A DNA stretch of 57,018 nucleotides, taken from IMG/VR virus record IMGVR_UViG_3300035703_000114; one strand, given 5' to 3'. This DNA comes from a virus. Below, piece after piece: positions 1 through 57,018 of the stretch. Positions within the stretch are counted from its first letter, which is position 1. Every line of letters begins with the position of its first letter. The notes beneath the pieces were generated by a model. The model had not been told where the DNA came from and made no database searches. It saw nothing but the letters and a program-made list of their open reading frames with translations. Both the position numbers and the translations under genes were made by a program.

Positions 1-47
1 AAAACGCAATTCGAGCGCCGCTGTTAGATCCACCATTGCGATTTTGT
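1..47. repeat. 47-bp terminal sequence identical to 56972..57018 (assembly overlap of a circular or terminally redundant genome)
   Basis: Bases 1-47 (aaaacgcaattcgagcgccgctgttagatccaccattgcgattttgt) recur exactly as the last 47 bases of the window. Confidence 0.95.
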
Positions 48-1060
48 AGGTAAAGATGGTCAACAGCACTGGCGCTATCGCTGCGAAGGTGGAGAAGATT
101 GGTAACCGAAGTAGTGCCAATCCCTACGAAGCCTTCGTTTGAAACGGTAAATGCATCTGTATTCCAGTTGTTATCTGACTTTCTCGTGGAAATCCGTAAA
201 TCTCCGCCGTAGCCCGACCCACCACCTGCTCCAACAGCACGCATTCTTACGCGTGAATTAGATCCAACAACGGCTGTTGAGTACAGGTAGATATAGTTTT
301 CGTTCCCAGTTACAGAAAGATCACCTTGGCAATCAAGAATTGACGCTGGGCTACTAGTCCCCAGACCTACTTTTCCGTCGTCAGTGATGCGAGCTTTTTC
401 GCTAGTACTGCCATTCGTAAAAAAACGAATAGCTTGGCCGGTTTCAGCAAACACGCCAGCATCAGCGCTTGTGTCACCAAGAAGAGCTCCGGTTAGGCCA
501 AAGATGGCTTTTTGTGTGCCATTTTGATAACAGCCAAAATATCCGCCTCCAGTGGAAGATGTGTTATCAGCGACGATTCCAGCATAACTACCTGACGACT
601 TGTAACGAATCCCTAGTGTCGCACTACCAAATACATCTAAAAGGTTAGACGGCGTACCCGCAACACCAATTTTTCCGTCACTTGTAACAAACAACCGCCC
701 AGTGCCATTAGTCGAGATGGCTACGTTGTTTGCCGAAGGTAGATAGACGCCGTTGGCAGGGACGCTGCTACTGGTTGGGATGAACGATGCAGCCGTGCTC
801 GTGCCAGTTGTGACGACGTTCTGACTGCCAAAGTTAGGGCTGATCTTGGTGCCAGCAATCGCGGCGCTGCTGTCCACCATCGCATTGGTCACTAAGGACC
901 AATTGGTGTCGTAGTTGGTGCTGCTCGCCTTCCGGAGCACTTGGTTGGCGGTGCCACCAGCGGCAATTTCGCTGCCCGTGGCGCCTTGGACGCCTGGAAC
1001 TGCCAGCACAATCTGCGTGTCTTGCTGGTCGATGACCGCAATCTGCACTTCGGAAGACAT
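1..1060 (-). CDS. Tail fibre protein, N-terminal part (gene crosses the contig junction; remainder at 56622..57018)
   Basis: Manual translation from ATG at 1060 (MSSEVQIAVIDQQDTQIVLAVPGVQGATG...) stays open to base 1. Joining through the 47-bp overlap gives 1060+350=1410 nt (469 aa) in frame. Fibre-type repeats EKARITDDGKVGLGTSSP and EKARIDSSGRLLVGTSSD are present. Confidence 0.8.
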   Translation of the reverse strand, partial: MSSEVQIAVIDQQDTQIVLAVPGVQGATGSEIAAGGTANQVLRKASSTNYDTNWSLVTNAMVDSSAAIAGTKISPNFGSQNVVTTGTSTAASFIPTSSSVPANGVYLPSANNVAISTNGTGRLFVTSDGKIGVAGTPSNLLDVFGSATLGIRYKSSGSYAGIVADNTSSTGGGYFGCYQNGTQKAIFGLTGALLGDTSADAGVFAETGQAIRFFTNGSTSEKARITDDGKVGLGTSSPASILDCQGDLSVTGNENYIYLYSTAVVGSNSRVRMRAVGAGGGSGYGGDLRISTRKSDNNWNTDAFTVSNEGFVGIGTTSVTNLLHLRSDSASAVDHLYLQNRNGGSNSGARIAF

Positions 1061-1063
1061 GGA

Positions 1064-1657
1064 TCAGTTCCGCGAATAAGTACGTTGCACGGTGGCAACA
1101 CCCGTAAGCCAATAGTAACGCTCACCGCCAGCAGTAGTCAGGCTGACGTCGTAGCCGTAACGTCCAGCCTCGATAGCGATTGTTTGCTCGGGAGTTAATA
1201 AAAGCTGGAACTCGCCGAAGACCGCACTTGTAATAGTGCTTGTAAATTGCACCGGAGGGCTTAGTGCTTCGTTGGTAATCAGTGTGCGAATATCAGAATC
1301 AATTCCATAGCTCGTCAAGTTAATAGGTTCAGCAACATAGAAGGTTCCAGTGGCTGTGCCAGACACGCTGATGGAGCCGGAGCCCCCGCCCTCACTGGCA
1401 GAAATCTGAAACGTACTTGTGGTCGCGTTAATCACGTAATACACCGTGTTCAGCGTCAACCCACAGGGGATGGTGGTGCCACCCGTAAGCACCACCTTGT
1501 CGTTTGCGACTAACCCGTGGCAGTCGCAGTTGAAAGTCGGCGTGCCGCCAGCAATGCTGATGCTGGTTACGGTCTGCCGGTTTTGCGTGGCGCGAAACGT
1601 GCCCTTCCAGGTGGAGTTCTGGAGGATCGTGATGTCGTAGCTAGCGGGGGTGATCAT
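1064..1657 (-). CDS. Hypothetical tail/fibre-associated protein (197 aa)
   Basis: ORF packed with gaps of a few nt between the chaperone-like gene and the fibre gene. Thr/Ser/Gly-rich beta-type composition. No family recognised. Confidence 0.7.
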   Translation of the reverse strand: MITPASYDITILQNSTWKGTFRATQNRQTVTSISIAGGTPTFNCDCHGLVANDKVVLTGGTTIPCGLTLNTVYYVINATTSTFQISASEGGGSGSISVSGTATGTFYVAEPINLTSYGIDSDIRTLITNEALSPPVQFTSTITSAVFGEFQLLLTPEQTIAIEAGRYGYDVSLTTAGGERYYWLTGVATVQRTYSRN

Positions 1658-1661
1658 CGGA

Positions 1662-2123
1662 TCAGGGCTGTGTGGGCCAGGTCACGTTCCACGGAAAGCC
1701 ACCTTGAGACGGCACATCACGCAGAGCTTGGCGGTACTTCTTCCAGTCTGACTGTTGTTGCGCGTCAAGTTTGACATCCGCAAGTTGCGTCCAGTCACAA
1801 GCAGCGAGGCGTTGGTCGCGGTCCTGTCGTACTCGCCAAGATTGATTGCTAACAAGTTGCTGCTGGTGCTCTAGCGATAGAGGCTGTACATCCCAGCTCT
1901 TTATCCAGACGCCATCGACAAATTCCACCGAACGCTCTGTTACGTGCTCGGTTCGGTAGTCGCAAATAGGGACGGGCTCCTCTTTGATTTTGATTACACC
2001 GTAGCTTTTGAGATCGGCTTTTTCTAAATCAGCAGGGAAACTTACATGCGGATATTTCTTGCACAAATCATCCCGCGATACTGGATATTGCACGGTATTG
2101 TCCGCGCCTAAAAAACCCAGCAT
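1662..2123 (-). CDS. Putative tail-fibre assembly chaperone
   Basis: C-terminal motif DWTQLADV...DWKKYRQALRDVPSQGGFPWNVTWPTQP matches the signature I recall for phage tail assembly chaperones (PF16778-like, from memory). Lies directly downstream of the fibre and propeller genes. Confidence 0.6.
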   Translation of the reverse strand: MLGFLGADNTVQYPVSRDDLCKKYPHVSFPADLEKADLKSYGVIKIKEEPVPICDYRTEHVTERSVEFVDGVWIKSWDVQPLSLEHQQQLVSNQSWRVRQDRDQRLAACDWTQLADVKLDAQQQSDWKKYRQALRDVPSQGGFPWNVTWPTQP

Positions 2124-2126
2124 GAC

Positions 2127-3374
2127 TTACAAGGGGGTTAGTGATGCAGTCATTGTAACCGCGTCGAGCACTGTGGACACATCACTGGCAGTAACGGAAG
2201 TAGTGGTTGCAGCCAAAGACGGTGTGCCTGTGTCCAAAGTTGCCGCAGCAGAGCTGAAGGTACTCGCATCGTAAGTCAACGAGCCGTATGTACCTGTCAG
2301 TGTGCCATCCGCAGGCAATGATGTGATCAAAACATCTTCGTTTGTTGTTGAGGCCGTAGCAGCGACAGTTGCGGCAGCGTAGTACAAAATACTATTGTTA
2401 GTAGTTACTTGAGCGGAAGAGGAGTAACAACCTGTTTTTTCTAGACGCCTTTGCCATACAAAGCCGCCGCTGCTATTGAATTTGACATAGACAAGATTGT
2501 CGGGTATATCTACTTCAGTAAAAGAAACAAAAACATTGTTTTCGTAGGCTTTAACACTTGAAGGGTTTAAGTTGCCTCCGGTTATATTTTGAGCCCAAAG
2601 CAATGTACCAGATGCCGAGTACGCCAAAACGTTAGTGCCCACTGAATTTTTACCCGTTACATACACCCTGCGCTCTGCGTCAACAGACACGGAAACATAA
2701 GAGTTATTAAAAGTGCCGAATGAATCAGAGAATCTTTGCCACTGAACAGTACCGGCTGAATTAAATTTAACTGCCAGTGAGGCTGTGCCAAGTGGGTCGC
2801 GTGTGTAGCTGCCCGCCACAATTATTGAATCTTCACTGTCAATGGTTACTGAGTTAAAAACGGCAGAAAGCTTTCTTTGCCATACAATGGCGCCTGCGCT
2901 GCTTAACTTTATGACATAGCCAGAGGCGCTACACACAATCGCATTACCTGCGCTGTCAACAGCAATTCCCTTTAATAAACCTATTCCACCGCTAATGAAT
3001 AATTCTTTTTGCCAATTAAACGTACCAGAGCTTGAAACTTTATATACTCGGCGCTCGGACAAGCCCAGCCCATTAGATATACCAAAAACATTACCTGCGC
3101 TATCACAAGCAAGCCCTGGCGCATTAACCAAGCCCTGCAATCTTCGGATCCATAAAAGTGAGCCGTATTTGTTTATACGTGCAATAAACATTCTGCGCTC
3201 TATAGCGGCATCAACTACATAATCGGTGTACCCGCCCACAAACAAATTACCGGACTGATCCGACGTTATAGCCTCTGCAAAATCATCATTAGTAGTGCTT
3301 AGGTTAAGCAACCAGCGTTCCCCAAAGGCGCCCGAAGGTCGGTATGCAGCAGCCAGAAGAATTTTGCTAATCAT
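2127..3374 (-). CDS. Beta-propeller repeat protein, probably a tail-associated or receptor-binding accessory protein
   Basis: 415 aa with recurring blade-like units (SSSGTFNWQKEL, SSAGAIVWQRKL, NSAGTVQWQRF, ASGTLLWAQN, SSGGFVWQRRL, each preceded by a G-x-V-x-V-x-G strand). ATGA overlap with the upstream fibre gene. Confidence 0.7.
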   Translation of the reverse strand: MISKILLAAAYRPSGAFGERWLLNLSTTNDDFAEAITSDQSGNLFVGGYTDYVVDAAIERRMFIARINKYGSLLWIRRLQGLVNAPGLACDSAGNVFGISNGLGLSERRVYKVSSSGTFNWQKELFISGGIGLLKGIAVDSAGNAIVCSASGYVIKLSSAGAIVWQRKLSAVFNSVTIDSEDSIIVAGSYTRDPLGTASLAVKFNSAGTVQWQRFSDSFGTFNNSYVSVSVDAERRVYVTGKNSVGTNVLAYSASGTLLWAQNITGGNLNPSSVKAYENNVFVSFTEVDIPDNLVYVKFNSSGGFVWQRRLEKTGCYSSSAQVTTNNSILYYAAATVAATASTTNEDVLITSLPADGTLTGTYGSLTYDASTFSSAAATLDTGTPSLAATTTSVTASDVSTVLDAVTMTASLTPL

Positions 3375-5914
3375 GATGCCACGTAGGAGCCGATGTAGGC
3401 ACCATACAATGTTGTGTCAATTTTCCAGAAGGCGATTGTATCTTTTGCCGTCAAAATAGGCGCGATATTCCCGTTGGTTGAGACCCAAGTAATTGTTGGC
3501 CAAGTAACGACATAGGTTGATCCGTTCTCCAAACGCAGAAGCAAAGATTGACCAGATTCAAGACTATCAGTAAAAGTTGCGTTACTACCTAAAGACTTGT
3601 ATTGGATTGTGCCATTAGCTGGGTCAAAGGCAAATCCACTCGACATGTTGTATACGGTTTCTTTAATTTCTTTAAGCGTTGTTTCACCGGTAACACCGAG
3701 TGTGCCAGGGATGCTGATGTTGCTGGCCCACTCGACGTCAGTGCCGGCAGCATTGGTTTGAAGCAGTTGGCGTGCAGTGCCGTTAGCCAGTTTGCTGACT
3801 GCGATCTCGGCGGATGCGTTGATGTCGGCATTAACGATTACGCCGCTGCCGATTGCCGTTACACCGGCATTGCTGATCGTAATGTCACCGGACATAGCGA
3901 CGGATGTCGCCACGTTGCTGCCGTTGCCAACCAGTATGTTGCCGCTGGTCAGCGATGCGAGCTTGCTAAATGCAATGCCTGCGCTGGCATTTACGTCGGC
4001 ATCAACAATGACGCCGCTACCGATAGCGGTGACGCCTGCATTACTGATAGTGACATCACCCGACATTGCAACCGAAGTCGCAACGTTCGAGCCGTTGCCA
4101 ACAAGGATGTTGCCACTGGTCAAGGCAGCGAGTTTGCTGTAGGCAATCGCAGCACTGGCGTTTATATCTGCATTGACGATGCTGGCGTGGCCACTTACAA
4201 GTACGTTGCCGCTTTGATTAGGCAGGATGATCAAATTGTCCGTCGTTGGATTAGCAACGGTCAAAGTTGTTTCGTAGTCGTCTGCAGTTGCTCCTTCAAA
4301 AACTAAATTTGCATTATTTAGCGTGATGTTTCCAGTGAAAATTGCTCCGGTTCCGCCTGATAGTGCTGCTTTGTTTAGCTGCAGTTCCGCTAATGCGGCT
4401 TGCACATTTGTAGCAGTTAATCCGCTAATGCTTGCAACACTGACAGAAGATGCACCTGCTGTGGCACTTGCCCCAATGTATTGCCACGCACTTCCCGTAG
4501 ATATAATCAAATCGCCCGCAACCATTGCCACGTTTGGAGCGTTACCACCGCTAGGTGTGCCGCCAACCGAGACAATTAAATAATATCTTGTGTTACTTGC
4601 GCTAGCCGCAGGCAGAGCGGCACTTGCGGTCAATCCAACAGCGGTACCAGCAGCAGTTACAGCATCTACTACCCCAGCACCCGAGGATGCGTTAAAAGTT
4701 CCAGCAAAAACAATTTCGCCACTAACGGCTGTAATTGGAATCCAACCTGTACCTGAATAGCAGTACAGATCTTCGTTGGTAACGTCGTAAAAGAATTGTC
4801 CGGAGTAGTCTGCGGCAGGGAAGTCAACTACGTTTGTAGTAGAAGCTGCTCCTCCAAATTTTGTAGTTGAGAAGTTTGCAAATTTGCTGCCTTCAATGCC
4901 ATTAGCAGGCAATCGCGCAGAGCTAAGAGTGCCGCTGGTAACTTGGCTGGCGCTGAATTCGATGTCAGTCAGATCTGCACTGACTAGGTTGCCGCCAGCG
5001 GTGATGTGTCCCTGGGCATCAACGGTGACTTTTTCGTAGGTGCCGGGCGTGACGGTGTTGGTGTGGCTGATGGTGCCAGCAGCATTGACGCCAAGACCAG
5101 CGCCAGGGGCGACAACACCGACCGTTCCAGATGTGGCGACGGGTACATCCGCGCCAATCAGAGCGCGACCATCGGTGATTAAGCCTTTGGCGTTGTAGCG
5201 AACAACGTGGTACGCACTCGTGTTTTGAGTGACCGTGTTATCAATGACGATCTGATTCCCGCTCATGGCGAGACCGTTGCCGTTCACCAGAACAGCGCCC
5301 TTATCGGTGGTGGTAGCAGTCGGCAAATCTGCCGGAGCAATCACGCGGTAGGTGACAGAGCCAGCGCCGGACGTCGGACCAGCCAAGAACTGACTGGCAG
5401 CACCAGTGTTGTCGAGCGTGGTGTTGAGGGTGACGCTATCCCCGGTTTGAGTGACCGTGACATTTACGACGCCTTCGCTGCCACCGACTACGGTGTTGAC
5501 CGAGCCGCCGGCTTTGATTGCTTGCCAAGCGGAGCCGTTCCAGCAGTAGAGCTTGAGATCGTCGGTATCAAGAGCGAACTGACCTGTGAAGTCACCAGTT
5601 GCTGGAAGCGTGCTGACAAGACGCGTTACCGAATTGTTTGCAAGCTTGGCTGCGTTTACAGCGTCGTTGGCGAGCTGGGAAGTATTAACCGTCTCGCCTT
5701 CGATGGCGCTGCCTGGGACTGAGCCAGCAGCGAACAGGATTTTCGCGCTCGGGATTGTGTCGTCGGCAATCAGCGTGACAGCCTTGCCGATGCCATCCGA
5801 GATCGTGATGCTGCGTGTCTCGCTGGCACTGGTATCAGCGACGGCCAGCAGGTCGTTGGCGGCAAGGTTTGCGCCAGCTAGCTGGGGTAGTTCGCTGATC
5901 TTCAGGTCAGACAC
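3371..5914 (-). CDS. Long tail fibre protein (847 aa)
   Basis: N-terminal MSDLKISELPQL...DLLAV motif typical of fibres. Gly/Ser/Thr/Ala/Val-rich. Internal 57-aa tandem repeats. Lies in the tail-tip module. Confidence 0.85.
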   Translation of the reverse strand: MSDLKISELPQLAGANLAANDLLAVADTSASETRSITISDGIGKAVTLIADDTIPSAKILFAAGSVPGSAIEGETVNTSQLANDAVNAAKLANNSVTRLVSTLPATGDFTGQFALDTDDLKLYCWNGSAWQAIKAGGSVNTVVGGSEGVVNVTVTQTGDSVTLNTTLDNTGAASQFLAGPTSGAGSVTYRVIAPADLPTATTTDKGAVLVNGNGLAMSGNQIVIDNTVTQNTSAYHVVRYNAKGLITDGRALIGADVPVATSGTVGVVAPGAGLGVNAAGTISHTNTVTPGTYEKVTVDAQGHITAGGNLVSADLTDIEFSASQVTSGTLSSARLPANGIEGSKFANFSTTKFGGAASTTNVVDFPAADYSGQFFYDVTNEDLYCYSGTGWIPITAVSGEIVFAGTFNASSGAGVVDAVTAAGTAVGLTASAALPAASASNTRYYLIVSVGGTPSGGNAPNVAMVAGDLIISTGSAWQYIGASATAGASSVSVASISGLTATNVQAALAELQLNKAALSGGTGAIFTGNITLNNANLVFEGATADDYETTLTVANPTTDNLIILPNQSGNVLVSGHASIVNADINASAAIAYSKLAALTSGNILVGNGSNVATSVAMSGDVTISNAGVTAIGSGVIVDADVNASAGIAFSKLASLTSGNILVGNGSNVATSVAMSGDITISNAGVTAIGSGVIVNADINASAEIAVSKLANGTARQLLQTNAAGTDVEWASNISIPGTLGVTGETTLKEIKETVYNMSSGFAFDPANGTIQYKSLGSNATFTDSLESGQSLLLRLENGSTYVVTWPTITWVSTNGNIAPILTAKDTIAFWKIDTTLYGAYIGSYVAS
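3788..4180 (-). repeat. Tandem 171-bp (57-aa) coding repeat, about 2.3 copies, inside the fibre gene
   Basis: Residues 579-635 (IVNADINASAAIAYSKLAALTSGNILVGNGSNVATSVAMSGDVTISNAGVTAIGSGV) are nearly identical to residues 636-692. A partial third copy covers 693-709. Confidence 0.9.
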
Positions 5915-5943
5915 AGCTAGCCTCTCGTTCCGGTGTACTCAGT

Positions 5944-6840
5944 TTAGACATCGCTGTCTTCCAAGAGCAGATAGCCTCCGCCCTGTTCAAGCACAATAGG
6001 ATCACCTGTCTCTTGTAGCAACTTGCGGCGTGGCGTTGTGTTGGCACGCAAGCGGATCGGTCCTGTAGCTACAAAGTCAATCGTCGAAACCACAATGTCG
6101 CCAGGGGCAAAACTTGTGGCGCTGCCCGTCACAATCGCATCAAATTCCCACCACACTTGATCGTTGACCTGCGAGCCAGCAAAAGATCCGGCATTTGCAG
6201 TGGCACCCAAGGTTTTGATGAAAAACTTTGCGTGGAAGGCAGAGCCGATTTCCGTGCGCAGTACCAGTTGCATCAGGTAATGCACAGGCTCCTGATTGAT
6301 CTCGTTGACGTAATCCCACTGCGCAGTAAGCCGACCACTACCGCTGATCAGGCTGCTGTATTGCTGGCGGTGCTCGTCCGAAAGTGCTGTAATGTCAACC
6401 GTTTCGCGTGTTGTATTCAGTTCGTAGTCGCTGATTGATGCGAGCAGCCTGCCTGCGAGATCTTCTACTTCAACTTTGATGGGAATGTCGCGGTTGATAT
6501 CGGCAAGTTCAACAAGTCCGGCGGTACTTCCTTCCAGGCTGTCGTTGAAGTTGTCGTACAGACGGATGCCGCCAAGCTCGTCGACAAAGACGTACCACTT
6601 GCCGCTTTCGTGGACAGTCCCATCGCTCCAGCCGCTGGGCGCCACAAAGTCGAGATCGGTGCCGTCTGTTGTGCTGATGGCAACGAGGTCGCCGCTAATC
6701 AAAAAGCCTTCGTTGAAATCAAAACTGAAACGGTGACGTGTGCCGTTTACGTCAGATGGATTGACAACAGATTCTTTGAAGCCTTCGAGCGATTTGCGTG
6801 TCAGCTCGATGTTGCCGATATTTCCGAGGTAAATTCCCAT
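5944..6840 (-). CDS. Tail-tip/baseplate-associated protein (298 aa)
   Basis: ORF abuts the upstream tube-like gene (1-nt start/stop overlap). C-terminal half has tube/distal-tail-like beta composition. Ends with LLQETGDPIVLEQGGGYLLLEDSDV. Confidence 0.7.
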   Translation of the reverse strand: MGIYLGNIGNIELTRKSLEGFKESVVNPSDVNGTRHRFSFDFNEGFLISGDLVAISTTDGTDLDFVAPSGWSDGTVHESGKWYVFVDELGGIRLYDNFNDSLEGSTAGLVELADINRDIPIKVEVEDLAGRLLASISDYELNTTRETVDITALSDEHRQQYSSLISGSGRLTAQWDYVNEINQEPVHYLMQLVLRTEIGSAFHAKFFIKTLGATANAGSFAGSQVNDQVWWEFDAIVTGSATSFAPGDIVVSTIDFVATGPIRLRANTTPRRKLLQETGDPIVLEQGGGYLLLEDSDV

Positions 6841-7265
6841 TACAACGTCACCTCACTCAGTGCTCCAGTTGTTTGGAAGCTGATTTGTGCTGACGTAATT
6901 TCACCGACGCTGGCGCCAAACGAAACGCTGGTGATATAGGCAGTAAAAGAAACGTCGTGATTTGTATTGCCCTGAATAAGGCGCAGACGAATTACTACGG
7001 TGTCGCCGTCACTTACACCGTCAACCTTCAAGACCTTGCGCAGTGCGTCGGCTGCGTCGTTGCGCTCGGCGTCATCGCTGTAGTACAGAAGCGTGGCGCT
7101 ACCGTTGAATTCTTGAACGCCGGGAGCGTATGTGCGCTGCGCGTTGCCAAGGCTGGTGGTCTCCAGCATCTCCACGCTGCCAGTCAGGGTCCAGTTTGTG
7201 ACCTTGAGTTGGGTGGCACCGTCAATCAGCAGGGCGCCGTCTTTGCCAGTAAATACTTTGGCCAT
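6840..7265 (-). CDS. Tail-tube-fold protein (141 aa), second tube-like gene
   Basis: Size and sequence pattern (MAKVFTGKDGALLIDGATQLKVTNWTLTG...SFQTTGALSEV) resemble small siphovirus tail tube proteins. 1-nt overlaps with both neighbours. Confidence 0.6.
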   Translation of the reverse strand: MAKVFTGKDGALLIDGATQLKVTNWTLTGSVEMLETTSLGNAQRTYAPGVQEFNGSATLLYYSDDAERNDAADALRKVLKVDGVSDGDTVVIRLRLIQGNTNHDVSFTAYITSVSFGASVGEITSAQISFQTTGALSEVTL

Positions 7266-7630
7266 TAGATGACAGCCACCAGATTTACTGTAACGCTACT
7301 GCGACCGGGGCGAACAGATCGCAGTTGTGGTTCGGCTTCATAGCGCCACTTGCTGCCCGCTGGTGCTTGCATCGCAACCGATGTTCCAGTCAGCACAGCA
7401 GCAGGTAGATCAAATGTACGGAGCGTGCCGTATTGCGCGTCGTAGTCGGTCAAAAATAACTGAGCATTACTATCGGAAATGTTGTCGTAACTCAGCGACA
7501 GTTTTGCATTACTGCGCTGGTTGCCGTACAAAATACGAATTTCGGATCCTGACTGCGAATTGAAACGCTTAACAGGCCAGTCGCCTGGGCTGAACTCGCG
7601 GCTTGTTGGAACCAGTGCTGGAAACGTCAT
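7265..7630 (-). CDS. Tail-tip protein (121 aa), function unknown
   Basis: ORF coupled by 1-nt overlaps to the J-like gene and the tube-like gene. Confidence 0.65.
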   Translation of the reverse strand: MTFPALVPTSREFSPGDWPVKRFNSQSGSEIRILYGNQRSNAKLSLSYDNISDSNAQLFLTDYDAQYGTLRTFDLPAAVLTGTSVAMQAPAGSKWRYEAEPQLRSVRPGRSSVTVNLVAVI

Positions 7631-10600
7631 TACTCCTGCACCTCAAACGTGCCGGTCAAAATGTCTGCTGCAACAAGGCTAGCGCCGTTCTCGTCCACAG
7701 GAACGTGGATGGCTGAGATGCTGATCAGGCCGTCTTCTTCAATGGTTAGCTGCTCCACTTGGTAGATCGCTTGGTTGTTTTGCTGGGTCAGCAGCGTAAA
7801 CAGGCAGCCATGCACATTGTCGTCAAGGACAACGCCTGAAGATATCGTGATGCTCTGCTCGGTAATTTGTCCGGATGCAGGATCGTAAATAAGCGCGGTG
7901 TAGTCACCATCCCCGATGGGACTGATTGAGACGAGTGTGCCAGCGTCGGTAATAGCGCCGTTGTTTTGCGCTGAGTATGTGGTGCTAGTCGTCAGTACGC
8001 GGATGTACGAGCCGGGCTCGATGCTCAAGCCATCTGGCACAGTTTTGAAGGCGACGCTATGGGTGATGCGGCGACGTGTTGCCAGCAGGAATTTTGCCGT
8101 AAGTAAAGCCTGAGCGCGGTTTGTGCAGAAATCGCTGAGGTCGATGTTTTGCTGGTTCGAGGTGTCACCGCTTGCGTCTGTCCATGAAACAACGGCAGAG
8201 CGCGGTGTAGGTAGCTCGTTTTTTAGTGTTTCGCGCCACTGCACCTGCACTGTGGTGTCGATCCGCTGTGCTGCATCTAGGTAGCTGAGCTGCAGGCTGC
8301 CTTCGATAATGTTGCCTGCAGTGAAAATTTGTTCCACCGAGATCGGTAGTGCTGCGATTTTGCCGTTGCTGTCGTAGGGGAGTGCCGGCATCATGCCGAA
8401 CCGCCCATTCTTGATGGTGAAATTACAGAGCTGCAACGAAGCTGCGTCGTACAAGAACGAGCGCAAGTTTTCCGATTCTTCGATAACGCCGTCAAAGAAA
8501 ATCTTGTTGGCGTTCAGGAAGCGGGCGGTAGTCGTAAGGCTTGCGGTGTCAATCAGCTCGGCGGGGATGGTGCTACCCAAGCCCTGCTCGGAGTTTTGAA
8601 GGAGATACAGCACCAGGTCAGCGAAGTTATTGCTGGCTCCGATTGTGTTGTCGAGCAGGCGCGAAACGGCAATACCTTCCGGTACCCACAGTCGCATCTG
8701 ATCGACGCTGCTAATCTGTCCGCTGCTCTTCATGCTCAAAGAGACGACAGACATGTTTGTGTATTCAGGCGTCGCGTCGTTGGTGACGTACTCGTTGACG
8801 TAAACGATCTCGTGCTCTGGTCCGCTTTCATTGCTTTTGTTCAGCTCTTCGAAGTAGCTGCAGTCAGCAATGCCAGTACCAATCTCAAACGAGCGTTCTG
8901 CTGTGCTCAAGTCGGCGTCTTTCGGGCGCAGGATCTTTTCTTGGACTTGAGTGACAGCAAAAACAAGTGTCACCAAGGTGTAGCCGTTTGCTTGTGCAAA
9001 GGGGTTTGTGATGCTATTTAAGCCGTTTACCTGTAAGTCAGCTTTTGTACCAATAGGCCAGCTTCCTACGTAATTCAAAACTGTGTACGAGATCTCTTGC
9101 CAAGTCCAGCGGCGGATGCTGTCTTTATCCTTGTCTTTATTTTTTACCGATGTGGCTTTTACCCTGAACTCCAGTGTGTGCTCGGGCTTGCCCGATTTTG
9201 AGACTGTGATTCGCTGGCTTTGAGTTGTGCCTTGATAGCGCTCGTCTGTTGCTGCGCCAAAGATGTGCGTCAGCCATGCGTCTACTACAGCTCGATTGTC
9301 ACCTTGATTGACGCGCGTCTCGCTAACCGCGATAGCTGTGGGACTATAGGTGATTGGCAGAACAGTCGGGACATTATTTGCGTCGCTCTTGTCGGTTAAA
9401 AGTTGAGGGGAGTTGGTTAAGTCGCTGATATTTACAACTATGCCATTGGTCTGCAAACTAAAAAAGCCGTAATCGGTCTCAAACAGGCTCCAGCCCAATA
9501 CGCGCTCTTCGTCAGCCTTAAGACGCCATGCGGATGCATCGGCGTAGTTGTGGTAAATATCAGCGCCTGTTTTCGGGATAAATTTGTACTCGTAGTACTT
9601 AGTATCGCTAGCTTTGATGCGAATGTAATTGTGCAGGTCAACGGGGCTGCGACCCACCACACACAAAAGTTGCGGAATTACATCCCACTCAAGTGTTATC
9701 AAACCAGTGGGTACTGGGCGCACTGCGATCTGAAAGAAGCTGGCGCGGTTGAAATAGCGCGTTTGGCGCGGAGTTGTAACCGTGACGCTCTTTTTGTCAA
9801 AACGGAAGAGCTTGGCCGGGGTGGGGATGGTGCTGAAATTACACAAACCCTCGGCGCGGTTCCAGACTTGGGACCGGATACCCAGCTCGATGACTTGGGC
9901 TTCACGTCTAACTGGGCGGATCGAGGAGGCGTAGTAGCGACACAGCGGCCAATGATTGATGTCGCAGTGGATCGTTTGATCGAATGTGGCGCCCTCATAA
10001 CCAGCCAGCGCTTTGCCGACAGCTCGTTCACCAGCAATACCGATGCGGTCATCGCCGAGGACTTCTACGCACTCCATGTCAACCACGAGGCGGCTGACGA
10101 CGTTATCAATACCTTCATTTTTGGTGACACGCCACACGGTTGCACCAATAATCCACTCGGTGCCGACGCTCAACAAATCCGATGCGTTTTCGCGCCAAGT
10201 TTTAGATGAGTCTTTGAGGTCTTTGACTGTGGTTTCTGTTTTGTAGCCGTTGTAAGTGAAGTCGCTGTTTAGCTCCACCCAGTCTTGGCGGTAAAGCGTG
10301 AACTTAATAACATCACCTTTTTGGGTGTTGACGACTGCTTTGCTGTTGTATTCGGTGGCGAGAGAACTGTTGACTGGGCGGTGATGCGTAAGACCCATTG
10401 TGCGGGAGTAGGCGCGACCCACTCCAGGCTGCCCAGCGAGAGCGTCGGCACTTTCTCTGTCGCTTGGGATTTGATCAGCAAGGCTGCCGGCAATCTTGCG
10501 GCGGCGGGCGCGAATCTCTTTCTTTGTTTCGTCGCCGTTTTCGCCCTCGAAGCTGATGCTTGGAGCGCTGATGATTTCCCAGTTGTAGCGATATGCAGTG

Positions 10601-11505
10601 CCGTTATGGATGGGCGTGGCAGTACCAAACTGCACTTGCGACTGGGGCGAGTGCGCCATTGACGCCGAGTCGTCAACGTCCTGCTCGATGCTTGGGGCAG
10701 TAAATACAAAAGGGCGACCGGACGTACCTGAATCGCGTGCGCCTTGGGTGCCTCCGATCAAATTGCGGACACTGGCGGGGTTGTTATTGCCGGCTTGCGA
10801 AGACCAGAACAGCGCGTATTCGTTGAGGTTTAGGTTGTTAAGTGCAAAGGTGCCAAGGCGGACACCGGCAATTTTTGGCGTCGCTAGTCCGTACTGACCG
10901 GCAACATAAATGCCCTCAAATGCGCGGTAGGTTCCGTAGGAGTAGACGCGGCTCCAGACAAGTGCGGGCGTCAGTGTCAGACCGCCTGTATCTACGCCAT
11001 CGTCGCCAACATCGAGCTTGCCGAAAGGGATAGGAATGACTTGACCGTACTCGGCAAGAGACGCGATGTTGTCGAACGATGAGGTTTGATTGAAGCGGCT
11101 GGGACCAATCTGGTTGCGTAGTTCGCGCTGCTTGACGCGTTTATCGGAAACAGCCGGAGGCTTGGGTGCCAGCAACATGCTGGCGGCAGTTAAGGCAATA
11201 CCGATAGCAAGGTTGGTAAGAATAATTGTTGTTGCTGACTTTGCTGCAGTTTGTGCAGCTAAATATCCCGCAGCTACCAAAGGTGCTGCTGCATAAATTT
11301 CCGGGATATGCTCGTATTCGGCGGGGCGAACACCTACATATTGCGTCGCATAACGCACAAACTTTTTATACTCTTCCTCGCTGCATCCCAGCGCTTCGAT
11401 CAGCGCGACTTCATACGGTAGGAGCGGCGGATCGTAAGTTTGTCCGCCGGTTTCCAGTCCACTGCGGAGATCAAGGGGTTTATGAAGAGGATACCGTTCT
11501 GCCAT
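7630..11505 (-). CDS. Central tail fibre / host-specificity protein (lambda J-like, 1291 aa)
   Basis: Very large ORF immediately after the L-like and K-like tail genes, in the lambda H-M-L-K-I-J position. The N-terminus has a hydrophobic segment (TIILTNLAIGIALTAASMLLAP) reminiscent of gpI-type proteins. Confidence 0.8.
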   Translation of the reverse strand: MAERYPLHKPLDLRSGLETGGQTYDPPLLPYEVALIEALGCSEEEYKKFVRYATQYVGVRPAEYEHIPEIYAAAPLVAAGYLAAQTAAKSATTIILTNLAIGIALTAASMLLAPKPPAVSDKRVKQRELRNQIGPSRFNQTSSFDNIASLAEYGQVIPIPFGKLDVGDDGVDTGGLTLTPALVWSRVYSYGTYRAFEGIYVAGQYGLATPKIAGVRLGTFALNNLNLNEYALFWSSQAGNNNPASVRNLIGGTQGARDSGTSGRPFVFTAPSIEQDVDDSASMAHSPQSQVQFGTATPIHNGTAYRYNWEIISAPSISFEGENGDETKKEIRARRRKIAGSLADQIPSDRESADALAGQPGVGRAYSRTMGLTHHRPVNSSLATEYNSKAVVNTQKGDVIKFTLYRQDWVELNSDFTYNGYKTETTVKDLKDSSKTWRENASDLLSVGTEWIIGATVWRVTKNEGIDNVVSRLVVDMECVEVLGDDRIGIAGERAVGKALAGYEGATFDQTIHCDINHWPLCRYYASSIRPVRREAQVIELGIRSQVWNRAEGLCNFSTIPTPAKLFRFDKKSVTVTTPRQTRYFNRASFFQIAVRPVPTGLITLEWDVIPQLLCVVGRSPVDLHNYIRIKASDTKYYEYKFIPKTGADIYHNYADASAWRLKADEERVLGWSLFETDYGFFSLQTNGIVVNISDLTNSPQLLTDKSDANNVPTVLPITYSPTAIAVSETRVNQGDNRAVVDAWLTHIFGAATDERYQGTTQSQRITVSKSGKPEHTLEFRVKATSVKNKDKDKDSIRRWTWQEISYTVLNYVGSWPIGTKADLQVNGLNSITNPFAQANGYTLVTLVFAVTQVQEKILRPKDADLSTAERSFEIGTGIADCSYFEELNKSNESGPEHEIVYVNEYVTNDATPEYTNMSVVSLSMKSSGQISSVDQMRLWVPEGIAVSRLLDNTIGASNNFADLVLYLLQNSEQGLGSTIPAELIDTASLTTTARFLNANKIFFDGVIEESENLRSFLYDAASLQLCNFTIKNGRFGMMPALPYDSNGKIAALPISVEQIFTAGNIIEGSLQLSYLDAAQRIDTTVQVQWRETLKNELPTPRSAVVSWTDASGDTSNQQNIDLSDFCTNRAQALLTAKFLLATRRRITHSVAFKTVPDGLSIEPGSYIRVLTTSTTYSAQNNGAITDAGTLVSISPIGDGDYTALIYDPASGQITEQSITISSGVVLDDNVHGCLFTLLTQQNNQAIYQVEQLTIEEDGLISISAIHVPVDENGASLVAADILTGTFEVQE

Positions 11506-11744
11506 GCAACCCCAAATGCCAGCGGACTGGCGGCCAACAACGTGATGTCACCATCGTAAGCCGGCCAGTCAACGCGATTGCAGAAGCGTTCCAGCTCTCG
11601 CAAGACTTGCCGTGGGGTCATGGCGTACCAGTCGGTATTGACCGCTGGTGGATTCATGCCCATTTCGCCTAAGGCGTCGAGGACAAGGTTGATGCAATCG
11701 TTCTCGCCGTAGGTGTAGGGGCGACCAATCAGGTGCTCACACAC
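11400..11744 (-). CDS. Tail assembly protein, NlpC/P60-like (gpK position), possibly degenerate
   Basis: N-terminal GRPYTYGENDCINLV resembles the NlpC/P60 catalytic Cys motif, but I see no clear downstream His. The 3' 106 nt overlap the annotated start of the J-like ORF. Confidence 0.55.
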   Translation of the reverse strand: MCEHLIGRPYTYGENDCINLVLDALGEMGMNPPAVNTDWYAMTPRQVLRELERFCNRVDWPAYDGDITLLAASPLAFGVAWQNGILFINPLISAVDWKPADKLTIRRSYRMKSR

Positions 11745-12192
11745 GTACAGAGCTTGTAAAGGGGATGTTGCCGATTGTGCGGCGCGTCAACCGGCGGGCT
11801 GGTACGTTTGCATCAACGGCATCCAGCACGCTGTTCAGCGAAACCTGGATGCTGGTTTCATCCCAGCCGCCGGCAGAGCAAACGCCCCAGTAGCTGTACA
11901 GAACGCGGGCGATGCTGGCTTCTGACCACAAAACTGTGGTCACTTTGCCGACCCACAAACCTTGGATTGCTTCGGCAGTCCAGTTCCGCGTGATGTCGGT
12001 GTTGCCGAATTGCAAGGTGGCGTCTAGGTTGTCGCCCTTTAGCGTTGCAACCGCACCGCCAAATCCGAAAGGTAGGTATAGATAGTTGCGATTGTTGTGC
12101 GTAATCTGTGCGTTGATGCGAAAGTTTTGGAAGCTGAAGCGGGTTTGATTGGTTGGACCGACCTCGAACAAATGGCCGTAATTAAATTCCAT
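11737..12192 (-). CDS. Minor tail protein (gpL/DUF1833/DUF2163-like position)
   Basis: 151-aa ORF directly after the tape measure (1-nt overlap). Motif YLYLPFGFGG...LQFGNTD is typical of this class, from memory. Confidence 0.6.
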   Translation of the reverse strand: MEFNYGHLFEVGPTNQTRFSFQNFRINAQITHNNRNYLYLPFGFGGAVATLKGDNLDATLQFGNTDITRNWTAEAIQGLWVGKVTTVLWSEASIARVLYSYWGVCSAGGWDETSIQVSLNSVLDAVDANVPARRLTRRTIGNIPFTSSVRV

Positions 12193-15100
12193 CAGATTCC
12201 GAGCCTCCCGCGAGCAGCGGCGCTATTGGTCAGGGTTCGCATGGCGCGGCGTTCGCCTTGGATGGCGCCTTGTTGGGCGGCTTGTGCCATGCCGGCGCGG
12301 AATTGATCAGCCGTAACGTACTCGACATTGTTAATGCGCTCCACGCTGTAGCGAACGTCGATGGGCTCCATCGTGGCCGTGCCGCCAGCAGCAGCCTCAG
12401 TAGTCGCGCCACCGCCAGCAGGACCACCGGCAGCACCTGGAGAGCGGCGGTAGCGACCCATTGCCCCATCAAGCTTGGCAGCAACGCCAAGCTTTCCATC
12501 GGCACCACGCTTGAGCGGCATGATCGCCTCAGGGCCAGCCTCGCCCATAAGGCCGTTCTGCATCTCCCCACCCTTGGCGTATTTGAAGAAGGTGGGGCGG
12601 GTGACGATGCCGCCCATGGCGAAGGGTTTGATGCTGTTTTGAGCGAAATTGGCTTGACCAGCAGAGAAGTAAGCACCTTTGGCCGCATATGCCCCTGGGA
12701 ATGCAGCACGCATGCCAAGGTTTACAGCAAAACGAAGGAGAGTTTGACCAATATCCTTGAGAATTCCGCTCGCGATTTCCTTAAGGGCATCGCCAAGAGT
12801 CTTGGTGCCTGCAATTAAAGCATCAATGCCCGCCATTAGCGAACCAACAATGCCATCTTCAAGTGTGCCGACAATATCTGAATATAAATTTTTTAAACGC
12901 TCTGCTTTTTCTTGCGCAAGACGATCGCGCTCTTTTTCTTCGGCGCTTCTCTTCGCTGCGTCTTCACCTTCTTTCTTCTTTTCGCCAGGAAGCTTTTGAA
13001 TTTTTTCAAGCTCTTGTCGATATTTTTGAATTTCAGTCGCAGCAGCCCCTTCGGCCTCAGCTCTGAGAATTGCTGCTTCAGCCGCTTTCACAGCAGGCTC
13101 AAGCGCCTTAACGCTTTCTTCGTATGATTTTTTGATTTCCAAAAGTTGCTGCGCAAGCTCGGGATTGACGCCCTGCTTGAGGAGCTTTGCGTATTCTTGG
13201 TCATACGCAATTCGTTCTTTAATTTTATCAACTGTTTCGACAATTGGAGCGGCGGCTTTTTCGGTTAGTTGATTGATTTCCCTTTGCAGCGTCAGGCTGG
13301 TTTGCTTGTATGCGGCTCCACGAGCCTGCTCTAACTGAGCACGCTCCTCGGCACTCTTGCTTGCATTCAATAAATCATTGTATTTTCTTTGAATTTCTGC
13401 GCGGCGAATTGCGAATTCAGTGAACGCTTTTGCGAAAGGCTCTTCCTGCCTCAGAAGATCAAGTCTGTTTTTCTCTTCGAAGTTAAGATCCTGCGCTGCT
13501 TTAAGCTGCCGCAGCATTTCTTGTCTTGCTTTTTCTGCTTCGCGGGCGGCTTTTTCAGCTTCTTTATCCGCTTTACCTTTTCCTGCTTCGCCGGCAAGAT
13601 CCGGAAATTGCGTCACAGCAGGACTACTCGGTTGACGACGCCCTAAAGCATCAATTCCAGCGCGATAGCGAGATTGCGCAACAACCATTTGGGCTTCATC
13701 TGCCGCAATTTGCTGAGCAAGAAACTCGCGCCTTGGTTTGAATGGCGTAGTTGCCATTTCTTGTTTTGCAGTCTTAATTTTGTCTGCAAGATATTGATAA
13801 GTATCACCTGCAGCTTGAACTTGATTTTTTAAGGTCGCATAATCGGCCGCTGAGCCTCCAATTTCCTGAATCCACGATTCCCCCCTGGTGGCAGTTGCGG
13901 CTTTTTTGACTCTATCTTGCGCTTCTTTTACTTTATTAAGCCAACTAATAACAACTTGAGCGCCAGTAATAGCAACCGTAATGATAATTGGGGCAACAAG
14001 CGACGCAGCAACCGCTTTGACAGTGGCGCCAAAAGCGATAATTCGAGTTTGAGCAGCCGCCGCCTGTGCATTTGTCGCGGTAAACCCAGATTGCAAAGCG
14101 GTAAACAACAGACCGATAGGCCCACGCATTACCTCAAGTGCGCGCAAAGCAAGTGTTACGCCAGCAAGCTTTGCCGCAAATTCAACAATTGCGCCAATTT
14201 GAGATGCATTATCGATAATAAACTTAAATGCTTCGCCGACTGCCTTCGCTGCCGAAACGACAGCAGGAGTGATGTCAGAAATAAAGCCAGCAAAAGCTTC
14301 CTGGAATTGCGCGCCAGCAGGCTGCAATACCTCACCGATGGCAATGCGCATTTCATTGAATGCAACCGTTAGACGAGCGCCTGAATCTTGGCTGGAATCT
14401 GCAATTTTTTCTGCAACGCCTGAGTACTCATCACCAAGCTGGACGATAAATTTCATTAATTCGTTCAAGCCGACTTGCCCCTGCTCAAGCGCTTTTTGCA
14501 GCTCAGGCAGCGTCATGTCGTTTGCCTTAGCAAACTTGGTCACTGCGCCAGGCAAGCGCTCGCCAAGTTGACCGCTCAATTCCTCAGCGCTTACCTTGCC
14601 CTTCGAAAACACCTGCACCATTGCGGTAATGGCGCTGTCAACATCTTGGGCTGAACCGCCAGTTGCCTTAATGGCCGAAGTGACATTATTAAATACCAGT
14701 TCTGCATCGCTGACCTGACCACCCGCACCCTTGACGGCGGCAGTCAACTTGGTCATGCCCTGAATCGCCACGTCTTGTGGCACATTCAGATTCCGCGTCG
14801 CAGCACCGGCTGCTGCCATTGCTTGGTTAAAGTCCGCCTGGCTGCCAGCCGCGTTTTGCAGGGCAATTTGCATTTTTTGCAATTGTGCTGCGTAATCGGT
14901 AAATCCAGCGAGCTGTTGCCTAAACATCCCAACTTGTGCACCCGCTGCGGCGCCAGCAAATGCACCGCCAACACCGCCAAAAACACCACCAAGTGCGCCA
15001 CCCAAGAAACCTTCAGGGCCGCCAAAAATGCCGCCACTGACTGCAGCACCCGCCGCCTGAGCGACCTGCATGCCGCTCATGCGGCGGCGGCCAAGGCTAC

Positions 15101-16916
15101 GGCTTAATTTTTCGGATCGAACATCAAGATCACCAAGCTCTTTAGTTAGTTTTCTGAATTCAGCGCTTGCTCCTGGCAGCGTTGACCTGTATTGGTTGAT
15201 TGCATCACGCAATCTTTGTGTGGATTCAATACTGCCAATATCGGCCTTACGCGCTTTATCAATTTCGGCGCGATATGACTGGATTTGCTGCTCTGCGCGT
15301 GCGCGTGCTTCTGCTGAAGCTCTAACGGCCTCAGCTTCGGTAATAGCAGCTCTTCTTGCCCTATCTGCTTGTTCTTCAGTGGCTTGTGGACCGTAACCCT
15401 GAGGTCGTCCAGGCAGTTCAATTTGCGCTTCGCCAACTTGAAATCCAGAAAAGAAACGTTGAATATTTCCAGTCGCCCGCCCAGCTCGGGCGCCTCCACT
15501 AATTTCCAGTCCGGTGCCAGGAGCCGTAGTTTGTCCAGCAGCAGGCAACGCCAAAGGAGTAGCAGCGACTCCTGCGCGCACACGCTGACCAAGCTCAGCC
15601 AATGCCTGCTCCTGTGCACGCACCATGCCGCGATTGAGGTAGTTCGCGGTAACGCGAGCCGTTGCTTCACTTGCTTGTGCAGTTGCAGCTTGCGCTGCCA
15701 TATCGCCGACATGGCGATAACTATTGCCTAGTTGACGAAGACGAGTTTCAAGATTTCTGGCTTGATTTGCATTTTCTGCATATGCCCGAGCGCCTTCAGT
15801 TGTTGTTATGTCAAGTTGGGACATCTCAGTCCGCAAAGCTGTTATTACTTCCTGCAAATTGCGAGCACTAGGCGCAACAGCTCCAGTCCTGATGCCCATT
15901 AGCAAAGACTGAGCGTATCCCTGCGTAACTGCAGTAAGCTCTCTTTGCGCCCCGGCCATCTGCATGGCTACAACTAAATAATCAGTAGTATTGCGCTTTG
16001 TGTTTGCCAGCCGCTCCGAAAGCTCAGATAACCCTTGGTTAAGTCCTGCCGTAGTGTTTGGCAGCTCGCCTAATCTTTTATCAAGAGCTTCTGGAGTTAT
16101 CGTCCTTAGAAAAATTGGATCTGCAAAAGCAGCCGCGGCAGTTCGCACACTTTCACGGTTAGTGCGAATAGATTCCTGGTAAGTAAGCTGACGCTGCTGA
16201 ATAAGCGCACGATTAAGACGCTCTTGCGCATCTGCGCGCTTTTCTTGATTATGTGTTAATTCGCGCTCTTTTTTGTTAAGTAAATCAATACTGTCAACTG
16301 TGCCTCGCTGCTCGCTGATCAGCTCTTTAAGACTGTCAAGCTGCCTACGCGCACCAGCAGAAGTAGAGGCAAGCGCCTGCCCGAGCACGCGTCCAAAAGC
16401 ACGACCAGTTTGCTGTGTTTGTCGCTCAGCTTCCTGCAACTTACCGGTCAGAGCAGCAATGTCGCGACTAAGCTCTTGAAATGTACCACCAGTAATTGTG
16501 GCCTCGCTTCGCAATCGAGATAAATCACTTATATATTCGCGCAAAGATTTTTGTGATTGACTGGTTCCAGATACAACAGAAAGAATGCCTTGGCGTAGGA
16601 TTTCAATCTCAGTGTCAGTTTTTCGCGAAGCCTGGCGAAAACGTTCAATATCACCGGCAAGCTCAGCCCAAGCCGCAGATCCGCGCTCAGTTTGCGACTG
16701 CAAGCCACGAAGAGCCTCAATCTGTCCCTTAATTAACTGTTCTGTATTTTTTCCTTCTTTTCCAAACGCAATAATACTTTCGCGTGCGCGTTCAATCGTT
16801 TCGGCGCTTGGCCCAATAGCTTTCTCAAGCTCACGAAATGAACTCTTCAGCTTGTCAAGGCCCTCAGCGCCTTGAATGCCAAGCTTGACCAGAATTTCGC
16901 TTACCTGCTTAGCCAT
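12192..16916 (-). CDS. Tail tape measure protein (1574 aa)
   Basis: Longest ORF. Ala/Gln/Glu/Lys/Arg-rich coiled-coil composition with a Gly/Ala hydrophobic core (GAAVSGGIFGGPEGFLGGALGGVFGGVGGAFAGAAAGAQVG). Follows the G/GT chaperone pair. Confidence 0.95.
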   Translation of the reverse strand: MAKQVSEILVKLGIQGAEGLDKLKSSFRELEKAIGPSAETIERARESIIAFGKEGKNTEQLIKGQIEALRGLQSQTERGSAAWAELAGDIERFRQASRKTDTEIEILRQGILSVVSGTSQSQKSLREYISDLSRLRSEATITGGTFQELSRDIAALTGKLQEAERQTQQTGRAFGRVLGQALASTSAGARRQLDSLKELISEQRGTVDSIDLLNKKERELTHNQEKRADAQERLNRALIQQRQLTYQESIRTNRESVRTAAAAFADPIFLRTITPEALDKRLGELPNTTAGLNQGLSELSERLANTKRNTTDYLVVAMQMAGAQRELTAVTQGYAQSLLMGIRTGAVAPSARNLQEVITALRTEMSQLDITTTEGARAYAENANQARNLETRLRQLGNSYRHVGDMAAQAATAQASEATARVTANYLNRGMVRAQEQALAELGQRVRAGVAATPLALPAAGQTTAPGTGLEISGGARAGRATGNIQRFFSGFQVGEAQIELPGRPQGYGPQATEEQADRARRAAITEAEAVRASAEARARAEQQIQSYRAEIDKARKADIGSIESTQRLRDAINQYRSTLPGASAEFRKLTKELGDLDVRSEKLSRSLGRRRMSGMQVAQAAGAAVSGGIFGGPEGFLGGALGGVFGGVGGAFAGAAAGAQVGMFRQQLAGFTDYAAQLQKMQIALQNAAGSQADFNQAMAAAGAATRNLNVPQDVAIQGMTKLTAAVKGAGGQVSDAELVFNNVTSAIKATGGSAQDVDSAITAMVQVFSKGKVSAEELSGQLGERLPGAVTKFAKANDMTLPELQKALEQGQVGLNELMKFIVQLGDEYSGVAEKIADSSQDSGARLTVAFNEMRIAIGEVLQPAGAQFQEAFAGFISDITPAVVSAAKAVGEAFKFIIDNASQIGAIVEFAAKLAGVTLALRALEVMRGPIGLLFTALQSGFTATNAQAAAAQTRIIAFGATVKAVAASLVAPIIITVAITGAQVVISWLNKVKEAQDRVKKAATATRGESWIQEIGGSAADYATLKNQVQAAGDTYQYLADKIKTAKQEMATTPFKPRREFLAQQIAADEAQMVVAQSRYRAGIDALGRRQPSSPAVTQFPDLAGEAGKGKADKEAEKAAREAEKARQEMLRQLKAAQDLNFEEKNRLDLLRQEEPFAKAFTEFAIRRAEIQRKYNDLLNASKSAEERAQLEQARGAAYKQTSLTLQREINQLTEKAAAPIVETVDKIKERIAYDQEYAKLLKQGVNPELAQQLLEIKKSYEESVKALEPAVKAAEAAILRAEAEGAAATEIQKYRQELEKIQKLPGEKKKEGEDAAKRSAEEKERDRLAQEKAERLKNLYSDIVGTLEDGIVGSLMAGIDALIAGTKTLGDALKEIASGILKDIGQTLLRFAVNLGMRAAFPGAYAAKGAYFSAGQANFAQNSIKPFAMGGIVTRPTFFKYAKGGEMQNGLMGEAGPEAIMPLKRGADGKLGVAAKLDGAMGRYRRSPGAAGGPAGGGATTEAAAGGTATMEPIDVRYSVERINNVEYVTADQFRAGMAQAAQQGAIQGERRAMRTLTNSAAARGRLGI

Positions 16917-17579
16917 CCTTGTCCTTGGCCAATTCGCTTAATGCTGCAGCCTCCATTGTTTGAAGACCCTCCAGCATCTCGCGGCGATTGTCCACATTGT
17001 AAAGGTCAAACATCCCGCCAGCACACAGCATCACCTCATATCGCAACCCGAGGTAGCCAGCCATGGTCGTGTTCCACTGCGTCTGCATCCGTAGGAACAT
17101 CATTACGATATCCCAGTTTTCATCCCACACCTCAAAGTTTGCCGCCTCGTCACGCGGCTGCTCCGGGAGAACAATGCCAAATGCAGCAGCATCCTCCCCG
17201 GTTTTATCTTCTACGCGTTTGCCGCCGCTAGCCCAATAGACGGCAGCCTCCTTTAGTTTCCCTGGCGCGCGCCCTCAAAGGTTTCGGTGTAAGCCTTCAG
17301 CACACCGCGAATCCAGTAAGGGTCATCCGAAAGATCGCGCATGGCTTCAATCGAAAACGGGACTTCCTTGCCATCCTCGTCTTGGATTCCTTCCCAGCCC
17401 ACCATGATCACCTTGAGCAGGTCTAGCTCGCCTTTCTCGCCAAGCTTCTGAAATTCCTTGCGACCAACGCGCTTGAACTTGGCATCAAAGGTCACCGTGT
17501 CAAAAGTGCCACCATCACTGGGCTCCTCGATGGTGACCGGCCAAGAAAAAACTTTAACTTTTTTACGGACAAATGCCAT
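16909..17579 (-). CDS. Tail assembly chaperone GT fusion made by programmed -1 frameshift
   Basis: The -1 frame is open from the slip site (17256..17262) to the stop at 16909. The T part contains EVWDENWDIVMMFLRMQTQW...GLRYEV...LQTMEAAAL (DUF1799-like, from memory). Confidence 0.75.
17253..17579 (-). CDS. Tail assembly chaperone G (108 aa)
   Basis: Acidic 108-aa ORF between the major tail protein and the tape measure. Ends ...FEGARQGN with the slip heptamer just before the stop. Confidence 0.85.
   Translation of the reverse strand: MAFVRKKVKVFSWPVTIEEPSDGGTFDTVTFDAKFKRVGRKEFQKLGEKGELDLLKVIMVGWEGIQDEDGKEVPFSIEAMRDLSDDPYWIRGVLKAYTETFEGARQGN
17256..17262 (-). other. -1 ribosomal frameshift heptamer G_GGA_AAC
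   Basis: Minus-strand sequence is gcg cgc cag gGG GAA AC taa. X_XXY_YYZ pattern in the zero frame of G, immediately 5' of its stop. The lambda analogue is GGGAAAG. Confidence 0.75.
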
Positions 17580-17614
17580 GCGTAATGAACGCGATACTCA
17601 AACAGCATACACCA

Positions 17615-17643
17615 ACGAAAAAGGGGCCGCATTAGCGACCCCC
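17615..17643 (-). terminator. Rho-independent terminator after the major tail gene
   Basis: Minus strand reads GGGGTCGC-taat-GCGGCCCC followed by TTTTTCGTT, 28 nt after the stop at 17671. Confidence 0.65.
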
Positions 17644-17670
17644 AAACCGTCTTCACCCGTCACACCTTAA

Positions 17671-18609
17671 TCAGGTGTAAACAAAGTTGAACTCATCGTT
17701 GCCAGCGGTCGAGGGAACGCAGGTGAACGGAATGGTCAGCATGTGGATGCCATCCTGATCGCTGTAGCTCACATCGCCGATATCGACTCGGGTAGAGGCA
17801 AAGTCGAAGATGTTGCCAGCGGTCTGACCGTGCTGGAACAGCAGGTTGCCCAAGGTGCCATCACTCAGAGCTGCAGTGAAGTAGTTTTTCTGAGCCATAG
17901 TCGGAGCTTCAATCACGACGCTACCGGTGCTAGCACGATCAGTCAGCAGCACCTGCTTGGTGCAGTTGATCAGGTCGCGATACACCAGCGTGTTGCCGAT
18001 ATCGAAAGTCACCGACTGAAGGCAACCGCTGTAAGACAGCAGTTCAAACCCAGTGGTGTTGCCCTGTTTTGCGATTACAGGCGTGGCCTGGTTCGCATAG
18101 GTCACGGAGGGGGCAGCGGTATCAGTTGGTGTGTTGTACACACCAGTGAAAGTGAAATCAATAGAAGGGATCTCACCCACAGCCATATTGAGGCTGAAAG
18201 TGCCGCGAGCACCGGTCACCTTGTGCAGCACACCATCAATGTTGTAATAGATGGTGCAGCTATCTGGCGGGAAAGTGTCATCTGGCGCATAAGTGACACT
18301 TGTGCCCATTGCAACCGTCTCTTTTAGGCCGCAAGCAAGCAAAGCTTTGCCATAGCGAGGAGCGGTGCCAGCAGTGCCAGAACCAGCAAGCTCAACGCTG
18401 AAAGTGCATTCAACGCGAGTATTTGCCAGCAATTGCTCAGATGCGCCCAGGTAAGGGCGAATCAAGTTGCGGCTTACAACATCACTCTGCAGAGGAGTGA
18501 TACTCAAATCCCGCACCAGAATGGCGTCGGCGCCGTCTGGAGTCGGATCCGTCCCGTACGTCGCCTCCATCTCCAGAAGAATCAGGCGCTTGCGAGTTAG
18601 AAGTGGCAT
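17671..18609 (-). CDS. Major tail protein (312 aa)
   Basis: Immediately upstream of the G/GT chaperones (lambda gpV position). Beta-rich composition. Followed by a terminator. Confidence 0.8.
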   Translation of the reverse strand: MPLLTRKRLILLEMEATYGTDPTPDGADAILVRDLSITPLQSDVVSRNLIRPYLGASEQLLANTRVECTFSVELAGSGTAGTAPRYGKALLACGLKETVAMGTSVTYAPDDTFPPDSCTIYYNIDGVLHKVTGARGTFSLNMAVGEIPSIDFTFTGVYNTPTDTAAPSVTYANQATPVIAKQGNTTGFELLSYSGCLQSVTFDIGNTLVYRDLINCTKQVLLTDRASTGSVVIEAPTMAQKNYFTAALSDGTLGNLLFQHGQTAGNIFDFASTRVDIGDVSYSDQDGIHMLTIPFTCVPSTAGNDEFNFVYT

Positions 18610-18722
18610 CGGAAATTACCTCTTGATGGTCGAATGGCAGCGTCCGTCTCACCAAGACGGCTGAGCCTGTCTCTGGATCAATGATGTACGAAGCCATGCT
18701 AGATCGGCAGACTTAACAGACT

Positions 18723-19175
18723 CTACGCCGCTAAGCTAGCAACGCTAGTCCGATATTGAACAATATAATCATTGAAAATTACGCCTGCAGGCTGATCGGC
18801 ATCAACAAGATTGAATGACACCTCATCAGGCTGCACGTCAATTGCGTAACCACCAAGCGTCAAATCCGCAACCATGTTGGCGTGCATGCTTTCAATCACG
18901 GGATCAGCAAGCTGATCGGGTACATCACCCCTAACGATCACACTGACCCTGACACGCATGCGCCAGTCCAGCGTTGGCAAACTGGTGTTCTGAGTTGGCG
19001 TATCACTGATCGGCTCTACCACGATTGCTGGTGACTCAGCGCGCTGCACAGCGGTTACTCGACTGCGATAAACGCGACCATTCACTCCCGCCGTGCCAGC
19101 CAAAGCGGTAGTGATCGCTGTCAAAATTTGCTCACGCTTGGTCGCCATTGAATCCTCGCTGTGGAAGCTTGCCAA
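18723..19175 (-). CDS. Tail terminator / tail completion protein (DUF3168-like)
   Basis: Position upstream of the major tail gene. Sequence MATKREQILTAITTALAGTAGVNGRVYRSR...AIVVEP is typical of this class. The true start is probably the ATG at 19148. Confidence 0.65.
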   Translation of the reverse strand: MASFHSEDSMATKREQILTAITTALAGTAGVNGRVYRSRVTAVQRAESPAIVVEPISDTPTQNTSLPTLDWRMRVRVSVIVRGDVPDQLADPVIESMHANMVADLTLGGYAIDVQPDEVSFNLVDADQPAGVIFNDYIVQYRTSVASLAA

Positions 19176-19302
19176 ACGGCCCTGGATCCGAGCCGCCGCT
19201 CACGATTGATTTCGCTCGATAATAAATGTAACAGTCTGTTTTGCCCGCCGCCTCCAAAGCCTGCATCACCTTGACCCAGTTTTTGAAGGTATCGCGATCC
19301 AT
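19132..19302 (-). CDS. Small hypothetical protein (56 aa, below the ORF-track cut-off)
   Basis: Manual translation gives MDRDTFKNWVKVMQALEAAGKTDCYIYYRAKSIV.... The ATG lies 2 nt after the stop of the upstream gene. The 3' end overlaps the next gene by 17 nt. Confidence 0.35.
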   Translation of the reverse strand: MDRDTFKNWVKVMQALEAAGKTDCYIYYRAKSIVSGGSDPGPFGKLPQRGFNGDQA

Positions 19303-19304
19303 CG

Positions 19305-19925
19305 CTATAGCACCACCCCTGGTCCCATCACGACCAAGGCCCCCGTATTGCTATTCCCCCTCGTCACACGACCAATTGGCTGCTTGTTGGTCGGAGCCGT
19401 AGTGGTAAATCCTCCACCCTCTGCAACATACAACGCTGAATTGACCGCATACCCATTGGTATCCATCATCGTGATCTCACCATTGATCACTACATGTCCA
19501 TCAGCATTGGCCGCAAGAGCCGCATCAAGAATTCCAATCGCAGGCATCTTGGCAAGGTTGGCCGCATCAGCCGCTGCCACAATCACCGTTGCAGTGTCGC
19601 CAACATTTCCTGTGATGTAAACAGGCGTACCCTTAGCAAGGGTTGATGCAGTGCCATTGCGGCAATGAATATAAACAGGGCCAGCAAGGGCACCATGAAT
19701 ATGAGGAAGCGTTGCAATGCCAGTAACAGATAATGTCGTAAATGTTGGATTGTCATATCCCTGCACATACAGCAGCGAATTCCAAGCTGTTGTTCCATTG
19801 CCTAGCTTTAGCTTTCGAGTGTCAGACTCGAATCCGACCTCGCCAGCAAGCAGCACTGGATTGGCCGCCGTCCAAGCTGCAGCAGTACCGTTACGAAGCT
19901 TGAAGCGCGTAATCGTGTCGCTCAT
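19305..19925 (-). CDS. Fibre-like protein with an Mtd-N-type N-terminal domain (206 aa)
   Basis: N-terminus RFKLRNGTAAAWTAANPVLLAGEVGFESDTRKLKLGNGTTAWNSLLY matches the R-x-GT-x-A-x-W...NP-x-L-x-GE...DT...K-x-G-x-G-x-T-x-WN-x-L motif of major-tropism-determinant/fibre N-domains. Confidence 0.7.
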   Translation of the reverse strand: MSDTITRFKLRNGTAAAWTAANPVLLAGEVGFESDTRKLKLGNGTTAWNSLLYVQGYDNPTFTTLSVTGIATLPHIHGALAGPVYIHCRNGTASTLAKGTPVYITGNVGDTATVIVAAADAANLAKMPAIGILDAALAANADGHVVINGEITMMDTNGYAVNSALYVAEGGGFTTTAPTNKQPIGRVTRGNSNTGALVVMGPGVVL

Positions 19926-20344
19926 GGCGTGCCACCGTCAAGTACATTCCCGGCCACATACGTCGTCGCAGGGCCGCCTCCATCAAGAATAACGACACTG
20001 TCTATATCGGCTCCATCTCCATCAAGCACAGCAGCAGACACTGCGGCCAACACTGGCGTCGCGCTGCGCTGCAGCATCAAATCGCAAAATTTTCCGTCAT
20101 CTAGCAATTCAACCGATCGAACCGTGTAAGGCAACCCATCGACGTTCACGCCAGCGCCATATTGCAAATCACCAAACAAGCTCGCAAGACAAGTGACTTT
20201 GTAGTCAGTCGTCAGCACCACGCCATCCGCCACCATTTCGCTTGGCATATCAAGAATTCCAAGCCCACTCGCTGACCCCGCTGAAATCGGCACACCGAAA
20301 TCAGCAAGGAATACGGTTAGGTCTTCCGTGAATGCCATCGTCAT
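19922..20344 (-). CDS. Head-tail joining / neck protein (gpFII-like position)
   Basis: 140-aa ORF, first gene after the terminator that closes the capsid operon. Pattern FLADFGVP...GILDMP...YTVRSVELLDDGKFCDLMLQ resembles head-tail joining proteins. Confidence 0.55.
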   Translation of the reverse strand: MTMAFTEDLTVFLADFGVPISAGSASGLGILDMPSEMVADGVVLTTDYKVTCLASLFGDLQYGAGVNVDGLPYTVRSVELLDDGKFCDLMLQRSATPVLAAVSAAVLDGDGADIDSVVILDGGGPATTYVAGNVLDGGTP

Positions 20345-20392
20345 TAGCAGGCCCGATGCTGAAAGCAGAGCGGGAACAGTGAAATTCTAAGC

Positions 20393-20431
20393 ACAAAAAA
20401 GCCCCAGGTCACCGAAGCAACCCGAGGCCCC
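20393..20431 (-). terminator. Strong rho-independent terminator after the capsid gene block
   Basis: Minus-strand RNA GCCUCGGGUUGC-UUCG-GUGACCUGGGGC (12-bp stem including G-U pairs, UUCG loop) followed by UUUUUU, 14 nt after the stop at 20445. Confidence 0.75.
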
Positions 20432-20444
20432 TCTCCGTCCGCTA

Positions 20445-20855
20445 TCAAGCGTACTTCTTCACGCCAACACCGTTGATGGAATAGGTGTGGGTAGAAGTCG
20501 AAGTAGTCGACACAGCCTTGATCCAGCGCTTAGCGGCGCCCTTGGGGAACACCAGATACTGCTTAGAAGCAGAGGTGCTCACCTGAGTGAATGCCACGGC
20601 AGCAGAAGCAACCTCAGAGCCACCGCGATAAAACGCAGTGGTTACATCGGTGTAGCTACCACCAGAGGTGTCGCTCGACTGGATCTTGACATCCAGAGTC
20701 GAAGTACCACCAGCCTCGACATCAAGGATGATCACGAGGTCGCCCTCGTAATCATTCATGTCAACAGCGGTGCCATCCAGGTTGGAAGTGCGCGCAGCGG
20801 TAGGAGCAAGCGCAAAATGCTGCAGCTTCTCGAGACCGGTAGAAAGAATGGCCAT
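20445..20855 (-). CDS. Putative head decoration / capsid accessory protein (136 aa)
   Basis: Beta-rich Thr/Ser-rich ORF just downstream of the capsid gene and followed by a strong terminator. Function inferred from position only. Confidence 0.45.
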   Translation of the reverse strand: MAILSTGLEKLQHFALAPTAARTSNLDGTAVDMNDYEGDLVIILDVEAGGTSTLDVKIQSSDTSGGSYTDVTTAFYRGGSEVASAAVAFTQVSTSASKQYLVFPKGAAKRWIKAVSTTSTSTHTYSINGVGVKKYA

Positions 20856-20857
20856 GA

Positions 20858-21085
20858 TCAGTCCTCTTTAGGGGCATAGGTGCGGGCCTTGCGCACGGGC
20901 TTAGCCGGCTCAGGCTTGATTTCTTCCGTCACCTCGACAGGTGCGGGCTTCTCCACGGCAACCGCCACGACAGCTTTGCCGCTACCAACCAAAAGGTTCG
21001 CGTCAGCTTCACTCACCTCGATAAAGGAGCCGGCCGAAACCGGCTCCCCCGAGACCATGACTTGACGCAGGATCTCGACCCTCAT
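20858..21085 (-). CDS. Small head-module protein (75 aa)
   Basis: ORF with 2-nt gaps to both neighbours. C-terminus is Pro/Glu/Lys-rich. Confidence 0.6.
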   Translation of the reverse strand: MRVEILRQVMVSGEPVSAGSFIEVSEADANLLVGSGKAVVAVAVEKPAPVEVTEEIKPEPAKPVRKARTYAPKED

Positions 21086-21087
21086 AA

Positions 21088-23994
21088 TCAGGTGCCGTAG
21101 CAGAAGGCGCCAGGCTGCTTAACAGCCACATCCACGTCTTGCAGCGCGATCACGCGAACGGTGCCAGCAGTGGCACCAGCGTAAGGATCAACAGTCAGAT
21201 CCAGACCGCTCCACATGCCCATGATCATCATGGAGAAGTCGCCGAACAGAGCGTCGTTGTTGGTGAGCTGGTTCGACACAACAGCGGGATAGCCGTTGAT
21301 CTCACCGTCCTCAAACACGAAGCCAGCGGCCACGGCAGAAGCAGACTTGGCAGTCGACTTCAGGGCACCGCGAGCAGCAGCGTTAATGATGTAACGCAGG
21401 CTGCCGGCATCAGCGTTAGCAGAGGCCACATCGGTTTCCATACCGATGTACTCCTCGAAGGTGCCGTAGGTGGTGATGGTCTGGCTACCAATACCGGTGG
21501 TGTTCACCAGTCCGAGAGGCTGGTTGCTGGAGCCGGTGCCGTAGATAGCAGCGCGGTCAAGCTCAAGAGCAATTACGCGAGCCAGATCATTACGGATCAT
21601 GCCCTCAACGTCAATTGAGGACTGAAGCAGCAGGCGACGGCTGTAGTCGACATAAGCACCCACAGTCTTGGGGGTCATGTTGACTTGATCGATTGCCTGC
21701 TGGCTTTCGGTCGGGCTGCTGTTTTCACCCACCCAGTAGGCAGTAGCAGCAGAAGTCTGACGGGGGATGCTGATGTTGCCCTGCAGGCCGGTCAGCATGG
21801 TCACGCCAGCCTGGGCCAGTGCCAGACGGTTGCGCAGCAGGTCGATGAACGAACCAGCCAGCAGCTCATCAGCAACAAGGTTGCCACCAGCAGTGGGGGT
21901 GCCCACCACCAGATCGCGACGCAGCACTTCGTTAGGAATCACGATGCCGTTGCTGGCACGCTCATACTTCTGAGCAGCAGCCTTGCCGACTTCGATTTCA
22001 AACTCAGCAGCGCGACGAGCCGAAGCATCACTGGGGTTAGCCAGATAGTTCAGCGCACGAGCAAAGCTGAAAGAACGAGTCTCCTTATCGGAGAGGCCAA
22101 CATCATTCGAGGTGATGTCAGCAGAGCGGATGGGTTGTTCCACGGGTTGAGAGCCGAGTTTTTCAAGGACGGCGGCGCGGGCCTCATCGAGGGTGCGACC
22201 ACCTTCGATCAGCTCACGAGCCAGGTCTTGCATCTGGTGCTTATCGCCCAGTGCGCTGATGGCGGCGATACGGGTACGCTCGGCCTCTGCGGCCTTGGAC
22301 CGGATCACCTCCAGATCTGGAGTGTTTTCCATTTCAGGTTCAGGTGTTGGTGATGCGGCGGGGGCCGCTTGAATCACGGTCTCATCATTTAGAGACCTGC
22401 CAATTCCAATCGTAGGATCAGCAGGTATAGAGACCACGCTGACTTCATATGGCGACCATCTGGTAGCCACGAAGTCACCGCCTCGTTCTTCCATCTTGTC
22501 GATGGAATAACCGAAGCTGATGCCGCGCAAAATATTATCGCGGACATCAGCAAGAATTTCCTGGGCAAACTTGTTCCGCGAGAAGCGCACCTTGGCGTAA
22601 CCACGCTTCTTCTCGCCATCTACCCAAGCGCGCTCTACAACGCCAACAACACGATCGGGATCGTGATTGAACAGCAATGGCGCCCCGTCATTCAAGCGGC
22701 CAAGATCAGCCGCATCCATTTCGTGGCTCAGCACTTCGTTACCGAAGTAGCGCATCACCGGATACTCAGAGCTGAACGGAAATTCAAAGCTCCGATCATC
22801 AACAGCACGGAACTGAACGCTCTCAGTCCGTTGATACTTGCCTTCCAGCGAGCGATCACCAATCGGCTGGATCTTGGTCAACGTGCTAAAGCGATGGCCG
22901 ACCATCGTCTCAGTCGCCTCGCCATCGCGATAAATGCGAATCAGAGCAGCCGGATCCTCTTCAGTGGCATCAATACTGAACTCGGTGCCAGGGACACCAA
23001 GCGTACCCTCGCGCATCACATGCTCAATACGACCGCGTGCGCGACCGCCCGAGCTGTCCCAAGAAACAAAATCGCCCTCCTTCAAGGCATCAGGAGCAGC
23101 ACGTTCTGCCTTCACAGCATCACCCTCAATTTGCTCTACTTTAGAGCGTTCACCTGTTGCTTCTTCAAATTCAAGCGGGTCATACTCACGCTCGCTCAGC
23201 CAAGCACGAGCTTCAGCAGCAGTGAATTCACTCAGCTTGAAGCGAATTGCTTGCAACTCAGCGCCAGACTCGCCTTCTTTGATCCCGAAGATAAAGTCCA
23301 CACCTTTGCCGCCTGCATCATTACGCCGGCGGAAGCGGTCATACTGCCCTGGATCGCGTAGCCGAGCTGCATGCTCATTTGGATAAGGGCGACCCTCCTC
23401 CATCTCAGGCTGCTCTGACATCAGCCGCTCAGGAATAATCCAGAACTTGCAAACGCCTTCAGGAGCAATATCACCGCTCACGATTTCGCAAGCGCGCGGT
23501 CCGGCATAAAACGCGCAATTCGCGCACACCATCCCATCCTGAGCGAACGGGCTTTCAGCCATGTAATGCGAACCATGCGGCCCTGCATCCTGACCAAACT
23601 GCCCAAGCTCCTCAGCAATTTCTTCAAATGCCTCATACAACTGCACCTGTGGCGCAGTTAAATCAGGCGTCAACTCACGGTCAGAGTCCATACGAGCCAC
23701 AAGTGCATCACTCCATGTTTTACCTGGGTCACCTCCCCAGGCTGCCCATGCCACCCTCCCTGGCGATGGATACCCTTCCTCCCCGGAGCTGAATCCCTGG
23801 CCCTGCTTATCCACCTCATGACGAGCAAACCATGCGCTCATCGTGCGGATAGTTTCATCACTTAGCTCTTCACCACTCAAAATCTGACCTGCACGCCGAG
23901 CAGCAACTTCAGTGCCACCCTTCCGGCCTTCCTCTTTCCAAGCGCGGTAACGTCGCGCCTCCTCCTTCATCCCATCAGTCGGTGTCGCGCCCAT
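21088..23994 (-). CDS. Prohead protease - scaffold(delta) - HK97-fold major capsid polyprotein with a long N-terminal extension (968 aa)
   Basis: Residues ~400-560 (FEFPFSSEYPVMRYFGNEVLSH...LLFNHD...GISFGYS) look like an HK97-family prohead protease. Residues ~575-650 form a helical delta-like region. The C-terminal ~300 aa look like an HK97-type capsid protein. The N-terminal ~400 aa carry extra modules, including a Cys4 motif (CANCAFYAGPRACEIVSGDIAPEGVCKFW). Confidence 0.85.
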   Translation of the reverse strand: MGATPTDGMKEEARRYRAWKEEGRKGGTEVAARRAGQILSGEELSDETIRTMSAWFARHEVDKQGQGFSSGEEGYPSPGRVAWAAWGGDPGKTWSDALVARMDSDRELTPDLTAPQVQLYEAFEEIAEELGQFGQDAGPHGSHYMAESPFAQDGMVCANCAFYAGPRACEIVSGDIAPEGVCKFWIIPERLMSEQPEMEEGRPYPNEHAARLRDPGQYDRFRRRNDAGGKGVDFIFGIKEGESGAELQAIRFKLSEFTAAEARAWLSEREYDPLEFEEATGERSKVEQIEGDAVKAERAAPDALKEGDFVSWDSSGGRARGRIEHVMREGTLGVPGTEFSIDATEEDPAALIRIYRDGEATETMVGHRFSTLTKIQPIGDRSLEGKYQRTESVQFRAVDDRSFEFPFSSEYPVMRYFGNEVLSHEMDAADLGRLNDGAPLLFNHDPDRVVGVVERAWVDGEKKRGYAKVRFSRNKFAQEILADVRDNILRGISFGYSIDKMEERGGDFVATRWSPYEVSVVSIPADPTIGIGRSLNDETVIQAAPAASPTPEPEMENTPDLEVIRSKAAEAERTRIAAISALGDKHQMQDLARELIEGGRTLDEARAAVLEKLGSQPVEQPIRSADITSNDVGLSDKETRSFSFARALNYLANPSDASARRAAEFEIEVGKAAAQKYERASNGIVIPNEVLRRDLVVGTPTAGGNLVADELLAGSFIDLLRNRLALAQAGVTMLTGLQGNISIPRQTSAATAYWVGENSSPTESQQAIDQVNMTPKTVGAYVDYSRRLLLQSSIDVEGMIRNDLARVIALELDRAAIYGTGSSNQPLGLVNTTGIGSQTITTYGTFEEYIGMETDVASANADAGSLRYIINAAARGALKSTAKSASAVAAGFVFEDGEINGYPAVVSNQLTNNDALFGDFSMMIMGMWSGLDLTVDPYAGATAGTVRVIALQDVDVAVKQPGAFCYGT

Positions 23995-25532
23995 TACTTC
24001 TTCCTCCGGCTACGGGTTGGTGCAGGCGGCTCTTCCGCCGGCATCGGCTCATCAGCAGCAAGCACTGGCTGCTCAATAATGTCGCGATCAAGTTCAACAC
24101 CCAAACGCTCAGCCGCCTGCTGTTCCCTCGCAAGTTCAGCCAGGTTTTCATCGAAATCGCCGCCAAGCTTCGCCACAATCTGCGCCTTGGTCATGTAACC
24201 CGCCTGCTCCATTTCGCGGTAAGCCTTCACTTCCTTCAGCGGATCAACCCAATCCCACCCGCGTGCCATCCAACGCGGTGTGTCATAACGCTCAGGGCGC
24301 GTCTCAAAATCATCGAATGGCAGCTCACCAGACAACACCGCAAGCGACAGCCACTCACGGAATACCCGCATGTGAAAGTGCTCAATCAAATACGACTGCA
24401 CCACCTTCCAGTGCTCGCGATCCTCAAGCAGTGACAACCTGCTGCTCGAATAATTCGTATCACTGAAGTCACGGCTCAATGTCTCATACGAACAACCGAA
24501 GCCGCTAGCAAACCTGCGCACTTTATTGCGCACAAACATTTCATACTGCTGATCCGGCGAGTCAATATTCGGCACCGTGACGTTTTCGCCCGGCATCAAA
24601 TACTTGAACATGCCAGGCTCAAACTCACTTATGCGACGTTCGTTTTCAATATCGTCAGCAGTAAGTTCACCCTCTTGGTTGGTAATAAAGCCCATCACAC
24701 TGGCGCCAGCGCGCGCTCTAATCACCGCTGCTTCTTCATATCCCTGAAGCTGATGAGCATCCGTCATCACAGGGTGGAACCACGGCACGCCACGATGTTG
24801 TTGCGGCCTCTCGGGGATAAACAAATGGATCACATCTTCCGCAGGCAGGAAGACATGCTTTTCATTTCGCTGCGGGGCATTCTGGAACCAGTAGTCACCT
24901 GGATGGCGCGTGAGGAAGGCGTACCGCACAGGGCGGCCCCATTCATTAACCTCCACGCCCATCCGCCATTCGTTCCCATTGGCGAGGGTTGGGCCTTGAT
25001 ACTCCTCATCCAGGTAATCAGCCTCAAGCATCTGGAGCGCCAATGGCACCCTGCTACCACCGAACGACCGACGCACAATCCTGAACAGAGCCTCCCCTGA
25101 CTCAGGCAGGGCGCCAACAGTCAACCACTCCATTACGTGGAAGCTATGGCGCCCCGCAACATCACAATGCTGCGCACGGCACCATGATGCCCACTTCTGC
25201 TCAATCAGCGCGTTGGTCCGCTCATCACGGCGATTACCACGCAGCGCTGCAACCTGCGATTGAATCTTGATGCCAGCGCCGACAACATTGATCTGCGTCG
25301 TCCGCTTTGCCTGCTTGGCGTACGGATTGTTCCGCACCATCTCGCGGCTGCGATCACGCAGCTTGCGCAGACTGGTGCGAATCTCAGCATCAGCACTAGC
25401 CTGCGTCGCCATCCAGTCACTGGTTAAGCGACTGATAATCGCGCCTGCATAATTACGGCGCCTCACGGGCGGCATCGCCTTCGGTACGGGCTGAAGACCG
25501 AAACGTTGCAAAATCGCAGTACGGATGCCCAT
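23994..25532 (-). CDS. Portal protein (lambda gpB family)
   Basis: 512-aa ORF between the gpW-like and protease-capsid genes. Sequence features (RNNPYAKQA..., ...EFEPGMFKYLMPGE...) fit lambda-type portals from memory. Confidence 0.85.
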   Translation of the reverse strand: MGIRTAILQRFGLQPVPKAMPPVRRRNYAGAIISRLTSDWMATQASADAEIRTSLRKLRDRSREMVRNNPYAKQAKRTTQINVVGAGIKIQSQVAALRGNRRDERTNALIEQKWASWCRAQHCDVAGRHSFHVMEWLTVGALPESGEALFRIVRRSFGGSRVPLALQMLEADYLDEEYQGPTLANGNEWRMGVEVNEWGRPVRYAFLTRHPGDYWFQNAPQRNEKHVFLPAEDVIHLFIPERPQQHRGVPWFHPVMTDAHQLQGYEEAAVIRARAGASVMGFITNQEGELTADDIENERRISEFEPGMFKYLMPGENVTVPNIDSPDQQYEMFVRNKVRRFASGFGCSYETLSRDFSDTNYSSSRLSLLEDREHWKVVQSYLIEHFHMRVFREWLSLAVLSGELPFDDFETRPERYDTPRWMARGWDWVDPLKEVKAYREMEQAGYMTKAQIVAKLGGDFDENLAELAREQQAAERLGVELDRDIIEQPVLAADEPMPAEEPPAPTRSRRKK

Positions 25533-26119
25533 CAGCCTTGGTTGAAGCGGACGTAAAGGTTGTTCGGATCGCCCAGACCTGATGCGATCAACTTCGCTTT
25601 ATTCTCGCGTGCCACTACCGCTTTCAACCTTGACTCCAACGCCAGCAGCTCAGTCAGGTCATACCGCTTAAGCGACCGATTGCCGATCCGATACTCCTGC
25701 GTCGCGCCACCAGTCATTAGTGACCGGATAGCAGCCTGAACAGCATCCAAATCTTTCTGCGACTGGGTGCGACCATCAAACGCACCAGGCACCCCCGCAT
25801 ATGCAAGCGATGCCTGAACCTCGATCTGACCTCTGCTGTACTCAGTGACGGCACCACCACTGATTGCAGTTAGCAATGCTTGGAAATACCAGTTCGGGCT
25901 CGCGTCCATTGCTGCACTAGTCGCAGCAGGCAAGGTCACCTTCCATCCGCTCTCATACGCAACACCAGTCGCGCTAGCCCCCTCGCCGGCCGTATTCAAC
26001 CGGAAATAATACGTTAAATTATGAGTAGCATTGGTAACATCATTGCCAAAAATATCCGTAGTCGCGGCATCGATCCACACCACGTCCACGCCTGCAGTAA
26101 TGGACGAAGGGATCCCCAT
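25532..26119 (-). CDS. Head-tail joining protein with a C-terminal gpW-like domain (195 aa)
   Basis: C-terminus LDAVQAAIRSLMTGGATQEYRIGNRSLKRYDLTELLALESRLK parallels lambda gpW ([40 protein letters not shown]). Lies between TerL and the portal, as in lambda. An extra ~115-aa N-terminal domain is present. Confidence 0.7.
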   Translation of the reverse strand: MGIPSSITAGVDVVWIDAATTDIFGNDVTNATHNLTYYFRLNTAGEGASATGVAYESGWKVTLPAATSAAMDASPNWYFQALLTAISGGAVTEYSRGQIEVQASLAYAGVPGAFDGRTQSQKDLDAVQAAIRSLMTGGATQEYRIGNRSLKRYDLTELLALESRLKAVVARENKAKLIASGLGDPNNLYVRFNQG

Positions 26120-26162
26120 CAGATGCCTATCTCCCTGTTCTTCGTCACTTTAGCGCCGATCC

Positions 26163-28016
26163 TTACCACTGTTTAACAAAACTCCGCTTTGGTGCCGTCC
26201 GCGCAGCAGCACGCTTCGGCTTGTCCTCATCCTTTCGCTCAAGCTGATCCCATATCGTTCTTCTGTCCATCTTCTGGTACAGACGATGCAATGCCGCATA
26301 CGCATAGTTCATCTCGTCCAGTGCTTCGTTGGGGGACTGGCTCTTCTTTACCCACACCCGCTCGGGATATCCGTTCCTAAAACGCAAGATCTGCTTCTCC
26401 GCTGTCAACTCCTCGAAGTAGTCGGCACCGATCGTCGGGAAGAAATGCAAATATCCCGGCCCAGGTTCGTTGTGCTTCAACCGTCCGAACAACAGCGACT
26501 TGACCGTATCAACGCCAACCGGGAACAACTGTGCGCCTTTTTTTAGCGCTCGACCCTTGTAGTCCACATCCACCTTCGACGCCTTGCCCAGCGGTGGCTT
26601 ACCCTTCTGCGACATACCCTTGATCGCAATCACACCCATTGCCGCGCGCTCACGGCTGTATTGATAAACCTCCTGGGTGTGGTGACCACCAGAATCGATC
26701 GCGCAGCACAACACCTTCATCTCTTCGCCAGCCTCATTCACATAAGGCTTCTGCAGAATCTCATCGAGCTGTTTCCACACCTCTGGCCTAGACGGGCTGC
26801 CATAAATCTTCACGCGATCAATCAGCCACCCCTCCTCCTCGCGGCCCCAACCCCACACGCTCAGGCTGAGTCGGTCGTCCTGAACGTCGCAGCCGATCGT
26901 CAGCGCCAGCGCACCCACAGGCGGCACATATTGCTCATACTCCTCATCAGCAGCGCGTTCCAGCAACGAATCAGTACCAATCTTCGACGCATACTCGTCC
27001 TCCCACGTCTCGCCCAACACCGTATTAACGAACGTCTTCAACTGCTCTGCATCGTTCTTCGCGTCCAAAAACTCCTCCACTAAATTCGGCCACGTCGCAT
27101 TCGGGCTGTAGCTATACGCCGCCCAAATATGAAACCCAACGTGCTTTCCATTTCCTGGTGCAGTCGGCCGCCACTCACCGCGCTCCACCATCCAGCGCTT
27201 CTTTGAATGCGGAATCCATACTCCACATTTCTCGCAACAATACGAAGCAGTCTCAGGATCGCCGTCACGCCACTTAATATTTGGCCATTTCAAGTACTGC
27301 ATATGTCCACAATCGGGGCACGGCACGAAATAGCGGCGCTGATCCGTCTGCAGGAACATGCGCTCCACGCGACTGAAGTCCTTAACTGTCGGCGTGCTAC
27401 CAGCAACAATCGTCCGATTCCAGTAGTACTCCGTCCTTCGGATGCCCAGCTTGATCTGGTCGCCCTCAGCGCCCGCTGACAACGGATAGCCATCCACCTC
27501 ATCAAACAGCACCACCCTCCGACTCACGCGGCGGAAGCCACGCGGGCTGTTGGCCCCAACCATGCTCAGCGTTCCGCCCGGAAACTGCTTCTGCAAAATC
27601 GTGTTCGCACCATCCTTCGCCTTCGACTCGCTCACCAAGCCACGCAAGCAAGGCGTATCACGCAGCATCGGCGCAATCTCCTCCTTCGAGTAACCCTGCG
27701 CGTCCTCGATCGTTGGCTGCACCAGCATGATCGGGCACGGATCCTGGTGAATATGGAAAGCAATCGTGTGGTTCAAAATCTTTGAGTACCCCACACGGGC
27801 ACTTTTCATCACAGTGACCTGCTCAACCTTCGGATCCGTTATTGCATCCATAATTCCTTTTTGATACGGCAAAGTGTGCCATCTGCCGCCTTCTGCGCTG
27901 CTTTCCGCGCTTAAAAACGCATAGCGATCCGCCCACTCGCTCAAAGTGAGCTTCTCAGGTGGCTTAAACGCCTTCCAAGCCGCATTTTCGAGCTTAAGTA
28001 AATTATTCATCAACAC
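26163..28016 (-). CDS. terL: Terminase large subunit, GpA family
   Basis: VTVMKSARVGYSK (Walker A-like), VVLFDEVD (Walker B), zinc ribbon CPDCGHMQ...CCEKCG and C-terminal CAIDSGGHHT nuclease motif, all characteristic of lambda gpA-type terminases. Confidence 0.92.
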   Translation of the reverse strand: MLMNNLLKLENAAWKAFKPPEKLTLSEWADRYAFLSAESSAEGGRWHTLPYQKGIMDAITDPKVEQVTVMKSARVGYSKILNHTIAFHIHQDPCPIMLVQPTIEDAQGYSKEEIAPMLRDTPCLRGLVSESKAKDGANTILQKQFPGGTLSMVGANSPRGFRRVSRRVVLFDEVDGYPLSAGAEGDQIKLGIRRTEYYWNRTIVAGSTPTVKDFSRVERMFLQTDQRRYFVPCPDCGHMQYLKWPNIKWRDGDPETASYCCEKCGVWIPHSKKRWMVERGEWRPTAPGNGKHVGFHIWAAYSYSPNATWPNLVEEFLDAKNDAEQLKTFVNTVLGETWEDEYASKIGTDSLLERAADEEYEQYVPPVGALALTIGCDVQDDRLSLSVWGWGREEEGWLIDRVKIYGSPSRPEVWKQLDEILQKPYVNEAGEEMKVLCCAIDSGGHHTQEVYQYSRERAAMGVIAIKGMSQKGKPPLGKASKVDVDYKGRALKKGAQLFPVGVDTVKSLLFGRLKHNEPGPGYLHFFPTIGADYFEELTAEKQILRFRNGYPERVWVKKSQSPNEALDEMNYAYAALHRLYQKMDRRTIWDQLERKDEDKPKRAAARTAPKRSFVKQW

Positions 28017-28527
28017 TCCCCGCTAGATCTTCCAGGGTTTCGCGCACAATATCCTCAAGCATCGTCACTGCATCAGTATCAAGATCCGGGATTCTTTGCT
28101 TCGCCTTGGTCGGAATGCCCATAATTTTCGTCCGCGCCAGCGTCACAATCTCGACCCACTTCAGCTCAACCTCCTCTGCCTTGACCAGCAATCCCTCCTT
28201 CTGTTGCCTTTCCAGCTCCAGCAGCTCTGCTTTCAGGTGCTCCGTCCTTGCTCTGCTCTCGTCATAGTCAGGAATCGATTCTTGCGTTTTTGTCATCCTC
28301 GGTCTCGGTGGCGGAAACGCCTTCTCACCAGCAGGCGGCTTCGGTCCCCGCCCAATCCTGCGCTGTGTGTTTTTCGCCCAGTGCTCGCGCATCGTTTCGC
28401 TGTTCACCAGCTCACGTCCGTCTGCTGTACGTACAACTGGCAGACGCCCTTGCTTCACAGCCGCATACACCGCCTCCGGTGTCACTCCCATCGCGCGCGC
28501 TGCTTCGGCCCTGGTGATCAATGGCAT
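28003..28527 (-). CDS. terS: Terminase small subunit (HTH N-terminus)
   Basis: Taken from the internal ATG at 28527: MPLITRAEAARAMGVTPEAVYAAVKQGRLPV (winged-HTH type) followed by a coiled coil. 14-nt overlap with terL. The ORF-track 5' extension to 28641 runs through repeat-rich noncoding-looking DNA. Confidence 0.75.
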   Translation of the reverse strand: MPLITRAEAARAMGVTPEAVYAAVKQGRLPVVRTADGRELVNSETMREHWAKNTQRRIGRGPKPPAGEKAFPPPRPRMTKTQESIPDYDESRARTEHLKAELLELERQQKEGLLVKAEEVELKWVEIVTLARTKIMGIPTKAKQRIPDLDTDAVTMLEDIVRETLEDLAGSVDE

Positions 28528-28533
28528 AAGCGA

Positions 28534-28563
28534 ATAGTACACACAAAGTTCAACTAGTGTAAA
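28534..28563 (-). promoter_or_regulatory. Possible promoter for the packaging/structural operon (TTTACA-18-TACTAT)
   Basis: Hexamers read on the minus strand. The -10 ends 6 nt before the terS ATG, which would give a nearly leaderless mRNA. Confidence 0.3.
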
Positions 28564-28574
28564 ACAAAATCTTG

Positions 28575-28583
28575 TGGTATAAT
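28575..28583 (+). promoter_or_regulatory. Perfect extended -10 element TGgTATAAT on the plus strand, inside a minus-strand region
   Basis: Sequence cttgTGgTATAATtcc. No plus-strand ORF follows, so it would drive a noncoding transcript across the putative packaging-site region. Confidence 0.35.
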
Positions 28584-28847
28584 TCCCGGCTTTTTTGGCC
28601 GCAGTCGGGGTAGGGGGAGTATTGCGCGCAATATCAAACAAACTTTTGGGCGCAATGCCTAGCCGAATAGAGCGATTCGAATAACCTCGCGGGTCCTGAG
28701 GCCGGGAGGGACCCAGGTTTGTGTCAAGATATCAACCGCAAATAGGATTGCAGGCTATTCTTTATAGTTTGCAGATCCTGGCAATTAATATCTTAAATAA
28801 ATCAGGGGCAGCGAACCCGCCGCCCCTGATGCAATCCGCCCGCCCTC

Positions 28848-28862
28848 GCTGATGCAAACCCG
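28848..28862. repeat. Left copy of the 15-bp inverted repeat GCTGATGCAAACCCG bordering the GC-rich cassette
   Basis: Exact reverse complement of 32472..32486. A degenerate direct copy (ctgatgcaatccgcc) lies at 28826..28840. Confidence 0.9.
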
Positions 28863-28930
28863 CGCGCAGTCTCGCCCGCTCAGCACAAGCAACCCCCGCC
28901 CAAGTAATGGGCGAGGGTGACAGCGCGCAG

Positions 28931-28965
28931 ACAATAAAAGGCCCCCGCCCGGTAAGGGCGAGGGC
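28931..28965 (-). terminator. Rho-independent terminator of the GC-rich cassette
   Basis: Minus strand reads GCCCTCGCCC-ttacc-GGGCGGGGGC followed by CTTTTATTGT, 22 nt after the stop at 28987. Confidence 0.75.
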
Positions 28966-28986
28966 GAGGGGCTCAGCCGGTGGTGA

Positions 28987-30156
28987 TCACCAGGTCAGGC
29001 GGGCGGTGCCATCGGCCAGGGGTTGCGCATCAGGGATAGCGGCCAGGTGGAACGGGGCAGCCTCAGGCCCTGCCCCTCGGCTCACTTTGCTGCGCAAGAT
29101 CACGGCCACACCCTGAGGATCCGCCCACCTGTGATCGGACAGGTCGCCGTTAACGCAAGGCACGGTCACAGCCGGCCCGTGATCCGGGGCGAGGGTGAGG
29201 GCCACCGGCAGCGGCTGCCCCTTGCGCAGGGCCACCGGTACGGCCAGGCGGAACCCTGCCCTCACAGCAGCGGCAGCATCAGCAACGGCCGAGGCCCGAT
29301 CAGCAGCCAGGCTGGCTGTCACGTCAAACCCAGCCTCAGCCTGAGCCCACAGGCCGAGGGGGCCTGACAGCGGCGCCTTGCTGTATTCATACAGTTTGAG
29401 GCTCCCATCAGCGCGCGCAACCCCGAGGGCCTCAGCCAGGGTGACAGCCCCGGGGCTGATGGCCAGGCCAAACCGACGCGCGATCGCGACAGCATCAGCC
29501 ACCGGCAGCGACAGCCTCAGGCGGTGCCACCCGCAAGCCGGCCCCTCATCAGTGCCGCGCAGCCTGACAGCGAGGGGCAGCCCCTCGGCCTGCGCGCGGG
29601 CCCATTGGCGGGCGATCGCCCATACCATCGCGCGCCCGTAGAGGGCGGGGCCGGCGATCATCGCCAGGGTGCGGCGCCCCCGGGCGGCAGCAACGGCAGG
29701 CGACAGGCCGCCATGGCCCGCCCAATTTAGGCATCCGGCAGCACAGCCGGTGGTAGCCCAGGGGCAGCCGTTATGGGCGATCGCCTGCGGGATCATCCTC
29801 TCCCGGGCGGCGAGGGCGGCCAGGTCGGCCAGGTGACTGCGGGGGGCGGTGCTGCCCCTGTGGCCGGGTGTGACGGCAGCGGCCAGGGCGCGCGCGGGCA
29901 GGTGGTGGAGAATGACGGCCCGGGCCTGGGCGCTGCCCTTGCCAAGCTTCGGGTTGCTGTCAGTCAACAGATCAGCGAGGCCGAGGCCGAACCTGGCCAG
30001 GTGGGCGGCAACCTCAGCCGGCAGCCGTACGGGCGCGCAACGGGTGGCCTGGGCGGTGGTGGTGGTGATCACGGGGATAACAGGTAACAGGTAACGGGGC
30101 CGGGTGAGGGCCACAGGGTACCCACCCCGGGCAGGGGCAGGGCGCCGGGTGGCCAT
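28987..30156 (-). CDS. Cassette protein 5 (389 aa from the coupled ATG, or 361 aa from GTG 30072); Cys-cluster protein of unknown function
   Basis: Only long ORF in this stretch whose product reads like a natural protein. TGATG overlap with the upstream gene. Motifs SNPKLGKG and NGCPWATTGCAAGCLNWAGHGG, vaguely GP88-like from memory (unverified). Confidence 0.7.
   Translation of the reverse strand: MATRRPAPARGGYPVALTRPRYLLPVIPVITTTTAQATRCAPVRLPAEVAAHLARFGLGLADLLTDSNPKLGKGSAQARAVILHHLPARALAAAVTPGHRGSTAPRSHLADLAALAARERMIPQAIAHNGCPWATTGCAAGCLNWAGHGGLSPAVAAARGRRTLAMIAGPALYGRAMVWAIARQWARAQAEGLPLAVRLRGTDEGPACGWHRLRLSLPVADAVAIARRFGLAISPGAVTLAEALGVARADGSLKLYEYSKAPLSGPLGLWAQAEAGFDVTASLAADRASAVADAAAAVRAGFRLAVPVALRKGQPLPVALTLAPDHGPAVTVPCVNGDLSDHRWADPQGVAVILRSKVSRGAGPEAAPFHLAAIPDAQPLADGTARLTW
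30078..30094 (-). repeat. Leader-motif copy TTACCTGTTACCTGTTA (upstream of GTG 30072, or inside cassette gene 5)
   Basis: Minus strand reads ccccgTTACCTGTTACCTGTTAtccccGTGatc. Same motif as at 31186..31199 and 31404..31424. Confidence 0.85.
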
Positions 30157-30407
30157 CAGCGGCGGGGCGCCCACCTGCCGTCAGCGGTTTGGCGCTGGAG
30201 GTTGCCCACGTGGGCACCGCCCAGGGTGCCGGGGCCGTCGGGGTGGTGATCCCAACGGATACGGGCCAGGTCATGGCCGCCACCCCAGAGGGCCACCACC
30301 ACACCCCGGGCCTGTGGGAGCCAGCCGGTAACCGCCCCCATCTGCTGACAGAAGGTGGAGCTATAACGCACCCGATCGCCGGGCTGAATTCTGTGCAGCC
30401 GTTCCAT
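30156..30407 (-). CDS. Cassette protein 4 (83 aa), unknown
   Basis: TGATG overlaps at both ends. Sequence MERLHRIQPGDRVRYSS...VVVALWGGGHDLARIRWD suggests a small beta (SH3-like) fold. Confidence 0.65.
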   Translation of the reverse strand: MERLHRIQPGDRVRYSSTFCQQMGAVTGWLPQARGVVVALWGGGHDLARIRWDHHPDGPGTLGGAHVGNLQRQTADGRWAPRR

Positions 30408-31183
30408 CAGGCCACCCCCTGGGCGCGCAGGCTGGCGATGGTGGCAGGACAGCCACCCAGAGCTTCCATCGCATCAGCCACACCCCGGAGCGAGGGCTCA
30501 GCCCCGCACACGTCACGATGCCGGGCGGCGATCGCGCGGGCCTCAGCAGTCAGCAGCCACCCGGCAGCCTCAGCACAGGCCAAGGCGTGGGCGGGGCTGT
30601 AGGTATCGGGCAGGGTGAAAAGGGCCTCGCCCAAGACACCCCGAACCTCTACCCCGTACCGCATCAGGGCAAACCCAGCAACCACAGGGCGCGCGCCCCT
30701 CTCCTGCCCGGTGGCAATCCTGGCCAGCATCAGCGGTAGGGCCAGGGCCTCGGCATCAGCACCGGCAGCACAGGCCGCCACTAGCTCCCGGCATGCGGCC
30801 AGGGCCTGGATTGCCTGGGCGCCATGGGCCAGGGCCTCGCCCTCGCTGGGGGTCAGGGCCGTTACGTATGCATAGGACTCACCCCCATCAAGTGAGCCCA
30901 CTGCGGGCAGGGCGCGCCATGGCAGGCCCTGCCGTGTCAGAAGGGCAGCGGCTGCCGCGTCCGGGCCATCGGCGGCAGGCACGGCCAGGCGGGCGGCCCT
31001 GTCGCGAGGACTGCGCTTAAGGGTGGCAACCCATTGGCCCCGGCCTTGGGAATCACAGCCGTAGCGCACAACGACAGCCGCGCGGGAGCTCACTACGGGG
31101 CCGTGGGCAACATCAGTGGCCACCCTGTCACACCCGAGGGCAGCGAGGGCGGCGGGATCGTAGGGGTGGGAGGGGTTTTGCAT
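30407..31183 (-). CDS. Cassette protein 3 (258 aa), unknown
   Basis: Start taken at ATG 31183 (MQNPSHPYDPAAL...), which leaves a 35-nt gap after gene 2 holding the leader motif. Ala-rich helical C-terminal half. Confidence 0.65.
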   Translation of the reverse strand: MQNPSHPYDPAALAALGCDRVATDVAHGPVVSSRAAVVVRYGCDSQGRGQWVATLKRSPRDRAARLAVPAADGPDAAAAALLTRQGLPWRALPAVGSLDGGESYAYVTALTPSEGEALAHGAQAIQALAACRELVAACAAGADAEALALPLMLARIATGQERGARPVVAGFALMRYGVEVRGVLGEALFTLPDTYSPAHALACAEAAGWLLTAEARAIAARHRDVCGAEPSLRGVADAMEALGGCPATIASLRAQGVA

Positions 31184-31185
31184 GG

Positions 31186-31199
31186 CAGTTAACAGGTAA
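31186..31199 (-). repeat. Leader-motif copy TTACCTGTTAACTG, 2 nt upstream of the cassette gene 3 ATG
   Basis: Minus strand reads ccccTTACCTGTTAACTGccATGcaa. Confidence 0.85.
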
Positions 31200-31218
31200 G
31201 GGGTTACGGGTGTGAGGC

Positions 31219-31401
31219 TCAGGCGGGCAGCGCGCGCAGGGTGGCGGCGGGGTCGATCCGCTGCCACAGGGCCACCAGGCGGGCAGCATCAGCGGCAGCG
31301 CGCGGGCGGCCTGCGGGTTGCCACCCGGCTGCCATGCCCCGGTAGCGGGCGACCTGGGCGAGGGCGGGGGCAGCGGGGCGGGTGAAAAGGCGGGTGATCA
31401 T
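31219..31401 (-). CDS. Cassette protein 2 (60 aa), unknown
   Basis: Start taken at ATG 31401 (MITRLFTRPAAPALAQVARYRG...), directly after the leader motif. Confidence 0.5.
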   Translation of the reverse strand: MITRLFTRPAAPALAQVARYRGMAAGWQPAGRPRAAADAARLVALWQRIDPAATLRALPA

Positions 31402-31403
31402 GG

Positions 31404-31424
31404 CAGGTAACAGGTAACAGGTAA
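31404..31424 (-). repeat. Leader-motif copy TTACCTGTTACCTGTTACCTG, 2 nt upstream of the cassette gene 2 ATG
   Basis: Minus strand reads cccTTTACCTGTTACCTGTTACCTGccATGatc. Confidence 0.85.
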
Positions 31425-31437
31425 AGGGCACCCTGCG

Positions 31438-31470
31438 GGCGCCCACCCACTATGGGGCCAGGTGGGCGCC
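31438..31470 (-). other. Perfect 10-bp stem-loop between cassette genes 1 and 2
   Basis: GGCGCCCACC (31438..31447) pairs with GGTGGGCGCC (31461..31470) around a 13-nt loop. No T-tract follows, so it is more likely an RNA processing, stability or attenuation element than a terminator. Confidence 0.6.
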
Positions 31471-31504
31471 ATACCCCAGGGCGAGGGTGCGGGTTGCGCA
31501 ATTG

Positions 31505-32314
31505 TCACACCCCCACGGCCTCACCCCGGCACAGCCTGAGCGCCCGATCCTGGGCGGCCGTCACAGGTGGCAGGGCAGCCAGGGCGGCAGCGGCTGCCGC
31601 AATTGCGCCCAGGGGCAGGGCGGCCAGGGCCTCCCCATAGGTGCGCTCCCCTGCCATCACAGGGCCATCAGGCCACCAGGCCGGGGGCAGGTCAAACCCA
31701 GCACCCCGCACAGCCTGGGCGATAGGCCACAGGGTGGCCACCCTCTCACCCTGCAGGGCAACCCGGGCGCTGGCGTCAGGGGTGCCGGGATCCCACGGTT
31801 GCAAACCGGCAAACCCACCACCAGCAAACCGGGGGGGCAGCTCAGGGGCGTCCGACAGCGCGCGGGCCAGGCTGGCCAGGCTCACCCGGCGCCCGGCTGC
31901 CGCATCAGCGCACAGGGCAGCCACGGACTCGCGATCCTCACCCGGCAGCACAACAGGGGCAGGCTCAGCCACCCGGGCAGCCACCGGCTCAGGCTCACCC
32001 GGCAGCACAGGGCGGCGCGGGGCTGGGGGGTAGCAGTCAGGGGGCAGGGCCTCGCTGAGGCTCTCAGTCTCGGGGTTAAAGGTGGCAAAACCCAGCCGGT
32101 CGACAGCCTCAGGCTCAGCCACCACCGGGGCAGGCTCAGCCTGGGCGGCCTGAGCCTCCCGGGCCAGCTCCCGCAGGCGGCCAAGGTTCACGTATTGACC
32201 GCCCACCAGATAACAGAGGGTGCGACAGCGCCCGCGCGCGGGGCTCTTAGCAGCGTTCACGCCAGCAGCGCGCAGGATCGCGAGGGCCTCATCGGCAGGA
32301 ATCAGGGTCGACAT
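31505..32314 (-). CDS. Cassette protein 1 (269 aa), unknown; N-terminus possibly DNA-binding
   Basis: Start taken at ATG 32314 (MSTLIPADEALAILRAAGVNAAKSP...YLVGGQYVNLGRLRELA), downstream of the cassette promoter. Pro/Ala/Glu-rich linker followed by a C-terminal domain. Confidence 0.65.
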   Translation of the reverse strand: MSTLIPADEALAILRAAGVNAAKSPARGRCRTLCYLVGGQYVNLGRLRELAREAQAAQAEPAPVVAEPEAVDRLGFATFNPETESLSEALPPDCYPPAPRRPVLPGEPEPVAARVAEPAPVVLPGEDRESVAALCADAAAGRRVSLASLARALSDAPELPPRFAGGGFAGLQPWDPGTPDASARVALQGERVATLWPIAQAVRGAGFDLPPAWWPDGPVMAGERTYGEALAALPLGAIAAAAAALAALPPVTAAQDRALRLCRGEAVGV

Positions 32315-32339
32315 AAGAGATAAGCGATAACGCCACCCA

Positions 32340-32368
32340 TATATAGGCGGCCGCCCGCCACCCGTCAA
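32340..32368 (-). promoter_or_regulatory. Near-consensus sigma70-type promoter of the GC-rich cassette (TTGACG-17-TATATA)
   Basis: Minus strand reads ctgTTGACGggtggcgggcggccgccTATATAtgggtggcGTTATCGCTTAtctcttATG. Confidence 0.7.
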
Positions 32369-32471
32369 CAGATCACAGGGCGAGGGTGCCACCGGCTCAC
32401 CCGGCCGGGTTGCTCCTGGCACAGCCACCCGGGCCACCCTGCGCACAGGTCAACCCATCAGCGGGCGGCCT

Positions 32472-32486
32472 CGGGTTTGCATCAGC
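32472..32486. repeat. Right copy of the 15-bp inverted repeat (CGGGTTTGCATCAGC)
   Basis: Exact reverse complement of 28848..28862. Confidence 0.9.
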
Positions 32487-32708
32487 AACCCCGCCGCGCG
32501 ATCGCATCAGCAACCCGCACGCAGTTAGCAATGCAAACCCGCACGGGGTAGCGGTCGCTAACTCACCTCGAGTTGCAGTCGCGAACACCTCGCGCGTTTG
32601 CGTTTAAAACACCCCGCGCGTTCGTGTCACCGAACCGCGCAGTCGCATTGTCGATGTCACTAACTCACCGCGAGTTCGTGACACCGGCCGCTGCATTGGC
32701 GATTGCAT

Positions 32709-32722
32709 GCTGATGCAAACCG
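32709..32722. repeat. Third copy (GCTGATGCAAACCG, same orientation as the left copy)
   Basis: 13/13 identity with GCTGATGCAAACC. Together with 32472..32486 it forms a second inverted pair about 220 bp apart. A further partial copy (aatgcaaacccgcacgg) starts near 32530. Confidence 0.8.
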
Positions 32723-32750
32723 TGTGGCCTTATATATAAAGAATAGGGGG

Positions 32751-32808
32751 CGTGTGCGCGCGCGGCGGCGCTCGGCGGCGCGGCGGCCGGCGGCGCGGCG
32801 GCGGGGCG
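32751..32808. repeat. Almost pure G/C simple-sequence tract (CGG/GCG-type microsatellite)
   Basis: cgtgtgcgcgcgcggcggcgctcggcggcgcggcggccggcggcgcggcggcggggcg, flanked on both sides by AT-rich DNA (tatatataaag / ttaaacttaaatgcatttttt). Confidence 0.85.
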
Positions 32809-32905
32809 TAGGCGGGCATGCAGGCTTAAACTTAAATGCATTTTTTCCTATATAAAAACCGACCCTCCAGAGTTCCTAAAACTTTTTGGGACCGGCATAA
32901 CGCAT

Positions 32906-32929
32906 AAAAAACCGACCCCTCGCGAGTCC
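32906..32929 (-). terminator. Possible terminator right after the 89-aa gene; one of two copies of a GGGTCGGTTTTT element
   Basis: Minus strand reads TAG-GGACTCGCGAGGGGTCGGTTTTTTATG (short stem with a G-U pair, then T6). A sister copy GGAACTCTGGAGGGTCGGTTTTTATA lies at 32854..32876. Confidence 0.4.
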
Positions 32930-33199
32930 CTACCCCTCCCCGTCGTAAGCCGCCTCAATCCATCTCCCGCAGCAATCGCAACACATGCACTCGCCCTCCC
33001 AATTCGCCTCAAGCCGCACCACACACCACCCGTCGCGACCGTCGGTGAGCGCAATCCACTCCCGCTCTTCTTCCGCGCAAAGCCGACAAATCACACTGCC
33101 GTCATCCATTACCGCATACAAGGGGTAACCACCAGGCCATGCCCATGGCTCACGCACGAGCTGATCAGCCAGCCTGAGCGACTTCGATCCGGTACTCAT
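32930..33199 (-). CDS. Small Cys-rich protein (89 aa)
   Basis: ATGA overlap with the upstream gene. Motifs GGYPLYAVMDDGSVICRLC and ECMCCDCCGRWIE. Confidence 0.7.
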   Translation of the reverse strand: MSTGSKSLRLADQLVREPWAWPGGYPLYAVMDDGSVICRLCAEEEREWIALTDGRDGWCVVRLEANWEGECMCCDCCGRWIEAAYDGEG

Positions 33200-33615
33200 T
33201 CCGCGTCCTTCCTGCCGCGTGCATCAAGTTTCCAGCCGTAGTCAAGATGTGTAAGCACCTGACGTAACGCAACCTCAGGCGTCACCTGAATACGACCCTC
33301 AACGCGGTTGCGCATCGTGGAGCGGCTGCCACCAGTGCCGTACATCGAAATCACGCGATCACGGTCTGGAATCCACATGCACCACTCATCGCCATCGCGC
33401 AGAGTGACGGGGGCACCAGCTTTCAAGATCTCAACTGGCGCCACCTCGGAGCGGTCGCAGTAAGACCAGCGGTCCTTGGCCACTATCTCGCCGCAGCGCT
33501 CGCAGCCAAGTGCGCTCCAGCAGAAGTGCGTGACGCGGCTAACGCCTTGGCAATAAGGGCAGCGGATGAAAGCTCCCGCCCTGGGAGCACGAGTGTGTCT
33601 TGTGATCAGTTTCAT
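33196..33615 (-). CDS. Zinc-ribbon protein (139 aa), unknown
   Basis: CPYCQG...x16...CERCG at the N-terminus. Same operon as the ligase-like and RlpA-like genes. Confidence 0.7.
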   Translation of the reverse strand: MKLITRHTRAPRAGAFIRCPYCQGVSRVTHFCWSALGCERCGEIVAKDRWSYCDRSEVAPVEILKAGAPVTLRDGDEWCMWIPDRDRVISMYGTGGSRSTMRNRVEGRIQVTPEVALRQVLTHLDYGWKLDARGRKDAE

Positions 33616-33653
33616 GGTTGAGACAAGTGAGATTCATTCCAGCGCAGTGAGTC

Positions 33654-33980
33654 TCAATATGAGATATCCACTGTCGCAATGCCGTCTAACGGCACTCCAA
33701 GCGCTGCAGCAGCACCAGCGGACAGGTCAATCGAGTTGCAGTCGCACCTGTCCCTGATTGGCACCACCAGCACGCGACCTCGGTGACGCACCGTGACCCG
33801 CGTGCCACAAGGCAGCCATGGATGCGCGGCTGACACATCCCAGTGGCGGTAGGTGCCACCGCAATACGCCACACGCCCGTGATACCAGCCGTCGTACACC
33901 GTCGCGGTCACCGGCCGCGCATCACCAGCCCCTGGCCACAGCACCAGCGCTGCAGCCAGTGAATGCAAAAACCGCCGCAT
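33654..33980 (-). CDS. Secreted RlpA-like double-psi beta-barrel (DPBB) protein (108 aa)
   Basis: From ATG 33980 (TGATG overlap with the ligase-like stop): signal-like MRRFLHSLAAALVLWPGAGDA, then TATVYDGWYHGRVAYCGG...AAHPWLPCGTRVTVRHRGRVLVVPIRDRCDCNSIDLSAGAAAALG, which follows the RlpA/expansin DPBB pattern. Confidence 0.7.
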   Translation of the reverse strand: MRRFLHSLAAALVLWPGAGDARPVTATVYDGWYHGRVAYCGGTYRHWDVSAAHPWLPCGTRVTVRHRGRVLVVPIRDRCDCNSIDLSAGAAAALGVPLDGIATVDISY

Positions 33981-34702
33981 CACTTCACCGCCAGCGCCCA
34001 ACGCGGCGCCTTAGAGGACTCACCCATCTGGAACTGCACGTCGCGGTCGATCACCTTCGCCACCACGCCATCAGTCGGCCACGGACGATCCCACAGCTTC
34101 CCAGTCCTCCACAGCGCATGCACCTTCTGCACCTCCTCCAGCCGCGTGCAAAGCAGCGAATCCACGCAGTCGAAACCCAGGTCGCCAAGCCAAGCCATCG
34201 CATCGACCTCTGTGCGCTCCTGGAAGGCGCCTCCGAACGCCGCGTAGGCCAACCCACTCGAAACCGCCTTACCGCGCCTCAGAGCCGCTGCTGGCGTGCT
34301 CTGGCGGCCATCAAGTCCCCACAGCTCGCCGCGCACCTCGAACTCATCCGTCACGACCACCTGCGCAGGCACCACCGAACGCACCACCTCGGTGCAATCG
34401 ATTCCGCTACGGGTCCACGCAGCAGCAAGCCGACCACCCACATACCGCAGCGCCACACTCGCGCCATCCACCTTCGGCTGCACCACAACCGCACAACCAG
34501 GCCACCACTCCTCCAGCGGCCCGTTATCGAGCGACAGCAGCGCACGACCACCACCAGGCACCAGCAGCTCCGGTGCATGTGGCGCAACAGCACGCAGCTC
34601 CTCGACCAGCGCATCGAACGCTGCATCGGTCATCACGGGCATCCCAGCCCTGTAAGCGGCATCGGCGCGACGCACCTCAGCCCTAAGCGAAGAAACGGAC
34701 AT
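33980..34702 (-). CDS. NAD+-dependent DNA ligase-like protein with domain Ia plus nucleotidyltransferase domain only (240 aa)
   Basis: LRAEVRRADAAYRAGMPVMTDAAFDALVEELRAV (LigA Ia-type), KVDG (KxDG adenylation motif), and an ending ...SKAPRWALAVK (LigA PRWA-x-A-x-K motif). No OB, Zn-finger, HhH or BRCT region follows. Confidence 0.75.
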   Translation of the reverse strand: MSVSSLRAEVRRADAAYRAGMPVMTDAAFDALVEELRAVAPHAPELLVPGGGRALLSLDNGPLEEWWPGCAVVVQPKVDGASVALRYVGGRLAAAWTRSGIDCTEVVRSVVPAQVVVTDEFEVRGELWGLDGRQSTPAAALRRGKAVSSGLAYAAFGGAFQERTEVDAMAWLGDLGFDCVDSLLCTRLEEVQKVHALWRTGKLWDRPWPTDGVVAKVIDRDVQFQMGESSKAPRWALAVK

Positions 34703-34725
34703 AACCGTTAAGCGATAACTCAATC

Positions 34726-34754
34726 AATGTACCCGATAATTCGCGTAAGCGCAA
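34726..34754 (-). promoter_or_regulatory. Promoter of the ligase-like operon (TTGCGC-17-TACATT)
   Basis: Minus strand reads ccggTTGCGCttacgcgaattatcgggTACATTgattgaGTTATCGCTTAacggttATG. Shares the GTTATCGCTTA-N6-ATG leader with the cassette promoter. Confidence 0.55.
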
Positions 34755-34758
34755 CCGG

Positions 34759-35490
34759 TCAGCCCAGCGCGCGCTGCAGCGCTTTCGACAGCAACGACGG
34801 CAGCAGCTCTTCCGACTTCCGCTGCACCGTCCCCGCAAAGTCAAACACCGCAGGCACTGTCGGGTGCTTACGCGCATACCCAAACAGCAACTGCAGGTCG
34901 TTCGACTTCGCGCGGTAGATGCCCGGCTTCAGGTTTCCACCGCCACGACGCGCAGGTTTCCGCTGATCTGGCACGGAGAAATACCGCCAGCTCGCACCTC
35001 GCTTCCCACCACTGCGGCCGTTCTCAGCCTTTAACCCAGCAAGCACCTGCTGGTACTGACCGGGCGTCATGTTCCCGTAGGCGTTCTTTCGCACCCCACG
35101 ACCCTGCAGGTACGGGATTGCGTAATAGCTCGCATCCACCACGCCCATGCCCCTCACCGCCCTGGTGAAGCGCGTGATGTACGCAGGCTTGCCGCCACCG
35201 CCATCCTCGGTGCTGACTGGGTACAGGTAGCGCGCAGGATCCTGACCCTTGGCGCCATCGGTCGAGATCCGGACGGTAAGGGTGAGGCCATCAACGGCGT
35301 AACGCGGTGATCGAAGCGTGAACGGCACCGGGTTGTCGAACACGTCCGCCATGTACTGCGCCAGCTCGCCGCGCATCTTGAAGCCCAGCTCCTTCAGCGC
35401 CTGGTTACCGGCATACGGGAGCTGAACCTTCTGCAGCACGTTGAGCTGCCCGATAAGGCGCTCGGCGTCGAATTCGATGGAGCGGGCCAT
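34759..35490 (-). CDS. Hypothetical protein (243 aa), basic C-terminal half
   Basis: Clean ORF with a 9-nt gap to the upstream gene. I could not assign a family, though the N-terminus is faintly like HK97-gp10-type virion proteins. Confidence 0.7.
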   Translation of the reverse strand: MARSIEFDAERLIGQLNVLQKVQLPYAGNQALKELGFKMRGELAQYMADVFDNPVPFTLRSPRYAVDGLTLTVRISTDGAKGQDPARYLYPVSTEDGGGGKPAYITRFTRAVRGMGVVDASYYAIPYLQGRGVRKNAYGNMTPGQYQQVLAGLKAENGRSGGKRGASWRYFSVPDQRKPARRGGGNLKPGIYRAKSNDLQLLFGYARKHPTVPAVFDFAGTVQRKSEELLPSLLSKALQRALG

Positions 35491-35499
35491 GGGGTCAGG

Positions 35500-36135
35500 T
35501 TACCGGGAGCCGACAGAGCGGATGAGCTTGTTGACCTTGGCCTCACCGACTCCGTAGCGCTCAGTCCAGATGCGGTGCTGGGAGTTGATGAGAAAGCTCC
35601 AGCCCAGGAAAGGGTGATGAACGAATTCCCCGACGTTATTCTGCCCCATGACGGCTGCCATGAAGTAGCCGATGCCGTGCGTGAAGCCTTCCGGGTAGTC
35701 AGTGGGCTGGTTGCGAGCGCGCAACGCGCCGATTTCTGGGAAGCCCGGCGAAAAGAAGATCGGGATCATGCCGAAGCCGTCCCAATCGACCAGTGAGTAG
35801 TCGATGCACTGGGAGACGATTTTTGCGTTGGTCTTGCGATCGCGCATGCCTTCAGCTCGATCAGTGCAGGGCATTTTGATTTCGATGCCGAGGGCGATAT
35901 CTGGTCGTGACCACAGGTGAGGGTTGCGTGGGCGTGCGATGGCGTCGACGCGAAGGCGCTTGCCGGTGGGATGCGTACCCCAGTGCTCGAGGGAGAGGTC
36001 GAAATGCGGTTCGAGGGCGGCGAAGACGACCTGAGCGAATTCAGCTTCAGTCAAAACTAAGCGAATAAAGACGCGCAATCTTACCCCAAAAACCCGCGAT
36101 AAAAAAGTGTCACGGTCAGATCCCTTGCGGCGCAA
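35500..36135 (-). CDS. PD-(D/E)XK nuclease-fold protein
   Basis: Motif RVDAIARP...x16...IALGIEIK fits D...(D/E)xK. The true start is probably internal (TTG at 36054), because the 5' end of the ORF runs into the iteron field. Confidence 0.6.
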   Translation of the reverse strand: MRRKGSDRDTFLSRVFGVRLRVFIRLVLTEAEFAQVVFAALEPHFDLSLEHWGTHPTGKRLRVDAIARPRNPHLWSRPDIALGIEIKMPCTDRAEGMRDRKTNAKIVSQCIDYSLVDWDGFGMIPIFFSPGFPEIGALRARNQPTDYPEGFTHGIGYFMAAVMGQNNVGEFVHHPFLGWSFLINSQHRIWTERYGVGEAKVNKLIRSVGSR

Positions 36136-36428
36136 GCGTTGTCACGGAATCGGACCCGACCGTGACACAACCGTGACACCGAAACCCCTTGCAGCGCAGT
36201 CGTTGTCACGTTGTCACGGTAAATACCTATATAGATATCCCCCTTATAGAGAAGTAAGTAAGTAAGTACACGCGCGTATAGGGGGCTATATCCCATGAAA
36301 AAAGCGTGACAACGTGACATCCCTTCTGCTGGAAGGGGTCTCGCTGTCACGCTCACCGTGACACTACCGTGACATTTAATTAATTTAAGCCGAGATCCGT
36401 TGCTGTGACTGGGATCTCGGGCGTGACA
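36108..36428. repeat. Iteron field: at least 12 copies of CGTGACA/TGTCACG around an AT-rich core; putative replication origin
   Basis: TGTCACG at 36108, 36140, 36204, 36212 and 36345. CGTGACA at 36161, 36172, 36305, 36313, 36357, 36368 and 36422. Longer unit CCCTTGC(G/A)GCGCA(A/G)(G/T)CGTTGTCACG occurs twice. The core holds the imperfect palindrome GATATCCCCCTTATA/TATAGGGGGCTATATC and (AGTA)4 at 36253..36268. Confidence 0.7.
36390..36420 (-). terminator. Stem-loop just after the primase-helicase stop (possible terminator)
   Basis: CCGAGATCC / GGATCTCGG form a 9-bp stem with a 13-nt loop. The tail is A/T-rich rather than a clean T-run. Confidence 0.4.
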
Positions 36429-36429
36429 C

Positions 36430-39099
36430 TCAGTCCAGATGTGCCAACGGAATCAGGGTAGCCCTGGAAGTCTTCGATCCGGCGAATCTGATCGCCTCGG
36501 AGCTGGCCGAAGCGCCGAGAACCCGCTTCAGCGCTTGCTTATGGGCTCCTCCACTCCATGGCGTTTCGCGTAACAAACCGTTCAGGTTGGTATTCGCATT
36601 AGCAATCGCAAGTTGAGACTCATGAATCTTGATCCCGTAGCGACCGAGGATGCGGTCGGCATCGTCTAAGCAGTCTTCGATGCGTCCAAACCTGGGACCG
36701 CGCGATGCTTCGATGAGCTCTAGTACAGACATACGCCTTCCGCCTGTTATCGGAATTAAGCATTCGAGGATGAAGCCCAGGCATTTGTCCTCATCAGCCC
36801 CGCGTTCTGTAGTCGCGCGGTTGGCCCAGTCCATCTGATCGACCCATTTGTTCGCGGTCTCTTGGGCGATCACAGAGCCGCCCTGAGGCTGCAGCGAATA
36901 AGCCCCCGCGAGCAGCGTCCCGTGTTGATCGCCGAAACGTTGCCCGTAATTACGAGCAAGCGCGCTGGCGAAGACCCGAGAGTTCTCGCGGATAGCCGGA
37001 ATGCGCTGGAGCGTGCGAGCGATCAGTGCGCGACCGTTCTCGATGGTGCAGTGCTGAGCGAGGGCGGCCTCGAGGCTGCGCCAATGGTCTGCAGGGGCCT
37101 CTGAGGCGTTACGAAGGGACAGGATGCAGAAGCGGTCCTGATCGGCGCCTTGAACGAGGGCGACGTTAATTGAAGACACGCAGAACATGGAGCGGATCTC
37201 GTAGCTGTTGCATCCGCCACCGGCTGTGCCCTTGATGACCTTGCCGCCCTCTGAGGATGCGATGCGGGCAAGGGCTAGGACGTTCTGGACGTTTTGCTTG
37301 TCGCGTTGCTCGTTCTGCTCAAATTCGTCGAAGACGACGGGGATGGCATCAGAGCGCAGGGTGCCGCGCAGGCCGGCTTCAGTGGTGCCACCAGTAGCGG
37401 CTTGGTACACGCCGCCGAGGAGTGGTCGCATGAACGAGCGCAGGATAGTGGTCTTACCGCAGCCCTTGCCGCCGGTGATCCAAATATGAGGGCGCCAGTC
37501 GAGCGCCCCGCAGACGGGTGCGAGGGCGATCCAACCCATGAGCAGAGCAGCGGAGGTGTCGTGCTCCCAGGAGAAGGTTTTGGCAATTTTGTAAATCGCA
37601 GCAGCAGCTTGGTCAGATAGCGGCTCGTCGCTTGGACCATCGAGCGGTTTGGCGTGCTCGTAGCTGTAGTAGGAGCTGATGCCGCCAACGACAGGGCATT
37701 CTTTGTTGTCGACGATAAGGCGCATGCCTAGATGGAAGATGACGCGATTGGCATCGACCCAGGCACCCCGACCACGAATGCGGTCGTGGTCGTAAACGCC
37801 TTTCTTTTGCGATTCGACAACCATCCACTCAACAGCCGAATCCCAGTCAACGCCTTCTTTGTTAGGAAAGTTTGATTCCCAGAAGTATTTGCCACCGAGC
37901 GTGATGAGGTGGAGCTTGGTGTGCGATGAAGTTGGCAGGGAGATGACTTGCGCAGTTCCATTTGGCATATAGAAGAAGGTGCCGTGGTCGTAACCGAGGA
38001 ACTGAAAAGGCAGCAGGACATGGTGATCGTCACTGGGCTGAGCTTGCTCTTCGCTCAGCGCTTGCTGACAGTCTTCAGGTAGTTGATATCCGTTCTGGAG
38101 CGCGACTTCAATAAGGCGCCGTATTGATGCGCGCCATTTTGTGTCTTGAATAGTTGGAATCTTTTTATCTGGCTCCCAAAAGCCTTCCGAGTACCAGGAT
38201 GCGGCGTCGCAGATTTCGGCAGCAGTTTTTTGTCCGAAGTGGTGAGTGATGCCGGCGAGGATTGCGAAGCAGGTGAGGTAAAGACCAGCGCCGTCTTCTT
38301 CGCGAAGTGGCGCATAGTCCCTGAGCATTTCCACAGCCAGTTCCTGCTGGCGCGAGCGGGGGAGCTTGGCGAACCAGTGGTGGCTGGGTTTTGCGGGTGC
38401 GTCAGATGCGCGTGTGATGAGCGATGGTGCGCAGGCTTGAATTTCTTCTGATGTGAAAGTTTCTTGCGACTGACTATGAATAACTGAGTATTGACCTGTT
38501 TTTGGGTGCTTGGCGCCAGGTATTCGCATCACCCGGCTTGGGTTGTTGATGCCTTTATCGGGCTTGGCATCTGGCGCAACGATTTCGATTGCGTTAGCGA
38601 GTCTGGTTTGCAGATCGCGAAATAAGCCGAGTGAGATTTCCTGGCCTGGTGTAAAGAGCCAGTAGTGGTGAAGCGACTTGCCGCCGGTCCAGACGGTGAG
38701 GCTTGGTTCTGGGAGACCTGCAAGCTGGGGGAGGACTTCCTGCTCTTCGATTGTTAGGCCACCATCGCATTCAGCCCATACGGCAATGGCTTCTTCGATG
38801 TGAGCATTAGATGCACCCCAAGCTTTCACGTAGCCCTTCGAGTTGAGGTGCTCGGGTTTTTCGCCCCAGTTGCGCGGCCGCTCCGAGGGTGGGTTGATTA
38901 CTAGGCCAAGGCTATGTGTTGGTTTCTCGCGGAGATATTTTTCTATTTCACGACGCGGAATTGCATCAGCTTCGCATTCAAAATGGCGGCAGGGTTTGGA
39001 TGGATCTGGAGGGTAGACGGCGAAGACAAGGGGGCCAGATGAGCGGCCGATTGCTTCCAGGAACTCGTCAACGGCATCCCAATTAACGATGGCACTCAT
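36430..39099 (-). CDS. Primase-polymerase (AEP) / SF3 helicase fusion protein (889 aa)
   Basis: The N-terminal region looks like a prim-pol domain (LVFAVYPPD..., GLVINPP, ...RVMRIPGAKHPKTG). The C-terminal half has Walker A ITGGKGCGKTT and Walker B PVVFDEFE, typical of D5/P4-type helicases. Confidence 0.85.
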   Translation of the reverse strand: MSAIVNWDAVDEFLEAIGRSSGPLVFAVYPPDPSKPCRHFECEADAIPRREIEKYLREKPTHSLGLVINPPSERPRNWGEKPEHLNSKGYVKAWGASNAHIEEAIAVWAECDGGLTIEEQEVLPQLAGLPEPSLTVWTGGKSLHHYWLFTPGQEISLGLFRDLQTRLANAIEIVAPDAKPDKGINNPSRVMRIPGAKHPKTGQYSVIHSQSQETFTSEEIQACAPSLITRASDAPAKPSHHWFAKLPRSRQQELAVEMLRDYAPLREEDGAGLYLTCFAILAGITHHFGQKTAAEICDAASWYSEGFWEPDKKIPTIQDTKWRASIRRLIEVALQNGYQLPEDCQQALSEEQAQPSDDHHVLLPFQFLGYDHGTFFYMPNGTAQVISLPTSSHTKLHLITLGGKYFWESNFPNKEGVDWDSAVEWMVVESQKKGVYDHDRIRGRGAWVDANRVIFHLGMRLIVDNKECPVVGGISSYYSYEHAKPLDGPSDEPLSDQAAAAIYKIAKTFSWEHDTSAALLMGWIALAPVCGALDWRPHIWITGGKGCGKTTILRSFMRPLLGGVYQAATGGTTEAGLRGTLRSDAIPVVFDEFEQNEQRDKQNVQNVLALARIASSEGGKVIKGTAGGGCNSYEIRSMFCVSSINVALVQGADQDRFCILSLRNASEAPADHWRSLEAALAQHCTIENGRALIARTLQRIPAIRENSRVFASALARNYGQRFGDQHGTLLAGAYSLQPQGGSVIAQETANKWVDQMDWANRATTERGADEDKCLGFILECLIPITGGRRMSVLELIEASRGPRFGRIEDCLDDADRILGRYGIKIHESQLAIANANTNLNGLLRETPWSGGAHKQALKRVLGASASSEAIRFAGSKTSRATLIPLAHLD

Positions 39100-39260
39100 G
39101 AGCGATCAGCGGCGGCGGTGAGCTGTTGATCGCGGCGCATGGCTTCGTCAACGAGGATGCGCAGGACGGCGCTGCGGGAGATACCTGCTGAGCGCCTGGA
39201 ATCAAGCCATAGCAACTGTTCTTGGGTGAACTGAACGGAGAGGGGATGGGCGAGTTCCAT
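39096..39260 (-). CDS. Ribbon-helix-helix (CopG/Arc-like) protein, 54 aa (below the ORF-track cut-off)
   Basis: Manual translation gives MELAHPLSVQFTQEQLLWLDSRRSAGISRSAVLRILVDEAMRRDQQLTAAADRS (beta strand then two helices). ATGA overlap with the primase start. First gene of the leftward arm. Confidence 0.65.
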   Translation of the reverse strand: MELAHPLSVQFTQEQLLWLDSRRSAGISRSAVLRILVDEAMRRDQQLTAAADRS

Positions 39261-39274
39261 GTTTTCTAGCGTTT

Positions 39275-39315
39275 TGCCTTGACAGGCTAGCGGATCCTGC
39301 TATGGTGTCAAGGCA
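39275..39315. promoter_or_regulatory. Divergent promoter/operator switch: perfect 10-bp inverted repeat TGCCTTGACA-N21-TGTCAAGGCA
   Basis: Each arm contains a TTGACA -35. Rightward promoter is TTGACA-16-TATGGT. Leftward promoter is TTGACA-16-TAGCCT. The two promoters interdigitate in the 41-bp gap between the two transcription arms. Confidence 0.65.
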
Positions 39316-39901
39316 GAACCGTTTTTTTGTCGTGAAGCTTCCTGTCTCTACATCTTGGGATAGTCTTGACTGCCCTTTGTGCAGCGCAAATTATCTGCAT
39401 CATGTAGCTCTTACGTATTATTCCCGCATGGAGGACGCCAAAAGAGGTGAATGCGTGCTTTTAGATAGTTCTTGTGCTGACAATGATGAGCCTCAATTCC
39501 TTTGCTCTCATGTATCAAATGCAGCTATGACTCACTGCCCTAGTCCCAGAAGAGACGGCATGAGCATACACTTTAGGTGCGAAAATTGCGAAAGCAAACC
39601 AAAACTTTTGATTTACCAGCATAAAGGTCAAACTTTTATTGAATGGGATAAAACCACTGTTGTCGAATCTTCGCTTGAAGAACGACAATTTAAGCGCGAA
39701 CCAATCAGGCCAAGTGTTCGTTTTCAAGTTCTAAAACGCGACGGTTATGCTTGCCAAATATGTGGAGCAACTGCTGCAGATGGTGCAAAACTCGAAATTG
39801 ATCACATCTTCCCAGTAGGCAGAGGCGGGCAAAATGACGAAGAAAATTTACAGGTTTTGTGCCGCAATTGCAATATCGGAAAATCGGATAGTTTTCAATG
39901 A
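39302..39901 (+). CDS. HNH endonuclease with an N-terminal Cys-rich domain
   Basis: C-terminus RFQVLKRDGYACQICG...LEIDHIFPVGRGGQNDEENLQVLCRNCNIGK is a classic HNH motif. N-terminal CPLC...CENC. The true start is probably GTG 39332, because ATG 39302 lies inside the predicted -10. Confidence 0.8.
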   Translation: MVSRQNRFFVVKLPVSTSWDSLDCPLCSANYLHHVALTYYSRMEDAKRGECVLLDSSCADNDEPQFLCSHVSNAAMTHCPSPRRDGMSIHFRCENCESKPKLLIYQHKGQTFIEWDKTTVVESSLEERQFKREPIRPSVRFQVLKRDGYACQICGATAADGAKLEIDHIFPVGRGGQNDEENLQVLCRNCNIGKSDSFQ

Positions 39902-41307
39902 CGGATCAACTACGTCCGCGCCAAATCAAGGCGCTGACTGACGTTAGAGCTTCTTATGCTGCTCGATATCGCGCACCCGTGCTGGTTGCTGCCACTGGTT
40001 TTGGCAAGACCCACACCAGCGCTGAGATTATCCGAAGCGCTATAGAGCGCGGCAGTTGCGTATGGTTTCTCGCTCATTTGCGCGAGATTCTTGATGATAC
40101 CTGCAAGCGATTAGACGACGCTGGCATACGTTACGGCCGAATAATGGCTGGCGCTCCATCGGAGCCACATATTCCGGTACAGGTTGTAAGCGTGCAGACT
40201 GCGGTCCGACGTGATGGCTTGCGAAAGCCGGATCTGATTATTGTCGACGAATGCCACTTAGCGGTTGCCAGTACATACCAGAAAGTGTTTCAAGCTGCGG
40301 GTAATCCGCGATTGCTTGGACTGACTGGCACACCGTGTCGCTTAGATGGGCGTGGTCTAGGTGAAATGTTTGACTGCATTGTGCCGACATGTAGCACAGG
40401 TGATCTTATCGAAGAGGGTCTGCTTGCGCCGATTAAGTATTACGCACCATATAAACCTGATCTGACTGCGCTGCATATGCGTGCAGGTGATTATGCGCGT
40501 GATGAGCTAGAAAAAGCGATTGATCAGCCGACGATTACTGGCGACGCTGTTAAGCATTATCAAAAGATGTGCCATAACAAATCTGCTGTCGTGTTCTGCG
40601 TCAGCATCAGCCATTCGGAACATGTTGCGCATTCTTTTAGGTTGGCAGGGTATCGAGCTGTTGCTGTTTCTGGAGAGTCGACGAAAGCTGAGCGTGAAGA
40701 GGCTCTTAATGGTTTGCGATCTGGCTCGATTGATGTTGTGTGCAACGCCCAACTATGGGTAGCGGGCGTTGATGTGCCAAATATCGAGTGCATCATTCTG
40801 CTCAGACCTACCAAGAGTTTGACGTTTTACCTGCAGGCCATCGGACGCGGCCTTCGCTTAGCGCCAGGTAAAACGCATTGCACGGTTTTAGATCATGCGG
40901 GTTGTGTGTTTGAACATGGCCCGCCGCAGATTGCGCGTGAATGGACGTTAGATGCGAAGAAAAAGCGAAAGAAAAAAGAAAATGTACCAGCGATTAAACA
41001 GTGTCCGATGTGTTTCGGTGTGCATGAGCCAGCACCGGTGTGTCCGTTGTGCGGGCATATTTATACGACGGTGCAGCGCAGTGGGCCGCAGCAGGTTGAT
41101 GGTGAGCTTGTTGAGTTCACTATGCGGGAGGCTGCAGCGCTGGAGAGGAAGGAGGTTAAGGATAAGAAAAGAGAGCAAGCTGCGGCTAAGTCGCTGTCAG
41201 AATTGGAAGCAATTGCCCGTCAACGGGGGTATAAGCCAGGGTGGGCCAAGCGAGTAATGGCTGCACGGGAGGCCAAGCGAGCCGCCGCGAGTGGAATACT
41301 CCGGTGA
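39898..41307 (+). CDS. SF2 DEAD/DEAH-type helicase (469 aa) with a C-terminal zinc ribbon
   Basis: Walker A AATGFGKTH, Walker B IIVDECH, motif III TGTP, helicase C region (VFCVSISHSE...QAIGRGLR), then CPMCFG...CPLCGH. Confidence 0.88.
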   Translation: MTDQLRPRQIKALTDVRASYAARYRAPVLVAATGFGKTHTSAEIIRSAIERGSCVWFLAHLREILDDTCKRLDDAGIRYGRIMAGAPSEPHIPVQVVSVQTAVRRDGLRKPDLIIVDECHLAVASTYQKVFQAAGNPRLLGLTGTPCRLDGRGLGEMFDCIVPTCSTGDLIEEGLLAPIKYYAPYKPDLTALHMRAGDYARDELEKAIDQPTITGDAVKHYQKMCHNKSAVVFCVSISHSEHVAHSFRLAGYRAVAVSGESTKAEREEALNGLRSGSIDVVCNAQLWVAGVDVPNIECIILLRPTKSLTFYLQAIGRGLRLAPGKTHCTVLDHAGCVFEHGPPQIAREWTLDAKKKRKKKENVPAIKQCPMCFGVHEPAPVCPLCGHIYTTVQRSGPQQVDGELVEFTMREAAALERKEVKDKKREQAAAKSLSELEAIARQRGYKPGWAKRVMAAREAKRAAASGILR

Positions 41308-41474
41308 GGGAGCCATGGAACATATTGATCAAGGAGTGCCTGTCAGCGGTTGATCGGCATAACTGTGCGTATTTCGAGACAGGTGACGCTAGGCACATAC
41401 ACCTAGCAGCCAAGTTGCGCAATTATGTAATGGAGCTAAAGGTACTGATCCATGAGCTTGAAGCTAATTCTTGA
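41304..41474 (+). CDS. Small hypothetical protein (56 aa, GTG start)
   Basis: GTGA overlap with the helicase stop. Sequence MREPWNILIKECLSAVDRHNCAYFETGDARHIHLAAKLRNYVMELKVLIHELEANS. Confidence 0.4.
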   Translation: MREPWNILIKECLSAVDRHNCAYFETGDARHIHLAAKLRNYVMELKVLIHELEANS

Positions 41475-41511
41475 ATTATGCGCAGCATATGTAGGTGTTT
41501 GCTCTGCGCTG

Positions 41512-41799
41512 CTATGGATGGCGTGGTTGATTTTGCCCTAGCCAGAGCACGATTGCCCATTCGCGTGTAGCAGTCCAGAAGGGCTGGGAACGATACCAAG
41601 TGATCCAGTCTTTGTGCCCTTTGGATGAGTTACAAGCAAGACAGCAGGATACGACGTTGTGAAGGTCTGCTGAGCCACCAAGAGCTTTAGGGATGACGTG
41701 ATCGAGAGTGCCAGAGCGGCCGAGATGCTCTCCGCAGTAGCAACATTTGAAGTCCCACATTAAGTGGATTTGATCGCGTTGCTTACGAGGAAGTCGCAT
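41512..41799 (-). CDS. HNH endonuclease (95 aa), opposite strand to its neighbours
   Basis: CCYCGEHLGRSGTLDHVIPKALGGSADLHNVVSCCLACNSSKGHKD. Confidence 0.85.
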   Translation of the reverse strand: MRLPRKQRDQIHLMWDFKCCYCGEHLGRSGTLDHVIPKALGGSADLHNVVSCCLACNSSKGHKDWITWYRSQPFWTATREWAIVLWLGQNQPRHP

Positions 41800-41965
41800 T
41801 GTCCCAGCGCGGCAGGACGAATACGCCTACGTCTAGGTCGATGATGTCGTCGTCGTTATGAATAAATTCGGTTAGTTGAGAGTAGATATTGGCGGGTAGT
41901 TCGTCAGCAGGCAGATCAGAGCGCAGGATGAGTTTGGCGCTGATCTCGATGAGGTGTGCCTGCAT
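41783..41965 (-). CDS. Small acidic hypothetical protein (60 aa from the internal ATG)
   Basis: MQAHLIEISAKLILRSDLPADELPANIYSQLTEFIHNDDDIIDLDVG.... Overlaps the HNH start by 17 nt. Confidence 0.4.
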   Translation of the reverse strand: MQAHLIEISAKLILRSDLPADELPANIYSQLTEFIHNDDDIIDLDVGVFVLPRWDNATSS

Positions 41966-42114
41966 TCGCTGGCCGCAGCTTGTTACACGGTAGCGATAGC
42001 TGCATAAGGGGTTGCCCGGTGACCAGGGCTCACGCACCACTGGTCTTACCGCTGCCGGGCGCAACGGTACCGCCTAGATCCTCAAAAAAGGTCTAGGCCA
42101 ATAGGATAGCGGCC

Positions 42115-42471
42115 ATGAGCGAAACCGCGATACAGCAGACGATCAGGTTGGCGTTGGGGAAGGTACGCCACCTGAGGCTGTTTAGAAACAATGTTGGCAA
42201 GCTGCCGGACCCAAGGACTGGTAGGTGGGTTGAGTTCGGTGTTGGTGGGACTGGCGCGGCGGATTTGCTTGGGTGGCGGACGGTGACGGTGACACCGGAG
42301 ATGGTGGGTCAACAGATCGCGCAATTCGTGAGCTTGGAGGTGAAGACCGCGACTGGGAGGGTGAGGCCGGAGCAAGAGAACTGGCGGCGAGTGGTGATAG
42401 AGGCTGGTGGAGTGGCTGCTGTGGTGCGGAGCGTGAAGGATGCGGAGCGAGCGCTAGGGTTGGGAGGATAG
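42115..42471 (+). CDS. VRR-NUC domain nuclease
   Basis: GAADLLGW...FVSLEVKTATGRVRPEQENWRRVVIEAGGVAAVVRS follows the VRR-NUC D...E-x-K...Q-x-x-W pattern. Confidence 0.8.
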   Translation: MSETAIQQTIRLALGKVRHLRLFRNNVGKLPDPRTGRWVEFGVGGTGAADLLGWRTVTVTPEMVGQQIAQFVSLEVKTATGRVRPEQENWRRVVIEAGGVAAVVRSVKDAERALGLGG

Positions 42472-42525
42472 AGCCCAGATCCCTGCTGCTGCAGCACATC
42501 TGGGCCATTCAATGCGACAAACCCT

Positions 42526-42726
42526 TTACACCTGCGATTCGGCGTCTTGGGTCCGTTGTTCTTCGATGGCGCTGAGTTGAATGCGAGTCCAGAGAGCTAG
42601 GCGACCAAGGCTGATCACCATGTCAGCTTCTTCAGCGCTGCCAGCATCGCTGCAGAGAATCGGAAGATGGTGGGCGATCCAGTCGTTGAGCTTGTTGCGA
42701 GCGTCCCGGACGGATGCATGGTGCAC
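42526..42726 (-). CDS. Hypothetical protein (66 aa) on the opposite strand
   Basis: ORF only; helical-looking sequence. Sits alone between plus-strand genes. Confidence 0.35.
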   Translation of the reverse strand: MHHASVRDARNKLNDWIAHHLPILCSDAGSAEEADMVISLGRLALWTRIQLSAIEEQRTQDAESQV

Positions 42727-42835
42727 GGCATTGAAGGCGAGGTGATCACTACCTATTGCCGACCTGGATTATGCAAGGCATTGCGCTTAAGCGGATTATG
42801 GGTTAGGGTGTGTGGGCCATCGAGGCTTACCGCTT

Positions 42836-43063
42836 ATGGATTGGACTGAGATTTTGGAGCGAGCGGGGGTGCCCGACTCGCCAGGCAGGGTGGAAACGCT
42901 CAGGCGGCTGCGTGAGGAGCGCCCGTTTGTTGCGACGGTTAGGAGCCGGTCAACGCAGCTCGTGAAGACGCTCAGGATTGAAGCGCGTGACTATTCGCAC
43001 GCTTTGATCAAGGTGCGCGGCATGCTGGCTGGGCACACGCTGGTTCGCCTTGCGGAGGATTGA
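42836..43063 (+). CDS. Hypothetical protein (75 aa)
   Basis: ATG at 42836 (MDWTEILERAGVPDSPGRVETLRRLREERP...). The ORF track begins at a GTG 24 nt upstream. Confidence 0.55.
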   Translation: MDWTEILERAGVPDSPGRVETLRRLREERPFVATVRSRSTQLVKTLRIEARDYSHALIKVRGMLAGHTLVRLAED

Positions 43064-43065
43064 TC

Positions 43066-43203
43066 GTGACAACACGCCGTTTTGGAGATGTTTGTGCATT
43101 TGTGATTGCTGCTTGGGCATTCGCGATGCTTGGCATTGAAGCTGCTGCTCACCATGGCAGCACGCATTCAGGTACGCAGCCGGTGGTGGAGGTGCGGAAG
43201 TGA
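43066..43203 (+). CDS. Small membrane protein (45 aa, GTG start, below cut-off)
   Basis: MTTRRFGDVCAFVIAAWAFAMLGIEAAAHHGS.... One hydrophobic helix. Starts 2 nt after the previous stop. Confidence 0.4.
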   Translation: MTTRRFGDVCAFVIAAWAFAMLGIEAAAHHGSTHSGTQPVVEVRK

Positions 43204-43346
43204 CTGACCGCCGCTTCGTTTTTGCTTTTCCGAGTTTGAACCTTTATGAGGTGATCTGGGCTGTGTCTGCTGTTGAGGCTAGGCACAGGCTGATGAATTC
43301 TGATCTTGCCCCTTACTACGGTATTGCCGTATTGCTTAACCCATGA
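43200..43346 (+). CDS. Small hypothetical protein (48 aa, GTG start, below cut-off)
   Basis: GTGA overlap upstream and ATGA overlap with the exonuclease gene downstream. Sequence MTDRRFVFAFPSLNLYEVIWAVSAVEARHRLMNSDLAPYYGIAVLLNP. Confidence 0.45.
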   Translation: MTDRRFVFAFPSLNLYEVIWAVSAVEARHRLMNSDLAPYYGIAVLLNP

Positions 43347-44011
43347 ATTTATTAATTGTTGACACGGAGACCACAGGTCTTACGCCTGCTGATGCGCGAT
43401 GCATTGAGGTAGGCGGAATTTTGTTTAGCGTTGATGATCGCGCTGTGATTGGGCAATGCTCATTTCTACTGCCAACAGATGAGAATCCAGTTGCGCACAT
43501 CAATGGAATCAGAGCAGAGCTGACAAAGCGGCCACAGGCTGCAAGATCAGGTCTCGAGTATTTTTATGCTTTAGCTAAACATGCTGATTACGTGGTTGCT
43601 CATAATGCTGATTTTGATCAGCAGTGGTTTGGGCAGGGACCGTTGCCTGCGCTGACGCAACGTTGGCTTTGCACGATGGAAGACTTTGATTGGCCGCGTA
43701 TAAACCGGACCCGTGCGAGTGTCATGCATTTGGCGGTTGCGTATGGAGTGCCGGTATGGGCCGCTCACCGTGCGTTGACTGACTGTATTTATTTAGCGCA
43801 GGTGATGGAACGTGAATCAGATTTGGAGGTGCTGATTGTTAATGCGTTAGAGCCTAAAAAAACCTACATGGCTCTTGTTAGCTACGAAGACCGTCAGAAA
43901 GCGAAGGATGCCGGCTTCCGATGGGATGGCGAGCAGCGGCGGTGGCTGCGGAAGATGAGGGACTATCAGGTGAGCGAGCTGAATTTTGATGTCCGGGAGG
44001 TGGCGGCGTGA
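43343..44011 (+). CDS. DnaQ-like 3'-5' exonuclease with a short basic C-terminal module
   Basis: Exo I LIVDTETTGL, Exo II VVAHNADFDQQW, Exo III HRALTDCIY. The C-terminal YEDRQKAKDAGFRWDGEQRRWLRKM resembles the DUF5710-type module (from memory). Confidence 0.88.
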   Translation: MNLLIVDTETTGLTPADARCIEVGGILFSVDDRAVIGQCSFLLPTDENPVAHINGIRAELTKRPQAARSGLEYFYALAKHADYVVAHNADFDQQWFGQGPLPALTQRWLCTMEDFDWPRINRTRASVMHLAVAYGVPVWAAHRALTDCIYLAQVMERESDLEVLIVNALEPKKTYMALVSYEDRQKAKDAGFRWDGEQRRWLRKMRDYQVSELNFDVREVAA

Positions 44012-44220
44012 CACCAGTGGAGAGGAAGCGCATGATTAAGAAACTGCGCGATGCTTACCAGTGCTGTAAGGATTGCGGACGCGAGTGGGGTGTTTATAGC
44101 GTTGGATGTAGCAGCACTTGGATTGGCAAGTGTGATGTATGCGGCGAAGAGAGGGGCGTAACCGAAACTCGAGATTACGCTTATTTGATTACAGGAATTC
44201 GGAGGCTGTTGAATGACTGA
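44008..44220 (+). CDS. Small zinc-ribbon protein (70 aa)
   Basis: CCKDCG...x17...CDVCGEE. GTGA overlap with the exonuclease stop. Confidence 0.6.
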   Translation: MTPVERKRMIKKLRDAYQCCKDCGREWGVYSVGCSSTWIGKCDVCGEERGVTETRDYAYLITGIRRLLND

Positions 44221-44521
44221 CTACAAAGCAACGCCCGAGGATTGGGAGCTGCAGAGCAAGTGGGCGATTGATTGTCAAGACGCTCGCTGTTTGCTTGAAC
44301 TCCGCGCCAGGGTCGAACTGCTGGAGGCCAACTACAAGCCAACTCCTAATCCAAGCCAAATTAGGAGTTCGCTGGTAGAGCGGGTGATGACTGCCATTGA
44401 GCGTGCGGACGGAGATGACGAAGCCCGCGCCGCGATCCACGAGGTGCTGTCCTATCTGTGCGAACACGAGCTGATCGGCAACTATGCCCGGCGGCAGCTC
44501 GAGCAAGAGGCAAAGCTATGA
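44213..44521 (+). CDS. Hypothetical protein, paralogue A of the MT(D/N)YKAT family (102 aa)
   Basis: MTDYKATPEDWELQSKWAIDCQDARCLLELRARVELLE aligns with the N-terminus of 45042..45581. Confidence 0.7.
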   Translation: MTDYKATPEDWELQSKWAIDCQDARCLLELRARVELLEANYKPTPNPSQIRSSLVERVMTAIERADGDDEARAAIHEVLSYLCEHELIGNYARRQLEQEAKL

Positions 44522-44877
44522 CACAACATTCCATCACCCCACCGCCGGAGCTGTTTGCCGAGTGGCTCGCTGAGGCCAAGCGACTGCACCCCGGAGAGTC
44601 AACTGGCTTCATCGCCGGCGAAGTTGCCAGGCTCGCCTACCAAGCTGGCGCAGATCAGGAGCTGGAGACGTGCTGTGAGTATCTGATGCGTTGTGCTCAA
44701 TGGGAGCCTGAGGATATCGCGGAACTCCGCGCCGCCCGCCGCCCTAAACCGCTGAGCTTAAAAGAACAAGCCATGCGAGTGTTTCTCGAAGCCGGCTACA
44801 CATTGGGCGGACGCATGGAGCTTGAGCCTGAAGACATCGACATCATTCATCGCGCACTGGAGCAACTCAATGACTGA
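44518..44877 (+). CDS. Hypothetical protein (119 aa)
   Basis: ATGA overlap with the previous gene. Sequence MTQHSITPPPELFAEWLAEAKRLHPGE... Confidence 0.65.
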   Translation: MTQHSITPPPELFAEWLAEAKRLHPGESTGFIAGEVARLAYQAGADQELETCCEYLMRCAQWEPEDIAELRAARRPKPLSLKEQAMRVFLEAGYTLGGRMELEPEDIDIIHRALEQLND

Positions 44878-45049
44878 CTTTCTAAATCTCAAGATTTCTC
44901 AAAAGCAGGTTGTCTGCCCCAAGCACGGCACGCACAAGTACTACATCAGCAGCGACATCGAAGGCCACGAAGGGCACTGGTGCATGTTGTGTTGGCTTGA
45001 AACCCTTGGCCCATCACTGCCGCTTGTAGAGGAACAGCTCGATGACTAA
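44870..45049 (+). CDS. Small Cys/His-rich protein (59 aa)
   Basis: MTDFLNLKISQKQVVCPKHGTHKYYISSDIEGHEGHWCMLCW.... 8-nt overlaps with both neighbours. Confidence 0.55.
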   Translation: MTDFLNLKISQKQVVCPKHGTHKYYISSDIEGHEGHWCMLCWLETLGPSLPLVEEQLDD

Positions 45050-45581
45050 TTACAAAGCCACTGCCGACCAATGGGCGTATCAAGAGCACTGGGCGCAAGA
45101 GGATGGAGATGCAGCGTGCTTGTTAGAACTGCGGGACAGAGTGCAGTCACTGGAGGATGACAGTTGGAAGCAGGCTGAGAGCACCAGCTACTGCGTTGAT
45201 GCTTTGGTAAAACGCATCGAAGCGCTAGAGGCGAACACTAAACAATGGAGGACTGATCACTTGCGGCTTGCTAACACCTGCGCAGGCATGACAGAGGATC
45301 GGCTTGAGTTTTTCGGGAAACTATTACCCGAAGAGGAGAGTACGCCTGAAGGTGAAATCCTTGATTACTACAGCAAGCTTGCGGCGCAGCATGCAGGTGG
45401 GGCTGTATTTCACAAGGATCCATCACTGACAGAGCGCGTTGTGATGGCGATCACCCGCGATGGCGAGAAAGCTAGGTGGGGCGAAGCTCGAGCAGCAGTG
45501 CTTGAGATCGCCCGATGGCTTGAGCTGCGCGCTGGTGGCACGCGGGCATGCTGGCTGCTTGAGCGGGAGGCGCAGAAGTGA
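45042..45581 (+). CDS. Hypothetical protein, paralogue B of the MT(D/N)YKAT family (179 aa)
   Basis: MTNYKATADQWAYQEHWAQEDGDAACLLELRDRVQSLE plus a C-terminal SLTERVVMAITRDGE...ARAAVLEIARWL, which aligns with SLVERVMTAIERADGDDEARAAIHEVLSYL of paralogue A. Confidence 0.7.
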   Translation: MTNYKATADQWAYQEHWAQEDGDAACLLELRDRVQSLEDDSWKQAESTSYCVDALVKRIEALEANTKQWRTDHLRLANTCAGMTEDRLEFFGKLLPEEESTPEGEILDYYSKLAAQHAGGAVFHKDPSLTERVVMAITRDGEKARWGEARAAVLEIARWLELRAGGTRACWLLEREAQK

Positions 45582-45868
45582 CCTGGCGCCTGCTGGCCAA
45601 AGCGTTAGGCGAGAAGGCAAGTGACTGCGACCGCGAATCTGATCGCGTGGCGCTGATCCGCCTTGCGATCCTTACCAGCTACCTAATCACGAATTGTTTC
45701 ATCATTGCTGGGGTGCTTCGACACTGGGGGCCGGAGCGTCCGCAGCACGCGCCCGTACGAGATTTCAAGAGCACGGGCGATGGCTGCAGCGCTCATGCCA
45801 CCACGATGCATGAAGTAGATGAGGTCGCGATCAAACTGGTCGGCGGCCACGCTGGACAATTCGGCTAA
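45578..45868 (+). CDS. Possible small membrane protein (96-aa ORF, GTG start); 3' two-thirds antisense to the HTH gene
   Basis: GTGA overlap with the previous gene. The N-terminal 50 aa are plausible (hydrophobic VALIRLAILTSYLITNCFIIAGVL). The rest looks like antisense read-through. Confidence 0.35.
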   Translation: MTWRLLAKALGEKASDCDRESDRVALIRLAILTSYLITNCFIIAGVLRHWGPERPQHAPVRDFKSTGDGCSAHATTMHEVDEVAIKLVGGHAGQFG

Positions 45869-45874
45869 GGGCAT
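45683..45874 (-). CDS. Small HTH DNA-binding protein (63 aa) encoded antisense within the plus-strand arm
   Basis: MPLAELSSVAADQFDRDLIYFMHRGGMSAAAIARALEISYGRVLRTLRPP... has a clear helix-turn-helix. Own RBS (AAGG, 5 nt spacer before the ATG) and own promoter-like element. Confidence 0.6.
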   Translation of the reverse strand: MPLAELSSVAADQFDRDLIYFMHRGGMSAAAIARALEISYGRVLRTLRPPVSKHPSNDETIRD

Positions 45875-45885
45875 GGTAGCCTTTA

Positions 45886-45914
45886 TATGTACCTTTATCC
45901 ACTTATGACACCAA
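45886..45914 (-). promoter_or_regulatory. Promoter-like element for the antisense HTH gene (TTGGTG-17-TACATA)
   Basis: Minus strand reads gtTTGGTGtcataagtggataaaggTACATAtaaaggctaccATG. Confidence 0.45.
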
Positions 45915-46069
45915 ACGAAGTTCGAGACGCACTGGTCCCAATCCGAGAGGAGCTGGATGCAGTGCTGGGCAAGATTTATTGGCAAGACGGCATGGCGCAT
46001 GTGTTTGCTGCGCTTCATGCTGCTGTTGAAAACGTCAAACTCGCAAGGGACTACACCCACCGTGCTTGA
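45887..46069 (+). CDS. Small hypothetical protein (60 aa, or 54 aa from the second ATG)
   Basis: MYLYPLMTPNEVRDALVPIREELDAVLGKIYWQDGMAHVFAALHAAVENVKLARDY... Confidence 0.55.
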   Translation: MYLYPLMTPNEVRDALVPIREELDAVLGKIYWQDGMAHVFAALHAAVENVKLARDYTHRA

Positions 46070-46898
46070 TTACCATTCACATCCTGCAGCTTCTGCATCG
46101 AAGCTGAAGGCGATTATTAGCGGTACACCGCGTGATTATTGGGCAAAGTTTGTTGATCCAGATCGCAAGCCGTTCGCCCCTAGCGATGCAATGCGCCAGG
46201 GAAGCTTGGTCGATTGCTTGATTACTGAACCAGAGGAGTACAGCAAGCGGTACTTGGTTGCACCGCAGTGTGATCGCCGCACAAAGGAGGGAAAAGCGAT
46301 CTGGGCCGAGTTCCAGGCCGAGGCTGGTCAGCGTGAGGTGATCACGCGCGACTGGGAAGACAACGCGCTCAGGGTGGTCGAAGCGTTGATGCGCGATCCA
46401 GATGCTGCTCCACTGATTCGAGGTGGCGAAGGACAGGACCCTCACTTCTGGCTTGATGAGGATTGCGACATCGAATGCCGGTATAAACCCGACATCGAGC
46501 ATCCCAAAAAGGGCCTGCTTGTAGACCTTAAAAAGGCACGATCCGCGAGTCCCCGGATGTTTGCGGCGCAGTCGTATTCATTGGCTTACGACCTGCAGAT
46601 GGCGCATTACAGCCTGGGCTTTAAGGATCGCTATGGCAAATTACCTGAGCAGGTGATCTTGATTGCTTACGAATGGCAGTGGCCTCACAACACCAGCGTC
46701 AACATTCTCAGTGAGGATTTGATTGAGGAGGGTCATCGCCGTCGCGAGGAAGCGATCACAGTGCTGAAGCGCTGCTGGGAGTCTGGCGTTTGGCCATCTT
46801 GGGGCGCTGTCGAGATGGATGTGCCGCGCTGGGCGCATGCAGATGATCCTGCAAATGCAACTGATGCTGATGACCTTGAACTGGAGGGCCTCGAATGA
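46062..46898 (+). CDS. PD-(D/E)XK recombination exonuclease (RecE/DUF3799-like)
   Basis: From GTG 46062 (8-nt overlap with the previous gene): HPAASASKLKAI..., MRQGSLVDCLITEPEEY, ECRYKPDIEH...LLVDLKKARS (D...D-x-K), YDLQMAHY. The ORF-track 5' extension to 45957 overlaps the previous gene. Confidence 0.75.
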   Translation: MLDYHSHPAASASKLKAIISGTPRDYWAKFVDPDRKPFAPSDAMRQGSLVDCLITEPEEYSKRYLVAPQCDRRTKEGKAIWAEFQAEAGQREVITRDWEDNALRVVEALMRDPDAAPLIRGGEGQDPHFWLDEDCDIECRYKPDIEHPKKGLLVDLKKARSASPRMFAAQSYSLAYDLQMAHYSLGFKDRYGKLPEQVILIAYEWQWPHNTSVNILSEDLIEEGHRRREEAITVLKRCWESGVWPSWGAVEMDVPRWAHADDPANATDADDLELEGLE

Positions 46899-47443
46899 AT
46901 TTTGATGAGCTGTACCCCGGCCGCTTCTTGAAGGCTGGATTGATTCCAAACGGCAAAGCGACTTACACGATTGCTTCTGTTGCTAGGGAGCAGATTGAAG
47001 GCGAGAACGGAGTCGAGGACAAGGTTTTGATGACCTTCTCTGAGACTGCGATGCAGCTTGTGTTGCCGAAGGTGAATGCTGTTGCAATTCGCGCGATGTT
47101 TGGCAGCGATGTGCAGCAGTGGATTGGCAAGCGCGTGACGCTTTATGCGACGACGGACATCATGCCGTTCCCAAAGCGCAGGAACGAGCCGTGTATCAGG
47201 GTGTTCGGTAGCCCTGATATCCGCGAAGAGGTGATCTGCGAATGGCAGCCCCCGAAACGAAGGAAGCTGGTACAGAAGCTGCAGCCGACTGGGTATTACC
47301 AAACTGCATGGACCGCGATTCAGCAAGGCACAGCAGATCAGATGCCAGCAATGCGCAAACGAGTGGATCAGCTTGCCAGCACCGGCGAGCTGACCAGCGG
47401 CGAGCACGCGCAATTGATTGCAGCAATTGATGCACGCATGTAA
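46895..47443 (+). CDS. Conserved-looking phage protein (182 aa), possibly OB-fold/ssDNA-associated
   Basis: FLKAGLIPNGKATYTIASVAREQIEGENG...VLMTFSE...LVLPKVNAVAIRAMFGSDVQQWIGKRVTLYA...IRVF is a pattern I have seen next to phage exonucleases. Function not established. Confidence 0.6.
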   Translation: MNFDELYPGRFLKAGLIPNGKATYTIASVAREQIEGENGVEDKVLMTFSETAMQLVLPKVNAVAIRAMFGSDVQQWIGKRVTLYATTDIMPFPKRRNEPCIRVFGSPDIREEVICEWQPPKRRKLVQKLQPTGYYQTAWTAIQQGTADQMPAMRKRVDQLASTGELTSGEHAQLIAAIDARM

Positions 47444-47472
47444 GCTATTTGTTGTTTGTTTTGTGTTTTGTT

Positions 47473-47808
47473 ATGACTGATTTTGAGAAGGTGAGCATGG
47501 AGGAGGTGCGAGTGCGTGTGCAGCGCAAGAGCAAGACCACCCCTCTGCGCGAGGAAATTCTCAGCATGAAACCTGGTGACGCCATCTCCGTTTCGTTCTA
47601 TAATTCGGAAACGGGCGAGGGGTACAAGCCGACCACGATCGCCCAGGTTGTCAGTCAGATGACCAAGCACAGCCCTGAGCTGCGCTACTCGATGCGCAAA
47701 GACGCCAGTGGTCTTAGCTGCTTCGTCATGTGCATCGAGAAAACTCCCGAGGATGCACTGCGTCCTCGCCGTGGTCGGAAGCCTAAAAACCTGGAGGTAG
47801 CCTCTTGA
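47473..47808 (+). CDS. Hypothetical protein with an AT-hook-like C-terminus (111 aa)
   Basis: ATG 47473 is preceded by a T/G-rich tract. The C-terminus is RPRRGRKPKNLEV. Confidence 0.6.
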   Translation: MTDFEKVSMEEVRVRVQRKSKTTPLREEILSMKPGDAISVSFYNSETGEGYKPTTIAQVVSQMTKHSPELRYSMRKDASGLSCFVMCIEKTPEDALRPRRGRKPKNLEVAS

Positions 47809-48218
47809 CTTTTACCGCTAGTGGCGCGCTGTTTCAACAGACCGCAGAGCAACTTCAACAGCGTCTTGGTGATCGCTATGACGCATCGAAGAACTATCCC
47901 AACTATGACGGGATTTTGAATGTACCTGCCGATCAGGCATATGCGCTTGCGCAATACCTGATGAATGGGCAGCCAATTGGTGAGCGGCAGGAGATTCCGA
48001 TTCGGATCTCGGGCTGGCGGAAGCAGTCACAGGCTGGCAAGCCATATCTGAGCTTGAGCTTCAAGCCTGATTCGCGTGTCCAGCAGGCTGCACCTGTTGC
48101 ACCTGCACCTGCACCAGTCGCTGCTGTACCGCCCCCGGTTGTGCAGCAAGCTGCGCAGCAAGTTGCAACCGCATTCGGTGGTGCTGTTAGCACGATCGAA
48201 GACGAAATTCCGTTCTGA
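47805..48218 (+). CDS. Putative single-stranded DNA-binding protein with an SSB-type acidic tip
   Basis: Pro/Ala/Gln-rich linker (QQAAPVAPAPAPVAAVPPPVVQQAAQQ) ends in TIEDEIPF, matching the bacterial SSB C-terminal D-D-D-I-P-F tip. The N-terminal domain is not a canonical SSB OB sequence. Confidence 0.6.
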   Translation: MTFTASGALFQQTAEQLQQRLGDRYDASKNYPNYDGILNVPADQAYALAQYLMNGQPIGERQEIPIRISGWRKQSQAGKPYLSLSFKPDSRVQQAAPVAPAPAPVAAVPPPVVQQAAQQVATAFGGAVSTIEDEIPF

Positions 48219-48227
48219 TCAGTCCAC

Positions 48228-48252
48228 GGGGCGGCATCAGCCGCCCTTTCCT
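48228..48252 (+). terminator. Rho-independent terminator after the SSB-like gene
   Basis: GGGCGGC-atca-GCCGCCC followed by TTTCCT, 10 nt after the stop. Confidence 0.55.
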
Positions 48253-48262
48253 ACCCATAATT

Positions 48263-48688
48263 ATGGAATTTACCTTCAACAGCAAATCACTTGAGCGTGA
48301 AGTCAGCCTTCATCAGATTTATGAGCTGACACCTTCCGAAGCGCGCAACCTCCACGCTGAACTGGTGATTGCGGTTCAGTCAATGGATGAAAGAGTTTCT
48401 GAAGCGCTTACCACTGAGCATGCCAGCGGTATTCCTGCCGATAAAGATTGGATTCATCGGGTCAAGAAGAAGCGTCGTATCTGCGTTGCTTTTGCGACTC
48501 AGGTCAAGCAGATGCTTGATGCACCACAGCAGCAGACAGCGCCAGTTTCCAATTTCACGACGATTTTTCAACGTCGCTTTGAGGAACTATTACTGGAAGA
48601 GCTTGGTCAAACGGTCTTTGATGAAATCAAGGCCGAAGCGAGGGATCTTGCGCTTGCAGACCTTCAAGTGCCAACTCAAGGCGCATAA
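48263..48688 (+). CDS. Hypothetical protein (141 aa)
   Basis: Clean helical ORF following the terminator. Confidence 0.65.
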   Translation: MEFTFNSKSLEREVSLHQIYELTPSEARNLHAELVIAVQSMDERVSEALTTEHASGIPADKDWIHRVKKKRRICVAFATQVKQMLDAPQQQTAPVSNFTTIFQRRFEELLLEELGQTVFDEIKAEARDLALADLQVPTQGA

Positions 48689-48830
48689 TTTCCCAAACCG
48701 CCTGTTGCAGCATATTTTGCTGCATAATGCAAGTACGAAACATGCTGGCCTCGCGTTCAGTCATTGAACGTGCAGCCAGCTCGTATTGAAGTTCCTGCTC
48801 CGGCGGGATGTTGTTCTTAATCCATTCCAT
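48627..48830 (-). CDS. Possible small protein (67 aa) on the opposite strand
   Basis: MEWIKNNIPPEQELQYELAARSMTEREASMFRTCIMQQNMLQQAVWEIMR.... Its 3' end overlaps 48263..48688 by 62 nt. Confidence 0.3.
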   Translation of the reverse strand: MEWIKNNIPPEQELQYELAARSMTEREASMFRTCIMQQNMLQQAVWEIMRLELALEGLQAQDPSLRP

Positions 48831-48838
48831 TTTTCATC

Positions 48839-49051
48839 ATGCATTGGGTTGAAGATGATGCTGGCAAGACCCAGCACGGAGAGGGCATTAGCAGAGCACC
48901 TGCAAAAGCAAAAACGAAATTGTTTGACTTAATCGTAAAGCAGGCTGGCGCTCGTCCTATGAAATTCAGCATTCCCGCAGAATCGGCTGCAAAAGCAAAG
49001 CAGTACGCTTCGGCGCGGTGGCCGCTTGCCAATATTGAGGTCGTCAGGTAG
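48839..49051 (+). CDS. Hypothetical protein (70 aa)
   Basis: ORF with a 1-nt overlap to the next gene. Confidence 0.5.
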   Translation: MHWVEDDAGKTQHGEGISRAPAKAKTKLFDLIVKQAGARPMKFSIPAESAAKAKQYASARWPLANIEVVR

Positions 49052-49560
49052 TGGAGCAGTATTGCACGCACACTTTTCGCAAAATAGTATCAACGCATAA
49101 TTGGAAGAACAATTCACCTATTCGGACATATTGGCTGGAATGCAAGTGCTGCCAATACAAGTGGAGCGTCCACTATGACCGTTGCTTGAAGCGTGAAGTC
49201 ATTGTCGATAAAGATTCAGCAAATAAACCACTAAATGCTAAAAAACTTACCGCTGAAGACGTAAAGCTAATTCTTACTGATTCTCGCTCAGGCGCAGAAC
49301 TAGCCAAGGAACTGGGTGTTACGCATCAATCCGTGAACCAGGTCCGCGTTGGCATGACATATCGACAATTGTGGCCAGAATTAAAGCGGCGCATTCCCGT
49401 GCCGCGTCCTCGTCGTCGCCGCGCGCCAGTAATCAGCGAAACACCCGACATCGATTGCCGCAATTGCGCACATTGGTGGCAGGGGCACTGTGATCTGGGC
49501 GTACCAGAAGCCGGTGGTGATTTCGCTGACGAATGCTCTTACTTCAATTCTGACGATTAA
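49051..49560 (+). CDS. HTH protein with a C-terminal Cys4 motif (169 aa); candidate transcription regulator
   Basis: N-terminal CxxxxC...CKCC cluster, central HTH (SGAELAKELGVTHQSVNQVRVG), Arg-rich linker, then CRNCAHWWQGHCDLGVPEAGGDFADECSYF. Confidence 0.7.
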   Translation: MEQYCTHTFRKIVSTHNWKNNSPIRTYWLECKCCQYKWSVHYDRCLKREVIVDKDSANKPLNAKKLTAEDVKLILTDSRSGAELAKELGVTHQSVNQVRVGMTYRQLWPELKRRIPVPRPRRRRAPVISETPDIDCRNCAHWWQGHCDLGVPEAGGDFADECSYFNSDD

Positions 49561-49838
49561 TGGCTATTACAAAAAACTGCCGTCCATGCTTGAGCTGCTC
49601 GCGTCCGACGACGAGCCCTGTGTATTGCGATCACTGCTATCGCGCGACACCAGCAGGTCGCGCTGAATTTGCAATGAAGAATAAATACAGGCAGGTTCCC
49701 AATGGCGGTCCATGTGCGGCATGCTTGCACTGGATCGGTCGCTGTGGCCTCGGTCTGCCAGAAGGCGGATCAGAATATGCACGGGACTGCTCCCTACTAC
49801 TACTTCAAAAGGAATTATGCGTGGCCACCCATTCTTGA
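49560..49838 (+). CDS. Small Cys-rich protein with the same Cys4 motif (92 aa)
   Basis: CRPCLSC...CDHC at the N-terminus, then CAACLHWIGRCGLGLPEGGSEYARDCSLL. Confidence 0.65.
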   Translation: MAITKNCRPCLSCSRPTTSPVYCDHCYRATPAGRAEFAMKNKYRQVPNGGPCAACLHWIGRCGLGLPEGGSEYARDCSLLLLQKELCVATHS

Positions 49839-50047
49839 ATCCGATTGAGGCGGCTCTTATCCGTTGGCTTGCCGATTCCCCTCGAATCGGTTACATAGCG
49901 GTTAAGCAGCACAGCAGCCTGACCACATGGATTTTGCGCGATCACACAGATGCTGTGATGCCAACCGAAGAAGAGTATGAAGAAGACGACGAGCCGCTTT
50001 CAATGCAACTCGAACGGCTTTACCATTTACCTGATGCCGACCGCTAG
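49817..50047 (+). CDS. Hypothetical acidic protein (76 aa)
   Basis: Internal ATG 49817 (MRGHPFLNPIEAALIRWLADSPRIGY...). 22-nt overlap with the previous gene. Confidence 0.5.
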   Translation: MRGHPFLNPIEAALIRWLADSPRIGYIAVKQHSSLTTWILRDHTDAVMPTEEEYEEDDEPLSMQLERLYHLPDADR

Positions 50048-50050
50048 TGC

Positions 50051-50233
50051 ATGTACCTGCCTAGCGCAGGCGTCGGCTCCTTCGGCGCTCATCCCATGAT
50101 CTGGGGTGTCGACACTTATTTCAAACCTTGGTTTTTCGATGGAAAAGTTGTTCACTGGGGCCATCCAGCCCCTGACCGCCGAGATGCTTTGCGAGAAGCT
50201 GCCGCAATGGCAAGTGGAAAACGGCAAGGCTGA
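50051..50233 (+). CDS. Possible small protein (60 aa)
   Basis: MYLPSAGVGSFGAHPMIWGVDTYFKPWFFDGKVVHWGHP.... Overlaps the next candidate by 95 nt in another frame. Confidence 0.35.
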   Translation: MYLPSAGVGSFGAHPMIWGVDTYFKPWFFDGKVVHWGHPAPDRRDALREAAAMASGKRQG

Positions 50234-50378
50234 CTTTATGGATTATTTGTACGAACTTTACGATCGCGAAAATGAAGAGCCCGGCCTGAAAGGCACTTAT
50301 ACAGGGCTTTGGAAGCGATTTAAGAACGACACAGCGCAAATCATGCGCGCTGGTCACATTGAAACCGGTACTCTTTAA
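50139..50378 (+). CDS. Hypothetical protein (79 aa)
   Basis: ATG 50139 (MEKLFTGAIQPLTAEMLCEKLPQWQVENGKADFMDYLYELYDRE...). 1-nt overlap with the kinase gene. Confidence 0.55.
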   Translation: MEKLFTGAIQPLTAEMLCEKLPQWQVENGKADFMDYLYELYDRENEEPGLKGTYTGLWKRFKNDTAQIMRAGHIETGTL

Positions 50379-50914
50379 TGCAAAAAATCATTGGCCTTTA
50401 TAGCCCGGCACCGCAGTCGGGCAAGTCAACTGTTGCCACATATCTTGAGCAGCAGGGTTATGCGATTGTGCCGTTTGCCGAAACGCTCAAGCTGATGTTG
50501 ATTCCGATGCTGGAATCACTTGGCTACGACAACTGCGGAGCGAATTATCTCGTCCACCAAGCAAAGCAAGTAGTCGTTGGTGATGCTGGCGTGAGTGTGC
50601 GGCACATGCTGCAGACACTCGGCACCGAATGGGGGCGACAGTGCATTCACCCCGAAATATGGGTGCGCTGCTGGAAAGGTCGTGCTGATCGGTTTGATGC
50701 TGTCGTCGCCGATGACGTGCGCTTCCCCAACGAAGCAAAAATGATCAAGCTGCTCGGCGGCGAAATGTGGCGCATTGATCGCCCCAGTGCAGCCAACACA
50801 TTTGATCACGCGAGCGAGGGCTCCCTCAACAGCTATCGCGAATTTGATCGCTATATCACAAATGACGGGACAATTGAAGAGTTAATCAGTAAGCTTCAGG
50901 ATATTCCCGTGTAA
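50378..50914 (+). CDS. Deoxynucleoside monophosphate kinase (P-loop)
   Basis: P-loop GLYSPAPQSGKST plus the pattern FAETLK...VRHMLQTLGTEWGRQCIHPEIW...DDVRFPNE typical of phage dNMP kinases. Confidence 0.75.
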   Translation: MQKIIGLYSPAPQSGKSTVATYLEQQGYAIVPFAETLKLMLIPMLESLGYDNCGANYLVHQAKQVVVGDAGVSVRHMLQTLGTEWGRQCIHPEIWVRCWKGRADRFDAVVADDVRFPNEAKMIKLLGGEMWRIDRPSAANTFDHASEGSLNSYREFDRYITNDGTIEELISKLQDIPV

Positions 50915-50917
50915 TCA

Positions 50918-51232
50918 ATGGCCAGTTTGCGCTACCACGCCGGTCGGATGGTGCTTTACGAGTCACCATCTGGCTGGCGGGTACGCATCAAGACCAAGGA
51001 GGGAAAGCTTGACCTGCCTCTATTGTCTGGCGACTTAGAGCAGGCCACGCTTGAAGCAGAGGTTCTTTACGCCGACGCCAGAGCAATCAGCAGCAGCAAG
51101 CCATTTTGCTATCAGTGCATTCACTGGAAGGCATCTGCGGCAAAATGTGATTTAGGGTTTCCTGAAGGACGATCATCCGGTGGACGATTCGCAAAAGACT
51201 GCAGTGCCTTCAAACGCGATCGATTGCGGTGA
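50918..51232 (+). CDS. Small protein with the Cys4 motif (104 aa)
   Basis: C-terminus CYQCIHWKASAAKCDLGFPEGRSSGGRFAKDCSAF. Confidence 0.65.
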   Translation: MASLRYHAGRMVLYESPSGWRVRIKTKEGKLDLPLLSGDLEQATLEAEVLYADARAISSSKPFCYQCIHWKASAAKCDLGFPEGRSSGGRFAKDCSAFKRDRLR

Positions 51233-51383
51233 CGGCTATTACATCGAAACGGGCACCGAGCCTGGCATCGGTGAAGTGCGCTATGCCTCTTGCATGCCCG
51301 GTGGCGCTATCTGCCGGTACTCCAATGATCTATGGCAGGCGCAAATTTATATTGAGCATTTGAAAGGCAACCGATGCCAGTGA
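51204..51383 (+). CDS. Possible last gene of the plus arm (about 59 aa, GTG start)
   Basis: ORF DCGDGYYIETGTEPGIGEVRYASCMPGGAICRYSNDLWQAQIYIEHLKG.... Its 3' end overlaps the convergent HNH gene by 77 nt. Confidence 0.35.
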   Translation: MPSNAIDCGDGYYIETGTEPGIGEVRYASCMPGGAICRYSNDLWQAQIYIEHLKGNRCQ

Positions 51384-51672
51384 TCCATTCGTAAACCTGT
51401 TGGGCGCGGTGCCAGCACCAGGAATCTTGATGGGTCCACCAGTTCCAAAGCGACATGTAGCCCTTCGAGGCATTGCAGGACAAGCAAGCGGGCACGCAGT
51501 TTTGAGGAACTGTGAGCCCGCCTTTTGATTTGGGTTTGACGTGATCGATAGTTGTTGCGTGCTTACCGCAGTAGGCACAGCGGTGATGCCATGCTTCAAA
51601 AATTGATGCCCTGAATCGTTGTTTTGTTACTTTCTTGCTAACCAGTTCGACGCCATCGATCTGGTGCTCCAT
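51307..51672 (-). CDS. HNH endonuclease (121 aa)
   Basis: WHHRCAYCGKHATTIDHVKPKSKGGLTVPQNCVPACLSCNASKG. Confidence 0.85.
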   Translation of the reverse strand: MEHQIDGVELVSKKVTKQRFRASIFEAWHHRCAYCGKHATTIDHVKPKSKGGLTVPQNCVPACLSCNASKGYMSLWNWWTHQDSWCWHRAQQVYEWITGIGCLSNAQYKFAPAIDHWSTGR

Positions 51673-51704
51673 AACTAGCGAGACAGGGCTCGATTACAGG
51701 GTAG

Positions 51705-52229
51705 CTAGGCCGGCTGCTCCCAGCTTGGCATGACACGAGCTTGACCGTTGTAGTGTCCTACTTTTCCGTAGTCGATATCAGGGATTCCGGCAGTTATAAC
51801 AAAAACCATCTGGCCAATCTTTAGGCCAGGGTATAAAGGAAGAGAATGCAGTCGACGAGCGTTAACTAACTCTAAAGTCAACCTACTTCCGGACCACAAG
51901 GGATCAGCAAAACCAGCGTGGCTGTGCTCGTAACCTTCACGAGCACGAGAAGATTTAAGGCAAAACATACCGCATACATCATTTGGCATGTTGAATGTTT
52001 CGCGTGTTTCCGCAAGCACAAACTCGCCAGGTGCCAGCCAGTAAGGATTTTCAGCCGTGCAATGCGCAATTGATTGAAGTTGCAGCTCGGATGTGTGCTC
52101 AACTTCAACCATAATGTTGTCGCCAAGCCTCAGATCGAGCGATGCCGGATTGAGCAGCTCAGGCTCGAATGGCTCGATCATCCGTTCCTCTTGAATGAGG
52201 CGCTGGATCTCGCGGTCGTGAAGGATCAT
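51705..52229 (-). CDS. dcd: dCTP deaminase (dUTPase superfamily)
   Basis: MILHDREIQRLIQEERMIEPFEPELLNPASLDLRLGD... and ...GMFCLKSSRAREG...GFADPLWSG...LEL follow the Dcd family pattern. Confidence 0.88.
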   Translation of the reverse strand: MILHDREIQRLIQEERMIEPFEPELLNPASLDLRLGDNIMVEVEHTSELQLQSIAHCTAENPYWLAPGEFVLAETRETFNMPNDVCGMFCLKSSRAREGYEHSHAGFADPLWSGSRLTLELVNARRLHSLPLYPGLKIGQMVFVITAGIPDIDYGKVGHYNGQARVMPSWEQPA

Positions 52230-52235
52230 CCGAAA

Positions 52236-53321
52236 TTAGTAGTCCCATTGCACTTTAAGACGCCCTGCGCGAATTCCCGTGTGAATGAAACCTTTTGGTG
52301 CGCCGCGCCCGGTGCTGTAGGGCCAGTTTTTAAGGCACCAGTCTTGAAGCTTGTAAATGTCAATGCCTTCGATGCACCAGTCAACCGCGCCTACTCCGGG
52401 TGCATTGAATAGGTGTTCCGACCCTGACGCGCCACCAACTGAGCGATTGATTGCTGGAGGACGATATCCGCTGGTAATGATCACCGGCTTGTTACCGAAG
52501 GCTGTCCGCGCTCGCTCCAAAAATGCCGCCAGCTCAGCCGCTGTATCGACTTGGTACTGGTGATCAAACCTGCGCGCTTCCTGTCCGAGCGCAAATTCAC
52601 CCAACGTGATATGCGGCGTTAGTCGAGCGCTAAACGGGCTGCTTGGTGTCAGCTTGGCAGGGTCTTGCTGAACCTCAGGCTGCTTCGGCAAGCTAGAGCG
52701 CCAGAGTTCTCCTTCCGCGCGACGACGACGAAGAAGACCAGCCTCCACATTCGTACCCGGATTGCGATACAACTCAAGTGCTGCTGGCACTGCGCCCCAG
52801 TCGCGTTCGCGCAATCGTTTGCTGATGGTCTCGAAGCCAGCAGTGCCATAGAAGCCAGATCCGAGATTGTAAGCGAATGAGATCAAAGCAGACTGCTGCC
52901 CATCAGTCATTTTTGACCAATGCGGTACTGTTTCGCTAAGTTTTTTAGCAATTTGATCAATTTCTGTGCGGACAAACATGTCCGCTTCGATCACAGTGAT
53001 CTTGTCGCCACGACTGACGGGACGGCCACCTGGGTAGCGAGTGGTGCCGTAACCGATTGTCCAGGGGTCGCCACCACTAAAAGGGTCTGGGTAGGCGGTG
53101 AGATGACAACCTTCAAATTCTTTAATAAGTTTTAGCGCTGGAGCATAATCGCCCTGCTTGCCACCTTGACTCCACGCCTTAAACCAACCCTGATCGCGAC
53201 CAAGGATATGCGGATTTGCCTTGTTGATCGCGTCCTCAAGCTCGCTCAGGGCCGCCATTTGATGCGGCAATGCTTTGTAATACTTAAATAAATCAAGTAG
53301 GCGGATTTTGTTTTGCGTCAT
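52236..53321 (-). CDS. Multidomain endolysin: N-terminal module + GH24 lysozyme + M15 peptidase
   Basis: LIKEFEGCHLTAYPDP...WTIGYGTTRY (T4/lambda-type lysozyme catalytic region) plus C-terminal ITSGYRPPAINRSVGGASGSEHL...GAVDW...FIHTG (VanY/M15 zinc peptidase H-D-H pattern). Confidence 0.88.
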   Translation of the reverse strand: MTQNKIRLLDLFKYYKALPHQMAALSELEDAINKANPHILGRDQGWFKAWSQGGKQGDYAPALKLIKEFEGCHLTAYPDPFSGGDPWTIGYGTTRYPGGRPVSRGDKITVIEADMFVRTEIDQIAKKLSETVPHWSKMTDGQQSALISFAYNLGSGFYGTAGFETISKRLRERDWGAVPAALELYRNPGTNVEAGLLRRRRAEGELWRSSLPKQPEVQQDPAKLTPSSPFSARLTPHITLGEFALGQEARRFDHQYQVDTAAELAAFLERARTAFGNKPVIITSGYRPPAINRSVGGASGSEHLFNAPGVGAVDWCIEGIDIYKLQDWCLKNWPYSTGRGAPKGFIHTGIRAGRLKVQWDY

Positions 53322-53487
53322 TGCTCCAGGGTGCGTGAATACTCATTGCGCCACCGAGGAGGCGGCTGTCGCCGGTTTGCAGTTCAGGGTCAACCGGGTG
53401 ATTGATGATGACAGGCAGCTCGATTGCAGGTGGTTGCGTTGCGTGCCACTCCGCTTCAGCTTGATCAAGCTTCGCCGGCAACGTCAA
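53293..53487 (-). CDS. ORF in the -1 frame downstream of the 46-aa membrane gene (64 aa from TTG, or fused via frameshift)
   Basis: No ATG or GTG start. The frame is open back to the A_AAA_AAG site. Overlaps the endolysin start by 29 nt. Confidence 0.4.
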   Translation of the reverse strand: MTLPAKLDQAEAEWHATQPPAIELPVIINHPVDPELQTGDSRLLGGAMSIHAPWSNDAKQNPPT

Positions 53488-53552
53488 CTCAAACCACCAT
53501 TGTTTGATGGCCTGTTCTAAACGACGCTGCCAGCCTGGCTTGCCGAAGCTGA

Positions 53553-53693
53553 TCAGAGCTTTTTTCCCTTCAGCGCACGCAGCGCGTGAAACACAAGCTG
53601 AATAATGCTGTTGTCTTTCAGTGGCGACAAAGCAATCAGCTCAGAGGCTGCAGCCACGCAAATCCAAAATGCGGGATGATGAATAAAGTCCAT
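53553..53693 (-). CDS. Small single-pass membrane protein (46 aa, below cut-off); holin/lysis-regulator candidate
   Basis: Manual translation gives MDFIHHPAFWICVAAASELIALSPLKDNSIIQLVFHALRALKGKKL. Lies in the lysis cassette. Confidence 0.55.
   Translation of the reverse strand: MDFIHHPAFWICVAAASELIALSPLKDNSIIQLVFHALRALKGKKL
53559..53565 (-). other. Candidate -1 frameshift heptamer A_AAA_AAG
   Basis: Zero frame reads ...ctg aag ggA AAA AAG ctc tga. The -1 frame continues ALISFGKPGWQRRLEQAIKQWWFELTLPAKLDQAEAEW... for 88 codons. Confidence 0.4.
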
Positions 53694-53717
53694 GGTCGTT
53701 CGGCGGATATCAAAAGT

Positions 53718-53978
53718 CTACGGGTGCTGGCGCTGGCGGCCAATGTTCATTTCCAAAGTCCTAACGCGCCCTTCAAGATCCGATAACCGCTCTTTGCTGT
53801 CGTTTTTGAGTTCTTGAATGTCCGCTGCAACCGTATTAACGGACTGATCTAGCTTGGCGACTTGCATAAAAAGACCGGCTAAACCAACCACCGCAGCGGT
53901 CAGCAGAGCGGGAATTATTTGGTTGAACGGACTTTCAGGTGGCTTGGCTGTAATTAGCGCCTCTTCGTGGTGTTCCAT
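53718..53978 (-). CDS. Membrane-anchored coiled-coil protein (86 aa); holin or spanin-like candidate
   Basis: From ATG 53978: MEHHEEALITAKPPESPFNQ, then TM segment IIPALLTAAVVGLAGLFMQVA, then coiled coil LDQSVNTVAADIQELKNDSKERLSDLEGRVRTLE. Confidence 0.6.
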   Translation of the reverse strand: MEHHEEALITAKPPESPFNQIIPALLTAAVVGLAGLFMQVAKLDQSVNTVAADIQELKNDSKERLSDLEGRVRTLEMNIGRQRQHP

Positions 53979-54009
53979 TGCGAGGCATGCTGCCGACCTT
54001 TTCCCTAGA

Positions 54010-54147
54010 TTAGCGACCCTGCCCGCGCAGCTTTTTCTTACCGCGACGCTGTGGGCGTGAATTTTGTCCCATGCCTTGACTGGTTGTTTTCGAGCGGCCA
54101 CCTTGATGCTCGAGCCTGCCAGTGCCAGTTTTAGCTTTTACTGCCAT
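54010..54147 (-). CDS. Very basic small protein (45 aa, below cut-off)
   Basis: GAGGA Shine-Dalgarno 3 nt before the ATG. Sequence MAVKAKTGTGRLEHQGGRSKTTSQGMGQNSRPQRRGKKKLRGQGR. Competes with the N-terminal extension of the 127-aa ORF-track entry. Confidence 0.4.
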   Translation of the reverse strand: MAVKAKTGTGRLEHQGGRSKTTSQGMGQNSRPQRRGKKKLRGQGR

Positions 54148-54189
54148 TCGTCCTCATCCAAAGAGCTAATTGCCACCAAACAATAGGCA

Positions 54190-54218
54190 AGAAAAACGCC
54201 GGTGCACCAAGCACCGGC
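54190..54218 (-). terminator. Rho-independent terminator after the 104-aa gene
   Basis: Minus strand reads GCCGGTGC-ttggt-GCACCGGC followed by GTTTTTCTT. Confidence 0.8.
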
Positions 54219-54253
54219 CAGGATAAGTGCTGTCACCGATAACGTTCCGCTAA

Positions 54254-54568
54254 TTAGTTAGCCCAAGGCACGCCAGCGGCTTTCGACGGCGAGCGCTGTT
54301 CGTTGATCTGAGCCTGCAGGGCGGCTTCGATCTCGGCAATTTTCTCGTCGCCACCGAGGGCTTCTTTGACCCAGCCGATCACGGTGTCTTCGGTGAGGTC
54401 GGCGTAGGGGATTAGGTTGTCAGGGCGTTGAAAACCGATGCTGCCGTAAGCACCGCTGGAATACGTGCCGTCGTTGGCGTTGATTGTGTAGTGGGCGGTA
54501 AACACAAAGCCGTCCTCGGTTTCGCGTTCGAGGTTGGCAATCGCCCAAGTAAATACAGTGTCAGCCAT
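54254..54568 (-). CDS. Hypothetical protein (104 aa), probably abundantly expressed
   Basis: Clean ORF MADTVFTWAIANLERETEDGFVFTAHYTINANDGTYSSGAYGSIGF..., followed by the strongest-looking terminator in this arm. Confidence 0.7.
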   Translation of the reverse strand: MADTVFTWAIANLERETEDGFVFTAHYTINANDGTYSSGAYGSIGFQRPDNLIPYADLTEDTVIGWVKEALGGDEKIAEIEAALQAQINEQRSPSKAAGVPWAN

Positions 54569-54650
54569 GAAAATAGTGGCAGTGGTACCAGAGTAATCGG
54601 GTTGCAGCCAGTTGGGAAGGGTCGGCTGCCCACCCTTTTAGAGAAGGTGA

Positions 54651-54896
54651 CTACTGGGCTTCAAGCTCGTCAGCGATGGCGAGAAGTTTCTTGCGACAAG
54701 CCTGACGGGCATCGCGCTCAAACATCCAGCGCTGATCACCCCCGTAAAGCGGCTCATCCGGCACCACTTGATCCACAGCAGCTCGCAGGGCGGCGGCAAT
54801 CTGAGCACGACGCCTGTCGTAAATGTTCCATTTGTCGTTAATAATTTTCCAAAAAGCGTCATCAACTGCTTGAGTAGCGGGTGAAAATTCAGACAT
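54651..54896 (-). CDS. Hypothetical protein (81 aa)
   Basis: Helical ORF. The C-terminal part is loosely similar to the C-termini of the MT(D/N)YKAT paralogues. Confidence 0.6.
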   Translation of the reverse strand: MSEFSPATQAVDDAFWKIINDKWNIYDRRRAQIAAALRAAVDQVVPDEPLYGGDQRWMFERDARQACRKKLLAIADELEAQ

Positions 54897-54910
54897 AGAA
54901 GTGGAAGCGA

Positions 54911-55093
54911 CTACTGGGCGTCAAGACATAACAGCTTGCGGATCCGAGCCGCTTCCTGTTCGTAGACCTCCATACCTTCCAGTTGCTCGATGCCCGCAAG
55001 ATCACACATTTTTGCAAGATCCCACCGGAGACTGTCATTGAAAAGGCGTTCGTAGAGGAACTCTCGGATTTTGGCTTTGTGCTCGCGTTTCAT
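54911..55093 (-). CDS. Hypothetical protein (60 aa)
   Basis: ORF in the same-strand series with short gaps. Confidence 0.55.
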   Translation of the reverse strand: MKREHKAKIREFLYERLFNDSLRWDLAKMCDLAGIEQLEGMEVYEQEAARIRKLLCLDAQ

Positions 55094-55105
55094 TAGTGGT
55101 AATGA

Positions 55106-55321
55106 CTACGAAAGCGGGTAAAGCTGATTGATCGCATCACGAATGAGAAAAGCATCTGCCTTGCTAAGGCTTAGCTTTATTTCACCCACTTGATCGTTGT
55201 CGTCGTGATACTTGATGGTAAGGCCAGAGCCAGGCTCTACGTCGCACTCAGCAAAGCAGTCTTCAACTGTCCACCACCATTCAGGTTCAGATTGACAGCG
55301 TTTAATGGTTGTTACTGGCAT
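55106..55321 (-). CDS. Hypothetical protein (71 aa)
   Basis: ORF in the same-strand series. Confidence 0.55.
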   Translation of the reverse strand: MPVTTIKRCQSEPEWWWTVEDCFAECDVEPGSGLTIKYHDDNDQVGEIKLSLSKADAFLIRDAINQLYPLS

Positions 55322-55343
55322 GGTTTATTAGAAAAATGGTTAC

Positions 55344-55559
55344 TCAGTTCGGCCAAGCTTCATCAGCCTTCTGAAGCAGGTAAGCAATAAAGCGCTCCAC
55401 CTCTTCGCGGCTTTCAAAAACTTCCGTGTAGTGCGGATCCTCGTTGTTTGCCAGTTTTACAACGCCGTCTTGAACCCACGCGGAATGTTTCTCCATGTGG
55501 TTCTCGCGCTGTTCAAGCCATTTGGCAGGCGTGAGCTTGGGGTAAGGTTCTTGGGTCAT
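55344..55559 (-). CDS. Hypothetical protein (71 aa)
   Basis: ATG 55559 is preceded by GGAGAcc (good RBS). Sequence MTQEPYPKLTPAKWLEQRENHMEKHSAWVQDG... Confidence 0.65.
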   Translation of the reverse strand: MTQEPYPKLTPAKWLEQRENHMEKHSAWVQDGVVKLANNEDPHYTEVFESREEVERFIAYLLQKADEAWPN

Positions 55560-55770
55560 GGTCTCCAGGGGATCGTGGCCAGGGCAGGGTGTTGACGCAC
55601 GCCTGCCCACCCACCATACCATGTGCTACAGTGCTGCGGCTGATCAGAAAGCAGCAAAGCGGCTGGGGTGAGATCCAGTTGCAAAAGCGGCGGGGGTGAC
55701 ATCCTGCCGATTTTTAATGGGATGAGCGACCCCCAGGTTTGAGCATCGTTGAGAGGCTTAGGGGGTGTTG

Positions 55771-55819
55771 TGTTAACAATAGCCTGTTTTGTTAACACAA
55801 GTCGTGGCCAATGTTAACA
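55771..55819. promoter_or_regulatory. Three copies of the 8-bp palindrome TGTTAACA (putative operator cluster)
   Basis: Copies at 55771..55778, 55790..55797 and 55812..55819 (spacings 19 and 22 bp), in the 305-bp gap upstream of the 55559 operon. I did not see the full octamer elsewhere on visual scanning. Confidence 0.6.
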
Positions 55820-55864
55820 AGAGCCGCACCTAGCAAGCCCAACTATCCGGGAATTCCAGATGGT

Positions 55865-56059
55865 TCAACGCCTAGTGCCGCTGTATCCACACTCGGGGCA
55901 ATGGATAGACCACTGCGGCGGCCAACTTGTAAGACAAACTGATGGGTTGGAATCCATCAGCTCAGAACCGCAATCCGGGCAGGCAATGCCGTTCTTGACG
56001 GGTCCGGTGGTAAAGGCCCACGCTTGCCGGTTGTGGTCTTCCAGAGATGTCAGAGTCAT
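55865..56059 (-). CDS. Zinc-ribbon protein (64 aa)
   Basis: CPDCGSE...x21...CPECGY. Confidence 0.6.
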   Translation of the reverse strand: MTLTSLEDHNRQAWAFTTGPVKNGIACPDCGSELMDSNPSVCLTSWPPQWSIHCPECGYSGTRR

Positions 56060-56145
56060 AAGTGAAAGCCTAGTGGATCACGGATTAACAACAACGGATC
56101 TTGTGGATCATGAAGTGCCAATCCGTCAACGACAAGTGAGTAGGG

Positions 56146-56628
56146 TTACTGGCTCTGGCTGGCTTCTATGTAAGCCACGATGGCTTTCAATTCAGCAAGC
56201 GTGGCGTTGTTCTTGATCATGTTTGCTCGCATCGAGATGACTGCAATGTTGCCGGGCACATACCCCTTGCTGTTGTCGATCCGATCCAGGCTCGGGGAGT
56301 TCTCCACTTGATCGCGGTTTGACCTTCCAGCGCCAACACGAGCGAACAGTGGGATGCCCAACACCGGACAGGTTTCGGGGATCTCAATGTCGTCTTTTGT
56401 GATGGTGCAGTCCAGTCCGGCGATGCGAGCGCGGTTGCGAGCCGCGTAAACCATCTTCTGCCGTGGATCCAGCTCCATGTACTTCTGTATCTCGCACTGA
56501 CGGCAGCGTGAGATACGAGGTACACCAAGAATGTCCTTCTTTGCCCGCTTGACTTTGTAGAAGTCAGTCTGCGGTTTGTGCTCCTTGCAGATATTGCACT
56601 GACGCAGCGCGGGGCATGTCATCACCAT
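56146..56628 (-). CDS. HNH homing-type endonuclease
   Basis: SPSLDRIDNSKGYVPGNIAVISMRANMIKN plus an N-terminal Cys cluster (CNICKEH...CRQCE). Start chosen at ATG 56628, overlapping the fibre stop (ATGGTGA). The ORF track starts at 56670. Confidence 0.8.
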   Translation of the reverse strand: MVMTCPALRQCNICKEHKPQTDFYKVKRAKKDILGVPRISRCRQCEIQKYMELDPRQKMVYAARNRARIAGLDCTITKDDIEIPETCPVLGIPLFARVGAGRSNRDQVENSPSLDRIDNSKGYVPGNIAVISMRANMIKNNATLAELKAIVAYIEASQSQ

Positions 56629-57018
56629 GTGCTGATCGCTGAGCGCTTCCATGTGTTTGTAGCAGTGCAAACGTAGATGTAATTGGCATCCCAGCAGATC
56701 TCTCCGGTTGTACCAGTATCAGATGCCGATGCAGGTGTTTTTGCCGTGGCAATCCTAACTCGATCTCCGTTTACCTGTAGGAGTGCGCCACCAGAGTCCG
56801 AGGACGTGCCAACTAACAACCTGCCGGAGCTGTCGATGCGAGCTTTCTCAGTGGCCGCGCCACCGTTTGCGTTGGTAGCAAATACAAGGTGATTGCCGCT
56901 TTCAGACGCCCCAGTATTGACTGCGCCAATGTACGCATAGCGGTTGTCGCCGTAATCGACGGTGCCGTTGGAAAACGCAATTCGAGCGCCGCTGTTAGAT
57001 CCACCATTGCGATTTTGT
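56622..57018 (-). CDS. Tail fibre protein, C-terminal part (continuation of 1..1060)
   Basis: ...ARIAFSNGTVDYGDNRYAYIGAVNTGASESGNHLVFATNANGGAATEKARIDSSGRLLVGTSS...GEICWDANYIYVCTATNTWKRSAISTW-stop. The C-W-D-x-N-Y-x-Y-V-C...W-K-R ending is typical of phage fibre C-termini. Confidence 0.8.
   Translation of the reverse strand, partial: QNRNGGSNSGARIAFSNGTVDYGDNRYAYIGAVNTGASESGNHLVFATNANGGAATEKARIDSSGRLLVGTSSDSGGALLQVNGDRVRIATAKTPASASDTGTTGEICWDANYIYVCTATNTWKRSAISTW
56972..57018. repeat. 47-bp terminal sequence identical to 1..47
   Basis: Exact match to the window start. Confidence 0.95.

Follow-up and report, generated by a model that had tools for sequence, protein, structure and literature searches.

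What is the GC-rich block lodged between terS and the replication genes in the window analysed here, the 57,018-nucleotide stretch of the virus record IMGVR_UViG_3300035703_000114, and do the repeats around it delimit a mobile element? A preliminary description had presented it as a self-contained transcription unit of extreme composition, bracketed by perfect 15-bp inverted repeats, and had read it as a moron or mobile cassette. The observation itself stands, as do the transcription unit and a history of exchange, while the mobile-element reading does not: the block is an often swapped accessory module around a predicted GP88-family metal-cluster enzyme, not an inverted-repeat-bounded transposon. 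The explanation that we favour, with moderate confidence in it as a whole, is that of an autonomous five-gene accessory operon on the minus strand (E-D-C-B-A), filling the final ~3.7 kb in the genome of a cos-type phage, whose high GC and Lys-poor, Ala/Gly/Pro/Arg-rich proteins are a stable lineage property in every carrier genome and not a sign of fresh import.

The G+C content is 72% at 29.0-32.4 kb of the window, against ~54% elsewhere: in 1-kb windows it stays at 0.715-0.720 across 29-32 kb, as opposed to 0.46-0.58 in the rest of the window, with the adjoining 32-36 kb intermediate at 0.61-0.64. As described earlier, the block holds five minus-strand genes: E (269 aa), D (60 aa), C (258 aa), B (83 aa) and A (361 or 389 aa). 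A separate gene call on an identical Logan contig returns 269, 60, 258, 83 and 389 aa, and metagenomic homologues are numerous for A (536), C (82) and E (180). The reported richness in Ala, Gly, Pro and Arg is likewise borne out, these residues making up 49% of the cassette proteins versus 30% of the structural proteins; the corresponding Lys shares are 0.8% and 4.0%. The abrupt change in composition is also the one point in favour of an assembly chimera, in which DNA of a high-GC organism would have been joined to a phage contig. Such a chimera has a negligible probability: a Logan assembly from a different run matches 32796-29505 at 100% identity, contigs from six JGI samples span the cassette to the same cos end, and dozens of relatives share the order replication genes, cassette, terS. 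The identical independent assembly and the A-cos-terS adjacency shared by relatives exclude it.

Gene A (28987..30072, minus strand) is a GP88-family (PF17338) predicted metal-cluster α/β enzyme of 361 aa. The homologue alignment favours its GTG start at 30072, the alternative ATG at 30156 giving 389 aa. The family assignment comes from matches to Pfam GP88 (25.1 bits, cut-off 24.4) and PHROG 1617 (E=8e-22), and all 34 of 34 A homologues match GP88. In the homologue alignment the invariant residues include K42, K45, C103, C110, C114, RLRGTD170-175, Y230, K232, D310, D313, R315 and K329, with H120 and H314 nearly so (at least 90%). Both the Cys cluster and the SNPKLGKG stretch singled out in A earlier are real and invariant, the former taking the shape Cys-x6-Cys-x3-Cys...His with His120 as its last member. 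The AlphaFold2 model (mean pLDDT 86.8) adopts an α/β fold and matches, in BFVD, GP88-domain models (E 3e-12 to 3e-6) and a Gp37/Gp68-like model (E 1e-8). It has no match in the PDB, solved radical-SAM structures included, and the canonical radical-SAM CX3CX2C motif is absent from the homologue alignment. DUF5131 has been placed within the radical-SAM superfamily (PMC9477430). We picture A as the constant, anchoring gene of the module, with a putative Cys3(+His) metal or Fe-S site on a partial TIM-barrel-like α/β fold probably related to Gp37/Gp68 (DUF5131); with His120 as a fourth conserved ligand, the site could be structural (Zn or Fe-S) and not a catalytic cluster.

The profile and structure searches assign A only: across Pfam, PHROGs, NCBIfam, PADLOC and PDB sequence and fold searches, the five proteins yield nothing beyond GP88, and the earlier view that the function is not recognisably replication or structural is upheld. 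Gene E (31505..32314, minus strand) is modular: its N-terminal domain is exchangeable, its 'PVLPGExEP' linkers are rich in Pro and Ala, and its C-terminal domain of ~100 aa is nearly invariant. It shows domain-level mosaics among relatives. Gene C (30407..31183, minus strand) encodes a protein of two domains that lacks conserved residues of catalytic type and has no known fold; these domains, too, are mosaic among relatives. Gene D (31219..31401, minus strand; found as an ORF and by the gene call) is Ala/Arg/Pro-rich and of no known family, with homologues in L006 and L017. Gene B (30156..30407, minus strand), also of no known family, has homologues in L005 (94% identical), L007, L008 and L038. 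In another phage lineage, L024 encodes a 555-aa protein that joins an E-family N-domain straight to GP88, its N-terminus being 50% identical to the N-domain of the E-family member P0462 (E=2e-15). From this natural fusion we infer that E would serve A as an exchangeable adaptor or targeting partner, as C probably would too.

The signals around these genes support the description of the block as a transcription unit of its own. The operon promoter with its short 5' leader (32315..32368, minus strand) consists of a -35 TTGACG (32368-32363) and a -10 TATATA (32345-32340) at the reported 17-nt spacing, and the leader holds a gene-start box variant, TTATCGCTTATCTCTT. Though present in the sequence, this promoter was not listed by the consensus promoter scan; the element, TTG(A/C)C(G/A)-17-TATATAT-GGG, heads the equivalent cassette in at least eight diverged relatives, the sigma-70-type promoter and its -10 context being kept in L006, L007, L009, L012, L026, L058, L064 and L074. 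The reported terminator (28931..28965, minus strand) was recovered by a hairpin scan, which gives it as 28941-28965 plus the T-tract: it has a 10-bp stem with nine GC pairs and a CTTTTATTGT tail, and is kept in L005 and L066. The same scan finds a second terminator-like hairpin at 28801..28830 (minus strand; 13-bp stem, TTATTTAAGA tail), and a further one (32914..32928, minus strand) closes the upstream replication-gene transcript directly after an 89-aa gene. Transcription of the operon would begin at this conserved sigma-70-type promoter of its own and end at the intrinsic terminators. Within the operon, a repeat search and the sequence reveal a gene-start box, TTACCNNTTR, upstream of cassette genes: that of A is CCCGTTACCTGTTACCTGTTATCCCC (30073..30098), that of C lies at 31184..31210 and that of D, at 31402..31428, comprises three tandem TTACCTG heptads (all minus strand). 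Both TGATG stop/start couplings noted previously are present, one where the start of B overlaps the stop of C; the second presupposes the 389-aa start of A, the less likely of the two.

The 15-bp inverted repeat (28848-28862 and 32472-32486) is exact, as claimed. A perfect 15-mer inverted repeat anywhere in the 5.5-kb region occurred in 73 of 300 Markov simulations; for a repeat joining the two flanking intergenic regions the maximum in 300 runs was 12 nt, versus the 15 observed. This excess would suit an inverted-repeat-bounded mobile or invertible element (transposon-, MITE-like or of the Gin/Hin type) with the arms as its ends, as would the inverted pairs of related motifs around the cassette of L005 (32 nt at 78%, including a perfect core of 12 nt) and around that of L064, a non-homologous one (13 nt, perfect), and the location of the arms inside the swapped segment. 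The bracket is not unique, however: its two arms belong to a set of seven or more half-sites (GCAAACCC / TGATGCAAACC) that cluster in both flanking intergenic regions, where all copies of TGATGCAAACC lie (three exact, one with a single mismatch). On the left, the direct half-sites CTGATGCAATCC and GCTGATGCAAACCCG (28826..28862, plus strand; pair kept in L066) start at 28827 and 28850, 23 nt apart, the second being the left arm. On the right, the other arm is contained in an unstranded dyad-symmetric site, GGGTTTGC-ATCA-GCAACCCC (32472..32494; kept in L005), and the upstream intergenic region holds, within 32504..32722, further half-sites (32504-32517, 32531-32541 and 32703-32722) and three 21-nt direct repeats (32554, 32578 and 32656). 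Since the arms come from such a family and the right one is part of a palindrome, inverted matches arise automatically. Moreover, no target-site duplication is seen in the sequence beyond either arm (...GCCCTC / AACCCC...); the cassette and the window genes scanned encode no transposase, integrase or invertase; all independent assemblies have a single orientation; and alignment with related phages places the DNA-homology breakpoints at ~28788 and ~32571, 60-85 bp outside the arms. The mobile or invertible element is thereby largely refuted and very improbable. The half-sites are most likely operators of a putative phage regulator: they would constitute a dyad-symmetric protein-binding motif, placed upstream of the operon promoter and of a putative late promoter, with the 15-bp repeat as one inverted pair among them.

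Of the moron or mobile-cassette reading, horizontal exchange survives, but the arms define no mobile element and the slot is always occupied. Every relative seen carries an A-type gene between the replication genes and cos-terS; a slot that is always filled points to allelic module replacement, not insertion. The closest backbone relatives, L064, L060 and L058, have terL at 93-94% amino-acid identity (~82% DNA) but A at 49-53%; L064 is 90% identical over 32571-32821. The converse is seen in L005 and L066, where the cassette is near-identical (A 85-95%) but the flanks are more diverged: L005 has A at 85%, B at 94%, C at 91% and flanks at ~70%, and L066 has an extra 82-aa gene between gene-start leader copies. 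In unrelated ~68-kb phages the A gene is a sharply bounded GC island (0.70-0.75 vs 0.40-0.48), which also fits horizontal exchange. We suggest that this conserved slot belongs to a large family of uncultivated 55-58-kb phages, and that recombination, both in the flanks, which are conserved, and between internal gene-start boxes, may swap its content without transposition.

Clear module exchange, an own promoter and terminator, deviant composition, the sharply bounded GC island of L024 and a slight excess of polarised GC-to-AT over AT-to-GC substitutions on the window branch (27:15) are also what one might expect of a moron newly acquired from a high-GC donor phage, its GC excess being transient and bound to ameliorate. 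We consider this unlikely, given that all relatives of the 55-58-kb family have an A-type gene in the same slot and that the GC of A scarcely follows the resident genome. Across 52 loci, A has a mean GC of 0.68 and GC3 of 0.73, versus flank GC of 0.40-0.64 and flank GC3 of 0.28-0.81 (correlations r=0.27 and 0.38). In 49%-GC phages, A genes diverged to 65-78% identity still have a GC of 0.66-0.71. The codon-position pattern (GC1 0.76, GC2 0.61, GC3 0.79) differs from that of an ordinary gene of a 72%-GC genome, for which GC-by-codon-position relations give a GC3 of ~0.9, and the L066 branch, at 33:29, may be near compositional equilibrium.

The window is an assembly that was circularised, with a direct repeat of 47 bp at its termini. 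At least eight independent contigs stop precisely at the homologous position (window ~28675), so cos is located there and the operon forms the extreme right end of the virion DNA. The cos-end sequence, GGGTCCC...GGACCCGCGAGGTTATTCGAAT (28675..28714, minus strand), is kept in 18 distinct loci. The preliminary description had missed that the genome physically ends, on the right, with this block. The operon lies just upstream of terS, its terminators ~260 bp before the cos end, and a promoter-like site found by consensus scan, TTGCCA-16-AAGAAT (28757..28784, minus strand), reads across cos towards terS and is a candidate late promoter. A packaging role, with A required to recognise or cut cos much as HK97 terminase needs the HNH protein gp74, would explain the constant cos-terS adjacency: A is directly upstream of terS-terL in at least 13 loci, many others have it at the contig end, and in several relatives the stretch from A to cos contains motif half-sites and tandem arrays. 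It is nonetheless improbable. In the ~68-kb phages A adjoins a ribonucleotide reductase gene, with no terminase gene detected adjacent; in Autographiviridae GP88 genes occur in early regions, and in cluster A mycobacteriophages in the right arm; the terminase of this phage is of the lambda GpA type, which carries its own nuclease; and a backbone with terL at 93% tolerates an A only 49% identical (L064).

The accessory operon would most likely have an early-acting genome-protection or host-takeover role; its products may form an accessory enzyme system directed at nucleic acid, nucleotides or a host target. Elsewhere, the GP88 gene gp03 of Pelagibacter phage HTVC120P lies upstream of the RNA polymerase gene in the early region, that of Rhizobium phage TRX32-1 is also in the early region, and in cluster A mycobacteriophages GP88 genes 83-93 lie 1.5-2.7 kb from the right end. 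The proposed expression timing and DNA entry end draw on lambda, T7-like phages and L5, lambda providing the analogy for an operon on the DNA end that would enter the cell first. Unlike the right arm of L5, however, this operon is transcribed towards the genome end.

The cassette at ~29.0-32.4 kb of the window comprises five genes on the minus strand: E (269 aa), D (60 aa), C (258 aa), B (83 aa) and A (361 or 389 aa). We consider it highly probable that these form an accessory operon located where the genome of a cos phage ends: a unit running from its own promoter to its own terminator, placed in a conserved slot with swapped content, with a predicted GP88-family metalloenzyme (A) as its anchor and exchangeable partners. 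The preliminary description of a GC-rich block of five same-strand ORFs with Ala/Arg/Gly/Pro-rich products holds throughout: 1-kb windows from 29 to 32 kb have a G+C content of 0.715-0.720, against 0.46-0.58 in the structural and early regions and 0.61-0.64 in the adjoining 32-36 kb; the five ORFs are on the minus strand, and genes called independently on an identical contig, taken from another data set, code for 269, 60, 258, 83 and 389 aa; and Ala, Gly, Pro and Arg make up 49% of the cassette proteins vs 30% elsewhere, with Lys at 0.8% vs 4.0%. With 0.72 GC vs 0.54 for the genome, the cassette shows the deviant composition of a moron. In gene A the excess extends to all codon positions (GC1/GC2/GC3 of 0.76/0.61/0.79, compared with 0.60/0.46/0.55 for ORFs elsewhere in the window, totaling 39.6 kb).

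An assembly chimera, which would show as breaks at the borders of the block, is excluded for the cassette region: a Logan assembly is 100% identical over 32796-29505; contigs from six JGI samples run from the cassette to one common end; and the gene order around the cassette is common to dozens of relatives. The window corresponds, by exact protein match, to a 57,018-bp JGI contig, and its assembly is circularised, with a 47-bp terminal direct repeat, and circularly permuted.

The proposed terminator was recovered by a scan at 28941-28965, together with a second hairpin at 28801-28830, and the proposed promoter TTGACG-17-TATATA is present in the sequence, though absent from the list of a consensus scan. 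At least eight diverged relatives, with no other alignable DNA in their cassettes, have the element TTG(A/C)C(G/A)-17-TATATAT-GGG at the head of the corresponding cassette, and this conservation is good comparative evidence that the element is functional.

The 15-bp inverted repeat said to bracket the block (28848-28862 and 32472-32486) is indeed exact, but it is not a unique bracket: it belongs to a multi-copy family of half-sites and forms part of a palindrome. The motif TGATGCAAACC has three exact copies in the 57 kb and a fourth that differs at one position, and none of the four lies outside the intergenic regions at the two ends of the cassette; these regions also hold four of the seven window copies of CTGATGCA and four of the five of ATGCAAAC. 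A site of dyad symmetry, GGGTTTGC-ATCA-GCAACCCC, contains the right arm, and a palindromic site of this kind necessarily gives inverted matches with every other copy. In simulations, 73 of 300 runs produced a perfect 15-mer inverted repeat somewhere in the GC-rich 5.5 kb, while one joining both intergenic regions reached at most 12 nt in 300; hence, the motif is real. Judged from sequence, the arms read best as a set of protein-binding half-sites. A half-site pair before cos lies ~45-105 nt upstream of a promoter-like site reading across cos into terS, and the IGR2 dyad lies ~105 nt upstream of the operon promoter; this spacing is compatible with the half-sites being putative operators of a phage regulator.

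The reading of the block as an inverted-repeat-bounded mobile cassette does not stand. There is no target-site duplication, the flanks (...CCGCCCTC before one arm and AACCCCGC after the other) being unrelated; no transposase or recombinase domain was found in any cassette protein, nor a resolvase or invertase domain among the genes scanned; and the breakpoints of homology with relatives fall at ~28788 and ~32571, 60-85 bp outside the arms. All independent assemblies carry one orientation of the segment, which speaks against an invertible segment of the Gin/Hin type. A mobile element has thus been set aside as the headline reading for a swapped terminal accessory operon. Related inverted pairs also flank the cassette of the relative L005 and the non-homologous cassette of L064; we attribute them to the same motif family, and because of them a small probability is kept for a DNA-level role of the inverted arrangement itself. 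Further upstream, the window has three 21-nt direct repeats (GTCGCTAACTCACCTCGAGTT-like) at 32554-32676 and an irregular GCG/GGC-rich tract of ~60 nt at 32740-32820. The stretch 32571-32821 is 90% identical in L064 and hence belongs to the conserved flank; this intergenic repeat region may be regulatory or origin-like.

Scanning IMG/VR with an alignment of gene A returned 61 loci. Thirteen loci cover the slot, and each has an A-type gene immediately before cos-terS-terL; the alleles differ, and none of the 13 shows an empty slot. The closest backbone relatives, L064, L060 and L058 (terL 93-94% identical at the aa level), share ~82% DNA identity with the window up to 28733-28788, and homology restarts at ~32571. 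Between these points their A is only 49-53% identical and the partners differ: a 176-aa protein with an E-like N-domain, a 104-aa protein with a C-like N-domain and a novel 256-aa protein. The relatives L005 and L066, conversely, have A, B and C that are 85-95% identical on flanks of ~70% identity, and C and E are domain mosaics among the relatives. These discordant identities of backbone and cassette indicate that the module is exchanged horizontally, by replacement within a conserved slot. The earlier label of moron is thus apt as regards the own promoter and terminator and the deviant composition, but not as regards an empty site, the slot being filled in all relatives. L064 has, at 7031-7537 (minus strand), a homing-endonuclease-like gene with HNH_3 and AP2 domains between an 89-aa gene and the cassette, which is absent from the window. 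Among the best terL relatives, at identities below 48%, are a Synechococcus phage and Roseobacter phages; GenBank phages, searched at the DNA and protein levels, gave no match to the cassette or to A.

The slot adjoins a genome end. Contigs from many samples stop at one homologous sequence, GGGTCC...CGCGAGGT(T/A)ATTCG(A/G)AT, which is the window minus strand up to ~28675; this end sequence (28675-28714, minus strand; ...GGGTCC(hairpin)GGACCCGCGAGGTTATTCGAAT) is kept in 18 distinct loci, and at least eight contigs terminate exactly there. The shared termini mark ~28675 as a physical genome end (cos). It sits 34 nt upstream of the terS ORF, by a large terminase of the lambda GpA type, and the cassette is hence the extreme right end of the virion DNA. 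In lambda the cos-proximal right end is the last-packaged and first-injected DNA; by analogy, the cassette end would be packaged last and injected first. The hexamers TTGCAT/ATGCAA were considered as a universal element of cos and rejected on their narrow distribution, being confined to the window/L066 and L063/L064 lineages plus a few others. The spacer from the A terminator to cos holds long tandem arrays of short GC-rich units in L038, L011, L001, L021 and L016 (e.g. repeated GCTGATCGCCCTGGAG in L038 and CCTGGGCTTCGCACCG in L001), at which assemblies are sometimes broken; the window has two half-sites only.

Upstream of the cassette, on the same strand, are replication genes coding for a primase, a 243-aa protein, a NAD-ligase fragment, a DPBB protein and small proteins, and the run is closed by a terminator-like hairpin at 32914-32928. 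The ligase is represented by a 247-aa ORF with the adenylation domain of NAD-dependent ligases (33980-34723, minus), and a separate 89-aa ORF (32930-33199, minus) matches a ‘DNA ligase’ PHROG; judging by these matches, the two may be a split or truncated ligase. A dCTP deaminase-like gene at 51705-52229 (minus) hints at altered nucleotide metabolism. Rfam and tRNA scans gave no match.

The membership of A in the GP88 family rests on several lines: A itself narrowly passes the Pfam model PF17338 (25.1-25.4 bits, cut-off 24.4); all 34 aligned homologues match it clearly (best E=2.4e-11); and A matches PHROG 1617 with E=8e-22. It shares with the annotated Pelagibacter phage HTVC120P gp03 and a Rhizobium phage TRX32-1 protein the motifs N-x-K-x-x-K-G, C-x6/7-C-x3-C...H, (N/R)GT(S)D, Y-(D/E)-Y-(T/S)-K, D-x-x-D-x-R-(F/W) and K-x-(S/K)-(R/A)-(G/K). 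Across the 34 homologues, at 58-87% identity, the invariant residues, of a catalytic type, are K42, K45, C103, C110, C114, R170-L-R-G-T-D175, W182-H183, Y230, K232, D258-R259, G309-D310, D313, R315, K329 and S331-R332-G333, with H120 and H314 conserved in at least 90%. The AlphaFold2 model of A (mean pLDDT 86.8, pTM 0.87) has a β/α repeat core behind a Cys loop. Foldseek searches with it recovered ‘Gene product 88 domain-containing’ models in BFVD (E 3e-12 to 3e-6); against the PDB there was no match at E<=0.001, the best being unrelated TIM-barrel enzymes at E ~0.06.

A possible link of A to the radical-SAM superfamily runs through DUF5131 (Gp37/Gp68, PF07505), which is listed as a radical-SAM subgroup, Megacluster-5-2 of RadicalSAM.org (PMC9477430): among predicted viral structures, one that is Gp37/Gp68-like matches the model of A (Foldseek E=1.2e-8, TM 0.49/0.72), and A has a three-Cys motif ahead of its β/α repeat core. 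Literature searches gave nothing on PF17338, PF07505 or Gp37/Gp68 and nothing informative on mycobacteriophage gp88; DUF5131 came up solely as that classification entry. Yet there is no Pfam match to PF07505 even at E<=1, no solved radical-SAM structure was matched, and the Cys motif is C103-x6-C110-x3-C114 rather than the canonical CX3CX2C; together with H120 it offers four potential ligands. As CX3CX2C is missing and a conserved His provides a potential fourth ligand, we do not file A as a radical-SAM protein and place it in the GP88 family as a predicted metal or Fe-S enzyme with a Cys3(-His) site.

The GP88 family, to which no function is assigned, is widespread: the search gave 1815 cluster representatives, and members occur in mycobacteriophages, pelagiphages, rhizobiophages and numerous phages that are uncultivated. 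In annotated phages its genes are always ‘hypothetical’ and lie in early regions: HTVC120P gp03 upstream of the RNA polymerase gene; the gene of TRX32-1; and genes 83-93 of cluster A mycobacteriophages, 1.5-2.7 kb from the right end. Only 36 of the 1815 belong, at E<1e-30, to the long subfamily of A. A genome collection of 185,579 species has the A gene on only three MAG contigs (Cyanobacteriota, a gammaproteobacterium and Luminiphilus), so that it is nearly absent from cellular genomes.

For B, C, D and E, profile searches including NCBIfam and PADLOC found no family or defence system, and those two were also blank for A; PDB sequence-profile searches with A, C, E and B gave no match below E=0.05; and no structural relatives of the partners were found, C having no significant Foldseek match in the PDB. 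E is modular: its N-terminal domain comes in alternative forms, the linkers are Pro/Ala-rich (‘PVLPGExEP’), additional modules are inserted in some members, and the C-terminal ~100 aa form a domain that is almost invariant. In the locus L024 and its relatives, from ~68-kb, 49%-GC phages of another lineage, a type-2 N-domain of the E family is fused via a Pro/Ala/Gln linker to GP88 in proteins of 531-575 aa (L024 9437-11104; also P0246-P0248 and P0252); the N-domain of the L024 fusion is 50% identical (E=2e-15) to that of the E-family member P0462. No other evidence that E and A, the outermost genes of the operon, act jointly is as strong as this Rosetta-stone fusion, which marks E-type N-domains as candidate targeting or adaptor modules for the A enzyme and points to a multi-protein system. 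A packaging-specific role of A is opposed by the position of the same gene, ~2 kb upstream of a ribonucleotide reductase gene in L024 and not beside a terminase gene.

Long-subfamily genes are GC-rich in every genome. At 52 loci (L001-L073; in the window, 28987-30072) gene A has a mean GC of 0.68 and GC3 of 0.73, and the flanking ORFs range over 0.40-0.64 and 0.28-0.81, respectively; the two are weakly correlated (r=0.27 for GC and 0.38 for GC3), with a mean excess of ~+0.13 per codon position. Ordinary GP88 genes track their genomes (0.336 vs 0.341; 0.568 vs 0.573), so the elevation is a trait of the long subfamily. The A genes of 49%-GC phages have diverged to 65-78% identity and all still have 0.66-0.71 GC. 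The island in L024 (2.2 kb of 0.70-0.75 amid 0.40-0.48) has sharp edges, and no bracketing repeats were found around it. This constancy across loci and after divergence fits poorly with a recent import. Hence, either the A lineage circulates fast among phages from a GC-rich pool, or its GC is maintained, with selection acting on the DNA or RNA and GC-biased gene conversion at a recombination hot spot as candidate causes. Substitutions polarised in three taxa (the window, L066 and the outgroup L005), few in number, give GC-to-AT vs AT-to-GC counts of 27:15 on the window branch and 33:29 on the L066 branch. The compositional autonomy of this lineage is an unusual side observation: ~68% GC kept in phages of 40%-64% GC makes a clean natural case for local base-composition maintenance in viral genomes.

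A further distinctive element is a TTACCNNTTR-type box at gene starts. It precedes A, C and D as CCC-(T)TTACCTG-TTACCTG-..., with exact TTACCTGTTA nowhere else in the window, and the start of E carries the variant TTATCGCTTATCTCTT. These boxes, often of tandem TTACCTG heptads, lie at 30073-30098, 31184-31210, 31402-31428 and 32315-32333, and recur in L001, L005-L008, L010, L021, L064 and L066. Throughout 67 loci (816 kb), TTACC[TGC][GCT]TT[AG] is present 63 times on the strand that codes for A and not once on the opposite one; at 52 of the 63, a start codon lies 2-14 nt further on (most commonly 5-6 nt) and opens an ORF of at least 45 codons. The box thus occupies the Shine-Dalgarno position (a GAGG-type Shine-Dalgarno precedes only ~40% of the likely genes of this phage), and over-extended gene calls, which are frequent, read it as ‘YLLP’ or ‘RYRL’. 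It may be complementary to 16S rRNA nt ~1497-1508, an idea that was set aside. Three roles can be envisaged for it: a signal for translation, an operator for a translational regulator, or a promoter giving rise to near-leaderless transcripts. The box, strictly strand-specific and found at start codons, is a candidate for a new translation or regulatory signal. In L066 an extra 82-aa gene lies between copies of the box-containing leader, and from this one case the boxes may also act as recombination linkers.

As to function, we tentatively propose an enzyme system that acts early, its substrate being nucleic acid, nucleotides or some host target, and that serves to protect the genome or to take over the host; the anatomy and this proposal taken together we hold to be slightly better than an even bet. 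A broader reading, which we regard as rather unlikely, is that the GP88 module constitutes an unrecognised, horizontally circulating phage system: an enzyme with exchangeable adaptors serving early anti-defence, host takeover or nucleic-acid modification, with a GC-rich, Lys-poor make-up actively maintained in each genome that it enters and a dedicated non-Shine-Dalgarno start signal (UUACCNNUUR). The composition might then be kept up by selection to escape AT-targeting silencing or nucleases, or by GC-biased gene conversion at a hot spot of recombination. The locus gives the GP88 family testable handles: a confident model of the structure, showing a Cys3-His site; genes for partners, with a natural fusion; a promoter, a terminator and candidate operators; and a position in terminal DNA.

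Several known systems invite comparison. A moron, as defined in the comparative genomics of HK97 and lambda, is an extra transcription unit with its own promoter and terminator. Like phage morons, the cassette is a promoter-to-terminator unit between functional modules, deviant in composition and with a function that the flanking modules do not require; unlike them, its slot is filled in all relatives, it has five genes and not one or two, and its GC is above that of the genome and stable across lineages. The order of genome end, cos and GpA-type terS/terL resembles the right end of lambda and places the cassette opposite the packaging start, the direction being by analogy; the lysis genes, however, are at the right end in lambda, whereas here the endolysin gene, a lysozyme-peptidase M15 fusion (52236-53321, minus), is far from cos. 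The PeSL ‘mobile regulatory cassettes’ of T4-type phages, as Arbiol and colleagues reportedly described them in 2010, are promoter/stem-loop units flanking and shuffling small genes. With these the boxes share a short repeated regulatory sequence directly before many small genes in a hyperplastic region, as well as the L066 insertion between copies; the box differs in being a C/U-rich stretch of 10-27 nt, 2-14 nt from the start codon, and not an early promoter with a terminator hairpin. Like genes 83-93 of the cluster A mycobacteriophages (GP88, of the L5 gene 88 type), A lies within a few kb of a genome end; unlike most GP88 proteins, it belongs to a subfamily of ~350-370 aa with an extra N-terminal region of ~95 aa and, in some members, further N-terminal fusions. 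The locus combines two known kinds, a moron-like mosaic module and the GP88 family, with two unusual features: the compositional autonomy of the A lineage and the strand-specific start box.

What the first reader, a model, noticed from the sequence alone, without database searches (positions are those of the whole stretch)
33654..34702. LigA-like protein reduced to Ia + adenylation domain, translationally coupled to a secreted RlpA-like DPBB protein
The 240-aa product has the NAD-ligase Ia-type N-terminus, the KVDG adenylation lysine motif and the PRWALAVK motif, and it stops exactly there. It lacks the OB fold, Zn finger, HhH and BRCT domains that a nick-sealing LigA needs. Its stop overlaps (TGATG) the start of a signal-peptide-bearing RlpA/expansin-like double-psi beta-barrel protein. 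Two Cys-rich proteins follow in the same operon. A stand-alone NAD+-using nucleotidyltransferase in a phage could be an AMP-transferase acting on a non-DNA substrate. It could be a minimal ligase working with a partner. It could also be an NAD+-metabolising counter-defence factor. The pairing with an envelope-targeted DPBB protein is unusual.
Basis: partly seen in the sequence, partly recalled or inferred. Interest (0 to 1): 0.65.

Follow-up and report, generated by a model that had tools for sequence, protein, structure and literature searches.

The report
Phage LigA reduced to adenylation core
An uncultured phage lineage keeps a NAD+-dependent DNA-ligase gene cut down to its cofactor-binding and catalytic core, with no DNA-clamping domains anywhere in the genome, so it probably works with a partner protein or on something other than a DNA nick.

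Summary
A 240-aa minus-strand gene (33980-34702) encodes only LigA domain Ia plus the nucleotidyltransferase (NTase) domain and stops at the motif V lysine. Its TGA overlaps the ATG of a signal-peptide-bearing RlpA-like DPBB protein, and two Cys-rich genes follow.

It is not a frameshift artefact. The 33 best-scoring 50%-identity clusters are all short. All 44 surveyed loci carry the short gene (two look damaged). The motif I, III, IV and V residues and the Ia NMN-binding residues are invariant.

No LigA OB, Zn-finger, HhH or BRCT sequence was found in the window or in any of the 44 loci. The same search readily found subunit B in T5-type split-ligase loci. So this is neither canonical LigA nor the known heterodimeric phage ligase.

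The DPBB pairing is incidental. It occurs only in the closest relatives, is absent from an 89%-identical one, and the overlap is unique to this window.

The only constant neighbour is an uncharacterised, very basic ~245-aa protein upstream. That protein also exists in phages without the ligase, so a functional link is only suggested.

Best guess: the catalytic subunit of a non-canonical NAD+-dependent DNA-joining enzyme. A non-ligase AMP-transferase or NAD+-linked role is not excluded.

This is a new variant of a known kind and moderately interesting.

The parts
33980..34702 (-). lig-aden: 240-aa LigA-family protein with domain Ia plus the NTase domain only. The stop codon is at 33980-33982.
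   Evidence: PF01653 at 63 bits. PDB alignments end at motif V. The AF2 model matches LigA adenylation domains at E 2e-17. Family alignment.
34568..34702 (-). Domain Ia (about aa 1-45, two helices), the NMN-binding module that confers NAD+ specificity.
   Evidence: AF2 helices 3-18 and 26-39. Y17, D26 and D30 are invariant and F/Y29 is conserved. These align with E. coli Y22, D32, D36 and Y35. Several relatives carry the precomputed PF22745 Nlig-Ia domain.
34463..34474 (-). Motif I, K77-V-D-G, containing the predicted AMP-accepting lysine.
   Evidence: Aligns with E. coli K115/D117/G118 and is invariant in 18 of 18 family members. I verified the codons by hand on the sequence.
34322..34333 (-). 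Motif III, R-G-E126-L.
   Evidence: E126 aligns with E. coli E173 and is invariant. Codons read.
34055..34072 (-). Motif IV, D211-G-V-V-A-K216.
   Evidence: D, G and V are invariant. K216 aligns with E. coli K290 and is K or R in 17 of 18 members.
33983..34006 (-). Motif V, P-R-W-A-L-A-V-K240. The protein ends here.
   Evidence: K240 aligns with E. coli K314 and is invariant. Intact family ORFs (42 of 44 loci) end 0-11 residues after this lysine.
34759..35490 (-). p243: an uncharacterised, very basic 243-aa protein (phrog_1924). It is the only universal neighbour of lig-aden and a candidate partner, unproven.
   Evidence: phrog_1924 at E 2e-35 with no Pfam or NCBIfam hit. Present in 44 of 44 lig-aden loci. 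pI 10.1 here and 9.7-10.8 in all 44 loci. AF2 pLDDT 85 with no PDB fold match.
33654..33980 (-). Secreted RlpA-like DPBB protein (108 aa from its ATG). It is a lineage-specific accessory gene and shares one base with the lig-aden stop (TGATG).
   Evidence: PF03330 at 54 bits. Sub-threshold RlpA hits. Conserved signal-peptide-like N-terminus. Found only in close relatives and absent from L020 and L023.
33196..33615 (-). 139-aa Cys-rich protein with an N-terminal zinc-ribbon-like module. Accessory.
   Evidence: phrog_5602 and phrog_8162 match residues 1-58. Full-length homologues occur only in close relatives. Weak N-terminal matches occur in L046, L051 and L054.
32930..33199 (-). 89-aa Cys-rich acidic protein (phrog_18452, labelled 'DNA ligase' in some records). 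Accessory.
   Evidence: In Sphingobium phage Lacusarx the homologue is a lone small gene among hypothetical genes. pI 4.25.
32914..32928 (-). Weak terminator-like hairpin followed by a T-run just after the 89-aa gene. Possible end of this transcription unit.
   Evidence: This is a consensus match only, and the number of such sites in the region is no higher than in shuffled sequence.

Best explanation
The gene encodes a real, selectively maintained, minimised member of the NAD+-dependent DNA ligase (LigA) family. It consists of only the NMN-binding Ia domain and the nucleotidyltransferase domain.

Step 1 is inferred from conserved residues. Ia closes over NAD+, K77 attacks the adenylate phosphorus, NMN leaves and a lysyl-AMP enzyme forms.

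Steps 2 and 3 are inferred more weakly. AMP would be transferred to a DNA 5'-phosphate and the nick sealed. Because the protein has none of LigA's OB, Zn-finger or HhH DNA-clamping domains, the DNA would have to be held by another protein in trans. The best candidate is the strongly basic ~245-aa protein encoded immediately upstream. It lies between the primase gene and the packaging genes in this phage lineage.

The likely job is sealing nicks in replicating or recombining phage DNA, or at annealed genome ends, in a phage that has no other ligase gene. The downstream DPBB and Cys-rich genes are unrelated accessory cargo.
For: - Fold and motifs: PF01653, LigA-adenylation PDB matches and the AF2/Foldseek result.
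- Selection on catalysis: the residues aligning with E. coli K115, D117, G118, R136, E173, D285 and K314, plus Ia Y22, D32 and D36, are invariant in 18 members that are only 48-91% identical to the window protein. S81 of the LSLDN motif is invariant, and R208 is kept in 15 of 18.
- Stable architecture: the 33 best 50%-identity clusters are all 316 aa or shorter. The first longer protein (530 aa, NTase+OB+HhH) appears only at E 3e-39. All 44 surveyed loci carry the short gene, and the 42 intact ORFs end 0-11 residues after motif V.
- DNA-metabolism context: the gene lies downstream of the primase/helicase gene and upstream of terS and terL. Relatives have DNA polymerase A, PDDEXK and VRR-NUC nucleases and helicases nearby. 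No other ligase domain appears in the window.
- Partner candidate: p243 is present in 44 of 44 loci, against at most 27 of 44 for any other gene family. It is usually 8-235 nt upstream on the same strand. It is retained in four loci where the gene order differs. It is uniformly very basic.
- Precedents for ligase function split over two polypeptides: the T5 split LigA (PMC1684257), the PR1 phage heterodimeric ligase structures 9hu3 and 9i5i, and the OB fold supplied in trans to editosome RNA ligase L2 (PMC3413154).
Against: - No ligase in the reviewed literature (PMC7470946) seals DNA without an OB domain. That review calls NTase+OB the minimal scaffold.
- The p243 model has no detectable OB, HhH or other DNA-binding fold. 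It has no PDB match at all. Its weak viral matches lean toward HK97-gp10-like or tail-component proteins.
- p243 is a backbone gene that exists without lig-aden. Examples are L099 (same primase-p243-terS-terL layout), L092, L097, L098, and the cultured phages LESphi3 and phi2LM21. The 44 of 44 co-occurrence may therefore only reflect shared ancestry.
- A more distant NTase-only LigA-like gene (L066) has no p243 nearby.
- The stretch aligning with E. coli R200 is deleted, and R277 is not conserved. From memory, these residues contact the nick in LigA.
- No physical or co-folding test of the pair could be run.
Confidence: 0.4

Rival explanations
1. The protein is a repurposed NAD+-dependent enzyme that does not seal DNA. 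It self-adenylylates and then passes AMP to a different acceptor, such as a protein (p243 included), an RNA or DNA end used as a cap, or a small molecule. Alternatively it serves as an NAD+ sensor or consumer in phage-host conflict over NAD+.
For: - Every domain that gives LigA its grip on nicked duplex DNA is absent from the protein, the window and 44 related loci.
- Residues needed for NAD+ binding and lysine adenylylation are exactly those that stay invariant. Some aligned DNA-contact positions (R200, R277) are lost.
- Phages are already known to carry solo Nlig-Ia domains proposed to be NAD+ sensors independent of any ligase (PMC9503650).
- The gene sits at the head of a variable, accessory-gene-rich stretch between p243 and terS.
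- A distant NTase-only relative sits beside a PAPS-reductase-like gene rather than replication genes.
Against: - Without an acceptor the reaction is single-turnover, so simple NAD+ depletion is implausible.
- No acceptor or effector gene is conserved downstream.
- The gene is stably inherited across a deep lineage next to replication genes, rather than being sporadic like typical counter-defence cargo.
- S81/LSLDN and R208 remain conserved.
Confidence: 0.25
2. It is an ordinary split LigA. The missing OB/Zn/HhH part is encoded elsewhere in the phage genome in a form too diverged to detect, or is borrowed from a host protein.
For: - Split NAD+ ligases exist in T5-like phages (PMC1684257).
- Most window proteins have no recognisable family, so a very divergent DNA-binding module could be hidden among them.
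Against: - A LigA C-terminal HMM, run with --max on six-frame translations, found nothing in the window or in 44 family loci (plus or minus 7 kb). It found subunit B at E 1e-29 to 1e-77 and the OB segment of subunit A in every T5-type locus tested.
- A Pfam scan of 38 window ORFs listed no OB, ZBD, HHH or BRCT family.
- In known split ligases the break lies after the OB fold, not before it.
- No gene other than p243 is shared by all lineages.
Confidence: 0.1
3. One reading: lig-aden and the secreted DPBB protein form a functional, translationally coupled pair, an envelope-linked NAD+/AMP system.
For: The TGATG overlap occurs in this window. Both genes lie in the same apparent transcription unit.
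Against: - DPBB is present only in the closest clade. It is missing from L023 and from the 89%-identical L020.
- It is absent from all distant lineages.
- In relatives that have it, the genes are 27-43 nt apart.
- One protein is cytoplasmic and acidic. The other carries an export signal.
Confidence: 0.03
4. It is an artefact or a decaying remnant: a frameshifted or truncated LigA pseudogene.
For: Individual relatives do show damage. L020 has frameshifts, and L052 carries a 151-aa truncated copy.
Against: The same end point is kept in dozens of lineages down to 28% identity. Catalytic residues are invariant. The DNA after the stop encodes a different, well-supported gene.
Confidence: 0.02

Closest known systems
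Canonical bacterial NAD+-dependent DNA ligase LigA (e.g. E. coli LigA, 671 aa) and its isolated adenylation-domain fragments used for crystallography (e.g. 1b04, 1tae, 1zau, 7k72)
   Same: The Ia + NTase fold is the same. Motifs I, III, IV and V and the Ia NMN-binding residues are shared. The natural protein ends where the crystallographic adenylation-domain constructs end. From memory, such fragments self-adenylylate with NAD+ but neither bind nor seal DNA well. I did not check this against a paper here.
   Different: - It is about 75 residues shorter within the same two domains, through several loop and helix deletions including the stretch aligning with E. coli R200.
- It is a natural, conserved stand-alone gene product.
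- It has no OB, Zn finger, HhH or BRCT domains.
- It scores 74 bits against a 444-bit LigA equivalog cut-off.
T5-type heterodimeric (split) phage NAD+ ligase (T5 subunits A and B; PR1 phage ligase, PDB 9hu3 and 9i5i; Vibrio phage JSF10 gp095 + gp092)
   Same: It is a phage-encoded LigA-family enzyme in which the catalytic part is a separate polypeptide.
   Different: - There, subunit A keeps the OB fold (320-339 aa). Subunit B carries Zn finger + HhH + BRCT and is encoded 0.7-1.5 kb away.
- Here the protein stops before the OB fold, and no B-like gene exists in the window or in 44 related loci.
- Sequence identity to JSF10 subunit A is only about 26%.
[quoted passage not shown]
   Same: A ligase NTase module lacking its own OB fold depends on a separately encoded protein to bind the nicked substrate in trans (PMC3413154). 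This shows that the proposed division of labour is feasible.
   Different: Those are ATP-dependent RNA ligases of eukaryotic mitochondria, and the trans partner has a recognisable OB fold. p243 has no recognisable fold.
Solo Nlig-Ia domain proteins of phages (Iyer et al. 2022, PMC9503650)
   Same: They are phage-specific dismemberments of the LigA architecture that retain NAD+-binding residues. They are proposed to act independently of ligation.
   Different: Those proteins are the Ia domain alone. This one keeps the complete catalytic NTase domain with the adenylatable lysine. That survey reported NAD+ ligases only in viruses larger than about 68 kb. This lineage is about 50-58 kb.
RlpA-family DPBB lytic transglycosylases (for the downstream neighbour only)
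   Same: A DPBB_1 domain above the Pfam threshold, RlpA-like sequence motifs and an export signal.
   Different: It is only 108 aa, with no SPOR domain and no lipobox cysteine. It is below the NCBIfam RlpA cut-offs. It is not conserved with lig-aden.

Membership tests
NAD+-dependent DNA ligase LigA (EC 6.5.1.2; TIGR00575) | N-terminal Ia domain with NMN-binding residues (E. coli Y22, D32, Y35, D36) | tested here: met
   Y17, D26 and D30 are invariant and F/Y29 is conserved across 18 family members. H23 is replaced by an invariant R. Relatives carry PF22745.
NAD+-dependent DNA ligase LigA (EC 6.5.1.2; TIGR00575) | NTase domain with motifs I (KxDG), III, IV and V | tested here: met
   PF01653 at 63 bits. 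K77, D79, G80, R98, E126, D211, G212, V214 and K240 are invariant. Foldseek E 2e-17 to LigA adenylation domains.
NAD+-dependent DNA ligase LigA (EC 6.5.1.2; TIGR00575) | OB-fold domain directly after motif V | tested here: not met
   The protein ends at K240. No PF03120 hit. The C-terminal HMM finds nothing in the window.
NAD+-dependent DNA ligase LigA (EC 6.5.1.2; TIGR00575) | Zn finger, HhH domain (and usually BRCT) | tested here: not met
   Absent from the protein, from 38 other window ORFs and from the six-frame search.
NAD+-dependent DNA ligase LigA (EC 6.5.1.2; TIGR00575) | Score above the curated equivalog threshold | tested here: not met
   TIGR00575 at 73.8 bits against a cut-off of 444. 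NF005932 at 68 bits against 369.
NAD+-dependent DNA ligase LigA (EC 6.5.1.2; TIGR00575) | NAD+-dependent self-adenylylation and nick sealing | not testable with these tools
   This needs biochemistry.
T5-type heterodimeric phage NAD+ ligase (PR1 9hu3; T5 subunits A and B) | Subunit A comprising Ia + NTase + OB (about 320-340 aa) | tested here: not met
   JSF10 gp095 and 9hu3_A extend to LigA residue ~390-399. The window protein ends at the position aligning with residue 314.
T5-type heterodimeric phage NAD+ ligase (PR1 9hu3; T5 subunits A and B) | Separately encoded subunit B (Zn finger + HhH + BRCT) in the same genome | tested here: not met
   The HMM detects subunit B in L062, L064, L065, L067-L070 (E 1e-29 to 1e-77). 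It finds nothing in the window or in 44 family loci.
Solo Nlig-Ia phage proteins (PMC9503650) | Ia domain alone, without the ligase catalytic module | tested here: not met
   A full NTase domain is present.
RlpA-like DPBB proteins (downstream neighbour) | DPBB_1 domain | tested here: met
   PF03330 at 54 bits against a cut-off of 28.8, covering profile positions 2-82 of 83.
RlpA-like DPBB proteins (downstream neighbour) | Full RlpA architecture (lipoprotein signal, SPOR domain) and curated RlpA score | tested here: not met
   TIGR00413 at 37 bits against 82. NF007953 at 25 bits against 201. No SPOR hit. No Cys in the signal region.
Lambda gpZ / 'minor tail protein' (the label attached to p243 via phrog_1924) | Recognisable Minor_tail_Z or other tail-protein domain, and a position in the tail module | tested here: not met
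   No Pfam or NCBIfam hit. Homologues sit between lysis/regulatory or primase genes and terS, not among tail genes. Only weak (E > 1) structural resemblance to HK97-gp10-like proteins.

The most novel reading that the evidence does not exclude
The LigA catalytic core has been repurposed in this phage lineage as an NAD+-driven adenylyltransferase whose physiological acceptor is not a DNA nick. Possible acceptors include the basic p243 protein or another protein (AMPylation), or a nucleic-acid end that is capped rather than sealed. Alternatively the core acts as an NAD+-state sensor or counter-measure in NAD+-centred phage-host conflict. That would be a new biochemical role for the ligase NTase fold with an Ia domain.
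Probability: 0.2. Interest if true: 0.8.

Novelty: new variant of a known kind. Interest (0 to 1): 0.55.

Why it matters
[quoted passage not shown] For LigA the extra domains are considered integral to the reaction. A deep, selectively maintained phage lineage keeps only Ia + NTase, with no OB, Zn or HhH anywhere in about 57 kb. That leaves two possibilities. Either a new way of holding DNA for ligation exists, through a non-OB partner, or the NAD+-dependent lysine-adenylylation chemistry is used for something other than nick sealing.

Either outcome would extend the known repertoire of the covalent nucleotidyltransferase superfamily and of phage NAD+ biology. It would also give a very small NAD+-dependent module for engineering.

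The finding also corrects likely misannotations. Family members are labelled 'DNA ligase (NAD+)' in JGI records. The 89-aa family is labelled 'DNA ligase', and p243 is labelled 'minor tail protein Z'.

The claim is directly testable with two small recombinant proteins.

Tried and rejected
- Frameshift or hidden C-terminus: rejected. Six-frame phmmer with E. coli LigA and the JSF10 subunits, and a six-sequence LigA C-terminal HMM, gave no hit in the window.
- The 89-aa 'DNA ligase' PHROG as a zinc-finger partner: rejected. Its homologues are lone small genes in unrelated phages with no ligase domain nearby, and the family is absent from most lig-aden lineages.
- A conserved small zinc-ribbon gene downstream as partner: rejected. 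The downstream small ORFs of six lineages share no similarity, and no downstream family exceeds 10 of 44 loci.
- p243 as a disguised OB/HhH protein: not supported. The AF2 model has no PDB match and the profile has no PDB sequence match. The BFVD matches are uncharacterised proteins, with weak tail-component-like hits. A profile search of 5.8 billion proteins returned only unnamed proteins without Pfam domains.
- p243 co-occurrence as proof of partnership: weakened. Searching from p243 found related phages with the same backbone but no lig-aden.
- Cultured relatives: none. There was no nucleotide match in 50,697 phage records, and the best protein matches are about 28% identical full-length ligases. 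A genome collection scan found only two short MAG contigs.
- Literature: no paper describing a natural Ia + NTase-only LigA was found. This holds only for the open-access library searched.
- A final script to recheck motif coordinates and look for terminal redundancy failed because the script machine was lost. I verified the motif coordinates by hand instead. Terminal redundancy was not checked.
Full report
**1. What is in the window**

The finding's coordinates (33654-34702) span two minus-strand genes.

- The upstream gene (33980-34702, ATG, 240 aa) matches Pfam DNA_ligase_aden (63 bits, cut-off 27), with the match running to its last residue. It also matches PHROG families of NAD-dependent ligases.
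- phmmer against PDB aligns it with LigA adenylation-domain constructs. The alignments end at ...SKAPRWALAVK240, opposite the M. tuberculosis ...APRWAIAYK that closes the NTase domain.
- An AF2 model built on 25 family sequences (pLDDT 86) gives two N-terminal helices (Ia) and an alpha/beta NTase core. It matches LigA adenylation domains at Foldseek E about 2e-17.
- The stop codon shares one base with the ATG of the next gene (…GTG AAG TGA TG CGG…).
- That next gene encodes a 108-aa protein with a DPBB_1 domain (54 bits). It has an MRR + hydrophobic + A-D-A|RP N-terminus that is conserved in its homologues.
- A 139-aa (7 Cys) gene and an 89-aa (8 Cys) gene follow.

**2. It is a family, not an accident**

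- A search of 5.8 billion proteins returned many close and distant homologues. All 120 listed hits are 135-279 aa, and most are 217-279 aa.
- A profile search of 1.8 billion 50%-identity representatives put 33 clusters of 316 aa or fewer ahead of the first longer protein. That protein (530 aa, E 3e-39) is an ordinary NTase + OB + HhH ligase.
- I examined 44 genomic loci: the window, 37 IMG/VR contigs and 6 others. All 44 carry the short gene. In 42 the ORF reaches motif V and ends 0-11 residues after it. L052 is cut to 151 aa, and L056 and L058 match the profile only to position about 231 of 247.
- In an alignment of 18 members that are 48-91% identical to the window protein, the positions aligned with these E. 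coli LigA residues are invariant: K115, D117, G118 (motif I), R136, E173, D285, G286, V288 and K314.
- Ia residues Y22, D32 and D36 are also invariant, and Y35 is F or Y. K290 is K or R in 17 of 18. S81 (LSLDN) is invariant, and R208 is kept in 15 of 18.
- The stretch containing R200 is deleted, and R277 is not conserved.
- The protein is about 75 residues shorter than the same two domains of E. coli LigA because of several internal deletions.

This pattern indicates selection for NAD+ binding and lysine adenylylation. What happens to the AMP afterwards cannot be read from the sequence.

**3. There is no missing half**

- A Pfam scan of 38 other window ORFs listed no ligase OB, ZBD, HHH, BRCT, ATP-ligase or RNA-ligase family.
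- Six-frame searches of the whole 57 kb found only the NTase gene. I used E. coli LigA, the three JSF10 'ligase' proteins, and an HMM of LigA residues about 317-671 built from six full-length ligases.
- The same HMM served as a positive control. In T5-type split-ligase loci recovered in the same scan (L062, L064, L065, L067-L071) it found the OB segment in subunit A. It also found a separate Zn-HhH-BRCT subunit B 0.7-1.5 kb downstream, at E 1e-29 to 1e-77, in all of these except the contig-truncated L071.
- In the 44 NTase-only loci it found nothing.
- The known heterodimeric phage ligase breaks after the OB fold. PR1 (PDB 9hu3, 9i5i) has subunit A of 339 aa reaching LigA residue ~390-399. Its subunit B of 248 aa covers residues 400-668 (T5 precedent in PMC1684257).

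The present protein is thus neither canonical LigA nor a member of that split type. It also scores far below the NCBIfam LigA cut-offs (74 against 444 bits).

**4. Neighbours**

*The DPBB link is not conserved.*
- DPBB homologues occur in 8 loci, all from the closest clade (about 68-70% ligase identity). There they begin 27-43 nt after the ligase stop rather than overlapping it.
- L023 lacks DPBB, with the 139-aa homologue directly following the ligase. So does L020, whose ligase is 89% identical.
- More distant lineages carry unrelated small genes downstream. No downstream family is found in more than 10 of 44 loci.
- Full-length homologues of the two Cys-rich genes are similarly restricted, apart from a few weak partial matches.
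- The 89-aa protein belongs to a PHROG labelled 'DNA ligase'. Its homologues in Lacusarx, rV5-like and phiCbK-like phages are isolated small genes, so the label looks like a propagated misannotation.

*The one constant neighbour is the 243-aa protein upstream (34759-35490).*
- It is present in 44 of 44 loci. In most it lies 8-235 nt upstream on the same strand. In four loci it lies elsewhere within a few kb.
- It has no Pfam, NCBIfam or PDB relative. The confident AF2 model (pLDDT 85) has no PDB fold match.
- It is uniformly very basic (pI 9.7-10.8), whereas lig-aden here is acidic (pI 5.4).

*This protein is not specific to lig-aden phages.*
- Homologues sit just upstream of terS in the cultured phages LESphi3 and phi2LM21.
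- Searching from p243 recovered contigs with the same primase-p243-terS-terL-connector backbone but no lig-aden (L099; also L092, L097, L098).
- All 19 informative loci with closer p243 homologues had lig-aden directly downstream.
- A more remote NTase-only LigA-like gene (L066) has no p243 and lies beside a PAPS-reductase-like gene.

So p243 is a backbone gene of this phage group. lig-aden is a long-retained gene sitting right after it, at the head of a variable region. A functional partnership is plausible (basic protein, tight spacing) but not demonstrated.

**5. Genome context**

- The window looks like a lytic phage of an uncultured host. It has no nucleotide match among 50,697 phage records. 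Only two short MAG contigs turned up in 185,579 genomes.
- On the minus strand the order is: primase/helicase (36430-39099), a 211-aa ORF, p243, lig-aden, DPBB, the 139-aa gene, the 89-aa gene, a 480-nt repeat-rich spacer, genes of 313, 286, 83 and 395 aa, two strong terminators, terS, terL, connector, portal.
- Relatives carry DNA polymerase A, PDDEXK and VRR-NUC nucleases and helicases nearby.
- The context is therefore the boundary between DNA metabolism and packaging.

**6. Mechanism**

*Shown by sequence and structure comparison:* an intact Ia + NTase module with the adenylatable lysine.

*Inferred:* NAD+-dependent formation of lysyl-AMP.

*Inferred more weakly:* transfer to a DNA 5'-phosphate and sealing, with DNA binding supplied in trans. 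Precedents for divided ligases exist (T5 and PR1; editosome L2 with the A1 OB fold, PMC3413154). No reviewed ligase works without an OB domain, though (PMC7470946). I give this reading 0.4.

The main rival (0.25) is that the module no longer seals DNA. It would instead transfer AMP to another acceptor or act in NAD+ sensing or conflict, by analogy with the solo Nlig-Ia proteins of phages (PMC9503650). An undetected canonical partner (0.1), a DPBB-coupled system (0.03) and a pseudogene (0.02) are poorly supported.

**7. Novelty and verdict**

- The survey of viral NAD+ systems read here reports NAD+ ligases only in viruses larger than about 68 kb. It describes solo Ia domains but not a natural Ia + NTase-only form.
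- I found no paper describing one, within the limits of the open-access library.
- I class it as a new variant of a known kind: clearly LigA-derived, but failing the OB, Zn and HhH membership criteria and distinct from the known split ligase.
- Interest is moderate (0.55). It is a clean, testable anomaly for ligase enzymology and phage NAD+ biology, but the function is unresolved.

Noticed in passing
window 32447-32929: The 480-nt non-coding spacer after the 89-aa gene holds direct repeats at roughly 24-nt spacing. An example is GTCGCTAACTCACCTCGAGTT at 32554, 32578 and 32656. It also holds a perfect 14-nt inverted repeat, GGTTTGCATCAGCA, at 32474 and 32708. The pattern is iteron-like and could be an origin or a regulator-binding array.
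   Followed up: partly
window 28987-32446 (extending more weakly to ~35500): There is a sharp compositional island of about 72% GC, against about 55% for the rest of the window. It covers the 395-aa (GP88-like), 83-aa, 286-aa and 313-aa genes. The lig-aden region is at 61-64% GC. This suggests mosaic origin or Ala/Gly/Pro-rich proteins.
   Followed up: no
window 34759-35490; L016 4965-5708; L017 4986-5732; L099 7989-8753: The phrog_1924 family (labelled 'minor tail protein' or 'minor tail protein Z') is a uniformly basic ~245-aa protein. It is typically encoded just upstream of terS or after the primase gene, not in tail modules. It has no Pfam or PDB relative, so the tail label looks unsupported.
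   Followed up: partly
window 32930-33199; L009 4010-4315: The 89-aa Cys-rich acidic protein belongs to phrog_18452. It is annotated 'DNA ligase' in RefSeq records of Lacusarx, rV5-like, phiCbK-like and other phages. It has no ligase domain and stands alone among hypothetical genes, so this is probably a propagated misannotation.
   Followed up: partly
L066 6770-7525 (IMGVR_UViG_3300014204_000331): This is a second, more distant NTase-only LigA-like gene (251 aa, PF01653 at 75 bits, ending 3 residues after motif V). It lies in a 41-kb viral contig with no p243 homologue, and a PAPS-reductase-like gene starts about 360 nt downstream. The architecture may have arisen more than once.
   Followed up: partly
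L052 6995-7450; L020 899-1612: Some family members look damaged. L052 has a 151-aa truncated copy. L020, a MAG contig, has frameshifts splitting the gene into three ORFs. These could be assembly errors or occasional decay.
   Followed up: no
window 39302-39901 and other ORFs between 39 and 57 kb: An HNH endonuclease gene sits directly upstream of the helicase gene. The window also encodes dCTP-deaminase-like, dNMP-kinase, VRR-NUC, RNase T-like exonuclease and DUF3799 PDDEXK proteins. No DNA polymerase was detected among the 38 ORFs scanned, whereas some relatives have DNA polymerase A.
   Followed up: no
window 28801-28965 (minus strand): Two strong terminator-like hairpins lie between the GP88-like gene and terS. 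One has 10 pairs (9 GC) and the other 13 pairs (9 GC), each followed by a T-run. They mark a probable transcription boundary before the packaging genes.
   Followed up: no
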